A DNA stretch of 61,864 nucleotides, counting the filler, from Platydemus manokwari (Eukaryota), in the NCBI GenBank assembly GCA_037951405.1. It is 5 parts of 5 records of this genome, joined end to end, with 100 filler letters (N's around TTAATTAATTAA, not from the genome) between each part and the next. Parts side by side here need not be neighbours in the genome. Positions count along the whole stretch, not along the records: positions 11,475 to 21,914 come from JBBMOY011123330.1; 4 more parts are not named here. One strand, given 5' to 3'. Shown here one piece after another: positions 1-61,864 of this stretch (the first letter of the stretch is position 1; every line of letters begins with the position of its first letter). A model generated the notes under the pieces. That model was not told where the DNA came from and made no database searches. It was given only the letters and a program-made list of their open reading frames with translations. A program made the translations under genes and the position numbers.

Positions 1-2
1 AT

Positions 3-623
3 ATAAATGAAGCGATCTTTCAGTACAACAAAGAACCCGAAGAAGCAAAGGCATGGTTAAAATTCTCAAACAAAATCATAACAATCCTCGCTCCGGTCAA
101 TATACCCTACACTTACTGGACGCTCTTCGTAGGGACAATCAACAGCGGTGCTGAAATAATGGACCCTCTTGGTGATCAAAGCCCGTATACAGTAAGAGCG
201 ATGGACAAAGCAAATATTTTAGTAATCACAAATAACGAATCAAGAACTGGGACAACCATAAATTTACAAGCTCCTGGAAACTTCATTATGAGAAATGTTG
301 TCCTCGATCCATTTATCAGTAAAGCAATTACTTTGAACAAAATTACTGATTTTATTGACAATCTGGACTTCAATATTTTCAAAGGATGTGAATTGCTAAA
401 ATCAAATCAGCGGACACTCTTAAAGATCGATGTCAAAAAAGAAACAATTTCACTAATAGACCCGATGTCGGACAACATCACAGAAGAACATTTAATTGCC
501 AATGCCAACAAAAATCTCACCACCTTGCTTTGCAAATCAAATATATTTGTTGAGATGAATCACAATCCAATCAGACTAACACAATTTGGGGACAGTGGTC
601 CAATTGTATTTGGCTATATATGA
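3..623 (+). CDS. Intronless ORF of unknown function, 5'-truncated by the window edge; possibly virus-derived
   Basis: Frame is open from nt 3 (INEAIFQYNKEPEEAKAWLKF...) through the 159-623 ORF. A/C-rich, less AT-rich than the flanks, no introns, no recognised domain. Confidence 0.5.
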   Translation: MNEAIFQYNKEPEEAKAWLKFSNKIITILAPVNIPYTYWTLFVGTINSGAEIMDPLGDQSPYTVRAMDKANILVITNNESRTGTTINLQAPGNFIMRNVVLDPFISKAITLNKITDFIDNLDFNIFKGCELLKSNQRTLLKIDVKKETISLIDPMSDNITEEHLIANANKNLTTLLCKSNIFVEMNHNPIRLTQFGDSGPIVFGYI

Positions 624-661
624 ATAATATCTGTACCAATCTTAAATTATAAAAAATCAAC

Positions 662-1269
662 ATGAAAATCATTAAAAAGAAAGCGTTAAAACTAATAATC
701 CAGAGCAAAGTTAAACGAAAGAACCTGGGAACCCTCTTATTACCAACAATAAATAGTAATCCACCATCTACCATTGAAACCAGAAGGATTCTAGCTACAG
801 AACTCTGCACCAAGATGGAAAATGCCACAATCGATGATATGTATGAGATGTTCACAAAATCCATCAGAGAATTATGTGCAATCATGGACGAAACCAATCC
901 ATATATGGGACAGAATGACCACGCGAATGATAGGGACAAACTGATCTGTGACTATGAAACCTACATAAAATTGCACCAGCAACAGCATTTCAACTAGCTA
1001 CGAATTCGGATGACTCCAATGGCTGCCTACCAAAAGAAGACTTAGAAAATCATTAAAGTGGAAAGCAAGAAGAAACTCACAAAATAGAAAAGTGCATTAA
1101 TTTTTGTTCCAAACCATTCGAAGATGCATGTATACTAGACAATCTTATAAAAAGAGCCACAATTCGAATTCAAGAAACCAGAAAATCAAATATTTCACCA
1201 ATTCTTAAACAAGAATATCAACCTGTACATGGAATATCTGTGGAACACAACGTATATTATATTTCATAA
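662..1269 (+). pseudogene. Second intronless virus-like ORF with a basic N-terminus, apparently disrupted
   Basis: ORF 662-997 (MKIIKKKALKLIIQSKVKRK...). A shifted frame continues APATAFQLATNSDD... to TAA near 1269 with one internal TAA. Confidence 0.35.
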
Positions 1270-1579
1270 GATTGAGAAGATAAAAGGATAAAAAACAAGA
1301 AATTCTGGGTTAATTTTTTGAAAATTATTTTGATAAAGACCAGAGAGTTTTTATATTATTATATATTAAAATTTGAGTTCTATAAATTCGTAATTTTCGA
1401 TAATAAATTTATTAAAACAATTAATATATTTATGTTTAATAAAAAGTAAGACTTGATATATTGATAATAATTTCACTTTAGATTTATAAAATTTAAATTA
1501 TTTAATGGGATAATGAAACAGTTTTAAAGATAGAGAATGAATAATTTAGTTTATGTTTATAATATTCCACTTTTACTTA

Positions 1580-1900
1580 TGAAACCATTGCAGAAATTCT
1601 GTACAAATTTATCAATTGACATTCAGACAAATTCATATACGGATAAAGGAACTACATACATTTATATTTGGTTTCCCAAGAACATTTGTCTCTAATAACA
1701 AACAAATATTACAAAAGATAGGACTAAAAAAATCTCATGGTGGTAATTTCTTATGAATGTATAAAAGCAAACTTCTAATAGGAAAGCATTAGTTATGACT
1801 ATCAGTGAAACGTTGGATCCAATAGTAATCAATGGACAATGAGTTAGTCCATCCAACCATTTAAAATAGAAGGAAATAATGTGAAATATAAAGGCATTGT
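1580..1900 (+). mobile_element. Degenerate retroviral-type (rve) integrase fragment
   Basis: IFGFPRTFVSNNKQ near 1665-1705 resembles the FGxPxxIVSDNGxQF integrase core; stops nearby. Confidence 0.35.
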
Positions 1901-2026
1901 TATTTAAATTATATATTGCAACTACATAAAAATATCTTCTTTTAAATCGATATACTTAGAAAGCTGACAACAGATTCATTCCTTTAATAAAAATTGGGCA
2001 TCTTGATTATATATTCAGATATACAT

Positions 2027-2737
2027 TTAGTTCAAAAGTCTGCTATTGGCTAAAAAGTGTTTGTAAAAGCTTCTACGACTTCGTGATGTCAATGAATCGA
2101 CCACTGTAATTATTTCTTTCATATAGGGAAATTGATTTTTATCGAAACCATTTTCCAGTAATATTTTCCCAATTATTACCGGTGTCAGCCATCGAGTAGA
2201 AACTTGAATATCTATACCTTTGATGCACTCCTTTTGAATGTTTGGTTTTAATTCATAATAACGATAGCTTTCAATTTCATCAATATCAACCAAATTTGAC
2301 ATTTTGTTCATATCAGTAATATTGCTAAAAGCTGTATCTCGATCTTTATAAACATATGAAACAAAATATGAATTTTTCATTTCTATTTGAATGAGAGTTG
2401 GAAATGTGATATCGAATACTGCAATGACAAAAGTGTAACCTTTCCGTTCACCATTGATATAGTGACTTAAACCAATACGATAGTTATCGAGATAATTTTT
2501 AATCATTACTCGTGTTCGAATTCCATCAGATCCTGATAAAACTGTGTCATCATATGTTACCGAACATTTGGGACAGAAAGAAGGATTTTGTAAATTATTC
2601 AGCAATAAACATTGAAAATGAAAAATGTGTTTGCACTTGGGAAGTTGGAGTGCTCTATCGGTACGGCATTCGGTGAAACAAATTTGACATTCGTTATCAA
2701 CATTCTCATCAGAATCACAAACTAAGCGATTGTACAT
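2027..2737 (-). CDS. RING-H2 zinc-finger protein (putative E3 ligase), intronless
   Basis: CQIC...CKHIFHFQC...CPKC is a C3H2C3 RING-H2. Likely start ATG at 2737 (MYNRLVC). Confidence 0.8.
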   Translation of the reverse strand: MYNRLVCDSDENVDNECQICFTECRTDRALQLPKCKHIFHFQCLLLNNLQNPSFCPKCSVTYDDTVLSGSDGIRTRVMIKNYLDNYRIGLSHYINGERKGYTFVIAVFDITFPTLIQIEMKNSYFVSYVYKDRDTAFSNITDMNKMSNLVDIDEIESYRYYELKPNIQKECIKGIDIQVSTRWLTPVIIGKILLENGFDKNQFPYMKEIITVVDSLTSRSRRSFYKHFLANSRLLN

Positions 2738-3119
2738 TTTAGATAGGTTTGTTAGAATGAAAAAAGAAATAATGCATGCTCTATATATAACTGCATAATG
2801 ATGAAAGACTTGACTTTTCCGCAATTAAAAAAAACTAATTTGAGGAATTGAAATTAAAATTTATCTAATTAAACTGATTTTGATTATTTTTTGGTTGTAA
2901 CATTATTAAATTCATTTATTTATTAAACTAAATATGCAATAATGACTTTCTCTTGCTAGAATATTAAGACTCGTTAATAGTCGTTAACATTTATTATTTA
3001 TATTTGTTGGTTAATGTTGAATGAATTTCCAAGTGCTCTAACAGTGTCATATTAATATATTAATTTTTAAATAAATATAAATATATTATAAATATATAAT
3101 AAATAAATTTCTAGAACAG

Positions 3120-4221
3120 GAAATGGAAATCAATAAAGGTATCCAAAGAAAGAAAGATAATGGATATGAACGAAGGTCTGCCTATGGCAACATTCTAAGG
3201 TTTAAAAATTATAAACATCAAATACCTGTTTATTTTAATAATTGTTGCTGATATACAATAGAAGAACAAAGAAATAAAGCTGCAAAAGTGTTAAGTGATC
3301 AAATTCCTTCTTGTGTATATTTAAAATTAATTTCAAGACATCCTGATATAATAGACAATGAAAGCAAATTATATCAAGAAGAGAATTGTATTAAACAATT
3401 TATTGAATGGATTGTGGAAAATGGAAGCTTTTTTGATAAATTACATTGCAAAGAAATCTCAGAAAAATCTAAAAATATTACCATTAACAGAAGAAATTTA
3501 TATTTCCTTTAATTATAGGTGTATTAGATTTACAGATTCACTAAGAATATTTCATAACTCTATAGATAAGATACGTAAATGAATGGCAGATGAAGAACTT
3601 ATAGAATTGAAAAAATAGTTTTCTTCAAATTATACTATTATGAAAGAAAAAGGAATTTATCCACATGATTTTATAATTTCATTGGAAGTATTAAATGAAA
3701 TTAGATTACCACCAATAGAATATTTTTATTCTAAATTAAATTAAACTGAATTAAAAGAAGAAAAATATCAAAGAGCTCAAGATATTTCGAATAAATTCAA
3801 TTGTAAAACATTGTGATTGTACAATCTTATATTTTAAACAAAATGTAAATATGTTAGCAGATGCTATAGAATCATTTAGAACTAACTATTTATAAATCCA
3901 AGAAGTTTATTATGTTTCTGCCCACTCTTTAACATAGGAATCAGGATTAAAAGAAATCAATATTTATCTAAAATTATTTACTGATCAAACTATGTATGAA
4001 ATGTGAGAACAAGTGATAAGAGGAGGAATATCATCAGTAAAAGATATGTTACGGCTAATAATAAATATACTAATGATAATATAGATTGTTATTTTTGCCC
4101 AGAAGAACGTGAATTTAACAAAATAATAAAAGACTCTAACAAACATGAAAAGAACACTAATAAAATACAATACGAATATTTTGATTTAAGTAAATTTTTT
4201 GACAAGAATTATTTAATGTAA
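3120..4221 (+). mobile_element. Polinton/Maverick protein-primed DNA polymerase B remnant, N-terminal half
   Basis: Broken frames give IRFTDSLRIF, RKGIYPHDF, LPPIEYFYSKL, IRGGIS and RYVTANNKY, all typical pPolB motifs; many stops and frameshifts. Confidence 0.85.
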
Positions 4222-5689
4222 AAATTATAATTATTTAAAGTTATAAAACATAAATTATATAATTTTTATTGTTTCTTTGTATGGTAAAGAAGGTTAGTTA
4301 ATATATTCATTTGCCGGAATGATAAAATATTTATCTTTTGGTGTAGAGAAGATGGATTTAGCATAATTATCTAATATTGAATCGTTGGGGCATAATTTTT
4401 GTTCATTATTTTAATTCTGATTTCTTTTTTGATAAATGAAGAATCAACAAATTTCACATCATATACTTCTGTTTCTTAAGTTATTTTATTTTTATATTCT
4501 TTATCAAATAAACATTTACTCCCTTAACCGGATCAAATTCTTCAAATAATTTTACTTTAAACATTTTTTAATATTTATTTTCTATGAATAAATATTTTAA
4601 ACCACTTTCTAAACAATGAGAGAAAGCAAACCACATTGACTGATCTAGTCTGATCTACTGATAAATCTTATTCCTGGCGATACATTATCATCATCTTCAT
4701 AATCATTTTCTGGTTCTTTTCATTCTGGAAAATAATATGGATTAACTTTTCTATTTTAAACAGTCAGTATTAGATTTATCCTCAGGATTAAAATATGGGA
4801 ATAAATTCCATGAATTATTATTATTATTATTTTACCGCATGATAATTAAAATATTCATTTGATGAAGTAATTAAAAACTTATCAAACGTTTTTGATAAAA
4901 TAGATTTACCAAATTATGAAATTTGCTAACTCATTTTATTTGGCTCTTCAAGAATTCTCCATCAGTTTCCCTTAATAATTTCTTCTTATATTTCCCGTTT
5001 ATCATGATCAAATTCTCTTAATAGTTTTATTCGAAAAAAATTATTTTTAGCATGTGATTTTATGGTAGTTGTGAGGATTAATTTAAGTTAACTAATAATA
5101 ATTTTAAAATTATTATTCTAAATAATAATTTAAATAATGGCTTTAAAAAACATTATCTTAAATTAAAATTTTCATAAAATTTTTTAATTACAGTTTAAAA
5201 TAATAGATTTTAAAAGTAACAAATAGTGTTTTAAAATTTGTTGTTTAAAATAAAATAATTAGAAAATTATTTAAATATTTTTGTGTATACCTGATTAAGA
5301 TTGATAATGAAATCTCTCTAGAAAAGGAATTATAATTTGTTTAAAAAATTGTATTTAGTGTTGTAATGAAATAAATATTAAGAAAATCGTAATAATGACT
5401 TCTCTTGTTGAAATATCAATTGCAATCCTTTACTAACAGTAAAAATGATTTGTAAAAATATTAGAACCAATATGTCAAATTTTACATTGTAATTCTACGG
5501 TTTTATATTTTCTTCTTATTTTACTTAAATAATTTCTAAATTCACGTATTGTATCAAAAAGAAATAACAAGAACAACCAGGCCACATATACCAGTAGTCT
5601 TTTAAAACATCATGTGAGATATTCCTTATTTTTACTTAATTCTACCTTTTGCAATTTAATTAACTATATCGGGATGTGGTACATTATTC

Positions 5690-6520
5690 ATTTCATTATT
5701 GCTGTATAAATGTAAAGTGCTTGCTTTTTCTATTTTTCCCAATTTCATCAATTATTTCATTATTTAATAAATTATCAAATTCATTATTATGTTTTCTAGA
5801 TTTTTTATGAGATATTAAACCCGCTTTTTTTTTGAAAATGTTAATCACATGATTCACAATAAAATACAGTTCTAGTCTCACCCATTTTTTAGTGATGTCG
5901 TTTTGTATTATTCATTAATTCCCAGATATCTTTTTCAAAACCATTTGTTCCATTAGTTCTTTGATTTGTATTTGATTGAATATATTCTTACAACCATAAT
6001 AATATTCTATTTACTCTTTTTGATTTCATTCCCATATTTAAATAAAACTGAAGATTTCTATAATGAACAACATGATTAGTTTGATCCGTTTCGTCACAGA
6101 TTAATAATTCAGATGGAGGAATCTTTTTTCTTAGAATTTGTTCTTTCTGATTTCAACTAAACATTTCAAAATTTACTTTTTTTCTCTAGAGCTAAAGGAA
6201 AATCTATTGTTAGCCTTTTACACTCATTAATATATTCTAAATTAACTTCTATTATTATTCCTAAACTCGGATGTTTTGAATTAGATGGTAATTTATTTAT
6301 TACTGAAGACATAAGTCCTTCTAAATTACTATTTATATAAATTAAATTTACTTTTTCAACCTATTTAAAACATCTACAAGGGAGTACTTCACTCATTGTC
6401 TGTCCATATAAATTATTGGCACCAATATACATTAAATAATTTCTGTCAAAATATTTACTTAAATCTAAAGATTCATTTTGTTTTCTCCCCTTTTCATGTT
6501 TGTTTTATTAAATATGAAAT
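5690..6520 (-). mobile_element. Polinton/Maverick pPolB remnant, polymerase (C-terminal) half
   Basis: Minus strand NYLMYIGANNLYGQTMSEVLP (motif A, canonical YxDANNLYGxAM) and NGFEKDIWELMNN (motif B, canonical FEKDFxKLMNN). Confidence 0.8.
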
Positions 6521-8010
6521 CATGTAATAGTAAGTACAGCAAGATCTTTTAGCGGTGTCCTACTCAAATACGATTCGAGGCTTATGCGGCTGAAAGAACC
6601 AATCATAGAGCCAATCAATTTTAAACATCAGACTTGTGCTATCCTTTATCAGAGTCTCTCTTGACTTCATCTCTCAGAAACATAGTTCGCAATTTTTTGA
6701 AATTAAATTAAAATTACAGTCGATTCCATTTGGTTTGTCCTCCAACATCCAACTATTGGAAATTCAATGGTGTTCTGCTTTAGCAGTTTGTTGTACAATT
6801 CGTACAAATCATTTTTGAATTAAATTCAAGTTTCCTTTGATCCTCATATCTACAACTACCATAGTTATCTACAATTGCATAGCTTCAGTCTCACCACAAT
6901 TGCATAGCACAGTGTCAAATACTGTTTTTCGCAACAACTATTTATCATTAAATCCACCATTTCAATTTTTCAGTCAAACACCCATTAACATCATCAACAT
7001 ACGTGTTACTAAAGCACCTCTCAACCAGTATATAATAATAATGATTAATCTCCCCAAAACACAAACATATCAATATCGAATGTATTCATTACATTATCGA
7101 CTGTTTACAATTTGATAAATTCCTTGACTTTTCCCGATCATTAACAGTTATTTGTATTCATATTTTCCTCGCTTTCAAACGATTCTCTAAATAATTAAAC
7201 GGATATCATTTTCAAACCCGATCTCATCCTTGATATAAATCAGTGATATTTAAAATCCGGTAGCATTGAATCACCATTATAAGCGGTATTGTGTAAGCCA
7301 ACAAACATGTGTGTGTAAATACATTCAGATATGTATTGTGATGATGTGACTCATTAAATTGTAGACTCGTCAAGGACTGAAATAATAATATAGGTATGAA
7401 TATTCGATTCTGTATTCCAATCAAAATGAACTTTCAATGATTCCAATCACAAAATCAATCAACCATAAAAAGATATTTGCTTGGCTTATTGTGATAAATA
7501 TGTTAATCAAAATTATTGATCCGATTGAATAATCGATAAATAATTCGATTAAAAATGTTATCATTAAAACAAAATGAAATAAGTTCAATAAGCAAATCGA
7601 TAAAAATATTCGATTGGAAGCTGATTAAAATACCGGCTAAAGAGCCAAAATATATTGATTGGAAAATAAAAATGAAAATGAAACCAAATATTTGTGAAGA
7701 TTATTTATAATTTTATATTTTATATATAATATTTGTCTTGAAATTTTAATAATAAATATATAATTATAAATTATTAACTCGAAATCACTATGCTGTATTT
7801 AATTATTTATATTTAATTTAAGCCAATTAATTAATTTTAATAAATTTAAACAAAAATCAATTAAAAATTCCACTTAAAAATTAACAATAAATCAAACCAT
7901 AATAATATTATTAAAATATAAATTTTAATTTTAAGCTTGTCTATTCAACATTTGAATCAGTATTGTTTAGTCCGATCGACCTTTGATCCAGTTAAACACA
8001 AAAGAACTCG

Positions 8011-8018
8011 TATAAATA
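8011..8018 (+). promoter_or_regulatory. TATA box of the saposin-like gene
   Basis: TATAAATA 43 nt upstream of the ATG at 8054. Confidence 0.5.
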
Positions 8019-8053
8019 CAGTCAGTGTATTCCAGCTATAACTCGCATTCGAC

Positions 8054-8806
8054 ATGAAAAGCTTACAGATTCTTGGTAAGATTGATTTTAGCCATTCTGG
8101 ATAATGAGATGATTTTGTATTTTCAGTCGTCATTTCTGTTTTGAATGCACTATCAGTGACCGGGAATTCATTCGAAGCATGTTTATAATATTATGATAAT
8201 AATAATTATTATTAAATTCCTTATTGTGAAATTAATAACTAACTGTCATATATTATCATGCTATTATCATTAAAATAGACAGGTCCATCTATATATCGCA
8301 TTTATAGCTTTACTAAACATAAACGTTAGACCAGATTGATTATCATTCGACAATTCGACAAAATTTAATCAATACTTGATAGAGATCAGTGATTATAAAT
8401 AATAGTTAATTAGGGAATAAATGATGTGCTTACGTTTGCGGTTCATATCATCAATATATAAGAGATATGTGAAGCTATTATCATTGAACATATTATTAAT
8501 ATTCAAGTTGCTGTATTTAAGGGTTTGAGTCTGAGATTTTCCAATCTGTAAATTTATGAATGTCACCTAGGTAACTGACAACGGCTTAATGGTCTTGTGC
8601 GATTTATTTCCCAAAATGTTCGCCGACAAATGCATGAATTTTGAAGAGACAGAAAACAACAAAGACATTGGAAATTTGAACATTCATGCCAACATCGAGG
8701 TCGAAATTGGACTCAAAGATGGTTTGATGATTATTTTTATAATTATAATTGGCTCAAATATTAAATGAATTGAAAGTATTTTCATCGATTGTTATTATTA
8801 TTATTA

Positions 8807-8862
<56 letters not shown>

Positions 8863-9307
8863 GTCAGTATTATTATTACTATTATAAATGTTATTATTAT
8901 CACTATTATGGTTATTATTATTATTGTTCTTATTGCTATCATTATTATTATTATTATTATTTGAAAAATAATATATTATTTCAGTGAAATGTGACGTTTG
9001 CCAAAAAGTGCTTCACAAAATCATCAAATCAAAACACACGAAAGTAAAACAATTTCATTCCATTTTGTATTGATTAAGCATTTTGCAGAAAGACTTGAAG
9101 AAAGCTCTTCAATTCGTATGCCACATATTTCCAATTTATACCAGACAAATATGTAAGAAATTCGTTTCAAAATACGGTGATCGAATAATTGGCTTAATTC
9201 TAAAAAATGTTCCGGTGCATAAAATTTGTCGTGAAATCGGTTTGTGTATGTCATTGATCAATGACCAATCGACAGGAATGGAATGGGAATTAATAAAACT
9301 CATGTAA
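8054..9307 (+). CDS. Secreted saposin-like protein (SAPLIP, saposin-B domain), 5 exons
   Basis: Exons 8054-8075, 8127-8176, 8571-8721, 8985-9043, 9089-9307. Signal peptide MKSLQILVVISVLNALSVTG; six-Cys domain CDVC...VCHIFP...IC...ICREIGLC. Confidence 0.85.
8791..8961. repeat. (ATT)n microsatellite in a saposin-gene intron
   Basis: Long imperfect ATT array. Confidence 0.95.
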
Positions 9308-9833
9308 TTGTAATTGAAAATAATAATTCATTACTGTTGTTTTATTAATATTAATGAGTAAATCATTCCGGATATTAAAGATTGACACGAGTCATTTATA
9401 AAATATATCATTCGATTTATGGATACCCAATTTTGGTGAGTTTAAAAAACTGATGAGATGCAGTATAAAAACATTCAAGTCTAAAATAATAATAAGTCGA
9501 TCATAAAATGAAATAATGCAGTGTTAAAAAAAATATTATATCCGATAATTCCAGATCAAATTTCATTCTGTAGAAATGACGTAAATAAGTAGTTAATAAA
9601 GCCAGCACATATCAATAATGATACACAAATGCCTTGGTCTAATATTTCTGAAAACCAAGCTATTTAAAGATAATCTGATACCAAAAATAACTAAATTCAT
9701 CTTGTACTCTTATGATGGCATTTTCTGTATCTCACAAACTAAAACAGACTGCTAAAATAGTTTATTTAGTTCCGTTTAATAATGAATATCTATAAAACAT
9801 TGCTAATAAAAGTGACTCAATAAAATGTTTATT

Positions 9834-10320
9834 GGCACTTACAAACCAATTATAAATAAAATATCAAACAACAAAATAGTATTTACTAAAGCAAAGTTTG
9901 CAAAGATTGTCGATGTGATTTAATGATCTTAAATAATATTTTTTTTAAGAATTTTACTGAACCGTTTAGTGGGAATTATTCCATTTTCCGGTAGTTTAGT
10001 GAACAGCAATTCAAATTGAGCAGAATGATTTTATAATCTCGGAATTACCGTTGATCTAAATTTATTATTATTTTTATTATTATTATTATTATCTGGCATT
10101 GACAAACCAAATAAAAATATCAAACAACAAAATAGTATTTACTAAAGCAAAGTTTGCAAAGAATGTCGAGGTGATTTAATGAACTAAAATAATATATTTT
10201 TTTAAGAATTTTCCTGAAATGCTTAGCGGGAATTAATCCATTTTCCGGGAGTTCGGTGATCAGCAATTCAAATTGAGCAGAATGATTTTACGTTTGATCT
10301 AAATTTATTATTATTATTAT
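9834..10320. repeat. Tandem duplication of a ~230-260 bp unit with a hairpin and an (ATT)n tail
   Basis: Copies near 9834-10092 and 10095-10320 share caaacaacaaaatagtatttactaaagcaaagtttgcaaaga and cagcaattcaaattgagcagaatgatttta. Confidence 0.9.
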
Positions 10321-10549
10321 CTATCAATAATTAACGAATAATTTTGTATAAAATATAATGTTTTATCCAGTTTTGGCACACTAAGAACATCGCAACAGCA
10401 CTTACAAAAGGCAGAAGCTAACGTTAACAGAATAACTAAATCAGGTTTCAAATAATTTTATTTATAACTTGGATCTCGCTAAAATTAATTTTCCAGCTTC
10501 TTCCCCTGTTCCATAAATGATCTCTGACATAAATTAATAATTTTAAAAA

Positions 10550-11100
10550 TCAACTCTAATTCAAAAAGTGATTGGCCTGCACCATAATTCTTTATAAAAT
10601 TCACAACAACCGTCGGAATAATCGCGGAAATATATTTTTTTGTACTGAGTAGATTCATTCATTTAGTTTTCCTTTAGTTCTCCGCAAACAGCAAGTTGTA
10701 AACTGTGTACCACGTGTTGTTGTTCCTCCTACTTCCACTCTAGATAATAATTCGCATACAATAATGTCAATGTCGTCATTTCCATGTACAAGACTAGCAA
10801 CCATTTTAAAATTATCACGGTTTTAATAAAATTTAGCCAATTTAAAATTATAGAAAATGAATTTCTGTTAATTTCTGATGCTTTGGATATTGTTATGACA
10901 ACTCTGGTCCGGTTTTGACTATTGTTCACAAGCGTTAAGCGAAACTGGTTTTACTTGAATTCCTTTTTTTTACAGAAATATTACTTTATTGTTAAAGCGC
11001 TTTCATTTAACACCATATTTTAATAATTGTTTGCTGTGCTTGTTTCATGTGCAATAAAGGGTGTATTTTTGATGTCTTTAACAACTTCTTGTGTTTATTA
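10550..11100 (-). mobile_element. Degenerate hAT-type transposase fragment
   Basis: Minus-strand RDNFKMVA (cf. DNAxNM) and VVHSLQLAV (cf. CxAHxLQLAV). Confidence 0.45.
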
Positions 11101-11374
11101 TTTTTAATATTCACATTTATAAATAAAACCATGCTGTTAGAGATGACAAAATAGATAGCACATCTAATATATTATTGAATGCAACGAAAGGAATGATTTA
11201 TTATATTTGAACTACAAGGATTAAAATTTGTCATTCAATATTTTCTAGCTTATTTACAACACGATTACAATCGATCAAAATGTCAGCAGATTGATTATTA
11301 CCAGGTTGAGTCAAAAGTTATTCATGTTTTTATGCAGGTATTTTATTAACACAAATTGTTATAACGCTGAACAT

Positions 11375-11474
11375 NNNNNNNNNNNNNNNNNNNNNNNNNN
11401 NNNNNNNNNNNNNNNNNNTTAATTAATTAANNNNNNNNNNNNNNNNNNNNNNNNNNNNNNNNNNNNNNNNNNNN
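11375..11474. other. Artificial contig spacer
   Basis: N44-TTAATTAATTAA-N44; the core has stops in all six frames. Confidence 0.97.
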
Positions 11475-11698
11475 GATCTTCCACGCGTTTTATGTGGTTC
11501 AGAACTCATTTTGAAAACTACGGCGCATCGTTAGCCAGTATATCAATGTTTCTTAAAGTGGTGGCGAAGATATTTTTGAAACGGTTGACTGTAATTGTAA
11601 ACGAATGCATGAGAAATTGTGGAGCACATTGTAAGGTTTGTGGAGGATTGGTAGGGGTTATGATGGGTATAAACTTTTTCAATTTATAAATCATTAAG

Positions 11699-14600
11699 GT
11701 ATAATAGGCCAAAAATGGCATCGAATATTGTCACAAATATTGATCACTAGAAATGCTCAAGATCGTGTAGTATTGAAAGAATTGTCACTAAATTTGTCGA
11801 AACCATTTTACGAAACCATGTTGACAAGTAAAAATATTTATTATCATTTTTTAATTCCTCTGAATTTTTTCTAAATTTTCGATTTAGATCTGAAACAACT
11901 TCAAAATTTTGGTATAAATCTAGTGTTGGGAGATTCTTCAATGGCTATCGCTCAAACAGCATCTTTTCTAAAGATCCCCTACATATCCACAGGCTCATAT
12001 CTATATCAATCAAATAATCCAGCCAATTCTTATATGCCGTATTTTTATTCACTCGTGATACCAGAAAGGATTTATTCACTGGCTGTTCTTAGTATTCTTA
12101 ATCAATTCCAGGTTAAAACTGTTTCCATTATTATAGATTCCAGTGTCGGTAAGAAATGTTTGATTATCGAAATCCGTTGTAATATGGATTTGTTTTTTCA
12201 ATATAAATAGATTACGATAGTTTTGTCAAACCTTTTTTCGACCAAAAATCAATTAGTATTCGAATATGGACTCTCCAAGACAAAATTAGTGAAGATATTC
12301 GTAAGCTCCCAGACCAGCTAGACCAAATACTTGAAGAATCTAGAGCATCAAACATTTGGGATTTTATTGTCAAGGCTAAAATTGGAATAGTGAAAACAAT
12401 GATTTTGAGGGTTTTATTTGTCATTTGGTTATGCCAATCTATTATTTATTGTAGGCCAAATATTATGGGATGCTCGTTCAACCTAATAAGTGGTATTTAC
12501 CATCGTTTCTGTGCCATGACATAAATATCGCAGCTATTCGACAGATTCATTCCAACATCACCATGGTGAATGAACAATGCACAGAATCAATGCTACAGCA
12601 GAACAGCAATTACAGTGATATCGCTATAATGAATAAAGCAGTCCAAATATTTAGAAAAATTGATTGGGAGCTCTCTGCTGAGAAGTTGAATCGCGTAAGC
12701 TTTATATTATTTCTATTTTTAAAATTTTTTTTTCACGATTGGCTTTGTTACCATGACAATATACATGTTTGGTGATGTACCACTCTCTTATAAAAGAAGT
12801 TTTTCGAAGTATTTTATAATAACAGGTTCTAAAACAGGGTGACACGAGTTTGTATGATGATAAAGGTTTACAGATTAAACTACGATTTTCTCTTCATTCA
12901 TTAAATGTCGACGAAACTAAAATGGGAAATCTAAGATTGGTACGATATTGAATTATGTTTGAATTGAAAATAAAATTTCCAAACAGGTTGGAGTGTGGAT
13001 GACCAATCAAAAAGTTTCATCCCTAAACTATTTCTATGAGAAAAACAAGTCAGATGATATACGGTCGACACCAAGCTTTCACATTAGAGTGTCAGCTATC
13101 GAGGTATTTTATTTATTTGGTAAGTACATAAGTTCGTGCGTTTTTTACAATTATGAAGAATACATATTGATCAAGAATAAAAACAATGCAAAAAATTCCA
13201 GATGACAAAATGAGTTTAAGAAATCATTAGAAAAAAACAAATATCTCAGTCTCAATCGGTGAGATATTCTGTGCCACAATCGATCACATCCTTCCACCGT
13301 TCTGGCAGTTTGTCAATCCCATGTTTGAAGAAGCTTGGTGATTTTTGGTAGAAAAATTCTTCAATCCACGTTGTTATTGCTTCTTCTTTTAAAAATGTGA
13401 GATCAGGAAGACGGTTTTGACATGGAGCCGAAAAGATGAAAATATGTTGGGGCTCAGTCAGTTGATGGGGAAGAACTTCCAAGCCAAGATCTTCAATAGC
13501 TAATTTTGTTATTGTGGCGACATGAACATTGTCATGTTGTTCAATTATTTGCCTCTTCTGGTCCTCTTCGCTTTGATTGCAGAGTTCACTCTCTTGAGTC
13601 GTTCACAATAAAGTTCGATATTGATTTTTTGGCTTCTTGAAAAGATTTCGTAATGAATAACATCAACTTGGTCCCACAAAACGCACAACACGATTTTGCG
13701 TTGGTGAACGTCAAGTTTTGCAAGTGGTTGTGGTTGCTTTTGAGGACTTATCCAACAGCAGATTGATGATGAATGAGTAAAGATGCATGAATCGAAACAA
13801 GTTGATTTCTGTGACTTTCTTTGAGAAGGTGAGGTACTCATGATCGTAGCTTTTGAATTTTTCCCATTTTCTTGAGATGTCAAGAAATAGTAGTGTGATC
13901 ACAATCCATGACTTGTCCATGGTCTCGTGTCGATTGACGAGGATCATCATGAATCAATTAGTTCAAACATTCTTCATCAAAGTCACTAGGTCGGCCTGAT
14001 GAAGGTGTTTGAAATAGATAATTCAGCTTAATGAATATAACTCATATCAATTAAAACAAGAAGTTAGTGTGTTTTCTTTACAACAAATAAAACCGCACGA
14101 ATTTATGCACCAATCCAATATTAATAATGGATCTCATTATTTATTGATTAATATTTTTAGGAGCATCCTCATTTAATAGTTCTTCCGAACGGTTCGGCGA
14201 TCGGATATGGTGTTGATATTTTATCGGAACTGAGTAAATTGATGAATTTCACATATTCAATACATCTCACCAATTCAATCGGATCAAAAGATCGTTCAAA
14301 CTGGACTGGAATTGTAGGCGATATCCATTCAAATGTGTGTAACTTTCTGCTAGATTCATTTGCGTACAATGATCGATTATTTAGAGAGCTGATATGAGTC
14401 TTGGCCCACTGGTACAAACGAAAGAAATTGAAGATGTGCTCGATTTCTCTACATCATTTAAACAACGCGAAATCAGCTTGGTTGTCAGAAAATCCACTCC
14501 GTCCACGACATTATTTCAATTTTTTACTCCATTTTCCAATTATGTTTGGATAGTCTGTGTTTCAGCATTAGTATTATTCACTTTAACCATGTGGCTTGTG

Positions 14601-15905
14601 GAACATTTTCACGATGGTGAGCGAAATAGCATTAATAATTGCCCAAAAACTTAAAATATCATATGTTAGCATATTTCCAAAACGAACAGCCATTTCCTCT
14701 GAACCTAAAAGAATCATCATGGATAGCAATAGCCTGTGTATTGAAGCAACAAATGGATATTTTCCCAACATCAATACCAGGCCGGATAATTCATTTTACC
14801 ATTATATTCTTCAGTTTGATCATTATCAGTACCTATACGGCTAATTTAGCAGCATCTCTCACCGTTAAAGTCTCTCCAAATCTAGTGAATTCAGTCGAGG
14901 ATTTGGCCAACTTTTCTCCATCCAGTAAGTTCACTTTTGGAACTGTAATAGACAGTCCGATTCTGGAATTTTTCGAACAATCCGAAATGGAAATATATCG
15001 GAAAATATACAGCTTAATGAAGAATAATCCTCATTGGCTGGTCAATGACTCAAAGGATGGGTATCGAAGAGCTCTAACAGGTACCTGATAATTAGATACT
15101 AGAATTATTCCAATTCATTCTTAGAACCTTATGTGTTTATATGGGATGATTCTGTTAATCAATACGAGATTTCTACTGAGCCCTTTTACAAATGCAATCT
15201 CACTACAGTCGGGACACCGTTTGGGAAACGAAGTTTTGCAATTGGCTTGAGAAATGGAGCTGGATTACTGGAAAAACTTAATATTAATCTCTTAGGCTTG
15301 ATTGAATCCGGAATCAATGGAAATTTGGAGAATAAGTAATTATTGTAATGAGAGAATATATAGAGACCGGCCCTTATATTTATCTATTTGAAATCAATAA
15401 ATATCAATAATCCTTAATTCTTACAACGATAAATACCAAATTATTATTATTACTGCGAGAATTTTAATTTGAATTAAATTTTTAAAGTTTAATTTTATAT
15501 AAAATAATATTAATTTTTTCATATAATTGTATCTAAGATCTAATTTGGTGGCGTGAATTTCTAGTTCGCTTTCAATAAGTGATTTATAAAATACCAATGG
15601 GTTACAATTAATCAATCCATTAATATCTAATTTTCAGATGGTGGCAACAAACATCGATGTGTACAGCTAGTAAATCACAGGTAGATGATCAAAACCCTTT
15701 GTTGATTGATGAAGTTGCTGGTGTATTTTTAATTGTTGTCATCGGAGCCGTCTTGTCTATCGGGTGGTTGATAGGTCAAATATTATTCTACAAATTCAAG
15801 AAACATAAGACGAGAAAGATACAAAAGAAATACATTAAGAAAGAAGCAAACAACCACGAATCAGCTTCAGAACCTCTGAGAAAGGAAGGAAACGGTTTCA
15901 ATTAA
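11699..15905 (+). CDS. Ionotropic glutamate receptor family subunit (ATD, S1, M1-M3, S2, M4); first exon uncertain
   Basis: Phase-consistent exons 11699-11827, 11888-12148, 12211-12410, 12455-12694, 12826-12939, 12987-13103, 14161-14334, 14385-14616, 14670-15080, 15125-15335, 15638-15905. Motifs GYGVDIL, WTGIVG, DFS, TYTANLAA, FIWD, KWW, VAGVF. Confidence 0.93.
13114..14120 (-). mobile_element. Defective mariner transposon in an iGluR intron
   Basis: About 30-bp imperfect TIRs (…cataagttcgtgcgttttt / aaaaccgcacgaatttatg…) bounded by TA. Frameshifted transposase: PSGRP, KIVLCVLWD, QHDN, GIDKLPERWKDVID. Confidence 0.92.
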
Positions 15906-16049
15906 TGTTGGATATTTTTTTTTAATAAATTTTAATGGAACTGTATCTGTAATTTCTAATAAATATGTTTTATTCGACAATTATTCTCAATAATGGGCAG
16001 ATATTTTTCCAATTAATAGACTGGAGAAAATATATCAGTCATAGTTGAA

Positions 16050-16700
16050 GAGATTTGTTTTAATAATAAATTCCACCGATTCGATATCTTGAGCACGATT
16101 TGGTTGATAGTATAAGGTTCTCAACCTTAGCTTTAACAATCTTTACAATGTCATAAGATTGATGACTTTTCTCACTGAAGTCCCTGATGGATGATATTTG
16201 GAGGAGTTAACAAAGCGGCAAGATTCTCTTGAGTTGAATTCAGGAACATTAGCAACCTTGTCTGCTTGTGTTGGATAAAATATCGATCTTATGTAACTGG
16301 TTGTCACTTTCAAATCGTTAAACTAAACTTTCAAATACGTTCTCAAACTTTGCGGACAAGATTTGTATCGATATGTATGTTTCTGCTGCTTGTTGCGATC
16401 TTATTCAAGTTGTAAACCATTCTGAATGTGTACGTTCATTGAAGTTCCTAGCAGTACGCTTTGAACGCAATCAATAAATTACGATTGTTCTGACGTCAAA
16501 TCCTTTCTAATGTGATCATTTCTGAGAGCATTATAGAGCATTAAATTATGATGTTCAAAGGATAATCTTTAAGAATTAAGAAACAATCTACATTAAAGTT
16601 AATAAAGTTGTTAGCAAAAAGACTCAATTATTGAATCGAGCTTCCTAGCGGTTCCCTCATAAAACCCTCATAATTTCTTCATCTTAATATTTTAAGTGGG
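16050..16700 (-). mobile_element. Degenerate LTR-retrotransposon integrase fragment
   Basis: NVPEFNS...SKYHPSG resembles DNGPEF...PYHPQxNG. Confidence 0.35.
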
Positions 16701-17360
16701 TTTAAGACCCATGATTTATATTCGATATTTTTATTGATAAATTAAATTGATTTGGTTTCTTGACACACACACACACACTCCACTGTTCTCCATAGATGAA
16801 TTTCCAGAAAGAATTTTCCCATTAGAACTCTGTCATAATCTGTGAATCCCAGGAAAGAATTAATATTTTAAGAATAGATTTCTATCGAGAGAAATCTTGG
16901 ATATTTGATTCGTTTAATTATTCTGACTAACATATGTTTTAGAAATAATAAATTTTTATGGAATTGATTGGGGTTTTTACGATGAGAATTATCAAAAAAT
17001 CAATACATTATAAAAAAATAATGATTGAGTATTTTTCAATATCGATTGGCTAGAAGTAATTGACACCTCTTTATTATTGGTCAATTATTCCTGTAATTTA
17101 TATTGATTTTAATATTTTAATATCAATTTTTCTTGAACATTTCATAGAATACAAGTATTTTTCAACGTTGGCTCCATAACAGAGATTCCTTACCGGTTTA
17201 TTGATTATTGGTGTCAATAATGATGATCAACTAATGGACAAAGCCTACCCACACGACGAGTTGTGTCTAAATTACCTTGTGAATGGTCCTCATAATTAAG
17301 CAGATGTTTTGACAAATCGATATCACATAAAATGAACAACTATTTATTTTCAGAGTAGTT

Positions 17361-17747
17361 ATGAATATTATTTTCGCCTTGGTTGTTCTATTTATTGGAT
17401 TGTTCCACAGAGCTGATGCTGATCATTGCAAAAGCGATAACCTGATAAAATCTTTGGAATTAGGTGGGATGATGCATGATTTGCTTCGAGCAATGGTATT
17501 GCCAAATCTGGCAATTAATATTCAAAGCCTCCTGGAAGGAATTGTTCCGAAAAGAATTGTTAAAAAAGTTCTTTATATTTTGGAAGATGTTCGATTATTT
17601 TTCAAAGAACTAACCCGCAGTCGTTTCAATTGTTCGTGCAAAGAAGAGATATTGTATACCAGCGAAACGTTAGAACATTTAAATGATTGTGAAAAGAAAC
17701 TTGAAGACTGTGTGGAGGAAAAACACGTTAACGAGAAACATTTATAA
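17361..17747 (+). CDS. 128-aa secreted protein of unknown family
   Basis: Signal peptide MNIIFALVVLFIGLFHRADA, 5 Cys, splice acceptor ttttcag 7 nt before the ATG, AATAAA about 35 nt after the stop. Confidence 0.75.
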   Translation: MNIIFALVVLFIGLFHRADADHCKSDNLIKSLELGGMMHDLLRAMVLPNLAINIQSLLEGIVPKRIVKKVLYILEDVRLFFKELTRSRFNCSCKEEILYTSETLEHLNDCEKKLEDCVEEKHVNEKHL

Positions 17748-18216
17748 AACCCATGAAGATTTTCTAGAAATTTTTTTTACAAATAAAATGATCTTTTTGT
17801 AATAAATACGGATTATTTTGGCTCAATAATTTTTATTTGTTCTTTATTTTCCAGTATCATGTAAGGAGGATATTTAGCCGGAACAGATATTAGTAAATTA
17901 ATAATTATAGCTATTATATTTTAAATTATTATTATTATTACGGTGTATGATTATAAATACATTTTATACACACACACACACAAACTTAAACCATGGGAAC
18001 ATCTAAAACTGTTGGTGCTGGAAAATCATCTCAAAATGATTCCATACAAAATATTTATTTACAAAAAATGTGTTTCAACCAATTTTATCGATTATCCCAA
18101 AACAGACGTAATCAATTTTCATATGCTATTTATAACAAGAATTCATTTAAAACTATAGTAGCTGTTTCTATGGAATCGCTGTCTTGTAGAACAATTGGTT
18201 CAAAAGATTGACCAGG

Positions 18217-19809
18217 CTACGTTTGCCACGATTTGGCACACACAACACACCGACTAATCGAATCTAGAATTTCTTTCATGTTTTCATCGTGCATAATCAA
18301 ATATTGAGATTCTGTTGTTGAATTGAAATTTTGACCAGAAAGACTGCGCAGGTAGTAAGCATTGGCGTCGGCCCAATGATGACAGGAAGACATGCCATTG
18401 TTACATTCGACTAATGGGTGGAACGAGAAGTGCTGAATGCAGCTACCTGGCGAAGACAAAAGCTGACCTCCACTTTTGCTTGCGCTGGAATGCTAAAAAT
18501 ATCAATTAAAATAAGGTGAGATTTATTCAAATTTGTAAACGATTTATAATTTTTCGAAGCTCTTCATTAAACCATTTATCTTTCATTTACCCCCCCCCCC
18601 ACCCGTATATTTAATATTACAATTTTAACGAAATAATCAAAAGTATCGACATATATTTTACAGAATAAATAAGATAATAAGAGTGGAGTTATAAAGTTCT
18701 GCATTGCACTAGAACAGATTTATTAGTTTACTTATAAACTTTGTCTTGCGAAATTAAAAATGTAAGAAAAGCGACTTTACGAATTCCAATACACGAGTAA
18801 AAGATATCAATCCAACTATATGATTCGTCTAAATGATGTTTCCAACATTTATAAATCAATGACATACCTCGAATGAAACAAAGAATTCAAATAAAATGTT
18901 TTTGTGAGGTTTATTTTAAATGAAACAAAATGATCTTTTAAAAATGCGATAAATCATTAAAATTTAAATGATATGAAAACTATTTATAAATTATGTTAAA
19001 AATAAATATATCTTATCAATATTTATAAAAGGATCTTGCTAAACAATACTGTTAAACTTTCAGTATAAAAATTATTAAAATAATTTTGAAATTTTCGTTA
19101 AAAAAGATATAATATAAAAATGTGGGCAATTTTTGATAAAAAATGTGGACAAGTCTGACTGGACAAAATGGGTTTTAAAATTTAAATTGGTTTGAAAATA
19201 GTTGTAATAAAAATAAATTATTGTTCGGATAAAAATGACTTCTTATTTAAAACTCTAGGATGAAGAAATGTTGGCAACTAAAAATCATGAAAAATAAACC
19301 GAAGTGAATTTAAACTTCAAGAATAAACCTTTACAATGGCGGTCTTTATAAATATTCGAAATGGATAATGATGGCATAGAATTGAAGTAAATGTAAGATT
19401 AAATTAAAACTAAAAATAAGCTAGCAAACAGAATTTAGACCAAGTCCAATTAAGTCAAAATAAAATAATCTTTATAAAAATCTCGAAAAGATATTTTGTC
19501 ACTCATTGAAAACGATCTACAAAGTCATGACATCCACTTATATTTATACAATTTTTTTATACCAAATGAAACTTTTATATAAAATTTAATCTATAAAAAT
19601 TTTAATTCAATTTGAAGTGCTCAAAGTCAACGCAGAGCAATCTAAAAAATTTATTTCAGCAAATTGAATTATGATGTCTAATCGGTAACATCTAGTTATG
19701 TTACACGGTGACAAATTATTGGCACTAAAAATCATTTAGAAAGATTTCATATTCGACATAATGAAACATGTGAGAAAAGTATAAATTAATCAATAATTGT
19801 TCGAAAATT

Positions 19810-19854
<45 letters not shown>

Positions 19855-21197
19855 CATCACAAAACTGTAACCCTTCCACAACTCTATCCAATTCTGCGGA
19901 CAAGAAATATCGATATATCTCTCGGTTTGTGAATGAAAGGCATAAGGTTGGGTAGGATTCTCACATACAACACATTTAGATAATCTTTTGTTCATGCTAG
20001 TTATATCAACTGGCCCCATAGATGCAGGCTCTAGAGAACTCAACCAATACGTTCTGTCCGATCTTATTCCAGAACTGCAAGATCCATCTCTCAGGCAGTG
20101 AGCAAACGGCATGAGACTAAATGTTTTGAGGCAAGAACTTGCACTACCTATAATTAAAACCAATGCAAATTTTAAATCAAACGTATGCTTAGCAGTGCAA
20201 AGTTCAGAGTAACGAATCCAAAATTAAAAAATAAGATGATAAAACAAACTGTTTAAATTTATTGTTTAAAGTTATCATTTAACACCTTAAAATATCAACT
20301 TACCAAGATCCATGGAGTGCAACTGACCTCCACCATTCATCATAACAAAGCTGTAGCCATCATATACCTTTTCTGAATAACCAGGACATCTGAGATTTTT
20401 GGTATCAGAGTCTTGAATGTGATACGAGAAAAGTACTGTTGATGTAATTATGTTTGCTGCTGGCCGTCCTATTACACCTCTACTTCCTTTAATGCCTTTT
20501 TCACCAGGTTTCCCAATCTCACCAGGTTTGCCTTTGAAACCTTTTATTCCACCATTACCCTTATCTCCTTCTAATCCTGTTTCATAACTCTTTTCACCTT
20601 GAGCCCCATTAACTCCTTTATCACCCTTAGTTCCTCTCTCTGGTAAATCTCCAAAACTTCCTTTCTGGCCTTTAGTACCTTCATCGCCCTTTTCACCTTG
20701 ATCACCTTTATCTCCTCTACTTCCATCGCCAATTTGACCTTGAAAACCTTTAAGACCTTTAAGTCCTTTATTTCCTGTCAGGCCATCATCTCCATTTAAT
20801 CCTGGTGATCCATGATTTCCTTTCAGTCCACTATTTCCTTTTATACCCTTTATTCCGCTTTCTCCTAACATTCCTTTTGGACCCAATGAGCCTTTATCCC
20901 CCTTGCTACCTTTATCACCCATAAATCCTTTGATTCCAACTATTCCACTTTCACCTGTATCACCTTTAATTCCCTTTCTACCCGGTGCTCCGTTTGGTCC
21001 GTTATTTCCTTTATTTCCTTGATCGCCAAGTATTCCAGGAAAACCTACAGTATCGAGGTATTCAAACGAATATCGTAAATGTACTCACCAACCTTTTTTT
21101 CCTTGCTTTCCACGTGATCCAATTTCACCATCAATACCATCATCTCCACCTCCTGGATAACCTTTGAAACCTTTCCGACCATGTTTCCCGTGGATTC
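18217..21197 (-). CDS. Type IV collagen-like chain (Gly-X-Y plus tandem C4/NC1 domain); 5' exon(s) not found
   Basis: Exons 21197-21093, 21044-20304, 20147-19855, 18492-18217. About 75 Gly-X-Y triplets; NC1 with 12 Cys (GYSFVM twice, SPGSC, SKCVVC, SRCVVC). Confidence 0.92.
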
Positions 21198-21914
21198 CTT
21201 AATATAAATGTCAATTCTGATATTTTTATGTATCAATGTCTTGAGTGAAGATATGATTAATTTACAACACCACAATAATAATGATGTTTTCCAGATTCAT
21301 ATATACATTTCGATTGATTAAAACAAAAACGATTATTAAGAATTTTCAAATAAATAGTAGTCTATAGGAGAGTTGATATCATGACAACCGTTGATGTAAT
21401 TAAGATTACAAAGGATAAAATTGGTCTGCTAAATCAAATCGATTGCTGAAGTTAATTCCTTTGAGAGTAGATCAATATATTTGAATACATTTGGGGTATT
21501 AGAGTGTGCGTCGGATATTAAAAATCCCAATATAATTTAATTAGTGAAGTCTGTTTGGGTGTTTTACACACATATACTTACTGAGTCATAGAGATGTGAT
21601 TATCTATTAATCAGTATCAGTATAAAACGAATATTACAACTGATCAATTGCACTCGACATAAATCGATAACTCTTATTAGGACTTTCAAAATCGTAGCAT
21701 CCAGTAGATGTTGAGCACATGCCAAGCATGCAAACAAATGACTATTACTATTGTTTCAAACATGAAATTTTGAAAGTGAGGCCTATTTAAGACCAAAGTG
21801 CTGTATTAGTGCTGAGCAACATTTGATAAATCAATAAATATCTGGATTAACTAGATATAAATAGTTATCGTTCTTTAAATATCGTCTATGTTAGTTATAT
21901 TAAAATATATGAAC

Positions 21915-22014
21915 NNNNNNNNNNNNNNNNNNNNNNNNNNNNNNNNNNNNNNNNNNNNTTAATTAATTAANNNNNNNNNNNNNNNNNNNNNNNNNNNNNN
22001 NNNNNNNNNNNNNN
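21915..22014. other. Artificial contig spacer
   Basis: N44-TTAATTAATTAA-N44. Confidence 0.97.
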
Positions 22015-22248
22015 ATTTTCAACTATAGTAAAAGTGCACATAATTGAATTCAATGAATAACCCATTATAATTATGTTGGATATACATATAATATAATACA
22101 GATAGTATAAAGATAAAAATAGGTAATAAAATAATAATAAAAAATTACAAAAAGTTAAAAACAAAAGTCCATAACAACGTATGGAATTCACCATTAGTTA
22201 CAATTAGTCAGCAGTCACTAATTTAGAATTAATATGGCAAAATCACAC

Positions 22249-22262
22249 GTTGCCATGGGAAC
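22249..22262. promoter_or_regulatory. RFX X-box motif
   Basis: GTTGCCATGGGAAC, one mismatch to the GTTGCCATGGCAAC palindrome; second partial site CCATAGCAAC ending at 22293. Confidence 0.6.
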
Positions 22263-22387
22263 TTGAATTATTCAGCAATAAAACCATAGCAACGTCAGAA
22301 ATCTCCGATGAAACATGACTATGTGCTTTTACGCTTAGTCAGCAACTCGTGAGAAATAGTAAATAAACCAGCGAGTCTCAGAAATAG

Positions 22388-22721
22388 ATGCACAAATTTT
22401 TTTCCATCAATAACGAACTAGTGACTTACCGTTATTCACAATTCATCATTCTCAGGTGGTAACTCATATTACTAAACCAGAATCACTTTCAAGCATTTTC
22501 ACAAGCATTGGAACTAATATATATTCGAAATGGTAAGTCTTTTTCTTATGCGCGTCATTCTTACTTTTCCATCAATCTCTCACAGGGGATTCGTTGGAAA
22601 ACAGTAAATCGCAATCAAAAAATTCTTTAGAGTTTGTAGACTTAAAATCATTATTCATTTCTTTAGTTTTCATTGGGAGTACGGATCACCTAGACCCTCC
22701 ACCGATTTTATTCTGTTCAAG
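22388..22721 (+). CDS. 5' part of an unidentified small-exon gene
   Basis: Exons 22388-22420, 22456-22532, 22586-22603, 22667-22721 join GT-AG in frame: MHKFFSINNELVVTHITKPESLSSIFTSIGTNIYSKWGFVGKHFHWEYGSPRPSTDFILFK. Confidence 0.5.
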
Positions 22722-23379
22722 GTATAAATATTCTACTTTTAAGCTTGGTTAATCACAACCTTATTTCTGTGAAGAGTCAGATTTTTGGTGGACACCCATT
22801 AATCTGCTTTTGATAGACTGAAATAAATTAAGACTTGAATCATTGAGGTTGTCTTAATAATTTGAATTATTTTCATCACCAGAGTATTACAATATTCCTT
22901 CACATACTTCTTCTCAAAAGACAACCTTGAGAAAATTTGTGAGATCCTCCACGTCTCGGTATCAATGACTTTCTAAAACGAATGGTCAACCACGAAAAAG
23001 CAAGGCACCCTGGCGAACAGCTTTCGGCCTCATACTTATCAAAAAATCTTTAAAAAATTTCAATTTATCGCCAGAAACTTGGATTTTTACGCAGCTCGCA
23101 CGAAACAATTTGATGTTGATGAACTTCCCACTATACTTTATAGAATTGAACAAATCAACATTATACTGGCTATGTAGCACCGAACAGGAAACTGACGCAC
23201 ATATCTTCATTTATCAACTAGCTGTGCCAGGCCTAGATTCGAAATGACAGGCAATTCTTCTGGACCACTTCGGGCACTATTTTCAATCCTTTGGACACAA
23301 TACCGAAATTAATTTTACACCACCAAAATCATATCCAAAACTGAGACCATACCTTATCATTAGGAATAATGCTTACATA

Positions 23380-23700
23380 GTGAGTCTAAAAATACCTTTA
23401 GATATACTGGATAATTTTGAACGACACATAAATCTAAATTACAAAAAATTGAGGCTGAAATCAGCAAAAAATCACATTTCAATATCGATCTAGATGATAT
23501 CTGTATCGGAATTCTCCGATCCTGGGACTCACAAACAACAAAGTCCTATCAAACATCGGCCTGAATAAATCGTAGATAAACTTCATTCCCGCCTTCCTGA
23601 GGGATGCCTCTGCAATATACAAGGCTCACATCGATCAGAAGAAAATGAAAAACCCCTCGTGAACACGAGCCTTCAATTCAATTACCAACACTGTGTATCA
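23380..23700 (+). mobile_element. Degenerate LTR-retrotransposon RT fragment
   Basis: IDLDDICIG near 23484-23510 resembles the YLDDI catalytic motif. Confidence 0.3.
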
Positions 23701-26700
23701 AAACTAACTGTGCAGACTTACAATGTTACCAAGAAATCAGACGAATCTTAATAGAGAAAGCTCCAGATGCATATTGTATATATATAAAGAAATTGATAGT
23801 GAAAAATGCATAGTTCGACGTGAGAACTTGTGCCACCACGTCATGAAGATTTTGATGTTTATGTAAAATAGATTTTAGTTTTTCTGATTCATGGAACGAT
23901 GGAAGGAAAGAAACATGTGCGTCCTATATTTTAATGAATGGGTGTCTCGATTATCAATGTTTATGAATTTTTAGTTTTTGAATTTGATTGTATTTATTTA
24001 TGTTTATCATAATTTAATGCATGATACTGAGTATTAAAGCGCAACAAGGAATTAATCAATATTTCAACGATAATGAATTTCTCTAAAATTTAAAAGTAAC
24101 AGATAAGAATGATGCTTAAACTAACAATAAGAAAATTAAATAAATTAGAATTTCAAGGCTATATTGAATAATCAGACTTATATAAAAGTACATTTATTGT
24201 GTAACTATGTCGATAACTCAAATCACAATCAGGCACCACAAATTTTAAAAACATAAAATAAACGATAAATCTGTATTAGATTTTTACCAGTTTGTAGTCT
24301 ATTGAAAAATTATTTTCACTGTTCAGTGACAATGTATCGTTTAATCACTGACGGTACACTAACCCATGTTCTTTAGTTGATCTAGTAGAAACATTATTTT
24401 GCAGAGGTCTTGATTTTTGGGTGACAAAAATTGTGGAAATCGATTTCAATTATTTTTTTTTAAATCATCATAAATTTCATAAATAATTGTAGAGCATTCT
24501 TCCTTATTTTCTTTAAATTGATTTGATGGTGTTTTAATTAAATAAGAACTCTAGCACATAGGTTTTCTATTTAATTTAATAAGTTTATTACGTGTAAATT
24601 TATTTAACAGATTTTGCCCCCAGCTCGCAATAAAATGAATTTGGATTGGGTTTTTTAAAACTAATCTTTTGCTTACTCATGTGAAGATTATTTAACATGT
24701 ATTTGGTTTTTTATTACTGGTTGTGGATGTGTGATGAGATTAGTCATTGAGATGCTCGCTGTTGTGCAGATCGGACTCCAGACAATCTGTTGTGTTTCGT
24801 GTGATGTTGGTAGGTTGCGATTTAATTATAGATAATAATATAAATAACAATAACGCAAATATACTGAAAAATATAATTAACAATCAAATAGCCACAATAG
24901 AAAATTACAAAGCTGATTTAATATGATTATGTAAAAACTGAACTGGCGAAGTCTGGCTCGCTTAACCAGGGGGTCAGATTCACGAGACGGGTGAACCGAA
25001 CAATGATAACAAGCTATAAAAAAGATGGGAGCAAACGAAGAGTGGATTACTTAATCCCGAATCTATCGACACGGCACGAAATTATTACAATTAGGGCCAT
25101 ACTTCGATGTCTAAATCAATCGGCTTGTGATGGAGATTTCTGTTACTCTATGCTTGACTCGTAGGTGACTAATGTTTCTTGCTGAACAATTTTCTCTCTA
25201 GCTTGGTCACTAGACGTAATCCGTCTACTATGTGACTGGGCTTCTAATCGGATAATTGGTTGTTTACAATAAACTTTTGACTTTCACTGTCTTTGCTAAT
25301 TTTATGGCGATTTGTTCTAAAATTCTGTCTTCTTATTTACCATTTTTTGTTGTGGTTTCATCCAATCATGATTTTTCTATTTCTGTCATGACGTAATTCT
25401 ATTTTTAGCTTATATTATATATTAGTTTCTACTTATGTGATTTTAAAATTCCATATTTAGATATGTTTCTAATTTTGGGAATTACGTTATGTTTATTTTT
25501 AGAATTTTTGATTATTTTATTTTCTGTAGGCGTATAGGTTATTTAAGTTAATCTGTGGACATCTGTGTGCGTAATTGGATCCTAATACATGCATAGCCAA
25601 CAGCTCTTCAAAATAATAAGATTATTATAAGGATCTGTTCTCAAACTGATATAATAATAATGATTTTTTATGCCACTGACGAATATGACAGTTCGATTAC
25701 AGGATTACAGGGAGCAACACATCAGAATAATTAATGAACAATTTTGAGGATGGATTCCGAACGAATTTCAATGGTTCGTAAAGGAGAATAAGACTAAAGA
25801 TAAATCAGATTAGTGACACACTTTCTTTCAAGACAATTACATAATATTCGTGTTGTCAATTGTGAAAAATAATCTATTGTTGCGTTTAAATCCGCTTTTC
25901 TGAAATGCAGCTTGAAAAATCTTCCATATTTGAGTAAGTGCATTCTATATTCTCTGTATGGAATTCTCTATATATATTTATTGATACAATTCTTTATTTA
26001 TTATTTATATGTTCTTATCTTGTATTTGATATTAACTATTCGCTTCTATACTTTCTTCGAATCCAGTCCAAATGAATAGTCACAATTTTAGCTGACACTA
26101 TTTCATTAAATACTCCTTGTAAACGAACGAAAAAGTCCACACAGAAGTTTTGCTAATCAAAATATCCAATCAAATTAAAACGACCGTAATATTTTAACAT
26201 CAATATATTTTCCATTTAATACGGTAATTTAAATATTAATGGATTTTAAAATCCTCATACCTGTCTTTGTTGCCCAAAGCTGAAGGATCAGTGTTATTCA
26301 GTTGTGTTTATGAGAATGTTCCACCTGCTTGAATTTCGAATGGTAGTATCTCTCGATAACACGTACTGTACCTTACCAATCAGATTTCTAGCGGTCATTT
26401 GATATCGGTGAGAAATTAGAGACATTGTCATATACATACGAAAGTATGGACCAACAATGTTTGTTATTAAGATTTCTTAATTTTTTATATTTAAATCAAA
26501 ACACATGATTTCACCGCGCAAATAATATGTATTTATAATGCATCAATTTTAAACAAGTATTAGATTATTTTCCAATTTCTTTTTTAAAAATAAAATACTC
26601 ACATTTTTAATTTTAAATCTTTATTTTTAAATTATTTTTAAAAAATTGAGAGATTACAGTAATGTTTTGAGCATTTTATAAACATAAATAGTAAATATTT

Positions 26701-26939
26701 TTAATAGAATCATTTAAAAATATTTTTTAATTTTTAATTCCAATCTTATCTACATTCTAATTATTTATAGTACTCTGAAATAAACCTCACAAACAGTTTT
26801 GGCGATTTGAATTCATCTATACCACAATTATAACTATAAACACAAAATTGCATTTTTTCAGTTTTAGCAACCAATAATATTGTTGGGTTATCAAACAACA
26901 ATTTGAATTTACAAATCTGTATTAACTAAAATATTGCAC

Positions 26940-27340
26940 TCAAAGTCTCAATAATAACAATAACAAATATATACGCAATTCACAAAGAAAATCATTCAAA
27001 ATTGGATCAGTAATCAAAAGGACTGATTACTAAAATCACAGATAAGCTAAGCATTGAAATTACCGACCAAAAAAGGCTGGTAAGAATCCATGGAATTCAA
27101 CCTATTTTATCGTGTGTGTCTGCTTGATGTCGTGGATCTTCGTTTTCAATTCGCTGAATTTGTTTGTGAGTCGACTTACTTGAGATTTTCCTTATATCTC
27201 TCGTGTCATTGGGGGATATTTTAGCTTGCTGAAATTTGAAGGCATGTGCCTGTCGATTCTTAGCTTCTAAATATGGATTAACATTAGAACGAATCTCATT
27301 GGTTAACGCCACGTGTGTTTAGCGGGTTTGTATGTATTGA
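26940..27340 (-). mobile_element. Solo-LTR-like dispersed repeat, copy 1
   Basis: Reverse complement aligns by eye with the 29700-30050 copy (tttagaagc-aagaatcgacaggcacat; ccagyctttttyggtcggtaa). Confidence 0.7.
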
Positions 27341-27344
27341 CCCT

Positions 27345-27560
27345 TTTTAGGAGTTTTCTTTGGTTAATTTGTGATATACCCAATAATATCAACATGTTAT
27401 CTGTACAAATTGCCAGATCATCAACATAAGCAAGCACGCAAATTTATTTGTTTAGAAACTCATGAACCATGCGGTTTGCGGGCTCAACCTCGATAAGAAA
27501 TGGATTGATGTCAATAGCATGATTAGATGGCACGGTAGGGACTGCATTTAACCACTTGTA
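27345..27560 (-). mobile_element. Non-LTR (LINE) reverse transcriptase fragment
   Basis: Minus strand CVLAYVDDLAI matches the non-LTR LAY[A/V]DD motif. Confidence 0.6.
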
Positions 27561-27665
27561 ATTAGCTGTCATATTAGAAAGCTGTTTTTGACTCTAGTCA
27601 TTAGATTCAAGTCTTCGACGTACAAAAACCTTCTACATCTGCAAAAAATATTGAAAGGATCTAGG

Positions 27666-28620
27666 ATAATGAAAAAATTAATCTATTCGTTTATCGCTTT
27701 ACCGAACTGGCAAATCAAATTCATAAGAATTTGGCAAAAGTGATTATTTGTTTATCAGTGATAATTTAAAAGTTTATCACATCTATATTGATGAAAATGA
27801 TATCAATGAATCTCTTTACATCAGTGAGTTGTATGTCTCTACTGTAGTTATAATTATACGCACATAGTAGGATATTATTAATAAAAACTCCAACTCTATA
27901 AGAAGTAAACCCGCATATAACCGTATTTCATTAACGTGTGTGCAACATCCGTCGCAGAATAGACAAGTCGTCATTGGTGAAAGAGATTGACAGGTAATAA
28001 AGTTGTTGTGAGTCTCAAAATCGATTCAGTTACAATATCATGTCCCAATGATCGAGTTTAACAATGTCAGTTTAACTTCCAATTCTAATAGTTGAATATT
28101 TCTCGAAGAAAGCACAATGACCCGTGAGAATCTGTACAAAGTCGAAACAAATTGTAGATCCCCAATCTACATTTTTGTTATGAAATCTCATATTAAACAT
28201 GAGCAATAGTGTGATTGGTTTCCCAATAAGGTGTTCTGGAATGAATGAATAACTAATAATGTATTGTGAAACTCATCGATTATGAACACATGTCTGATCG
28301 GATCAAGTCAAGCAAATCTTGTCAAAAATGAACAAGTTCCAGCTGCAGTATTCAGTATTAATAAGAGTAAGTGGTATTTTATTATGTTGGTGATATAATC
28401 GCATATTGCACAGTAGTAGAGTTCCGTTCAAAATTTCGGACATTATAAATCGGTGAATGAAATATGACCGTGGCGAAAGTATAACAGGACGAAGTGAGTG
28501 TGCAATATCCTGATAAACAAACTATGTTCGTTGATATAATTTTCAGTATAAAAATACTATGATACCCAAATGTACTTCCTGCAACGGTGAGATAAATACG
28601 AAAGATCGAAGTCTGTGCAC
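27666..28620 (+). pseudogene. Possible decayed multi-exon gene
   Basis: Long protein-like frames with scattered stops, donor/acceptor pairs (gtaagt 28367, gtgagt 28494, tttcag 28546) and an exon YKNTMIPKCTSC. Confidence 0.25.
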
Positions 28621-29639
28621 GTAAATCGCCTAATTACCGGAGTAAATTGGTTTTTTTCCGATCGGTTGATGGATTTTTTTCCAAATGGAATCCACTGCTG
28701 TGTTAAAACATAGCAATAGCTGAATCTCTTATATCAACGACCGAGTATGTAAAATAACTAGCAAAATCAATATCTAACACTTTACATATCCATTAAATCT
28801 CCTCCTTAATCTCTCTACTGATATTGAGGGGTTACAATGTTGATCCATTTTTCTTTATTGTTTCCGATGTTTCAAGAAATTGTTATTTGCCTGTCACTTT
28901 GGGACTAAAATTAATGATTTTCCGATCGCTCTTCGACTTTTTTTCATTCATCGAAACTTGATTAATTACCTTCATTATCTAGGATTTCTCCTTTCTAACC
29001 CAAATTAAGTCTCCACCTCTTCACTCTCTTCACAGCTTTTTCCAGTCTCAATTTTTTATTTTAAATGTATAGTTTGGATTAATGCCATTATTTTTGATCA
29101 GTAGCTCTTTTTGTCTTGACTTAATGTTGATTATTATTTTATTTACTGATCAATTGCTGATTAGTTTAAGCTTATTAACAGTAATTAGCGAATGAAAAAA
29201 TTTCAACTTCGTAATTATCGACTGGCAGCACATAATCGAAAAATTAGAATCTGATACAATCTTCATATTGCACAAAAATCATAATTAGTATTGTCTGGCT
29301 AATTACTTTCGTTATTTTGATCTTCTATGCTTCTTGTTGCTATGGGGACATTCTTAATAGCTTTTTCCAATAATTTTCTTGTCTCAGTGGATTGTGATTT
29401 ACTTGTGGATTATTTATTGAGGAGTGTGGCTTGTGTTGGAGTCTCAATTGTTTATGGAGTGGTCATCACGATATATTGCCGGCTCTTATAAAATGTTTAA
29501 CAGTTATTTTAGATTTGATGTTGAAATTTCAATCCATTATATTTTAATTATTATGTTTTTTACTCTTATCGTTTACTCTTTAGTTTTTATTCGATCCTCT
29601 GATTGCTGAATGCTGAAGATTGATAAATGTGGAGATAAT

Positions 29640-30200
29640 TGTGTTAGATAGATAATAAATCAATTAAAACTGTTGCAAGAACCAAGGAAAGAACCCTGAT
29701 AATTGTCGATACACACATACTCGATAAGCACATGTACCGTCAGCCAATCAGATACGTTCTAATAATAATTCATATTTAGAAGCCAAGAATCGACAGGCAC
29801 ATATCTGCAGATGGTATTAAGATCAGATGTCCGCCAATGGTATGAGAGATGCGAGGAAAAGTTCAGGTATACCTATCTAGGAACAAATTCCGTGATAACG
29901 AGGAGACAAACCGGATAGGTCTATAAAAGAGGTTGAGTTCCATGAATAACTGCCAGTCTTTTTCGTCGGTAACTCGAGTACTAAGCTATCTTCGTGTGAT
30001 TTCGGTCATCAGTCTTTTTGATTACTTTCAATTCTGTTTTTGACTTTCGAGTGTGATTTACCGTTGTGAGTTGTAAAGAGATTTACCAGTAGTTACTGAG
30101 ATTGCGAATGTGATATTTTGAGTAATATATCTTTCAGATCTAAATTGTTTATTAATAGACCCAACAAGTACAATCAATAAATGTCTGTTGATAAAAACAT
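29640..30200 (+). mobile_element. Solo-LTR-like dispersed repeat, copy 2
   Basis: CCAAT box (agccaatcag) and TATA (tataaaagag) in the same order as in the other copies. Confidence 0.7.
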
Positions 30201-33200
30201 TGAATGACGAAAATAACGGTGATATGTGAACCAGGGCAACTGTAACTATTGGAATAAAGGAGAAAATCAATTCAATGTGAAATTGAAATTTTATAATTCA
30301 ATTGGCACGTTCTATGCTAAAGTTTAATGTGTAAAAAGAATGTTTTTAATGTATAGAAATCTTGTTTAAAGTTACAGATCACTAGATGAGCTTTCTCCAA
30401 CGAAAATGGTCCTCCGAATTTTCCAATACTGCAATTAGTTCTGATTACTTGAAAATGAAAAGAGGGTGAATGTTATGATTCTTCGCTGCAATTCTAAATT
30501 ATTTCGGAACGGATGTGCAGTACTAAAGTCTATTATTATTATTTTCCTTCTTACATTTCGGTGATTTATACAGCAATCATAAACATTCGATCAATCGAAT
30601 CTCATCGATCAATATAATATGAATCCTAACTTGTATTTCATCATTCGATCATATTAACAATTCACTGTTAATTTCATTTACTTAATCATTATTTAGTATA
30701 AATTTATTAAAAATTATTATTCTTTTTAGATAACGTTATTAAAAATTGCAAATTACCAGAGATTTCAAATAATAAATATCTCGGATTAAAGATATATAGT
30801 ACTTGTAGGTCTTTTGAAGCCTTCAGGAGTGGTGGCAGCAGTAGTTGTGGTGGTGATTTTATGATACAGATAGTGTCTTATTTCGAATTTTCATAGAACT
30901 CATCAATGTCTCAGACCAAAAACAGATAGGACTAAAAGAAATCTAAAAAATAGCTATCCTAAACCAATTCAAAGATCAATTCATTAATTAATTCAAAACC
31001 AAGATTAGTGTATTGTAGCTAAAAAAAACCCACTCAAACCCCGGTTGGATTTTAAAGCACTTGAAGGCAATAAATATTGATGCGGAGTATGAAAACTTAA
31101 ACGAACTCCAATTCATAATGGATTACAGATTGAGTTGCGATCATGATGGAATTATATTATAATTAATTATGATTATTATATAAATTACATACTATCAACT
31201 AGTATAAATAGTTGATAAATATTACATGAAATTTTACAAAAATTTTGTTTAAATTCATTTGATATCACATATGTTGGAAAAATTTTATTTCGCGTTGTGT
31301 TTCATGTTTTAGAGTGCCAAAATGAGTGCGCACTAGGCTACTCTTTTTAAATATGTTTTTTGTTATAAATTTATTGCTTTATTCAAACAAACATTTTTAT
31401 TCCATTTTGTTTCAATTCAGTACTCATTTAGTTATGTTCTGCACATATAACAATGATATAAAAATAACTATTATAATATTTAATGACCAATGATGTGTCT
31501 CTTAACTTGTTAAAACAAATTAAACTGGTCTTAAGATCATTAGGTAAGCCAAATGTCATTGAAAATATTGTTAGAAAATCGTAACTCACCGTCAATTTTA
31601 ATAAAATCTCAATCTGGAAAAAATCAATAACTACCGTAAGAAATTTTTTTAATCATTTAGTTATTATTAATTTAATTTAATTATTTCCATTAAAATGGCG
31701 AATGCTAAGACCTATTTGAAAGTACAACTAAAATATTTTTAATATTAATTGTGTTTTGTTTTTTCAGTTTTAATGTTTCAAAACTTTCAAAAACGGTGAT
31801 TGTTTTTGCTTGGAAGCCACATTAAATAACTTCCCATCAATAAGACATTATTTTCATGGTGATAATATTGTTAAGTTTAGAACTACTCTAACTTAACGGC
31901 TCAGTCTTTTTCTCCTAATCTGACTCCTATTCAAAAATCCGGTGTACACTAAGTAAAAATAATTTTCTGATTAAGTTATATTTAAATGACAATTTACACC
32001 GATAAAATAGCACTGAGGAACCACAAGTCCCTATAAAGTTATGCTAATAAGACTAGGACTAAGTTTATTATACAATAAAACTTTACTGCGACACTGATTA
32101 GTGCACTGCTAATTCCAAAACAAACTACTTCTACAATACTTTTTATCCAATACAACTACACTTGTTACAGACAAGCTACTATAACAACAAATAACATCTT
32201 ACTTTCGAAGTTTTCCTGTTGAATGGGTGAAAATAAAGAGTTAGCTCGCTCTTTATTTACTTATTTTCTCTATGCACATCCCTTCTATATACATCCTGTT
32301 GTTCATACTTACTATAGTATGAACCCATTTATTCATTATAGTTGCCAGATATAGTCGGTAATTGCAATTGCTATCCACAAATCCCATATTTGCACTATTG
32401 ATATTTAATTTAATTCTTTAAAAATATTTTATTTTCATATTTCGTAATTAATAGTAATATAATTTCATTTTGCTTAAATATCTTTTAATTTTAGTTTATA
32501 TAATTACATTTTGGGCTAATATTGCTTATTATTAAATTGCATATATTTGTTTATTCTTTACTTTAGCTCTCATACTTATTTGCTTTATCTTTATCGTTTA
32601 TTTTTGAACTCGTTAATATGTTTTTAATTATTTTCGATAGGACTCAATGAAATCAGTAAAGTAATTTTCGTCTTGAGAAAGCAAATTAATGAATTTGAAT
32701 TTTTTTCGTCATTATGTAGAAAGATGACCGCATCACAACGATTCTTATTCTATTCTATCAGTCGTCTCAAATGGTCTCAATCTCCATGTATTAAATAAAT
32801 ATATCTGGGTATAACAGTATTTCTCAATGCATTAATATATCAGGGAATCACAGTATTCAATAAATCGCAGTAACATGTATTTCACAGTAAATCAGCGACA
32901 CCAGTGTTTGAGATCGAATAATTGAAACAATGATCTACAAAACACTGGAAAAAAAATACAATAATAATGATTTATGAGAATTGGCCGTCATTCGACAATA
33001 CTGTTAAATAATTTACGAATAAAAGCATGTTGTATGTGCTTTATTCATCTTTTAATTTAAATTTAAATCTTTTGTGATAATTCTCATTTGTTAAGTATTT
33101 TGTTAATGTAGTAAGAACAATGGAAGAGAAAAATCAATAATAAATAAAGTAATATGATATAATATAAAAATACTGATATAATATAAATAATAATATAACA

Positions 33201-33379
33201 GTAACAAATAAATATATTATACATTTTTAGAAATACATATTAATTGAAAGTCTAAAATAAACAAAAAATTACGAAAAAATTATTAACAAAATATAAATTA
33301 AAAAAAACCCAATAATTAGCCATTAAAATTAAATGAGTTCACATAAAATATCAAATGGGTAAAATACTGTTGGGTATTA

Positions 33380-33760
33380 ACTAACAATAAAACCTGAAAA
33401 TTATAATTTAAACTACAATATCACAAGTTCGATTTGTCAACAGGTACAGTTAAAATCGTGTCATAATAAATTATCCCGCAAGACGTGATTAACACCCGAA
33501 AGTCAAAAACAGAATAAAAGGCTGGCTGTTGAAAATTAGGCAAAAGACAAAAAACAGAATACATGTTACCGACCAAAAAATACTGGCAGTTGCTCATGGA
33601 ATCCAATCTCTTTTATGGGCATATTGTGTGTGTCCGTTTGATGTCCCGGAGCATTATTTTTCATTTGTGGAATTTTCCTTACATTTCTTGTGCCATTGGC
33701 AGATATCTGTCTTTATTGCCATTTGTTAATATGCGCAAGTCGATTATTAACTTTTAAATA
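33380..33760 (-). mobile_element. Solo-LTR-like dispersed repeat, copy 3
   Basis: ttaccgaccaaaaaatactggcagttgctcatggaatccaatctcttttat matches the reverse complement of the copy 2/4 core. Confidence 0.65.
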
Positions 33761-33832
33761 TGAATCAACAATAAAAGGAATCTGACTAGCTCTACACAAC
33801 TGATTTATCTTTGCCTTAGAACGATCACTTAT

Positions 33833-33932
33833 NNNNNNNNNNNNNNNNNNNNNNNNNNNNNNNNNNNNNNNNNNNNTTAATTAATTAANNNNNNNNNNNN
33901 NNNNNNNNNNNNNNNNNNNNNNNNNNNNNNNN
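33833..33932. other. Artificial contig spacer
   Basis: N44-TTAATTAATTAA-N44. Confidence 0.97.
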
Positions 33933-33956
33933 ACGTATTGATGAAATAATGAGGTT

Positions 33957-36900
33957 ATGGATATTATATATAAGTCTACTAATGAACTTCAAATGAATCG
34001 CCAATATATAATCACTAATGTCGATGATAATCACGATATTCATTTGCAAAATACTCCCAACAAAGGATATCGAATTCATGAATTAATTCTCACGAAACCG
34101 CCAGATGAATGGACATATAAACTGTCACCTAAAAGATCATTTCCACATCTGATTTATGAAAATGATTATTTTTTTCAAAGTGAATGCTGTAATAATAGTA
34201 AACCATTGAAGTCACCTTTAGAAAATGGGGATGTTTGTAATGTTGATATTGATAATAATTTCTCCAAAACTACACAAACTTTATATGATAATCAAGATCA
34301 AGCCGTAAATACATCAACAGTGTACGTATCTGTATCAACAGTAAGTTAATTAATTTTAATAGTTAAATTTTCAAAATTATTTTTCAAATTAATGTGGATG
34401 AGGCTTGCGATAATGATATGTAAAAATTTATTAAATCATTGATTATTTATGTAGTACGAATAGAATAATTTATGAAAATTTTTAAATAAACTAATATATT
34501 TGAATTTCCCAACTACGTTAAATTCTCATCCCTAATAAGTACTACTTAAGAACAAAAATACTAAAAAATTTATAATATTTTCACTTACCATAAGTAATAT
34601 GTTTTTGCTTTAATATTTAGTTTTCACGTTTAACAAATTGTTGCTTTAGTGAACTAAAGATTATAATTATTATTTTCAAAAATTTTAATTTATAATTACC
34701 GTATTTGTTAGAATAAAGCCCCGTAGATCCAGAGTCATTTATTTTGAGTTATTTTGCAATTAACTATTACGGACTCATTTGGCCAAATCTAAAACTATAG
34801 GTCTAAGTAAACATGATAGTATTTCCATTGCGGATGTTTAGGAAACATAACGGCAAAAATCTTCCAAATTAATCCCATGCGAAAAAAAAATCATAATCAA
34901 ATTTTAATAGACAGAGAAATAAACAGAAATGGAGTAAAATACTGACAAGAATCGAACTAGTGTATATGTATTTTTCACTGAAAACAGACTTCAAACTCAG
35001 CGCCAACTCAGATTTTATCTTTTAACTTATCACCGATATTGGATAAATCATTATGAAATACATTAAATTTTATTTATTAACAATCAGCAATAAAATTTCA
35101 GGAAAAGGAAATAATTGCTCTTATTTTTACGTTTTTTTCTTAAAATTATAACTAACCTTTTCATATACAGTCTTTAGGAATATAGTCGATTGAAACATTG
35201 TTGTCACCGACAATATTGTCTGGTACTTATGTTTTCCAAATCAATGTTTTATCAATCTTTTAAATTGAACTACATTAGTCATTTGATATGCATACTTATT
35301 ATTTTGGCGAGTAAATTATTTTATTAAAATTGTCACATTACCATTTATCCATTATTTTGACTTTGCACAATATAATTACTTTTAAGAATCAGAATTTTTG
35401 CGGCGAAAATTCAACATTATTTTTTCTTGAAGCTGCATTCATAACAAGATTAACTTAGATACTTTTTGGAATATAGGTCCTTTTATGTTTTTAATTTTTA
35501 GTGAATTTTCATTATAGTGAATTGGTCGTTTTAGCATCGGTCTATATAGTCTTTGACATTGGTTACCAACAATCACTCACTAAAGTTTACTATTTCATAA
35601 AGTTTATAATTTCTGGTATTTCGCGCTGTAATATTTTATGGAATATTTTAAAATTCTAAGATCCTTAAATGATTACTAAACCTTTGAAAATTTAACTAAT
35701 ATTATTTAGACAATATAGTCAATTAATTTATTTTATTTTATTCTTCCTGCTCTAATTTAGTTCATTTATCTCTATTTTATTTCATAAATTAATTTATTTC
35801 TTATAGATAATATATTTTTATATATACATCAAATAATCACAAAAAATTAATCTTCGATTTTTACAGATGATCGCAAAGAAATAGATAAGATAATTACTTA
35901 AAGGTAATTAGTAGTTAAGTGACAAAAAAATCAAAATCTAATATTCACAAATATTTGTCAAATTGTGGAAACTGGAATCATTATTGGGATTTAGGAATTC
36001 ATAGATTGCATTATCAAGTTCGAATTTTCCCCTGATCTCAAGCGTCCAAATCCACACCCCAACCCTTCTTTACTCATGTCATTTTCTTTTATCCCAATCA
36101 TTTTTTAAGCTGGGCCACTGTCTTCGGGTGATATATATTTTTAGACCTTGTTTCTCTGATCTTTAGAGATTGAATTGTGTTGTCTAAGTCATTTTGTTCT
36201 TTCATGCAATATATGGGCTAACGGTGATGTGAATTTTTTCATCTTCGCCCTTCTCATTATTTGTCAGTCTATGGTTTACAAACAAATATATAAAATATTA
36301 ATTAATTTATTAGAAATAATAATTTTAATAATAATAGTAATCGTAATAATAATAATAATAATAATAATAATGATACTAATAACAATAATAATAATAATAA
36401 TAATAATAATTATTATTATTATTATTACTGTTTTTCTGAGATTTCAATATTCTATAAAAAATAAAATGTAGTATATAAATCAAATTGATTTGGAATTGCT
36501 AATAAATATCTTATCATTTACTATTTACATGTTTTATTATGGAGTTTGCAGAATGCGAACTATTTTTGATAATCAGACTGCTATATATTTGTATTCGATG
36601 TTCATATTTTTATTTGTATGACTATTTCAGTATTTGGTGTCAAGTGTATAATTCATTCTATGTAAATTATTAATAATTTTTTTATTTTTCATTCTTGTGC
36701 GACGTTTAATAATTCGGAAAATTCTTCATTATTAAATTCTTAATCAGAAAAATCTTAAATCTAATTTAAATCATAGACTAATATACAAGATTAATAATAA
36801 TTAAATTTTGATGAAATAATTTCGATAAAATAAATAAATTTAACTTAGAAAATAATATAGAATAAATAATTATTTCTGCAACAATAGAACTCAAAATTAA

Positions 36901-39193
36901 ACCCATATTTTGAAAATAATAGTGGAGAATAAATTATAATAAAATCCCCATAACAGCAGTCCGATGACAATTTTAATTCTAGTCAAATCAATATAATAAT
37001 TGACTACAAAATATAAATAACAATTAACCTGATATCTAACCTTTTCTATTATTCCTCAGTCCAGTATATTATATAATGTTTATAATGCCTTTATATTATT
37101 CGAAATCACTATTGCTCAAATATCGAAACCACTAACAATAAGCCCGAGAAAGTTAATTTGACGAAGTCAACCCAAGTCAATTTTTGTCATCTATCTTACA
37201 GGAAGAGAATATTCATATTCAAAATTTCCAGACAATCGAAGTGCACATAAAATCTTTTAGTTTTAAAATCACGTGTCCAATTATTTACCCGCATACTCTC
37301 CATTATTTATAGAACTATCCTCAAATACTTCCCCAATATCTTGTTGATCACAAAAGCTTGCTTGAATTGTTGTGCCGAATTTCCAGCTTTTGAATGTATA
37401 GAAGTAGTCTTAAAATTGTATAGGTGTATGAAAGTATTAAAATTTTATTATTTCTTTATAAACTGCTATAAACATTTTATTAATTAAGTGTGTTCACTTA
37501 TTCAGTTGACAGATTGCCATTCAGGTCCACAATTATATTTATATTATTATCATTTCCATTTAACACATTTTGGAGATTTTTCAATATATTAATAAAACCG
37601 CTGAGATTTATATAAATAATAATAAGACTCTTGAGACGATAGAATAGACAATTGTAGGATTAAAATCATTATTTCTCCGAACAAGTTGCCGAACTTTGAG
37701 GAGAAGAAAGATCGATTAACTAAAGTTGGATTGCTATCCAGGCATAAATAAGAGGTAGATAGTTATTATCAAAATAATCATACCAAACACCTATAAAAAT
37801 AATAATAATAAGAACCAAAGACCCCGAAGTATAACATTCATATAAAAATTTACTTTTTTCATTGATATGGTGACTTTGTAGTTATTGTTCGAAATATTCG
37901 AAATGATATAAAAAGTTCTACAATTTTTGTAATGATATTGTATTTCTTATATTTATCTCCAAACTATTAACTTCCCGAATCAGATAACAAATATGATTTC
38001 TTGGATTTTATATTATAGCATCACCATTGTACTAAAATTTATTTTATTAATAAAATTATTTATTTTACTCTTAGAAATTCAGTTTCTTCGTGATGCGGCA
38101 CTTAATTTTGAAAGTTTAGAATGGTGTTCATTTTTCAGTACCAGACCCTTTACAATTGATATCTAATATTATTAGGTTCATTGTTAATTGATAAAGTGCT
38201 ATTTAGTTTTCTCTGAGAATTTTAGATTTCTTGTGTACAATCCTTAGAATTTCATATTCTATTTATTTAACTTTAATTAATCAAATAAATCAGCGATATT
38301 GTCAAGTTTTATTTTAATTTCATTTTTTGTTTTAATTATATTTTTGTAAAAATTATGATTGGTCGATATATATATATGTGTGTGTAGATATATTTGTTAA
38401 TTAATTTTAATATTAGCAAACACTGAAAAATGAATTATCAGAAGATAATTCATCCCGTTGTTCTGATCAGATGTCATACACGTCTAATCTACCACTTGCA
38501 GAAACAGAACTTATTAGCAATGATAATAATGCTGTCAAAGTATTACAAATAGACACGTCCAGAGATTCATGTTCAGAAATCGAGAATGAATCTTATGAGA
38601 AAGATTCAGTAATATTTACTTACTCAATAAATGAATCTCGTAGTTCGAATAATAGTCAAAACGAATCATATTACTCACATAGTATTTCTCATTCACCTGA
38701 TGATTTCAGTGCAAATTCCAATTTCATCGAAGAAAATCCGGTACGTTTGACAAATACACCAAAAATTTCTCCCGAAAGTGAGATATGTCGACTTTTGAAT
38801 AATAATCCTAATGAAGAATGTATCAGAGTTTCTTATCTACCAGCAGAAATAATATCTAATATGAATCACTTTTCAAATGACATTTGGGATCATTATAGGA
38901 TTTTTGAGATTAAAAAGTTTGATGAAATAATTAAATCTCACCAAGTTCGATCTGACAGACGATTGAAAGCGATTTCCAATCGTATGCTTTGTAAAATTGA
39001 CATTATCGGCCCATTCCAATCGAATTATTTCCAAGTGAACATTCGTAATGCAATGGAGTGGTACAATCTAATAGTATATGCCAGTAGCAAATTGAGATTG
39101 GAAAAAGCGATCAATTGCATTCAACTTTCTTTTCCCAGTTCTTGTTTCAATGAGAAACTTTACAAAACAAATAATCATCAACTCAGATTATGA
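33957..39193 (+). CDS. Orphan protein, Ser/Asn-rich with a possible degenerate KH-like C-terminus; exons 33957-34340 and 38417-39193
   Basis: Phase-0 donor ACA|gtaagt and phase-0 acceptor tattag|CAA join two long ORFs in frame. Confidence 0.55.
36325..36429. repeat. (AAT)n/(ATT)n microsatellite
   Basis: Direct inspection. Confidence 0.9.
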
Positions 39194-40569
39194 AATCTAT
39201 GTATATTATTTTCTATGTATTTTCACTTTGAAATGACAGACTATTAAAAAATGAAATATTTTTAATAGAGATTCAATTAATACTGTATTATTTATATTTA
39301 TTATTGGTACTTTATTGATAATGGGCACAATAAATCATTCAAGAGATTGATCAATATATTATTCCATATAAAGGCAGATTATATTTCAAATTTATTGTTC
39401 AAAAAAATTTCAGAAATTTGCAAGAGTAGAATGATTAAAATGAAAATTATCTTCTCCTTTGAAAGTTTTTATTTATTGTATACATGGTAGTTAAACCTGT
39501 TATGCGATTTTCAATAACATCTTCCAATCTTGAGTCAAAAATAAAGTTACAGGACTATAGGCAAACAAACAAGACTAGTCTATGAAAACAGTTGAATCTT
39601 GCTAACAACTACCAGTCTTTCATGATCGGCAACTTTATATCTGGCCTAATTCTTTTTGCGCGAACATGCTAATAACCAATCTCTTAAGGTCGTTTCATTT
39701 CGCTATTTTATATTTTGGGTGCCAATTATATTGTTAATTGACTTGTTCTTTACCGTTATTTAAACTGCGAATATTATAAATCTGATTTTGGAGTGTAACT
39801 TTGTGATTAGAATTACATTTTTAATACACAGCATTAGTGGATATCTTACTGTATCAATTTTCATGTAATAACGATAATCCATCAGGTTAAGGAATCACGT
39901 TTGCATTACAAAGTGGCAGGACACTTTTGTGATAAAAAAAAAGTGTGGAGCTCAAAAATGAGTTTTTCTATTAATTAGAACCACACCATTATGAAAATAA
40001 CTCACCATTTTCTTTTCTTTTAAGATAGTTTTCTTCAGTGGAAGCAACTTAATTTCTTGAAATTCACCTGAGATGACAAGATAAAAGTTTCTTAGGTCTG
40101 AAGGAATGATAATCACAATTTAATTTTTTCTTTACTCGGATACTTTGATAAGAACAATATAAATATACGTTTTAATAATTCGTAAAACGAATATAAAATT
40201 ACCTGTAGTTAGTCTTCGTAAAATGTGCCTTGTGTCATCTGTAATATTGAGTCATCTTAATTCATACGTGTGGCTTTTTCTTCGAAGGCCTTGAAATGAA
40301 AAAAAGAATTTGTTATAGTAAACCAATTTCTTTATTTTAATTTCCATTATTTTAAATTTTTCGCCTAAAATATATTATCATTTTTATTTTAAATTTGTTG
40401 AATTTTTTTAATTCATATTTCTTTTAAAAAAATTTAAATTAATTGTTATTGTATTTCTCGTGTTTGTGATTTGGCTTGCTTTTAATTTTTTTGAATACAA
40501 CACAAAAAAACCAAAATTTTCACTGAAATCATGGAAATATCCCTCAAAAAGATGATCCCACAAATTTGA

Positions 40570-41030
40570 TAAGTGTATATGCCAATAGCCAATCAGATTC
40601 CTTCTATGTATCAATCCACATGTAGAATCGACTGGCGCATACCAATAAATGTCAACAAACACCAAGATTCACCAACTAACCAGAGACGTTGGAGAAATTT
40701 GTAAATAGATTGACGAGTGAACGACTCAATCGAATGAACAGTGGAGCATTGAGACATCAATTGAACACACACAATGAACTTATAAAAAGAGTTGGATTTC
40801 ACGAGCAACTTCCAGTCTTTTTGGTAGGTCAATTTCATTATCTGCGAGTTTTATGGAATTCTTTTAACAGCCAGTCTTCGTGGTTGTCTTCTGCTTTGAA
40901 TTCAACTTTCTAGTCCTTATCTTATCTTGTTGTTTTATCTATTGTTGGTTTATTGTGATTTAAAAATTTTGTTGACTAGTTGAATTTGTGATTCATTGTG
41001 ATAACAATTATAATTTTCAGCATTCAGTGA
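40570..41030 (+). mobile_element. Solo-LTR-like dispersed repeat, copy 4
   Basis: agccaatcagat...agaatcgactggcgcata...tataaaaagagttggatttcacgagcaacttccagtctttttgg. Confidence 0.65.
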
Positions 41031-42524
41031 AAATTAACATGATGACAATTTAAATAACCGATTATAATTGTTTATATACATAATGATAATCATTTTACTA
41101 TATTTAATTATGTCTTACACATCAGCTCTACACAAATCAACACAGTGAAGGATGGAAGTTTTGTGTGGCATTAGGTAATCTTCTATAAATCTTAATTAAA
41201 AGTCTTCTTCACTGTCAGAGGGTCGGACTTGTCTTTTTGCACTATTCTTTTTCTTGAAAATTTAGACTTACTTTTCAGTCTTATTCTCTTTTTTAATTGG
41301 TACAAATATTGCATGATCTTTCCATCGGGTATCTATGGTGAGATAGCCTTGTTATATGATTTTTACACGCAGACTCTTCTAGTGCTTCATTAATTTCTTA
41401 GAGAATTCATAATCTCCATAGATTTAAATGAGACGCTACCAAGTGAATCTTCATCATTTCTTTTAAATATATCATTTCAGTATATGAAAAGCAAAGATGA
41501 GATAAGTTAGTAGTGACTATTTTGCTTGAAATTGAAGTTTCTACAAAAGAAGTAATTACCCTAAAATTCCATAGATAAGAGCGGTTCATAGATAAGAGCG
41601 CTTTGTCTAGAAAATGAAAATTAACGTTTGTATACGGCTTTTTTTCTTGACGTTGTGTGTAAAATTTTCACTCATGATTATCACATGATTATCCTGTATT
41701 ACCTGGCGAAAGTTTCCGAACCATTCCATCTGATGTTATTCGTAGATATAAATAAAAATATTTTAATTATTAATAATTTTAATAATTTAATAAAATTTTA
41801 ACATATTCTTTTATTTTAAAATTATTATTTTAATTTCTTCATTTAAATCTTCCTCACAATCACTACTAACATAAAGTTGATATTTATTTCATTACTGACA
41901 TAGATTTAGTTTTGGAGTCCATATTTATACATCGAATTTTGGATTGTTTAATTTCATGGGATTGCATATCTTGTCTTAACGAGGTCCATTTCTAGACATC
42001 TATTTATTATGAAGAAAACTTTTAAAATAATATTGAAATACTAATTTCTGTTATTATAATCTTTTTTCTGCAATAATAATCAACCGAAACGATAAAAATG
42101 AAATGAAATTATTTGTATTTTATTGGATTAAATGCCACTTTTATCACTATACATTGTTCTAACAGCCTAATAAAAGATCCGATAATTGTGCCACAATTGA
42201 TATTGAAATGTGTTTCTTGTAATTTATTGAAAATCCCCACTGGCATTTTAATTTGGAACAGGTGCGTCAGTACATTAGATTCGGTGTTATTTTTCTTTCA
42301 AATTTTTAAAATAATAAATTAAAAAAAATTGTTATCAGTCGAATTATTTATTCTACAAAAAACCAATCATCTTAGTAGATTTAGAACAAAGTCAAAGTTG
42401 TGTGACAATCGGTGTATATATCTCAATCTTAACGTAATTTATTTATTTGATAAAATATTCGGCATAACACAGAGTTTTTGAATCGATATCAATTTATTTC
42501 TCGACAAACAAACTTCGAATAAAA

Positions 42525-42933
42525 ATGATGTTGAGTTTAGGATGGATTGATTATATTGTGTGGACTCTGCTTTTGGCTTCTAGTCTTGCTATTGGGGCTT
42601 ATTTTGGATTTTTTGAGTCGAACAAACGCAAAAGCAAAACGGCCGGTGGAGAGACTACAGAATTTTTACTTGGAGGCCGAAAAATGAGTGCCATTCCTGT
42701 AGCGTGCTCATTAATGGCGAGTTTCTTTTCTGCAATCACATTGTTGGGTTGATTATAAAATATATTCGAGATTTTGAGTTAAATCGATTTGAAATTTAGG
42801 TACACCGAATGAAATCTATCAAAATGGCGTGATGTATTGGTTCATTGGTTTTGCATATACATTCACGATTATCATTTGTTCGACTCTCTTCATTCCGGTT
42901 TTCTACAACCTGTCGATCACGTCATCGTATGAA
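42525..42933 (+). CDS. SLC5 sodium:solute symporter (SMCT/SMVT/NIS subfamily), exons 1-2, truncated by contig end
   Basis: Exons 42525-42747 and 42800-42933: DY...SLAIGAYF...EFLLGGRKM..PVACSLMASFFSAITLLG|TPNEIY..G...FIPVFYNL.ITSSYE. Confidence 0.92.
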
Positions 42934-43556
42934 GTAATTTTATAGCTTTGTTTTCATTCATTTAGAGAAAGAAAAATCACAAATGGGTAAAGAAAGATAT
43001 TGAAATTATCGTCAAAATTTTGAGTATGCGCTTATAGAAACATCCATATTATCGTTCAAAAGCAGAGAAACTACATTTTAAGTGATTTAATAAGGTACTA
43101 GAAAATGCCATGATCGGATTAACGATATAATTAGAGGAGAAATATTATAAGTATTTGATTAACTAAAGGGATATTGAACTTTGCTTCGGACATTCTTTTG
43201 AATCATCCAACAAAATGTGAGGCCCAAACATATTTTCAAAGATTTTGTAATTATATTCATTGGAATTTGAAAAACATTTTTTGAGGGAACATATTGAGGA
43301 CACTTAATTTGGCACAATCAATACTTTATTCGGTTAATTTTATTTCTATTAGTTGCTATTATTTCCTTATATAATAAACTAGTCAAGAAGTTCAACTACC
43401 AAAGTATATTTAAGTTAATTATTTATAAAAAAAAATTTAAGAAATTCAAATCATTTATTTAACTCAATATGACTAAAACTTTCAGTCACAGATAATCACA
43501 CAGCACCTAAGGAGTTAGAACATGTGCATTAAAGTACCCAAAAACCCATTTCAGAA

Positions 43557-43656
43557 NNNNNNNNNNNNNNNNNNNNNNNNNNNNNNNNNNNNNNNNNNNN
43601 TTAATTAATTAANNNNNNNNNNNNNNNNNNNNNNNNNNNNNNNNNNNNNNNNNNNN
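43557..43656. other. Artificial contig spacer
   Basis: N44-TTAATTAATTAA-N44. Confidence 0.97.
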
Positions 43657-43719
43657 GAGTGTTGCTTTTAACGTACAATAAAAACTAAATGGATCATACA
43701 GATAACAAATTTGACATAC

Positions 43720-43912
43720 CTTTTTGCAACCTAGATCTAACACAGCTGCCTAAGATAATGTTAAACAATAATTGTTGTCTCATAAGGTTGAGGATTTGTG
43801 GCACATGTGTTGGGTGTGTGAAAGGAATGCGGGAGACCATTACTCCCTGGTGATCCTGAGATGCTCCATTAAGACAATCCAAAAAGTAAACATGCTGCTG
43901 GTCAGGCAGGTT
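43720..43912 (-). CDS. MED1: Internal exon of Mediator subunit 1
   Basis: tttccag|NLPDQQHVYF...GVMVSRIPFTHPTHVPQILNLMRQQLLFNIILGSCVR...|gtatgt matches the conserved MED1 segment (LPxQQHxYF; FxHPxxVPxIL..RxQ..xN.LxxSCV). Confidence 0.8.
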
Positions 43913-44375
43913 CTGGAAATATAAATTTATTCTTTAAATGTAAGTCATAAAGGTTTTTGTAAATCATTTTGTTATCAAATATTTAAACTCTTCACTTAAA
44001 ATTAAAATTTCAAATGCTGCCAACTATTTATGAGAAGCATTTCGTATAAAATTAATTTGTTTTTACTCCAACGAAGTATAGATTTATTTTAAATCTTTAA
44101 TAAGGAGGCGATTTGTTTGTTTGATTGGATATGTTGTTTTTATTTTTCAGATTTTACTAAAATTTTCAATTATATCAAATTTTGTAAATGGTTTTGAATT
44201 ATTTATTCTTCACTTTTATCACCACTGCTATTAACAATAAAATATCGATTGAAGGAGAAATTATTGTGTCAATTTGAACTTATTATTTGGTCAATTTACC
44301 TTTGTTTTTTCATTTGTTTTCGTTTTTCTGTAATTGACTACATGTCACAAATGACGGTACAAGTATTTTATTTAG

Positions 44376-44624
44376 GTAGCAATATTTGAACCAGGTAGTC
44401 GCCATCCGTATGCAGTTGCTGCAGGAAAGAATATTGCTAACCCTATCAGTTTATTTCTCTCAGCAGTTGATATGTTAAAGCATTTGAGTTTGTATGGTGA
44501 TGCCAAGAAACTTGAGTTGGCAGTGTTAGATGTATTGAAGGAGGGTAAAATGCGCACAGAAGATATGGGAGGCAAAAACACTACCTCTGATATGGTATCA
44601 TCAATCATATCAAAATTGAAATGA
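44376..44624 (+). CDS. IDH3B: Last exon of NAD-dependent isocitrate dehydrogenase regulatory subunit (beta-like)
   Basis: ttag|VAIFEPGSRHPYAVAAGKNIANP...MLKHL...GKMRTEDMGG...SKLK*; RHP fits beta. Not present in the ORF track. Confidence 0.85.
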   Translation, partial: VAIFEPGSRHPYAVAAGKNIANPISLFLSAVDMLKHLSLYGDAKKLELAVLDVLKEGKMRTEDMGGKNTTSDMVSSIISKLK

Positions 44625-46562
44625 TTTTGTTAATTATTTATTGTATCAGTTTGGTAGAATTTATTCATGTAGTACTTCAGTATATTTATTGAATATTATT
44701 ATCGCAGTCTATCTAATGTCTCATTGATTTTTTGTGATTTTAGGATTTTTATTTTATTTACATCGAAATAAATCGATATTTATGAGTTTTTCTAATCTAT
44801 TTTAATGAGTGAAATTCATATGTAGAGAGATAATCATATCAAACATCTATTTCATCTACTATTTTATAATGAAAACTTAGAAACGAATTGAAAAATCAAA
44901 ATGGAAGTTAATTTAACCACATTATTTAAACAAATACATGCGATATTCGATTGTATATCTCATTAGATTAATAGGCTTTCACTATTTTTTGGTAAACATT
45001 ATATTTATCTTAGCTTTATTGTACCATTTGCAGAAATATTGTTTACAAATGAATTGAGTGTATAGCATAATTTGATTAGAATCTTTACTTTTGTTATATT
45101 AACATATTGTAAATATAATAAGGGGTATTTTTTATTTAAATATTTTTTGATGTCTTTAAAAAACACTTAAATCATTCAAATATTGTGTCTTCAGTGCATA
45201 TCAATTGTTCTGTCTTTGTATATTTTTTGCAGATACAAAAGAAATCATTTTTAACGAAAATATGCATCAAATATAATTTTATACAGAAAGAATGGAATTT
45301 ACCATTATCATTAAACAAAGATATAATGTAAATTGTTTATTTACGTTATATTCGTTAATAAATTGCGAATTATTAAACTGAGTTTCGGAGAAAGATTCGA
45401 GAAATCATTGAATTGATTTTCTTATAGAGTGGAGATGTGTGAAAGAAGCATAAATTGGCGTTTGATAGAATTAATTAATCAATTTGTCAAACAAAATAAA
45501 CATAAATAGTCAGATTAAATAAGTATAATAATCAATGAAGAAAAAACATTTAATACCATCAATAATTTTATATCTGTAATTTTATTGATTCTGAAATCAT
45601 TAATTTGTTGAGTAGAAACGAAATCTTGCAAAACAAAAACGGATATGCACCTTGGAATCCATGTTTTAATATTTTAAGCATCAACCAATCGCAGCTGATT
45701 TATATGGGAAACGATAATTTGAAAATGGATCATAGACATACAACAACACATAGGAATTGGCTAATCCCACTTATACAATAACCAACAAGTCCAATAGAAA
45801 CATAAGAAATTAAAGATCAAATCAAAATGTGATATAAACGTGCTACAAAAATTGCACGCAGATCTGGAGTAAATACCAAAGCAAAGATGGTCAACTGCCA
45901 GTTGGAACCCAAGTTTTGTTTCCGTTTTTAAGATATTGTATTGAGTTTTAGAGTCATACTGAATAGTACGAGTAATAGAAATAAATATTTTCAGCAATTA
46001 TTTAGTTATCCAGAATTTAGTACCAACAAGTTATTGTGATGATTTTGTATACATTTTCAGACACTTATTATTTCACGTATCCATTCAAGATATGGTGAAT
46101 GATTTGATTATTATAATCATGTATAAACGTGTCATTTTAGGAATATCGAAAAATGAGTTAAAATCAGTCCCCAACAAAGACATTTCGAGAAGTCATCTTT
46201 TCATCAAAAGTTCTTTTATCGATTTAAATAAATCGATATTAATTTTGGTTTTACAGTCGATATTTAATAATAATTTGAATACAACTTGTTGAGTTTTGCT
46301 TTTTATCTTTTATCAGTCAGTTAATTTTATCTAAATATTTAAATATAAATTAATCGATGAAGAATAAATTTTCTAGCTACAAAATTAATCGATAATTATA
46401 TGAAATATTTAAAATAGATACAATTAATGGATTATATAAATAAAACAGAAATCGATTATTATTGTTATTATTAATAATAATATAAAATATTGAAATGAAA
46501 ATTCAATTAACGATTTATTTATTCAATATTTTTTTAAATCAATAAATAATTCCAAACAGTCA

Positions 46563-47358
46563 TTAATTCAATGTCATTTCACATTGGACTTTTATTTCAT
46601 CGCTTTTGAAAATGTTTCTTTTATATATGTCAAGATAATGGAAAAGGAAAACGTATTTCTCTTTCTTGTTAAATTTCCAATAGGTTTTATTGAGTTTGAT
46701 GAAATTATTTCTGTTGTGTGCATCAGAAATTGTCACATACAATGTTCCATGGAGTCGAGTATAACTGTATACTTCATCCATAGTTACGGTCAGTTTCAAC
46801 CATTGAAGTTGCGATTGCAAATAGAACCTTATTGGAAATTTCAATTTTGAATTGTACAATTTCTCACTCTTGTATTCCTTTCTACTCTTTGATATTTTCG
46901 TCATTCTGTAAAATCTGTATTCAAATACCGCTGTATTTTTTGCGATTGATGGAATTGGTGTGGTTTTCTAAGAGTTTCTGAATTAAAAACAACAAATTCA
47001 CTCCAATTAATTACCTTTTTATTGATTGTTGTTATTGAGGATTTAGTAGCGAGATTTTTCAATTTTGTTTCAACGAATGTTTTCAATTTTTTCATTTCCG
47101 AATTTTGATCGTCGTTTTTCTTTTGTATTTTTTTTATCGTTTGTTTCAGCTTGATTATTTCGAGTTTTTCTTGAAGATAATTTTTTCGCAATTTCGATAT
47201 TTCATTCTTGTTTCTGTTGATATTTTTATTCATCATATCGAGCTTTATGGTCATCTTTAATATTTTCCTCAAATATTGTATTCTTTTGTCATCACATTTA
47301 TCCGAAGATGTTGATGGTACTTTGTCTTTGTTAATTTTCGTTGCATTTGGCTTTTGAT
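46563..47358 (-). CDS. Coiled-coil + MATH/TRAF-like domain protein; 5' end unresolved
   Basis: A 47-nt intron (47014-46968) joins the coiled-coil exon in frame to FEYRFYRMTKI..YKSEKLY..VTISD..FKSDEIKVQCEM, a MATH-like pattern. Confidence 0.6.
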
Positions 47359-48689
47359 CTAATTTGATTGTGGAATCAAAAATTATATATCGAATTTCAC
47401 GTAAATGGATATTCAAATAAAGATGATTGGTAGGTAGTTATTCAGAAGTTGTTCAATCTCCACTATTAATCATTCTCTATTTGTACTTTTAATTAACTTC
47501 GTCGTAGTACAAGTTATTATGACATAGCTTCATCTTTTAAAATACTATAGTCGATGAAAGCCGCTACTATTTTAATAAAAAGAGCTTACTAACGAATTGA
47601 AAGGTCGAAACAAAGCTAGTTATCCGCATTATTTAAACAAATACAATTAATAATTTATATTTTTTAATATGAATTCGGATTACAGACCGTTTTGATTTAA
47701 ATTCATTTTAAAATTTTGGTAGTTCATATTATTAGTTCATGAAACTAATTGATCTATTTATGCTTCAGATTATTCCGGTTTTATGAATCGATAAAGTTGT
47801 CCAATATAATTGAAATAATTATTATAAACAAGATATATTCCACAATTTATAGGCAGAAAGATTCTTATGTGATAAATGATAGATTAACGAAATTAAATTT
47901 TATGCCAAAAATTTATCGTTTATTAAAACTATGCAATAATTGATTTATCTGAACTGGATATCTCCAATGTTTTTGAATAATTCTTAAATTAAACTTGTGT
48001 GCTTGTAAATTTTGAGATTTTAAATTGAATTAAACATTGATAGTGCCTTAAGCCATTAGCATTTACAGAAACCTAACAAAAATATTATCAATGATTTGTT
48101 GATTCTGAGATTTTTGATATTTGATGATGAAATAACTTTCATGTGATCGCTGGAACCTCAAAATTGGTTTATATAAACAAGTTAATGCGATTACATCATC
48201 AAAACATTAAATGATGTAAGTCTTCAATTTATAGTAACTCATTAGGTAGGAACAATGTAAAGAGACACTTGAAATGATAATTAGGAACAGTTAATTCTAC
48301 TTCGTATTTTAATTATCATCACCTTCTATTATCATCATTACAATCAAATATTTTTTGTATTTTATATCAACCTAGAAAAGTATAAGCATTGACTATCTAT
48401 TATCATTCACATTTGTAAACAGGAAGTACCAAAGTTGATTATTAAATGTTTATTTATTCTGATTCTTTACGAAACAGGAAGAGGCCCAAAATTCGATCCA
48501 TGATCGACTTTAATTACTTATTATTCACAATTCTTAATAAATGACTGACATTTTTAAAAATAATTTTCGATTTTTGTCGATCGTTTGAAAGAATAGAGAA
48601 AAATTATAATTTCTGTCTTTGAAATCGCACATTTTGTAAACTAATGAAATTAAAAAAAAACTAATTCAATATTAGCGTATTTAGTGGGT

Positions 48690-49956
48690 TTTATTTGTAC
48701 TTGTGTTGAGGTGGACTCTTCACTTATCAATATAAATGGAAAGAATAGTTTTGTATTAAGAATATGCATAACTTACTTATAATTGTGAACGATACCGAAT
48801 ACGAATGAATTCTTTCGAGTTTTTTAATGTAGTTTGATGAATTACAATTAAATGTCCAATTTGAACCTATTGGTGCATTCGATTTGATAAAGAGTGTCTG
48901 AGAGTACGGTTTGATTTGATAATATAGTGAGGCATTCTGTGGTCCGTCAACGAAATACCATTTAATTCCAGGTTCTGGGTAACCATTAGCTGCAATGCAT
49001 ATCACGCCGCTTCCATTACCCAGCTGATGGGCAATTGAAGGTTTTAATGACACTTTAGAAGGTTCATCTAAATAAGAAAGATAATTTTAAGTTGAATATA
49101 TGTATATGAATATTACGAAAAACATTGAGTTTGATTGACTTTGTTACAGTTCCTCCTTGACAAGTAATATTTTTTCCATGATCTTGAAGCTTCACTTGAA
49201 ATGTCATTGTAATTTTATTTCTATTTGTAGCAGCCAAGGACATGTTGGACAAAGATGATGCATCGATGAATTTGGGGACCACTTCTGGAATTGCATCAGA
49301 TGCTCTACAAATCGCAATGCCAGTCGTATTCGGATATAATTCAATCTCCGTATCTTTATTTGAATTTAAAGAAATTTCTAATGTCGGGGACATCATCAAA
49401 CTAATATTTGAACGATAAAGGCTCTTTGCCAATTTTAAATTATTCAGTATCTTGATCTTATCCATATTCGAAGTAGCATCGATGTAGAATATTTCAAGAA
49501 TTTGTTGGTGCGCAAACTTTGTGAAAAAGATGGTTAAATTTATTCGCATGTTGTCTAAGTCTGTCTCCCAGACCGGAATACGCATGAATTCACCAATAAA
49601 ATCTTGATCAAACTTTTCTTTTGAACCGAAATCAAAAATAGTAAATTCACGCTCAGTATTATCTTCGTTCGAAATTTGTATGGCCAAAGTATCCATTAAT
49701 GAATTTATTAATGGTGTCTTTTTATCCTTAGGTGCTATTACAATCTTAAATGGATTTTCCAAGTGAAAGGGAAATTTCGGTATGCTTTGCACAATTAGTG
49801 CTGAACTGTCTCTTATTTCTGCCAGACTTTCTGTTGTTAGAAGCACACCTATGTAGATACAGAAATAAATCAAGAAATTAAAAATATTATATGGTTTATA
49901 TTTGTTTTAATTAATATGTAAAACTAACCCAATAGACACAACCACGAGAACATCAT
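48690..49956 (-). CDS. Ig-superfamily secreted or cell-surface protein; 3' end unresolved
   Basis: Exons 49956-49929 (signal peptide MMFSWLCLLG), 49848-49117, 49067-48777. Ig motifs ICRAS...DHGKNITCQ and CIAANGYPEPGIKW...FNCNSSN. Confidence 0.75.
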
Positions 49957-51279
49957 TAATCGAGTAACTAACAAGCGTATGATGTCAAATTTTATATCAA
50001 AATTATTTAAGATTTTATTTTGAACCAAACAAACAAACGAATAGACTTGTAATTATATTGTGTCCAACCTAAAATGTTTATCATCACAAGTTATCAATCA
50101 AAAATACGTAGAATATTTTTTCATTATCATTATTAAGATAAATCTTCGATTGAAAAATGATCTTCAGTACACTGATAAAGGCTTAATCTGAAATATCGGT
50201 TAATCACGAATAAATAATTTGGGTTTATTTATATGAATAATAACAATAAAGATAAATTAAAAATAGATACAACCAACAGTAGTTAATTAGAAAAGTGAAT
50301 TAGTTAAATGACAGAGCTAATCCATATTGGTTAAATAAAATAAAAAATTATAATTAATTAACTATAGTTAATTTTAAATAAGTAATTAATATAATTAAAT
50401 TATAAATCACTTTAGGAGGTAAATATTTATAAGCAGAAATCTTGGTAAATAATAATGAAATTTTGGCAGTTATAATATCTGCGAGAATCTTTAAATGATT
50501 CATTTTTTTCGTTTAATTCGATGTCAGAACTTTTCAGTTCGTTTACATGCGTGCTTTATAAAATAGTAGCGGGTTACAATATCTATGTAAACTTACAGAA
50601 TGGTGACACTAGAATTAAATTATATATTAAAAAGCACAATAGAAACCAACAAGTAATAATTGTGTTTTTAATTAGAGTTACGATAAATTCAGTTTTCAGT
50701 GAGTTTTATTTAATTTACAGTAAGCACCAATTGCTTAACAAGTTATCAAGCTATTGTGTGTTGTGGTAACTATTACAAGTAGATTCCAAGCCGCTAATTT
50801 ACTAATTTAGAATTACTTATTATAGCGATTAATTTGTGTTATTTATTGTAGTGATTAATTGCCTAATTAATTGGGAATTATGTGGGTTGGGGTATTTGTG
50901 GGCTGGTGTATACCCAGCACTAGTTAAACCTGAGAAAATCTATAGAAAAGGAGAAAAATTATTTAGGTGACTATTGGGCTATCAGAGAAGTGTGAAAGAG
51001 TTAATTATTGCAGAAATAAAAGATTAATTCATTAAAAAAATTTGGAACATAGTTTGATGTAGGAAATTCTAAAAGTGCGAAAGATTAAGAAAATTTTAAA
51101 ATTTATTTCAAAATTGTTTTTAAGTGGGAAATTTTAATTGAGTGAAAGATGAACGATTATTTGTATTGTATTTTAAGGAACGATGTAAATTAAAATTTGT
51201 GTCCATGTCGTTGGGTATTTATAGGTCAATGACAAATGTTTGTTTTTTCGCGTTGTTTCTGATAATTAAATAATTAAAG

Positions 51280-53030
51280 GAAAATGCATCACTTCAAATA
51301 AATATATGGGAATTCAAAGTAAGATCATCAACAATAGATGGGTCGCAATGATCATAAAGATTTTTGTGTTAAAAAACCAACACCACATGATGAGACTTTG
51401 AGGCCTGGAGCTAATTTTCTTGTGATGAGATTGGACACTGGAAATGTGATTAACGACTTTGAGATATATTCCTGAAATAATTTCCCGCAAAGAAAGACGT
51501 TAGGTCAGACAAAGTTATTTGATCATGAAATATAAATATTATAGTCTAATTATAGTTAATTGCATACATTATGAGGAAAGTATTTTAAAAATAGAAGAAA
51601 ATTAAAATTTTTCGATGACTTATTTTAAAATGAGAAATAAACTCGTTTCAACCTCCTGTGCATATTTCGTGGATGGAATTGAGACAATAAGATATTTAAA
51701 TGCAAAAATGTGATTAAAAATAGAAGATAGAGGCAAAACTAAAAATGTTATTGGATTCAAGTAAATCAATAAAAGTAATGAGTAAAGATAACTTAGTACG
51801 CACTGGAAAGACTGGTGTCAAGATATCTGAAGAAAAGTTAGATAGCTTTTTCCAAACAAGGTAAAAATTCCAATAATCTGAAATGAAAAATTCTTTTTAT
51901 GGACATTGACATGATAAAAGAAATTTCCTTAACATTTAATAATGGAATTGAAAGATGAAGAAATGGAGAGAAGTATGACGAAGAATATTTTTAGCAGAAA
52001 TGAAATCGATTGGTGCTACAATGTGAAAAGGAGGCACAATGATCAATATAGAGTTGAAATAGTTATAAAAGTAATGGAATTTCTCTGATAATGCGTATCC
52101 GAGAAAATGGTTCGACATTTTTAAATTACCGATCTGACATGGTACTAACGAATTTGATCAAGCACGAGTGCCGAAATGAAAGGAAAATCAATTGCACAAA
52201 ATTGCAAATCGTAGCCAATAAATTTAGTGAATAAATTCTTAGATCTGATAGAGAATCTTTTAGAAAATCGGGCCAAACAAGTTGAAAATAACAATAAACA
52301 TTTTAAGAATATTTTGTGTTTGAATTATTATTTGTATAAAACAGAAGGGTTATACTAATCGAACAAAAGAAATTATTATTCCAACAGAAGAATTAGAACC
52401 TTTCCAATAAATTATTAGTGACGCTGTAATTTTTTTAAGTTTGAAACTATTGCCAAATATCTATACTTATAGCGAACTAAATGCTATAAATTTAATGCCA
52501 TTTAATGAACAAGTTGAGACTACTATATTCAATTCAACTATAACTGGTTGGATTTATAAATACAATGTCTTAAAATTGGTACTCTCCTAATGTGACAAAA
52601 AAGTAGAAAAATGAAAGAACTGGTTACAAGTTTTAGAATAAAAAAGAACTTATTTTACCTTTTCCACGCCGAGCTAATGGTTTAGTCAGAAGAATGATAA
52701 TAACTCTTCGTGACATACTGGTGACAACGCTTACATAGTGAAACAGATTTGGAATAAACTCAATCTCGGAAAATAATTGATTATCAATTCCAAAAATTAC
52801 AGTTGGTTTCGGTCATCACACTTTGGAAGACGAATTTATGTGCAAGGATTGTGGTTAAATGAATCACGTCATCATGACCAGATCATCAAAGAAACTGCAA
52901 ATAATCTCAAATCAGTAGCCATAAACTTAAGAAAAATCGATGCATTGAGGAGAGGTCTTAGGAACCATCAAATACTAAATTACTCAAGCCTATTATTAGT
53001 ATCGTGGTCCTTTAAAATCATATAAGTTAA
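51280..53030 (+). mobile_element. Highly decayed Ty3/Gypsy pol (integrase region recognisable)
   Basis: PRRANGLVRRM..TLRD (cf. HPQxNGLVERxNxTLK) near 52670 and RGPFKI near 53003 (GPF/Y motif). Confidence 0.6.
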
Positions 53031-54284
53031 AATGAATATATTTTATTGACTTGTTCACTTTTCTATTGCTTTTAACATAATTATCATTTATATTTCAAAT
53101 ATTAGTTTAAATAGTATCCGGGTAGTATTTTGCAACAACAACCAACAACTGTTGGAGTCCAAATAAGTTAAAGATTTCAAAACCCTTATAATTTATAACC
53201 TTAATCAATACTTCTTTTTTACAAATTGTACATTAGTATTTTGAATTTAAATTATAAATTATCAAATCTCTAACAGAAGCATTCTAATTTTTGCAGCTTG
53301 GAAGAGACTTTTATTAAAGGAAGAACCACACAAAATAATGAAGAATTAAAATCGTTAAGAAGGTCATCATAACACTTTGAAGTTCATATGTACACATCAA
53401 GTTCTTCATGATTGATATTAACTATGCAAGCCTTGAAGTCGTTGAGAAAAACTCAAAAAACAATAGAAAAATGAAATTGGATAATATCTGAGGTATTTTT
53501 TAACTATTCAGAATTAATTTTTCAATTAATAAAGTTATGACGTCATGTTAAGGCTTTCCATTAAATTAAATAATAATAAATTTGTCTTATTAACACAATT
53601 GTTACAAACATTATTTTAGAGAAATTTTGTGCATATATGTAAGCAATTCGATTAAATATTAATTTATGTTTTACGTTATTGTTTCTTAACATTGCTTCTA
53701 TTTTTATTATTAAAACCAAGTTCCTGTTACTTCCATTATAATATTTCATTTTGATTCATCGAAAGTAATATAAACTTGGAATTAAAAAAACTTAATTAAT
53801 ATATAATTTAATGATAAAAAAATAAGCAAACTTCTTTTAATAGGGAAAATTAGACGCTAGAACCTTTTTGAACTTTCATAACATTAGTTTCATTAAATAA
53901 TATCGCATAAAATTGGAGAAAATTTGTTAAAATGACATATGCTCAATCAATGCACTATAGCAGAGTTTTAGTATAGCCTTCATTCAGTACTATATGGATG
54001 TCAAACAGTGATCACATTTATCTTAGTTTTTTAAGTTTCATAATTTTAGATTTAAATTAAAGAATGGTTAACGTCATCTTAACCCTTTAATTGTTATGAT
54101 CAAAGAATAGAATCTAAATAATACTATTTAAAGTTAAAATTAATAAATTTAGTAATATATGAATTAAAATACATAGTATGCCAGAAAAAATCACGGATTA
54201 AGTGTTTTCGTCCTATATACATATATATTGAAAATTCGTTTGTTTCAATTATTTGTATCATTTAAATATTTATTTTCACATTGG

Positions 54285-57200
54285 ATGGGGAAAAAGCGGT
54301 CTAATAAGCGTAAATATGACACAAATCTTCCAATTTATTGGTATAAAACCAGAATACTAGAAAAAATAAAAACCAACGCAGTTGTTATTATAACTGGTCA
54401 AACAGGTTGTGGTAAATCAACGCAAATACCCAAATATCTCCTTGAAAGTGGTTACGGAAAAAATGGGATAATTGCATGTCTCCATCCACGATGTGTAGCT
54501 GCCCAATCGCTTGCCGAGCGAGTTTCTGTCGAACTAAATGATGTTGTAGGTGGATTAGTTGGTTATCAAATTCGGTTTTTCAAGGAATTATCTGAAAAAA
54601 CTCGTATTTTGTTTATGTCAACTGGTTTGATGCTGCAGATAATGAAAAATGAAAATTTTTACGGTGAATATAGCATTGTAATTATCGACGAGGCTCATGA
54701 ACGTTCTATTCAAGCCGACGTTGTTATGGGTAAAATGAAAGAAGTTCTCAAATTGACAAACCATGTTAAATTGATTGTCATGTCAGCCACATTAAATGTT
54801 GATCAGATTAGAAATTACTATGAAAATAGTGCTGTTATCAATATTGCCAATACAAAGGATGATGTCAAAGTTATTTATCGGCCATTAAAATCTCAAAACT
54901 ATGTCGATGCGATTCGGGTTATTGTTGAAGAAATTTTAAAAACTACCAAGAAAGGCCACATTTTGATATTTTTACAAAGCGAAGATAAAGTTTACAAATG
55001 TCGGAAATTGTTAAAAAAATTAAAAGGCACCAAATTATTGCCATTTTTTGCCAGTTTGGATATGGATGAGAAAATGATGGTTTTTATGGACTATCCGAAT
55101 CGACGGAAAATAATCATTGCTACAAATGTTGCCGAAACTAGTTTGACTATTCCCGGGGTGGATTTCGTTATCGATTCTGGATTGGTGAAAAGAGTTCGAT
55201 ATGATCACGAGACTGGTGTGGAGAAATGGATAACGGAAAGCGTTTCAATTGCCGAAGCCAATCAACGCAAAGGCCGAGTGGGTCGAACGGGAATTGGGAC
55301 GTGTTATCGTTTGTATGATGAGAAATGCGTTGCACCTATTGCAATAGATGATTTACTCGATACATTTGATTTGAGTAACATACTAGATTCTTTGCCTGTC
55401 TATGATTGTCTTCCTGAAATTCCAGTATTAAATAAAATTAAACCGGTACAACGCTTCCAAGATTATCCTGAACCGGAAATCCAAACCATGAATCTCTGTT
55501 CGATCGTTTTAACATTGAAAGCAATGAATAAAATCGACATTATGCGATTTCCTTTCATTGTGCCACCTGATGAGAAAAATGTCAATCGGTGCATTGAGCA
55601 GCTGAAAGATCTTTCTCTGTTGCATGATAATACCATGTTAACGAATCTCGGTAAACAAGTTAGCAATCTTCCATTGGAACCTCGTCTTGGAAAAGTTGCA
55701 ATAGTTGGATCTCAATTAGCATGCCGTAAAAATGTCATTGCCATCATTGCGATGTTGACTGTCCGCAATGTGCTACGAACAACTGGTCAAAATTTTACTG
55801 TTTATAAAGCTTATGCTGAAAATCACGGCGATCTCTTCATGTTGAACAACATTTTTTTCGATGGCATGTCGAACCATTTCACGAAACGATGGTGTAAGGA
55901 AAAATTCGTCAATTTTTCTTGTATGAAATATTCGATCCGCGTTTATGAGCAGTTAGATTGGATTCTTCCCCAACCTTATGCTAATGGGAATTATTTACGC
56001 AATGGTTACAATGATAATTTGGTTAAGAAAGTTTTCTTAGCTGGATATTTTAATAATGTTGCCAAAAAATCAGATATTAGTAAATATTTGACGTTGAGTG
56101 ATGAAAAGGTTCAACCTAATAGACAAAGCAGTGTGAGTGGTGAAGAGGAAATGTAAGATCTTATTTATTTAAATGAGATTTATAATTATTTGATTATATA
56201 TATATTTGGGATTCCAGATAATTGTTTTACATAAAATCACCTACTATTAATATGGCGATTATCATTTAATTGGCCAATGGTTTTGTTTGTAAAATAAATA
56301 TAAAATTATAAGATCGAAGTATTGCATTAGGTGGGAATGTAAAATGAGTCCAATTTCTAATCGAAAAATCATTTCATGTCTAATAATCCAAGAAAATTCA
56401 AACAATCGAAGGTTCGAATATAAAACCATCTTTGTTTTAATAATATTTCTGGGAAAAAACATCTTTGTATTGGGGGTGATGATATTTATTTATCTCAGTT
56501 TTATCAATATTTTGACTTCAGCAACTACCAACATGACTTGATATTTTGAAAATAAAACAACTATTGTATTGTGAATTTTATTTTTGATATTGAATATCCT
56601 AAAATAAATGTGGAAATTTTGATGAAATTCTTTAGAATTAAAATGTTATATATAAAAATTTCCCAAACTTTGTACATAGATTCGAAATAAAATAGTAGTA
56701 ATATATAGTGTAGTAATATATTGTGAAATTAATGACACCGTCCCGGAAATTTCGTGCATCATAATTGGCATTCAATATTTGATTAAGAAAACAAAATCCC
56801 AGAATGAAGAATTTAATTTTTTAACAATTTCTGAGAATCTGATCTATGAGCCATGAGTAATCTACACAATTAATCCATGTATATGTCTAATATCTAGTTT
56901 TCTGTAGAAGTTATATGGCTTCGAATCCACATTTTGTAAATCGTTTACTAGTTGATTCGAATCTATATCCACTTTATACTAAAAATATTAACAACGGAAT
57001 AAAAATGATATTATTTTAGGAAATTATTAATGAATTTGAAATTTACTTGAGCGGTAATTGATTTTCATATATTTTAGAACCTAGTAGAAATTTGCAAGCT
57101 TTTGTGAACGAACTTTTAAGTTGAAATATGATAAATAGAAATTTGAAACTTTTTCAGATTAAAGTTAACATTGACAATTGATATTTAAATTTTTTATCTT

Positions 57201-57979
57201 GGTTTTAAAAGATTTAGAAAGAAGATTATTGGTGTCGTTTTATGATTGTAATTAAATTTGACAATACCATGCCTCGAATACTTCCTTGAAATAAATTTAG
57301 AATTAAAAAAAATCTGAAAAAAAGCTGCACTAACAACAAAAGATTTAAATATACTTGTAAGCAATTGCAGACAGTCGACCGGTGATAGACATGGTTGGTA
57401 GTATTATTTAGAAAGATTTAAAACATTATGAGAAATATTCATATTTCTAGGTTTTTCTGTATTTCCAATGTTAGTTACCTTTAAATCTTTAAAAACCCTT
57501 TCGACAATTGACAATATAGATGAACTTTGCATTTAAAGATTAAGAAATCGAATAAGCATCATGAAGTCTATCCGAAGATATGAGGTAAGTTAGTTATTTT
57601 TATTAATTTTCATGCTCTTAAATGTGTATTAATTTATTATAAATTATTACAACGAATTAGACATACCCGATACTTTATATTTGTATCTGATGCTCCTGTT
57701 TAAGCTTTAGTTGTTTTGAAATTGTTTTTATGAACTTGTTAGATATCTATAGGTAACATCATAATTATTTACATTTTCTTGATAATAATATGTTAAGTAC
57801 ACCCCAATATTTTCAGAGTTTTATATCTCAATGTTCAAAAACCAAATGATAAATGTGACTTGCTAATTCGAAATTGCTGTGGTCTCAATCCTCAAATGTT
57901 AAAGGATCTTGTGCCACAAAAATTTAGAATCAAAGCTCCTCTATGGAAGATGGTTGTTGAAAAACTATTTTCGTCTTAA
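54285..57979 (+). CDS. DEAH-box RNA helicase (Prp22/Prp43-type family), 2 exons
   Basis: Exon 54285-56152 carries GQTGCGKST, DEAH, SAT, ATNVAETS, QRKGRVGR. A phase-2 intron leads to exon 57817-57979 (VLYLNV..IRNCCGLNPQMLKDLVP), completing the OB-fold. Confidence 0.92.
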
Positions 57980-59239
57980 TATAATGATTTTAAAGATTTA
58001 AATACTTATTTTGATATGAATATAATTACAAGAAATGAAATTTATTAAAGGCTGAAAAAGTGGTTTATTTAGCCATTTAAAACTTTATTAAAAGATTAAT
58101 AAATAAGTTAATAATCTTTAAAAGATTAAGAATAAAATATGAAAATTAACGCTTTCTTTTTTATTTGTCTGCATTCGACCCACATTAAAAGAATATATGA
58201 ATGGTTTGAAGTTTTCACCAATTTTTCGAATAAAATTGAATAATTAAAGAAGTTGGAAAAATACCGTAAGATAAAATTGCATTTATATGCACATTTCATT
58301 CGATTTTTGATATTTTTTTAATCAATTCTTGGTTACTCCAATTTGTTCTCATCGTTTTTAGATAATCAATTATTAATCTATTTCCAGATTCGTCTTACTT
58401 ATTATATTATTGTTATAAAACAAACATTATAATCCGAAATACTGGTTCATTTTATTATCTACAGATATACATAATTTGTCAAAATCTGTTCAGTAATTCA
58501 AAAGATATAAAGCATAAGAGTTTAAAGTAGAAAATAGTCGTGGTTCGAATCAAATTAGTATTACATTTGAAAATTGTTTCGTTAATTGATAATATATAAA
58601 GATACATAAAATATAAAAACCACGGTTTTGTGACTACAGCTTGTCATTTATTATTGATTCATTGTTTTGTATTCTGAGGCTTACAATTCCAACTATATCC
58701 TCACCATGGAAGTTCAGTCGAAATTTGAAAATTTATTGTAAACAATTGGAATTTAAACCTGCTGAATCATCAATACAATATAGAAGCCAGTTTTCCAAGT
58801 GCACATTAAATCCATAAAAGCCATGTGGGTTATTTTCATTTTCATCTCTTGTGACAAGATGAATATTTGATTTAAGAATTTTGATTCAGCAATAAGAGTT
58901 ATATAATAATGTTTTATTATTACTGTTGTGTTCTTGTGGGTTATATCATTGTATTTTAGATTTATATTTAGATTTGTATTTAGATCTAAAGGAGCTAAAT
59001 AAATGTATGAAAATTAATGAGTTGTTACGATTTAGAATTTATTGTTGATTTATACTATAAAATACTAATTTCAAATCTGACTATAATAAGCTCAGTTATC
59101 TTTTAAATATTATCAAAATTTAGATATAAGCAAAAAAAATAAAACTTAAATAATGAAGTAAATGGACAGATGTTTTCGGAATTTGAAATTTTCTATTTGT
59201 ATAGTTGTTGGCAACAATAATCAGAACTTTACGATCAGA

Positions 59240-59775
59240 TATTGTTCGCCTAGGAATAGTTGGACTCTCACCTATGCCATCTACCCAAACACAGTTGAAA
59301 TTTATTTTTCATCAATCACGATCTCAGTAACTCTTGAAATGGATAAACAGCTTAAGTTCCAATCTTCAATTATTTTACGTACAATTATGACGTGCTTGTT
59401 CTTGGTCTTCCTGAACCTTCTTTACACTCAAAAAGTATTCGCTGTTTCCCTGGAAACATTTTTGTAATCTGCAGTACTCTCCGAAAGCTGATGACATTCT
59501 CTACTCCCCAACTTTTCAAAAGGAAGTGGTGTATTTCGGTAGCCGAAAAGTTGCAACGAAGAAATTTATGTCGCATTGCTTGGACTTCATCTTTCAAGCT
59601 AAATCATATAACCAACTCTAATCGATTTATTTAATTTCAAATCTTGAATTTTCCAGTCTTGTTAATGATCTACTTTAGAAACTTTTCCTAAGAAAGATCT
59701 ATCTAGAAAATTTTAACTTTGATCTTCAAATATTTTCTTACTGATAAAAACGAAACTTTTTTGCTTCCCACTATA
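59240..59775 (-). mobile_element. Truncated mariner/Tc1 element (N-terminal HTH region)
   Basis: SATEIHHFL..WG....S..RV....F..K...FE...SGRPRTS is a mariner DNA-binding domain pattern. Confidence 0.7.
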
Positions 59776-61199
59776 TATATTCATATTAACAATGCATAAC
59801 TAAGAACTAAATATAATTATTCATTACAGTAACTTCAAAAAAGTAAATAACAGAACTCTCAACGGACAAAAATTAAGAAATTATCAATTGATTAGTGCTG
59901 ACAAATGTTGGTCTTATATTGAACTTTGCCGAATTATTGATAAGTAGAAGTAGTAGTTAAGTCATGTTTGACAATGAAATAATAATTTTAACTTGCATAT
60001 TGACAGCGGAAATTTTTACATCTTTACATCACGTTTTTATTTGAGCTTATGTTTCTCAAATTTTAATTGGATTTAAAGATTTTTTTGTGATTGAGATTGG
60101 TCAATTCCTGTGTGATTATGTCAATTTTTCGAATTAGAATCTTCTATTTTAGTGCTATCAGATTGACTGGTTGCGATGGTTGTGAAGACATGTATGTGCA
60201 TAATATGTCAAAATAAGGTGAAAAACCATTTTTGTTTTGTGTGATTTCATCATTAATTAACAAAAATATCAAATACACGATGGTGGCTCTTAATGTTTGT
60301 TTATAGAATTCATATTAGATAAAAATGAAAATTCTTCATGAAATGATATATTCCAATTTAAAGATGAAAAATCTAATCAATATATAAATTCACATAATTA
60401 ATTTCATCAAATAGACATAAAAGTTTTTCAGTTAAAAGTTATTTTAATCCAATAAAGAGCATAAATTAAAATAATGACATATCTAAGGACATTTTAGAAA
60501 GTAATTTAAAATGATAGAATAAAAACCAATAGTAGATAATATGATTAATATTTTTCGGTTAATTATTGCTTATAAGATATGTAATTACAATAGGAAAAAT
60601 GCACAATAACAATAATTTTTCTCGAATTGGATGAATACGAAATATAGAATAAAATGAAGCTAAAAAGAATACAAGTGAGGGGGAATATATTCTGTCTTTT
60701 AAAAATTCTGTTTTTTATAAAACATATTTTTCAAACACATTTAAATTTTATGAATAATTTTTTAAAACATTTTGAGAGGTTACACAGTAACGGTCTGAGC
60801 AATCATAAATATTTTTTTTTGTATAATTATTTAAAAATATTCTTTGTTTTAAATTATTAAATTCAACTTTTTTAAATTAAATTGAATAATTTAGTAAAAT
60901 AATTCAATTTAAATTCTAAACCTCACAATATCAATGCCTCACAAATTTCAAACAAATACGCATTTCTAATAATATACTATTTACTCTGATTCTTTATAAT
61001 TTAAATCAGTGTTCTTCAAAAGGGCAGGGCGAGAAATTTCATTTTCGACACTGACTTAAATTAAGTTAAAATATCGATCAAATTTTAAAGATATGGAATT
61101 AGTACTGAGACCAGCTATCAGCAAAATAGAGCCAAGATTTGATGTTTTATGTCAGAATATGAAAAATCGTTGTTATGATTAAATATATTTTAATTTTTA

Positions 61200-61388
61200 C
61201 TTCTTTTCCCCTTTCTCTACTTCTTTCTCTCACACATAAATACATACGCGCGCATCATTAGCTAAAATATCATCATCGACTTCATCTTATTTCTTTGTTT
61301 CCTTTTCTCCCGATCTCACCGCTCTCTCCACTTGTTCTCTCTTTTCTTTCTTAATATTTTCTATTTTTTCCTCGCTTACACGTCTCTT

Positions 61389-61438
<50 letters not shown>

Positions 61439-61787
61439 CTCACTCTGTCTTATTCTTTATCTCTGTTTCTCCCTCGCTCTCTTTCTTACTCACTTTTTAT
61501 CTCTCTTTCTCGATATCTCTATCTCTAATTTCTTTATCTCTGTCTAATTTCTCTCTTTATATATATTAATATTTTTTTCCGTCTCTCGTACTCTCGCTCT
61601 TTATCCTTCTCTCTCCCCTTTCCTTATTTCTCTATCTCTCTTTTTTATCTGTGTTTCTCTTCCTCACACTCTCTCCCACTTACTCTGCTTTCTCTCTATT
61701 TCTATCTCCCTTATTCTTTTTTTCTATTTATCTATCTTTCTATCTGTCTATCTATCTTTCTATCTGTCTATCTATCTTTCTATGTGT

Positions 61788-61864
<77 letters not shown>
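61200..61864. repeat. (CT)n pyrimidine tract and (TATC)n microsatellite
   Basis: Direct inspection. Confidence 0.95.

Follow-up and report, generated by a model that had tools for sequence, protein, structure and literature searches.

The window analysed here, a stretch of 61,864 nucleotides from Platydemus manokwari, carries a gene that, on the reading of its sequence we favour, probably encodes a real, intact, selectively maintained and divergent AKDF-like subunit of the ionotropic glutamate receptor (iGluR) family. This subunit would not be gated by amino acids in the canonical manner, its clamshell appears to be constrained, and it is most likely heteromeric. The gene lies in the piece JBBMOY011123330.1 (window positions 11,475-21,914), and the only close relative that was found is the database protein P0008, which is 73% identical.

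Structure and integrity of the gene

The piece contains 12 exons between 11559 and 15905, all introns are GT-AG with consistent phases, and the reading frame ends with a terminal TAA (Table 1). The 784 codons are free of stops in DNA of ca. 32% GC, where ca. 7% of random codons would be stops as estimated from base composition. At three split codons or junctions, the window residues are those of P0008. Since no stops were found and AG/GT signals with consistent phases were present at all 11 introns, the earlier description of an otherwise intact gene was borne out, while its count of 11 exons was too low: to the 12 within the piece must be added the first coding exon or exons past the edge at 11475, which truncates the 5' end of the gene. 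Exon 11559..11630, which was placed by frame and splice signals only, opens mid-codon; the start codon and signal peptide must therefore be encoded beyond the upstream edge of the piece. The 1057-nt intron on the 3' side of exon 12987..13103 contains a mariner remnant. An Rfam search of the piece gave no match, and no PDZ-type ending was seen at the C-terminus encoded by exon 15638..15905.

Table 1. Exons of the iGluR gene, given in window positions
Feature	Position	Strand	Evidence
First in-piece coding exon (ATD), mid-codon start	11559..11630	+	AG acceptor, GTAAGG donor, no stop, phase fits next exon
ATD exon	11751..11827	+	AG/GT signals, consistent phases, stop-free
ATD exon, Pfam ANF_receptor match	11888..12148	+	PF01094, E = 5.8e-6; splice check
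ATD exon	12211..12389	+	splice check
ATD exon	12455..12694	+	splice check
ATD exon	12826..12939	+	splice check
ATD end, linker, S1 start (..FHIRVSAIE)	12987..13103	+	splice check
S1 exon a; Y450 equivalent = Ile (ATC, 14278-14280)	14161..14334	+	Pfam Lig_chan-Glu_bd, column mapping
S1 exon b and M1	14385..14616	+	ungapped HMMER alignments to GluN2C, GluN1, GluA2
Pore loop M2, M3, S2 first part	14670..15080	+	Pfam Lig_chan; GluA3, GluK3 alignments
S2 second part, first Cys of conserved S2 pair	15125..15335	+	GluN1 alignment, E = 5e-5
KWW motif, second Cys, M4, basic C-terminal tail, TAA (15903-15905)	15638..15905	+	aligns with P0008, GluA2 M4

Searches were run exon by exon, or with P0008 as a proxy for the spliced protein. 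Membership of the iGluR family was confirmed by Pfam matches on single exons: Lig_chan (PF00060, E = 6.7e-16) on exon 14670..15080, Lig_chan-Glu_bd (PF10613, E = 3.5e-8, 34 bits) on exon 14161..14334, and a marginal ANF_receptor match (PF01094, 26.0 bits, cut-off 25.4) in the single exon scanned at ca. 11888-12148. P0008 also carries PF00060 and PF10613. The encoded domains follow the order of an N-terminal domain, an S1-S2 clamshell, three membrane helices with a pore loop, and a short basic tail, with ca. 355 residues upstream of S1. For the gate motif SYTANLAAF, the window has TYTANLAAS and P0008 has SYTANLAAY. Exon 14670..15080 aligned to GluA3 and GluK3 (E = 1e-18), and AMPA receptors were the best matches of P0008 among solved structures (E = 8e-57). 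The AlphaFold model of P0008 has a mean pLDDT of 89.3, with M1, the pore helix, M3 and M4 above 90, and its best Foldseek matches were AMPA LBD-TMD chains (E = 3e-28), which confirms the fold only.

Residues of the ligand pocket and pore

The peptides on which the preliminary description relied were recovered where it had placed them, namely GPLVQTKEIEDVLDFS at 14403-14450 in the frame of 14385, GTVIDSPILEFF at 14939-14974 and YVFIWDD at 15130-15150. In HMMER alignments, RADMSLGPLVQTKEIEDVLDFS of the S1 exon fell on GluN2C without gaps, with Val on Thr and Ile on Arg, FGTVIDSPILEFF of the S2 exon fell on YGTLDSGSTKEFF of GluA3 with no gaps through the motif, and YVFIWDDSV was aligned ungapped with HAFIWDSAV of GluN1. 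P0008 aligns in the same way to APLTITLVREEVIDFS, GSTKEFF and YAYLLES of GluA2. The column of T480 is occupied by Val (GTA, 14412-14414), that of L483 by Lys (14421-14423), and that of R485 by Ile (ATT, 14427-14429). The G653-S654-T655 columns read Ser-Pro-Ile (14954-14962), the L704-E705 columns read Trp-Asp (15142-15147), M708 and Y732 are replaced by Val and Phe, respectively, and the lid position Y450 holds Ile. In the pore, the Q/R site is Lys (AAG, 14744-14746), as it is in P0008.

The claimed replacements of T480 by Val and R485 by Ile held in gap-free alignments to solved GluA2, GluN1 and GluN2C and recur in P0008, and these alignments to solved structures place Ile, not Arg or Lys, at position 485. 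Persistence of the acidic WD position was likewise confirmed, Asp standing at E705. The backbone-anchoring set of Arg485, acidic 705 and Thr/Ser480 is represented by Ile, Asp and Val, so that the acidic residue alone is kept. Together with Asp705, residues of the E402/T686 type across the cleft are retained. Two positions before the lost Arg, a basic residue that might reach into the cleft is conserved between the window (Lys) and P0008 (Arg). When the 121 nearest library representatives were aligned with MAFFT, the R485 column held Arg in 114 of the 117 residue-bearing sequences, and the combination of I485, V480, P654, I450 and K586 was shared by P0008 only.

Any Arg codon is at least two base changes away from ATT, and contigs separately assembled from a public run (X1), which may be of the same sample as the window, cover 14161-15498 with the same codon at 14427-14429 and a single difference from the window, a synonymous A/G at 14573. 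The isoleucine at position 485 is therefore not a sequencing error.

Conservation in the close relative

Between the window protein and P0008, 154 of 217 residues of the ligand-binding domain (71%) and 74 of 107 residues of the membrane domain (69%) are identical, while the C-terminal tail is only 38% identical. The ligand-binding domain does not lag behind the membrane domain in conservation, which argues against decay. Within three residues of a canonical contact site (14 sites), identity was 83% (48/58) as compared with 67% (106/159) in the remaining ligand-binding domain (Fisher p = 0.027), and the contact-equivalent residues are the same in P0008 at 11 of the 14 sites, the other three being conservative. 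Since the segments that line the pocket make up the core of the clamshell fold in every such domain, this extra conservation is no proof of ligand binding.

P0008 is on record as a protein only, no gene for it having been found. Searched by word index, the largest exon gave only fragments of 33-42% identity, and the same search with P0008 gave a Capitella sequence as the closest (34%) under a length filter of 223-709 aa that would hide full-length kin. Only relatives of the scaffold and canonical receptors were returned by an alignment query built from a 561-aa cnidarian scaffold, P0008 and five LBD/TMD exons; as P0008 itself was omitted from the matches, this query is uninformative on orthologues. 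The P0009 contig contains one exon only and does not reach position 485. The third-best match, P0010 of Macrostomum, was placed outside the clade as a canonical receptor with Arg, GST and LLE.

Ancestry of the cleft and phylogenetic placement

The nearest relatives, from Lineus, Tubulanus, Pecten, Ostrea, Elysia and Octopus, have V650, S653, I/V655, W704, D705 and V708 in common with the window protein but retain Arg485, Thr/Ser480 and Phe/Tyr450. A glycine-type signature consists of Ser653 and a non-polar residue 655 with the Trp-Asp pattern (PMC6307864), and the cleft, which has Ser653, Ile655 and Trp704-Asp705, is best read as derived from a pocket of this type. Because Ser653, Ile655 and Trp704-Asp705 are common to relatives that keep Arg, the changes peculiar to this lineage are only R485I, T480V, Y450I, S654P and the pore Lys. 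The statement that S654/T655 had become Pro/Ile was accordingly correct as to the residues, but Ile655, being common to the nearest Arg-bearing relatives, is not a loss specific to this gene.

The clade of the window protein and P0008 is on a very long branch (stem, 1.96 changes per column). FastTree grouped it with delta-like deuterostome and nemertean sequences, and IQ-TREE with the C20 mixture model grouped it with a spiralian set (support 84). In AU tests, neither a delta-like placement (p = 0.42) nor an AMPA+kainate placement (p = 0.43) was rejected. The tree had no labelled NMDA, Epsilon or Lambda sequences as a root. All nameable sequences among the 150 best library matches were of the AKDF type, and the S1b and S2b exons had marginally best scores with NMDA subunits. 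The subunit is probably a divergent non-NMDA (AKDF-like) iGluR.

Proposed function

It is proposed that every anchor of the agonist alpha-carboxylate was lost in this lineage, with Arg485 changed to Ile, the Thr480 hydroxyl to Val and the Ser654 backbone NH to Pro, that the aromatic lid was lost by the change of Tyr450 to Ile, and that a Lys was gained in the pore at the Q/R site. A subunit altered in this way would not be opened canonically by glutamate or glycine, although its clamshell would remain under constraint. Most likely such a subunit would act in heteromers, where it would either shape the pore as an agonist-blind partner or bind a carboxylate-free ligand. In GluN1, R523K permits no activation below 3 mM (bioRxiv 10.1101/2023.08.03.551817). 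Canonical gating by glutamate or glycine appears to have been lost, because even this R-to-K change abolishes activation of GluN1 below 3 mM and the carboxylate contacts are gone, and the earlier proposal to this effect was sound. As for heteromeric use, the positively charged Q/R residue of edited GluA2(R) reduces the conductance of its homomers, and by analogy the Lys in the pore may point to assembly with partners.

The remodelled and largely hydrophobic cleft might instead serve an IR-like chemosensor which keeps the amine-binding half (acidic 705 and the Pro478 carbonyl) and is gated by a carboxylate-free ligand such as an amine, of environmental or internal origin, probably together with a co-receptor. 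This reading overlaps the one we favour, of which it is the more specific branch, and we consider it somewhat unlikely. The absence of several glutamate-contact residues is the criterion that divides IRs from iGluRs (PMC2924276), the surroundings of the cleft are conserved above the rest of the ligand-binding domain, and Asp705 and the cross-cleft residues are kept; a language-model feature search also placed P0008 nearest to a 'Variant Ionotropic Glutamate Receptor' cluster (score 0.97), which is a lead only. On the other hand, the N-terminal domain is recognisable (PF01094), the sequences that it matches best are AMPA-, kainate- and delta-like receptors of canonical type rather than IRs, and Lys at the Q/R site speaks against a well-conducting homomer. 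Another proposal, which we hold to be unlikely, is that a non-amino-acid iGluR arose here independently of IRs: in an AKDF subunit bearing an N-terminal domain, from a poorly sampled lineage that may be spiralian, a glycine-type cleft could have been converted to a hydrophobic amine-half site (Asp705, Pro478 carbonyl) that would sense an amine-like or non-carboxylate ligand.

It is very improbable that glycine, D-serine or another amino acid is still bound non-canonically, for example with Lys/Arg483 or an anion replacing Arg485, so that the protein would be an ordinary agonist-gated receptor. The remaining glycine-type signature (S653, I655, W704 and D705) is intact and the basic residue 483 is kept as Lys in the window and Arg in P0008, but three carboxylate contacts have gone together (R485I, T480V and S654P), and in GluN1 the milder exchange of this Arg for Lys is already sufficient to abolish activation below 3 mM. 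Besides, position 483 of GluA2, where L483Y is the non-desensitising mutant, is turned towards the dimer interface and away from the cleft, and the residue in the window protein would be expected to point the same way. That the gene is a young pseudogene or an unexpressed copy whose odd pocket reflects relaxed constraint is hardly credible, since the reading frame is stop-free over its whole length, the splice signals and phases are consistent at every intron, the pocket residues are the same in a relative diverged by 27%, and the two domains are far better conserved than the tail, even though the branch is very long, a transposon remnant lies inside an intron, and no RNA run holding the stretch was found, the sole public run with it consisting of contigs not recorded as RNA.

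Significance

Few residues of the family are conserved as strongly as Arg485, which is present in 97% of 204 animal iGluRs and 114/117 of the nearest representatives, and for the few full-length iGluRs without it no function is reported in the papers cited here. Together the gene and P0008 amount to a natural experiment, small and clean, in which the ancestral glycine-type signature can still be read and the lineage-specific changes number only four in the cleft and one in the pore. Which of these changes abolish agonist gating could be revealed by back-mutation, and co-expression could separate silent partners, constitutively engaged partners and sensors of new ligands.

Comparison with known systems

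The preliminary description makes the case look more unusual than it is, because iGluRs that have N-terminal domains but are without R485/E705 have already been catalogued, 28 of 122 in one survey (PMC6307864). In a second survey, R523 is kept by 97% of 204 animal iGluR genes and absent from ca. 3% (bioRxiv 10.1101/2023.08.03.551817). Arg-less full-length iGluRs are a documented phenomenon, to which this gene adds one member and no new class. Like the window protein, the Phi class of amphioxus and NMDA-Cnidaria (Ramos-Vicente et al. 2018, PMC6307864) are full-length iGluRs, not IRs, in which backbone-anchoring residues are replaced. In that survey no Phi subunit was found to have Gln at the Q/R site (PMC6307864), and the window protein has none there either. 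These groups are cephalochordate and cnidarian, whereas the nearest group of the window protein in the best tree is spiralian.

The IRs of protostomes (Benton 2009; Croset 2010; PMC2924276) are derived from iGluRs, are without at least one glutamate-contact residue and have non-amino-acid ligands. The window protein resembles them in missing glutamate contacts (R485I, T480V, S654P and Y450I). However, IRs mostly lack an N-terminal domain and are very divergent, and in Drosophila this domain is kept by no IRs other than the co-receptors IR8a and IR25a (Croset et al., PMC2924276), whereas the window protein has a Pfam-recognisable one and a near-canonical gate. It is 30-40% identical to AMPA-, kainate- and delta-like receptors, and its closest relatives, in a comparison that sampled iGluRs outside the IR clade, are canonical iGluRs at 30-42% identity.

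The clefts of GluN1 and Phi/Delta-like AKDF subunits have Ser653, a non-polar residue 655 and Trp-Asp at 704-705 as in the window protein, and GluN1 is the best solved match of the S2b exon (FIWDSAV vs FIWDDSV). These subunits keep Arg485, Thr/Ser480 and an aromatic residue 450, in contrast to the window protein, which lost all three. In the GluN1 D732L/F mutants and the Trichoplax AKDF leak channel (Seljeset et al., bioRxiv 10.1101/2023.08.03.551817), hydrophobic changes of the cleft gave agonist-independent subunits and a partner-gated heteromer. The change there is at acidic 705/732, whereas the window protein keeps Asp at this position and is altered on the carboxylate-binding side. Finally, Q/R-edited GluA2(R) has a positive pore charge as do the window protein and P0008, with the difference that the Arg of GluA2(R) is edited and the Lys of the window is encoded in the genome.

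Structure and surroundings of the receptor gene

The piece at window 11475-21914 (record JBBMOY011123330.1) is AT-rich (GC ca. 32%) and gene-dense. Exon-by-exon reconstruction gave an ionotropic glutamate receptor (iGluR) gene with 12 exons in the piece, one more than the 11 counted in the preliminary description. All acceptors were AG, all donors were GT, the exons were stop-free with compatible codon phases throughout, and the last exon ended in a TAA stop codon at 15903-15905. The gene had also been described as otherwise intact; this holds for the exons, but the 5' end is missing. Since the first exon opens mid-codon and no further upstream exon fitted in 11475-11558, the piece edge has cut away both start codon and signal peptide.

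Ten of the 11 introns measure 44-302 nt. The other (13104-14160, 1057 nt) is longer because a mariner-type element, now decayed with broken frames, was inserted into it (13252-13950, minus strand; Pfam Transposase_1, E = 4e-16). In the last intron, a short AT-rich stretch (15459-15517) showed a depth of ca. 2477 in contigs of X1, a public sequencing run assembled apart from the window, versus ca. 16 in the flanks, and is therefore a high-copy repeat of the genome.

Each exon was searched separately; where a contiguous sequence was needed (PDB search, tree and fold), P0008, a database relative, stood in as proxy. Single-exon Pfam scans detected ANF_receptor (N-terminal domain), Lig_chan-Glu_bd (S1) and Lig_chan (pore and M3). 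Since the N-terminal domain, gate motif (TYTANLAAS), S2 cysteine pair, KWW motif and M4 are all present, the predicted protein should still assemble as an iGluR subunit.

The neighbouring collagen IV-like gene may encode a type IV or a short-chain, spongin-like collagen. One of its introns carries a perfect (ATA)14 microsatellite (19811-19853), which the mechanical ORF list shows as a stretch of poly-Ile. Between the two genes lies a complete 128-aa ORF (17361-17747, plus strand) that contains several Cys residues and whose N-terminus resembles a signal peptide; it had no match in Pfam and may encode a small secreted protein.

Features of the piece and residue replacements in the receptor (GluA2 numbering)
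Feature	Window position	Strand	Basis or description
iGluR gene	11559-15905	+	12 exons, exon-by-exon reconstruction
Y450 to Ile	14278-14280	+	HMMER and 121-sequence MAFFT alignment
T480 to Val	14412-14414	+	HMMER to solved structures
L483 to Lys (Arg in P0008)	14421-14423	+	HMMER and 121-sequence MAFFT alignment
R485 to Ile (ATT)	14427-14429	+	HMMER to solved structures
Pore Q/R site to Lys (also Lys in P0008)	14744-14746	+	HMMER and 121-sequence MAFFT alignment
S654 to Pro, T655 to Ile	14957-14962	+	HMMER to solved structures
L704 to Trp		+	HMMER and 121-sequence MAFFT alignment
E705 to Asp	15145-15147	+	HMMER to solved structures
Collagen IV-like gene	18217-20922 and beyond	-	Lys-rich, Pro-poor Gly-X-Y exon into C4/NC1 domain
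Collagen C4/NC1 domain	20287-20922	-
Two further collagen C4 exons	ca. 19860-20163, 18217-18459	-

Binding-cleft and pore residues

Single exons were aligned to solved structures by HMMER, and the motifs paired without gaps: RADMSLGPLVQTKEIEDVLDFS of S1 with a GluN2C segment, FGTVIDSPILEFF of S2 with YGTLDSGSTKEFF of GluA3, and YVFIWDDSV of S2 with HAFIWDSAV of GluN1. These alignments bear out the earlier reading that T480, R485 and S654/T655 are replaced by Val, Ile and Pro/Ile, and that the acidic position of the "WD" motif is kept, as Asp at E705; no Arg was found at R485 in the alignment to solved structures. The X1 contigs, which span 14161-15498, carried the same Ile codon and differed from the window at one of 1338 bases. 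Since X1 is perhaps the window's own sample, this match rules out an assembly slip and is not an independent biological confirmation. The single difference, at 14573 (window A, contig G), is synonymous, GTA/GTG for a Val in M1.

No fewer than two substitutions separate the ATT codon from any Arg codon. In the R485 column of the MAFFT alignment, 117 of the nearest representatives had a residue, which was Arg in 114, in agreement with the published retention in 97% of 204 animal iGluRs (bioRxiv 10.1101/2023.08.03.551817); the three exceptions were P0008 and two unrelated proteins. Lys or Arg at position 483 and Lys at the Q/R site were also rare (6 and 3 of the nearest 121 representatives, respectively).

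Relatives and ancestry

With the 139-aa M2-M3-S2 exon as query, an exhaustive HMMER search yielded a sole close relative, the 405-aa protein P0008 (recorded only in UniParc; 73% identical), which equals the window protein at T480, R485, S654, T655, L704, E705 and the Q/R site. The second match, P0009, is a 122-aa exon of an environmental contig (392-760 of 904 bp; ENA ERZ27295666) whose S2 reads DSGILEFF and whose Q/R site is Gln, S1 being outside the contig. At 48% identity, it documents the subfamily in at least a third organism. All remaining matches were at or below ca. 45%.

Under a mixture model, the tree joined the window exon to P0008 with full support; the stem of this pair was very long (1.96 changes per column), and the pair fell with a support of 84 inside an all-spiralian receptor set of nemerteans (Lineus, Tubulanus), annelids (Capitella, Owenia) and molluscs (Pecten, Ostrea, Elysia, Octopus). 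Most of this set has V650, S653, I/V655, W704, D705 and V708 in common with the window protein, and every member keeps Arg485, Thr/Ser480 and Phe/Tyr450. Ser653 with a non-polar residue 655 is a predictor of glycine-binding iGluRs (PMC6307864; PMC8437780), and the HMMER alignment places Trp-Asp at 704-705 in GluN1 as well. Because they occur in the spiralian relatives and match the glycine-type predictor and GluN1, T655I and the "WD" motif appear to be inherited from glycine-type ancestors, and R485I, T480V, Y450I, S654P, Lys/Arg483 and the Q/R-site Lys appear to be lineage-specific. The residue losses initially described hold as such for R485I, T480V and S654P, but not for T655I.

FastTree placed the clade with delta-like sequences of amphioxus, sea star, acorn worm and nemertean. 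AU tests rejected neither this placement (p = 0.42) nor one with AMPA and kainate receptors (p = 0.43), and neither tree was rooted with labelled NMDA, Epsilon, Lambda or IR sequences; the label AKDF-like therefore reflects the overall similarity of P0008, which matched AMPA receptors in the PDB (E = 8e-57), and not tree position.

Predicted function

In GluA2 and GluN1 structures, the Arg guanidinium, the Thr hydroxyl and a backbone NH bind the ligand alpha-carboxylate, and Pro478 and Asp705 bind the alpha-amino group. The cleft changes would remove all three carboxylate-holding groups (Pro has no backbone NH), and the two alpha-amino-binding elements would remain. Since even the conservative R523K change keeps GluN1 from being activated when glycine or glutamate stays below 3 mM (bioRxiv 10.1101/2023.08.03.551817), the Arg-to-Ile replacement, alongside the Val and Pro changes, probably abolishes canonical amino-acid binding. 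The proposal that the receptor is not gated by glutamate or glycine gains from this analogy and from the confirmed carboxylate-side losses; the receptor may be either of the two options named there, chemosensor or co-subunit. That amino acids still gate the receptor is quite unlikely.

The gene showed no sign of decay at the sequence level. Window and P0008 residues were identical at 154 of 217 positions (71%) in the ligand-binding domain and 74 of 107 (69%) in the membrane domain, versus 38% in the cytoplasmic tail. This pattern, with stop-free exons and consistent phases, makes a young pseudogene the least credible explanation. Identity was higher at positions no more than three residues from one of the 14 canonical contact sites (48/58, 83%) than elsewhere in the ligand-binding domain (106/159, 67%; Fisher p = 0.027), and 11 of the 14 contact-equivalent residues were identical, the others being V/I, M/L and T/S. 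As the contact-near segments are also the structural core of the clamshell, the excess speaks for a constrained cleft rather than for ligand binding. For P0008, an AlphaFold model based on a 76-row alignment (mean pLDDT 89.3, pTM 0.75) had AMPA-receptor LBD-TMD chains as top Foldseek matches (E = 3e-28, TM up to 0.68), suggesting by proxy that the iGluR fold is intact.

A functional amino-acid-blind subunit, its mode left open, is the reading we moderately favour. Its clamshell might be silent, permanently engaged, or binding a ligand without a carboxylate. A positive charge at the Q/R site, as in edited GluA2(R), lowers homomer conductance, and such subunits work mainly in heteromers. By this analogy, the Q/R-site Lys tilts towards a subunit working with canonical partners in a mixed channel. 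Within the amino-acid-blind reading, a sensor of a non-amino-acid ligand is a tentative option, and an independent, non-IR conversion of the iGluR cleft to a non-carboxylate ligand is somewhat doubtful. Precedents for a permanently engaged subunit are the GluN1 D732L/F mutants and a Trichoplax leak channel (bioRxiv 10.1101/2023.08.03.551817), although the acidic residue changed in those mutants is kept in the window protein.

Comparison with known receptors

Two features set IRs apart from iGluRs (Croset et al., PMC2924276): IRs have lost glutamate-contact residues, and most of them have no N-terminal domain. The window protein has lost such residues but has an N-terminal domain, and since its nearest sequences are canonical receptors, it is not filed as an IR. 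Whereas the Q/R charge of GluA2(R) arises by editing, the Lys of the window protein is genomically encoded. The iGluR literature cited here on Arg-less full-length subunits reports no functional study. Arg485/Glu705-deficient iGluRs are frequent in the Phi proteins of amphioxus and the NMDA-like proteins of cnidarians, and a survey found Gln at the Q/R site in none of the Phi subunits (PMC6307864); the window protein likewise lacks Gln there. Phi and its sister class Zeta were later reported in molluscs (Zeng et al., PMC8437780). To these known Arg-less iGluRs the receptor adds a very divergent member, which comes from another lineage and whose glycine-type ancestry can still be read.
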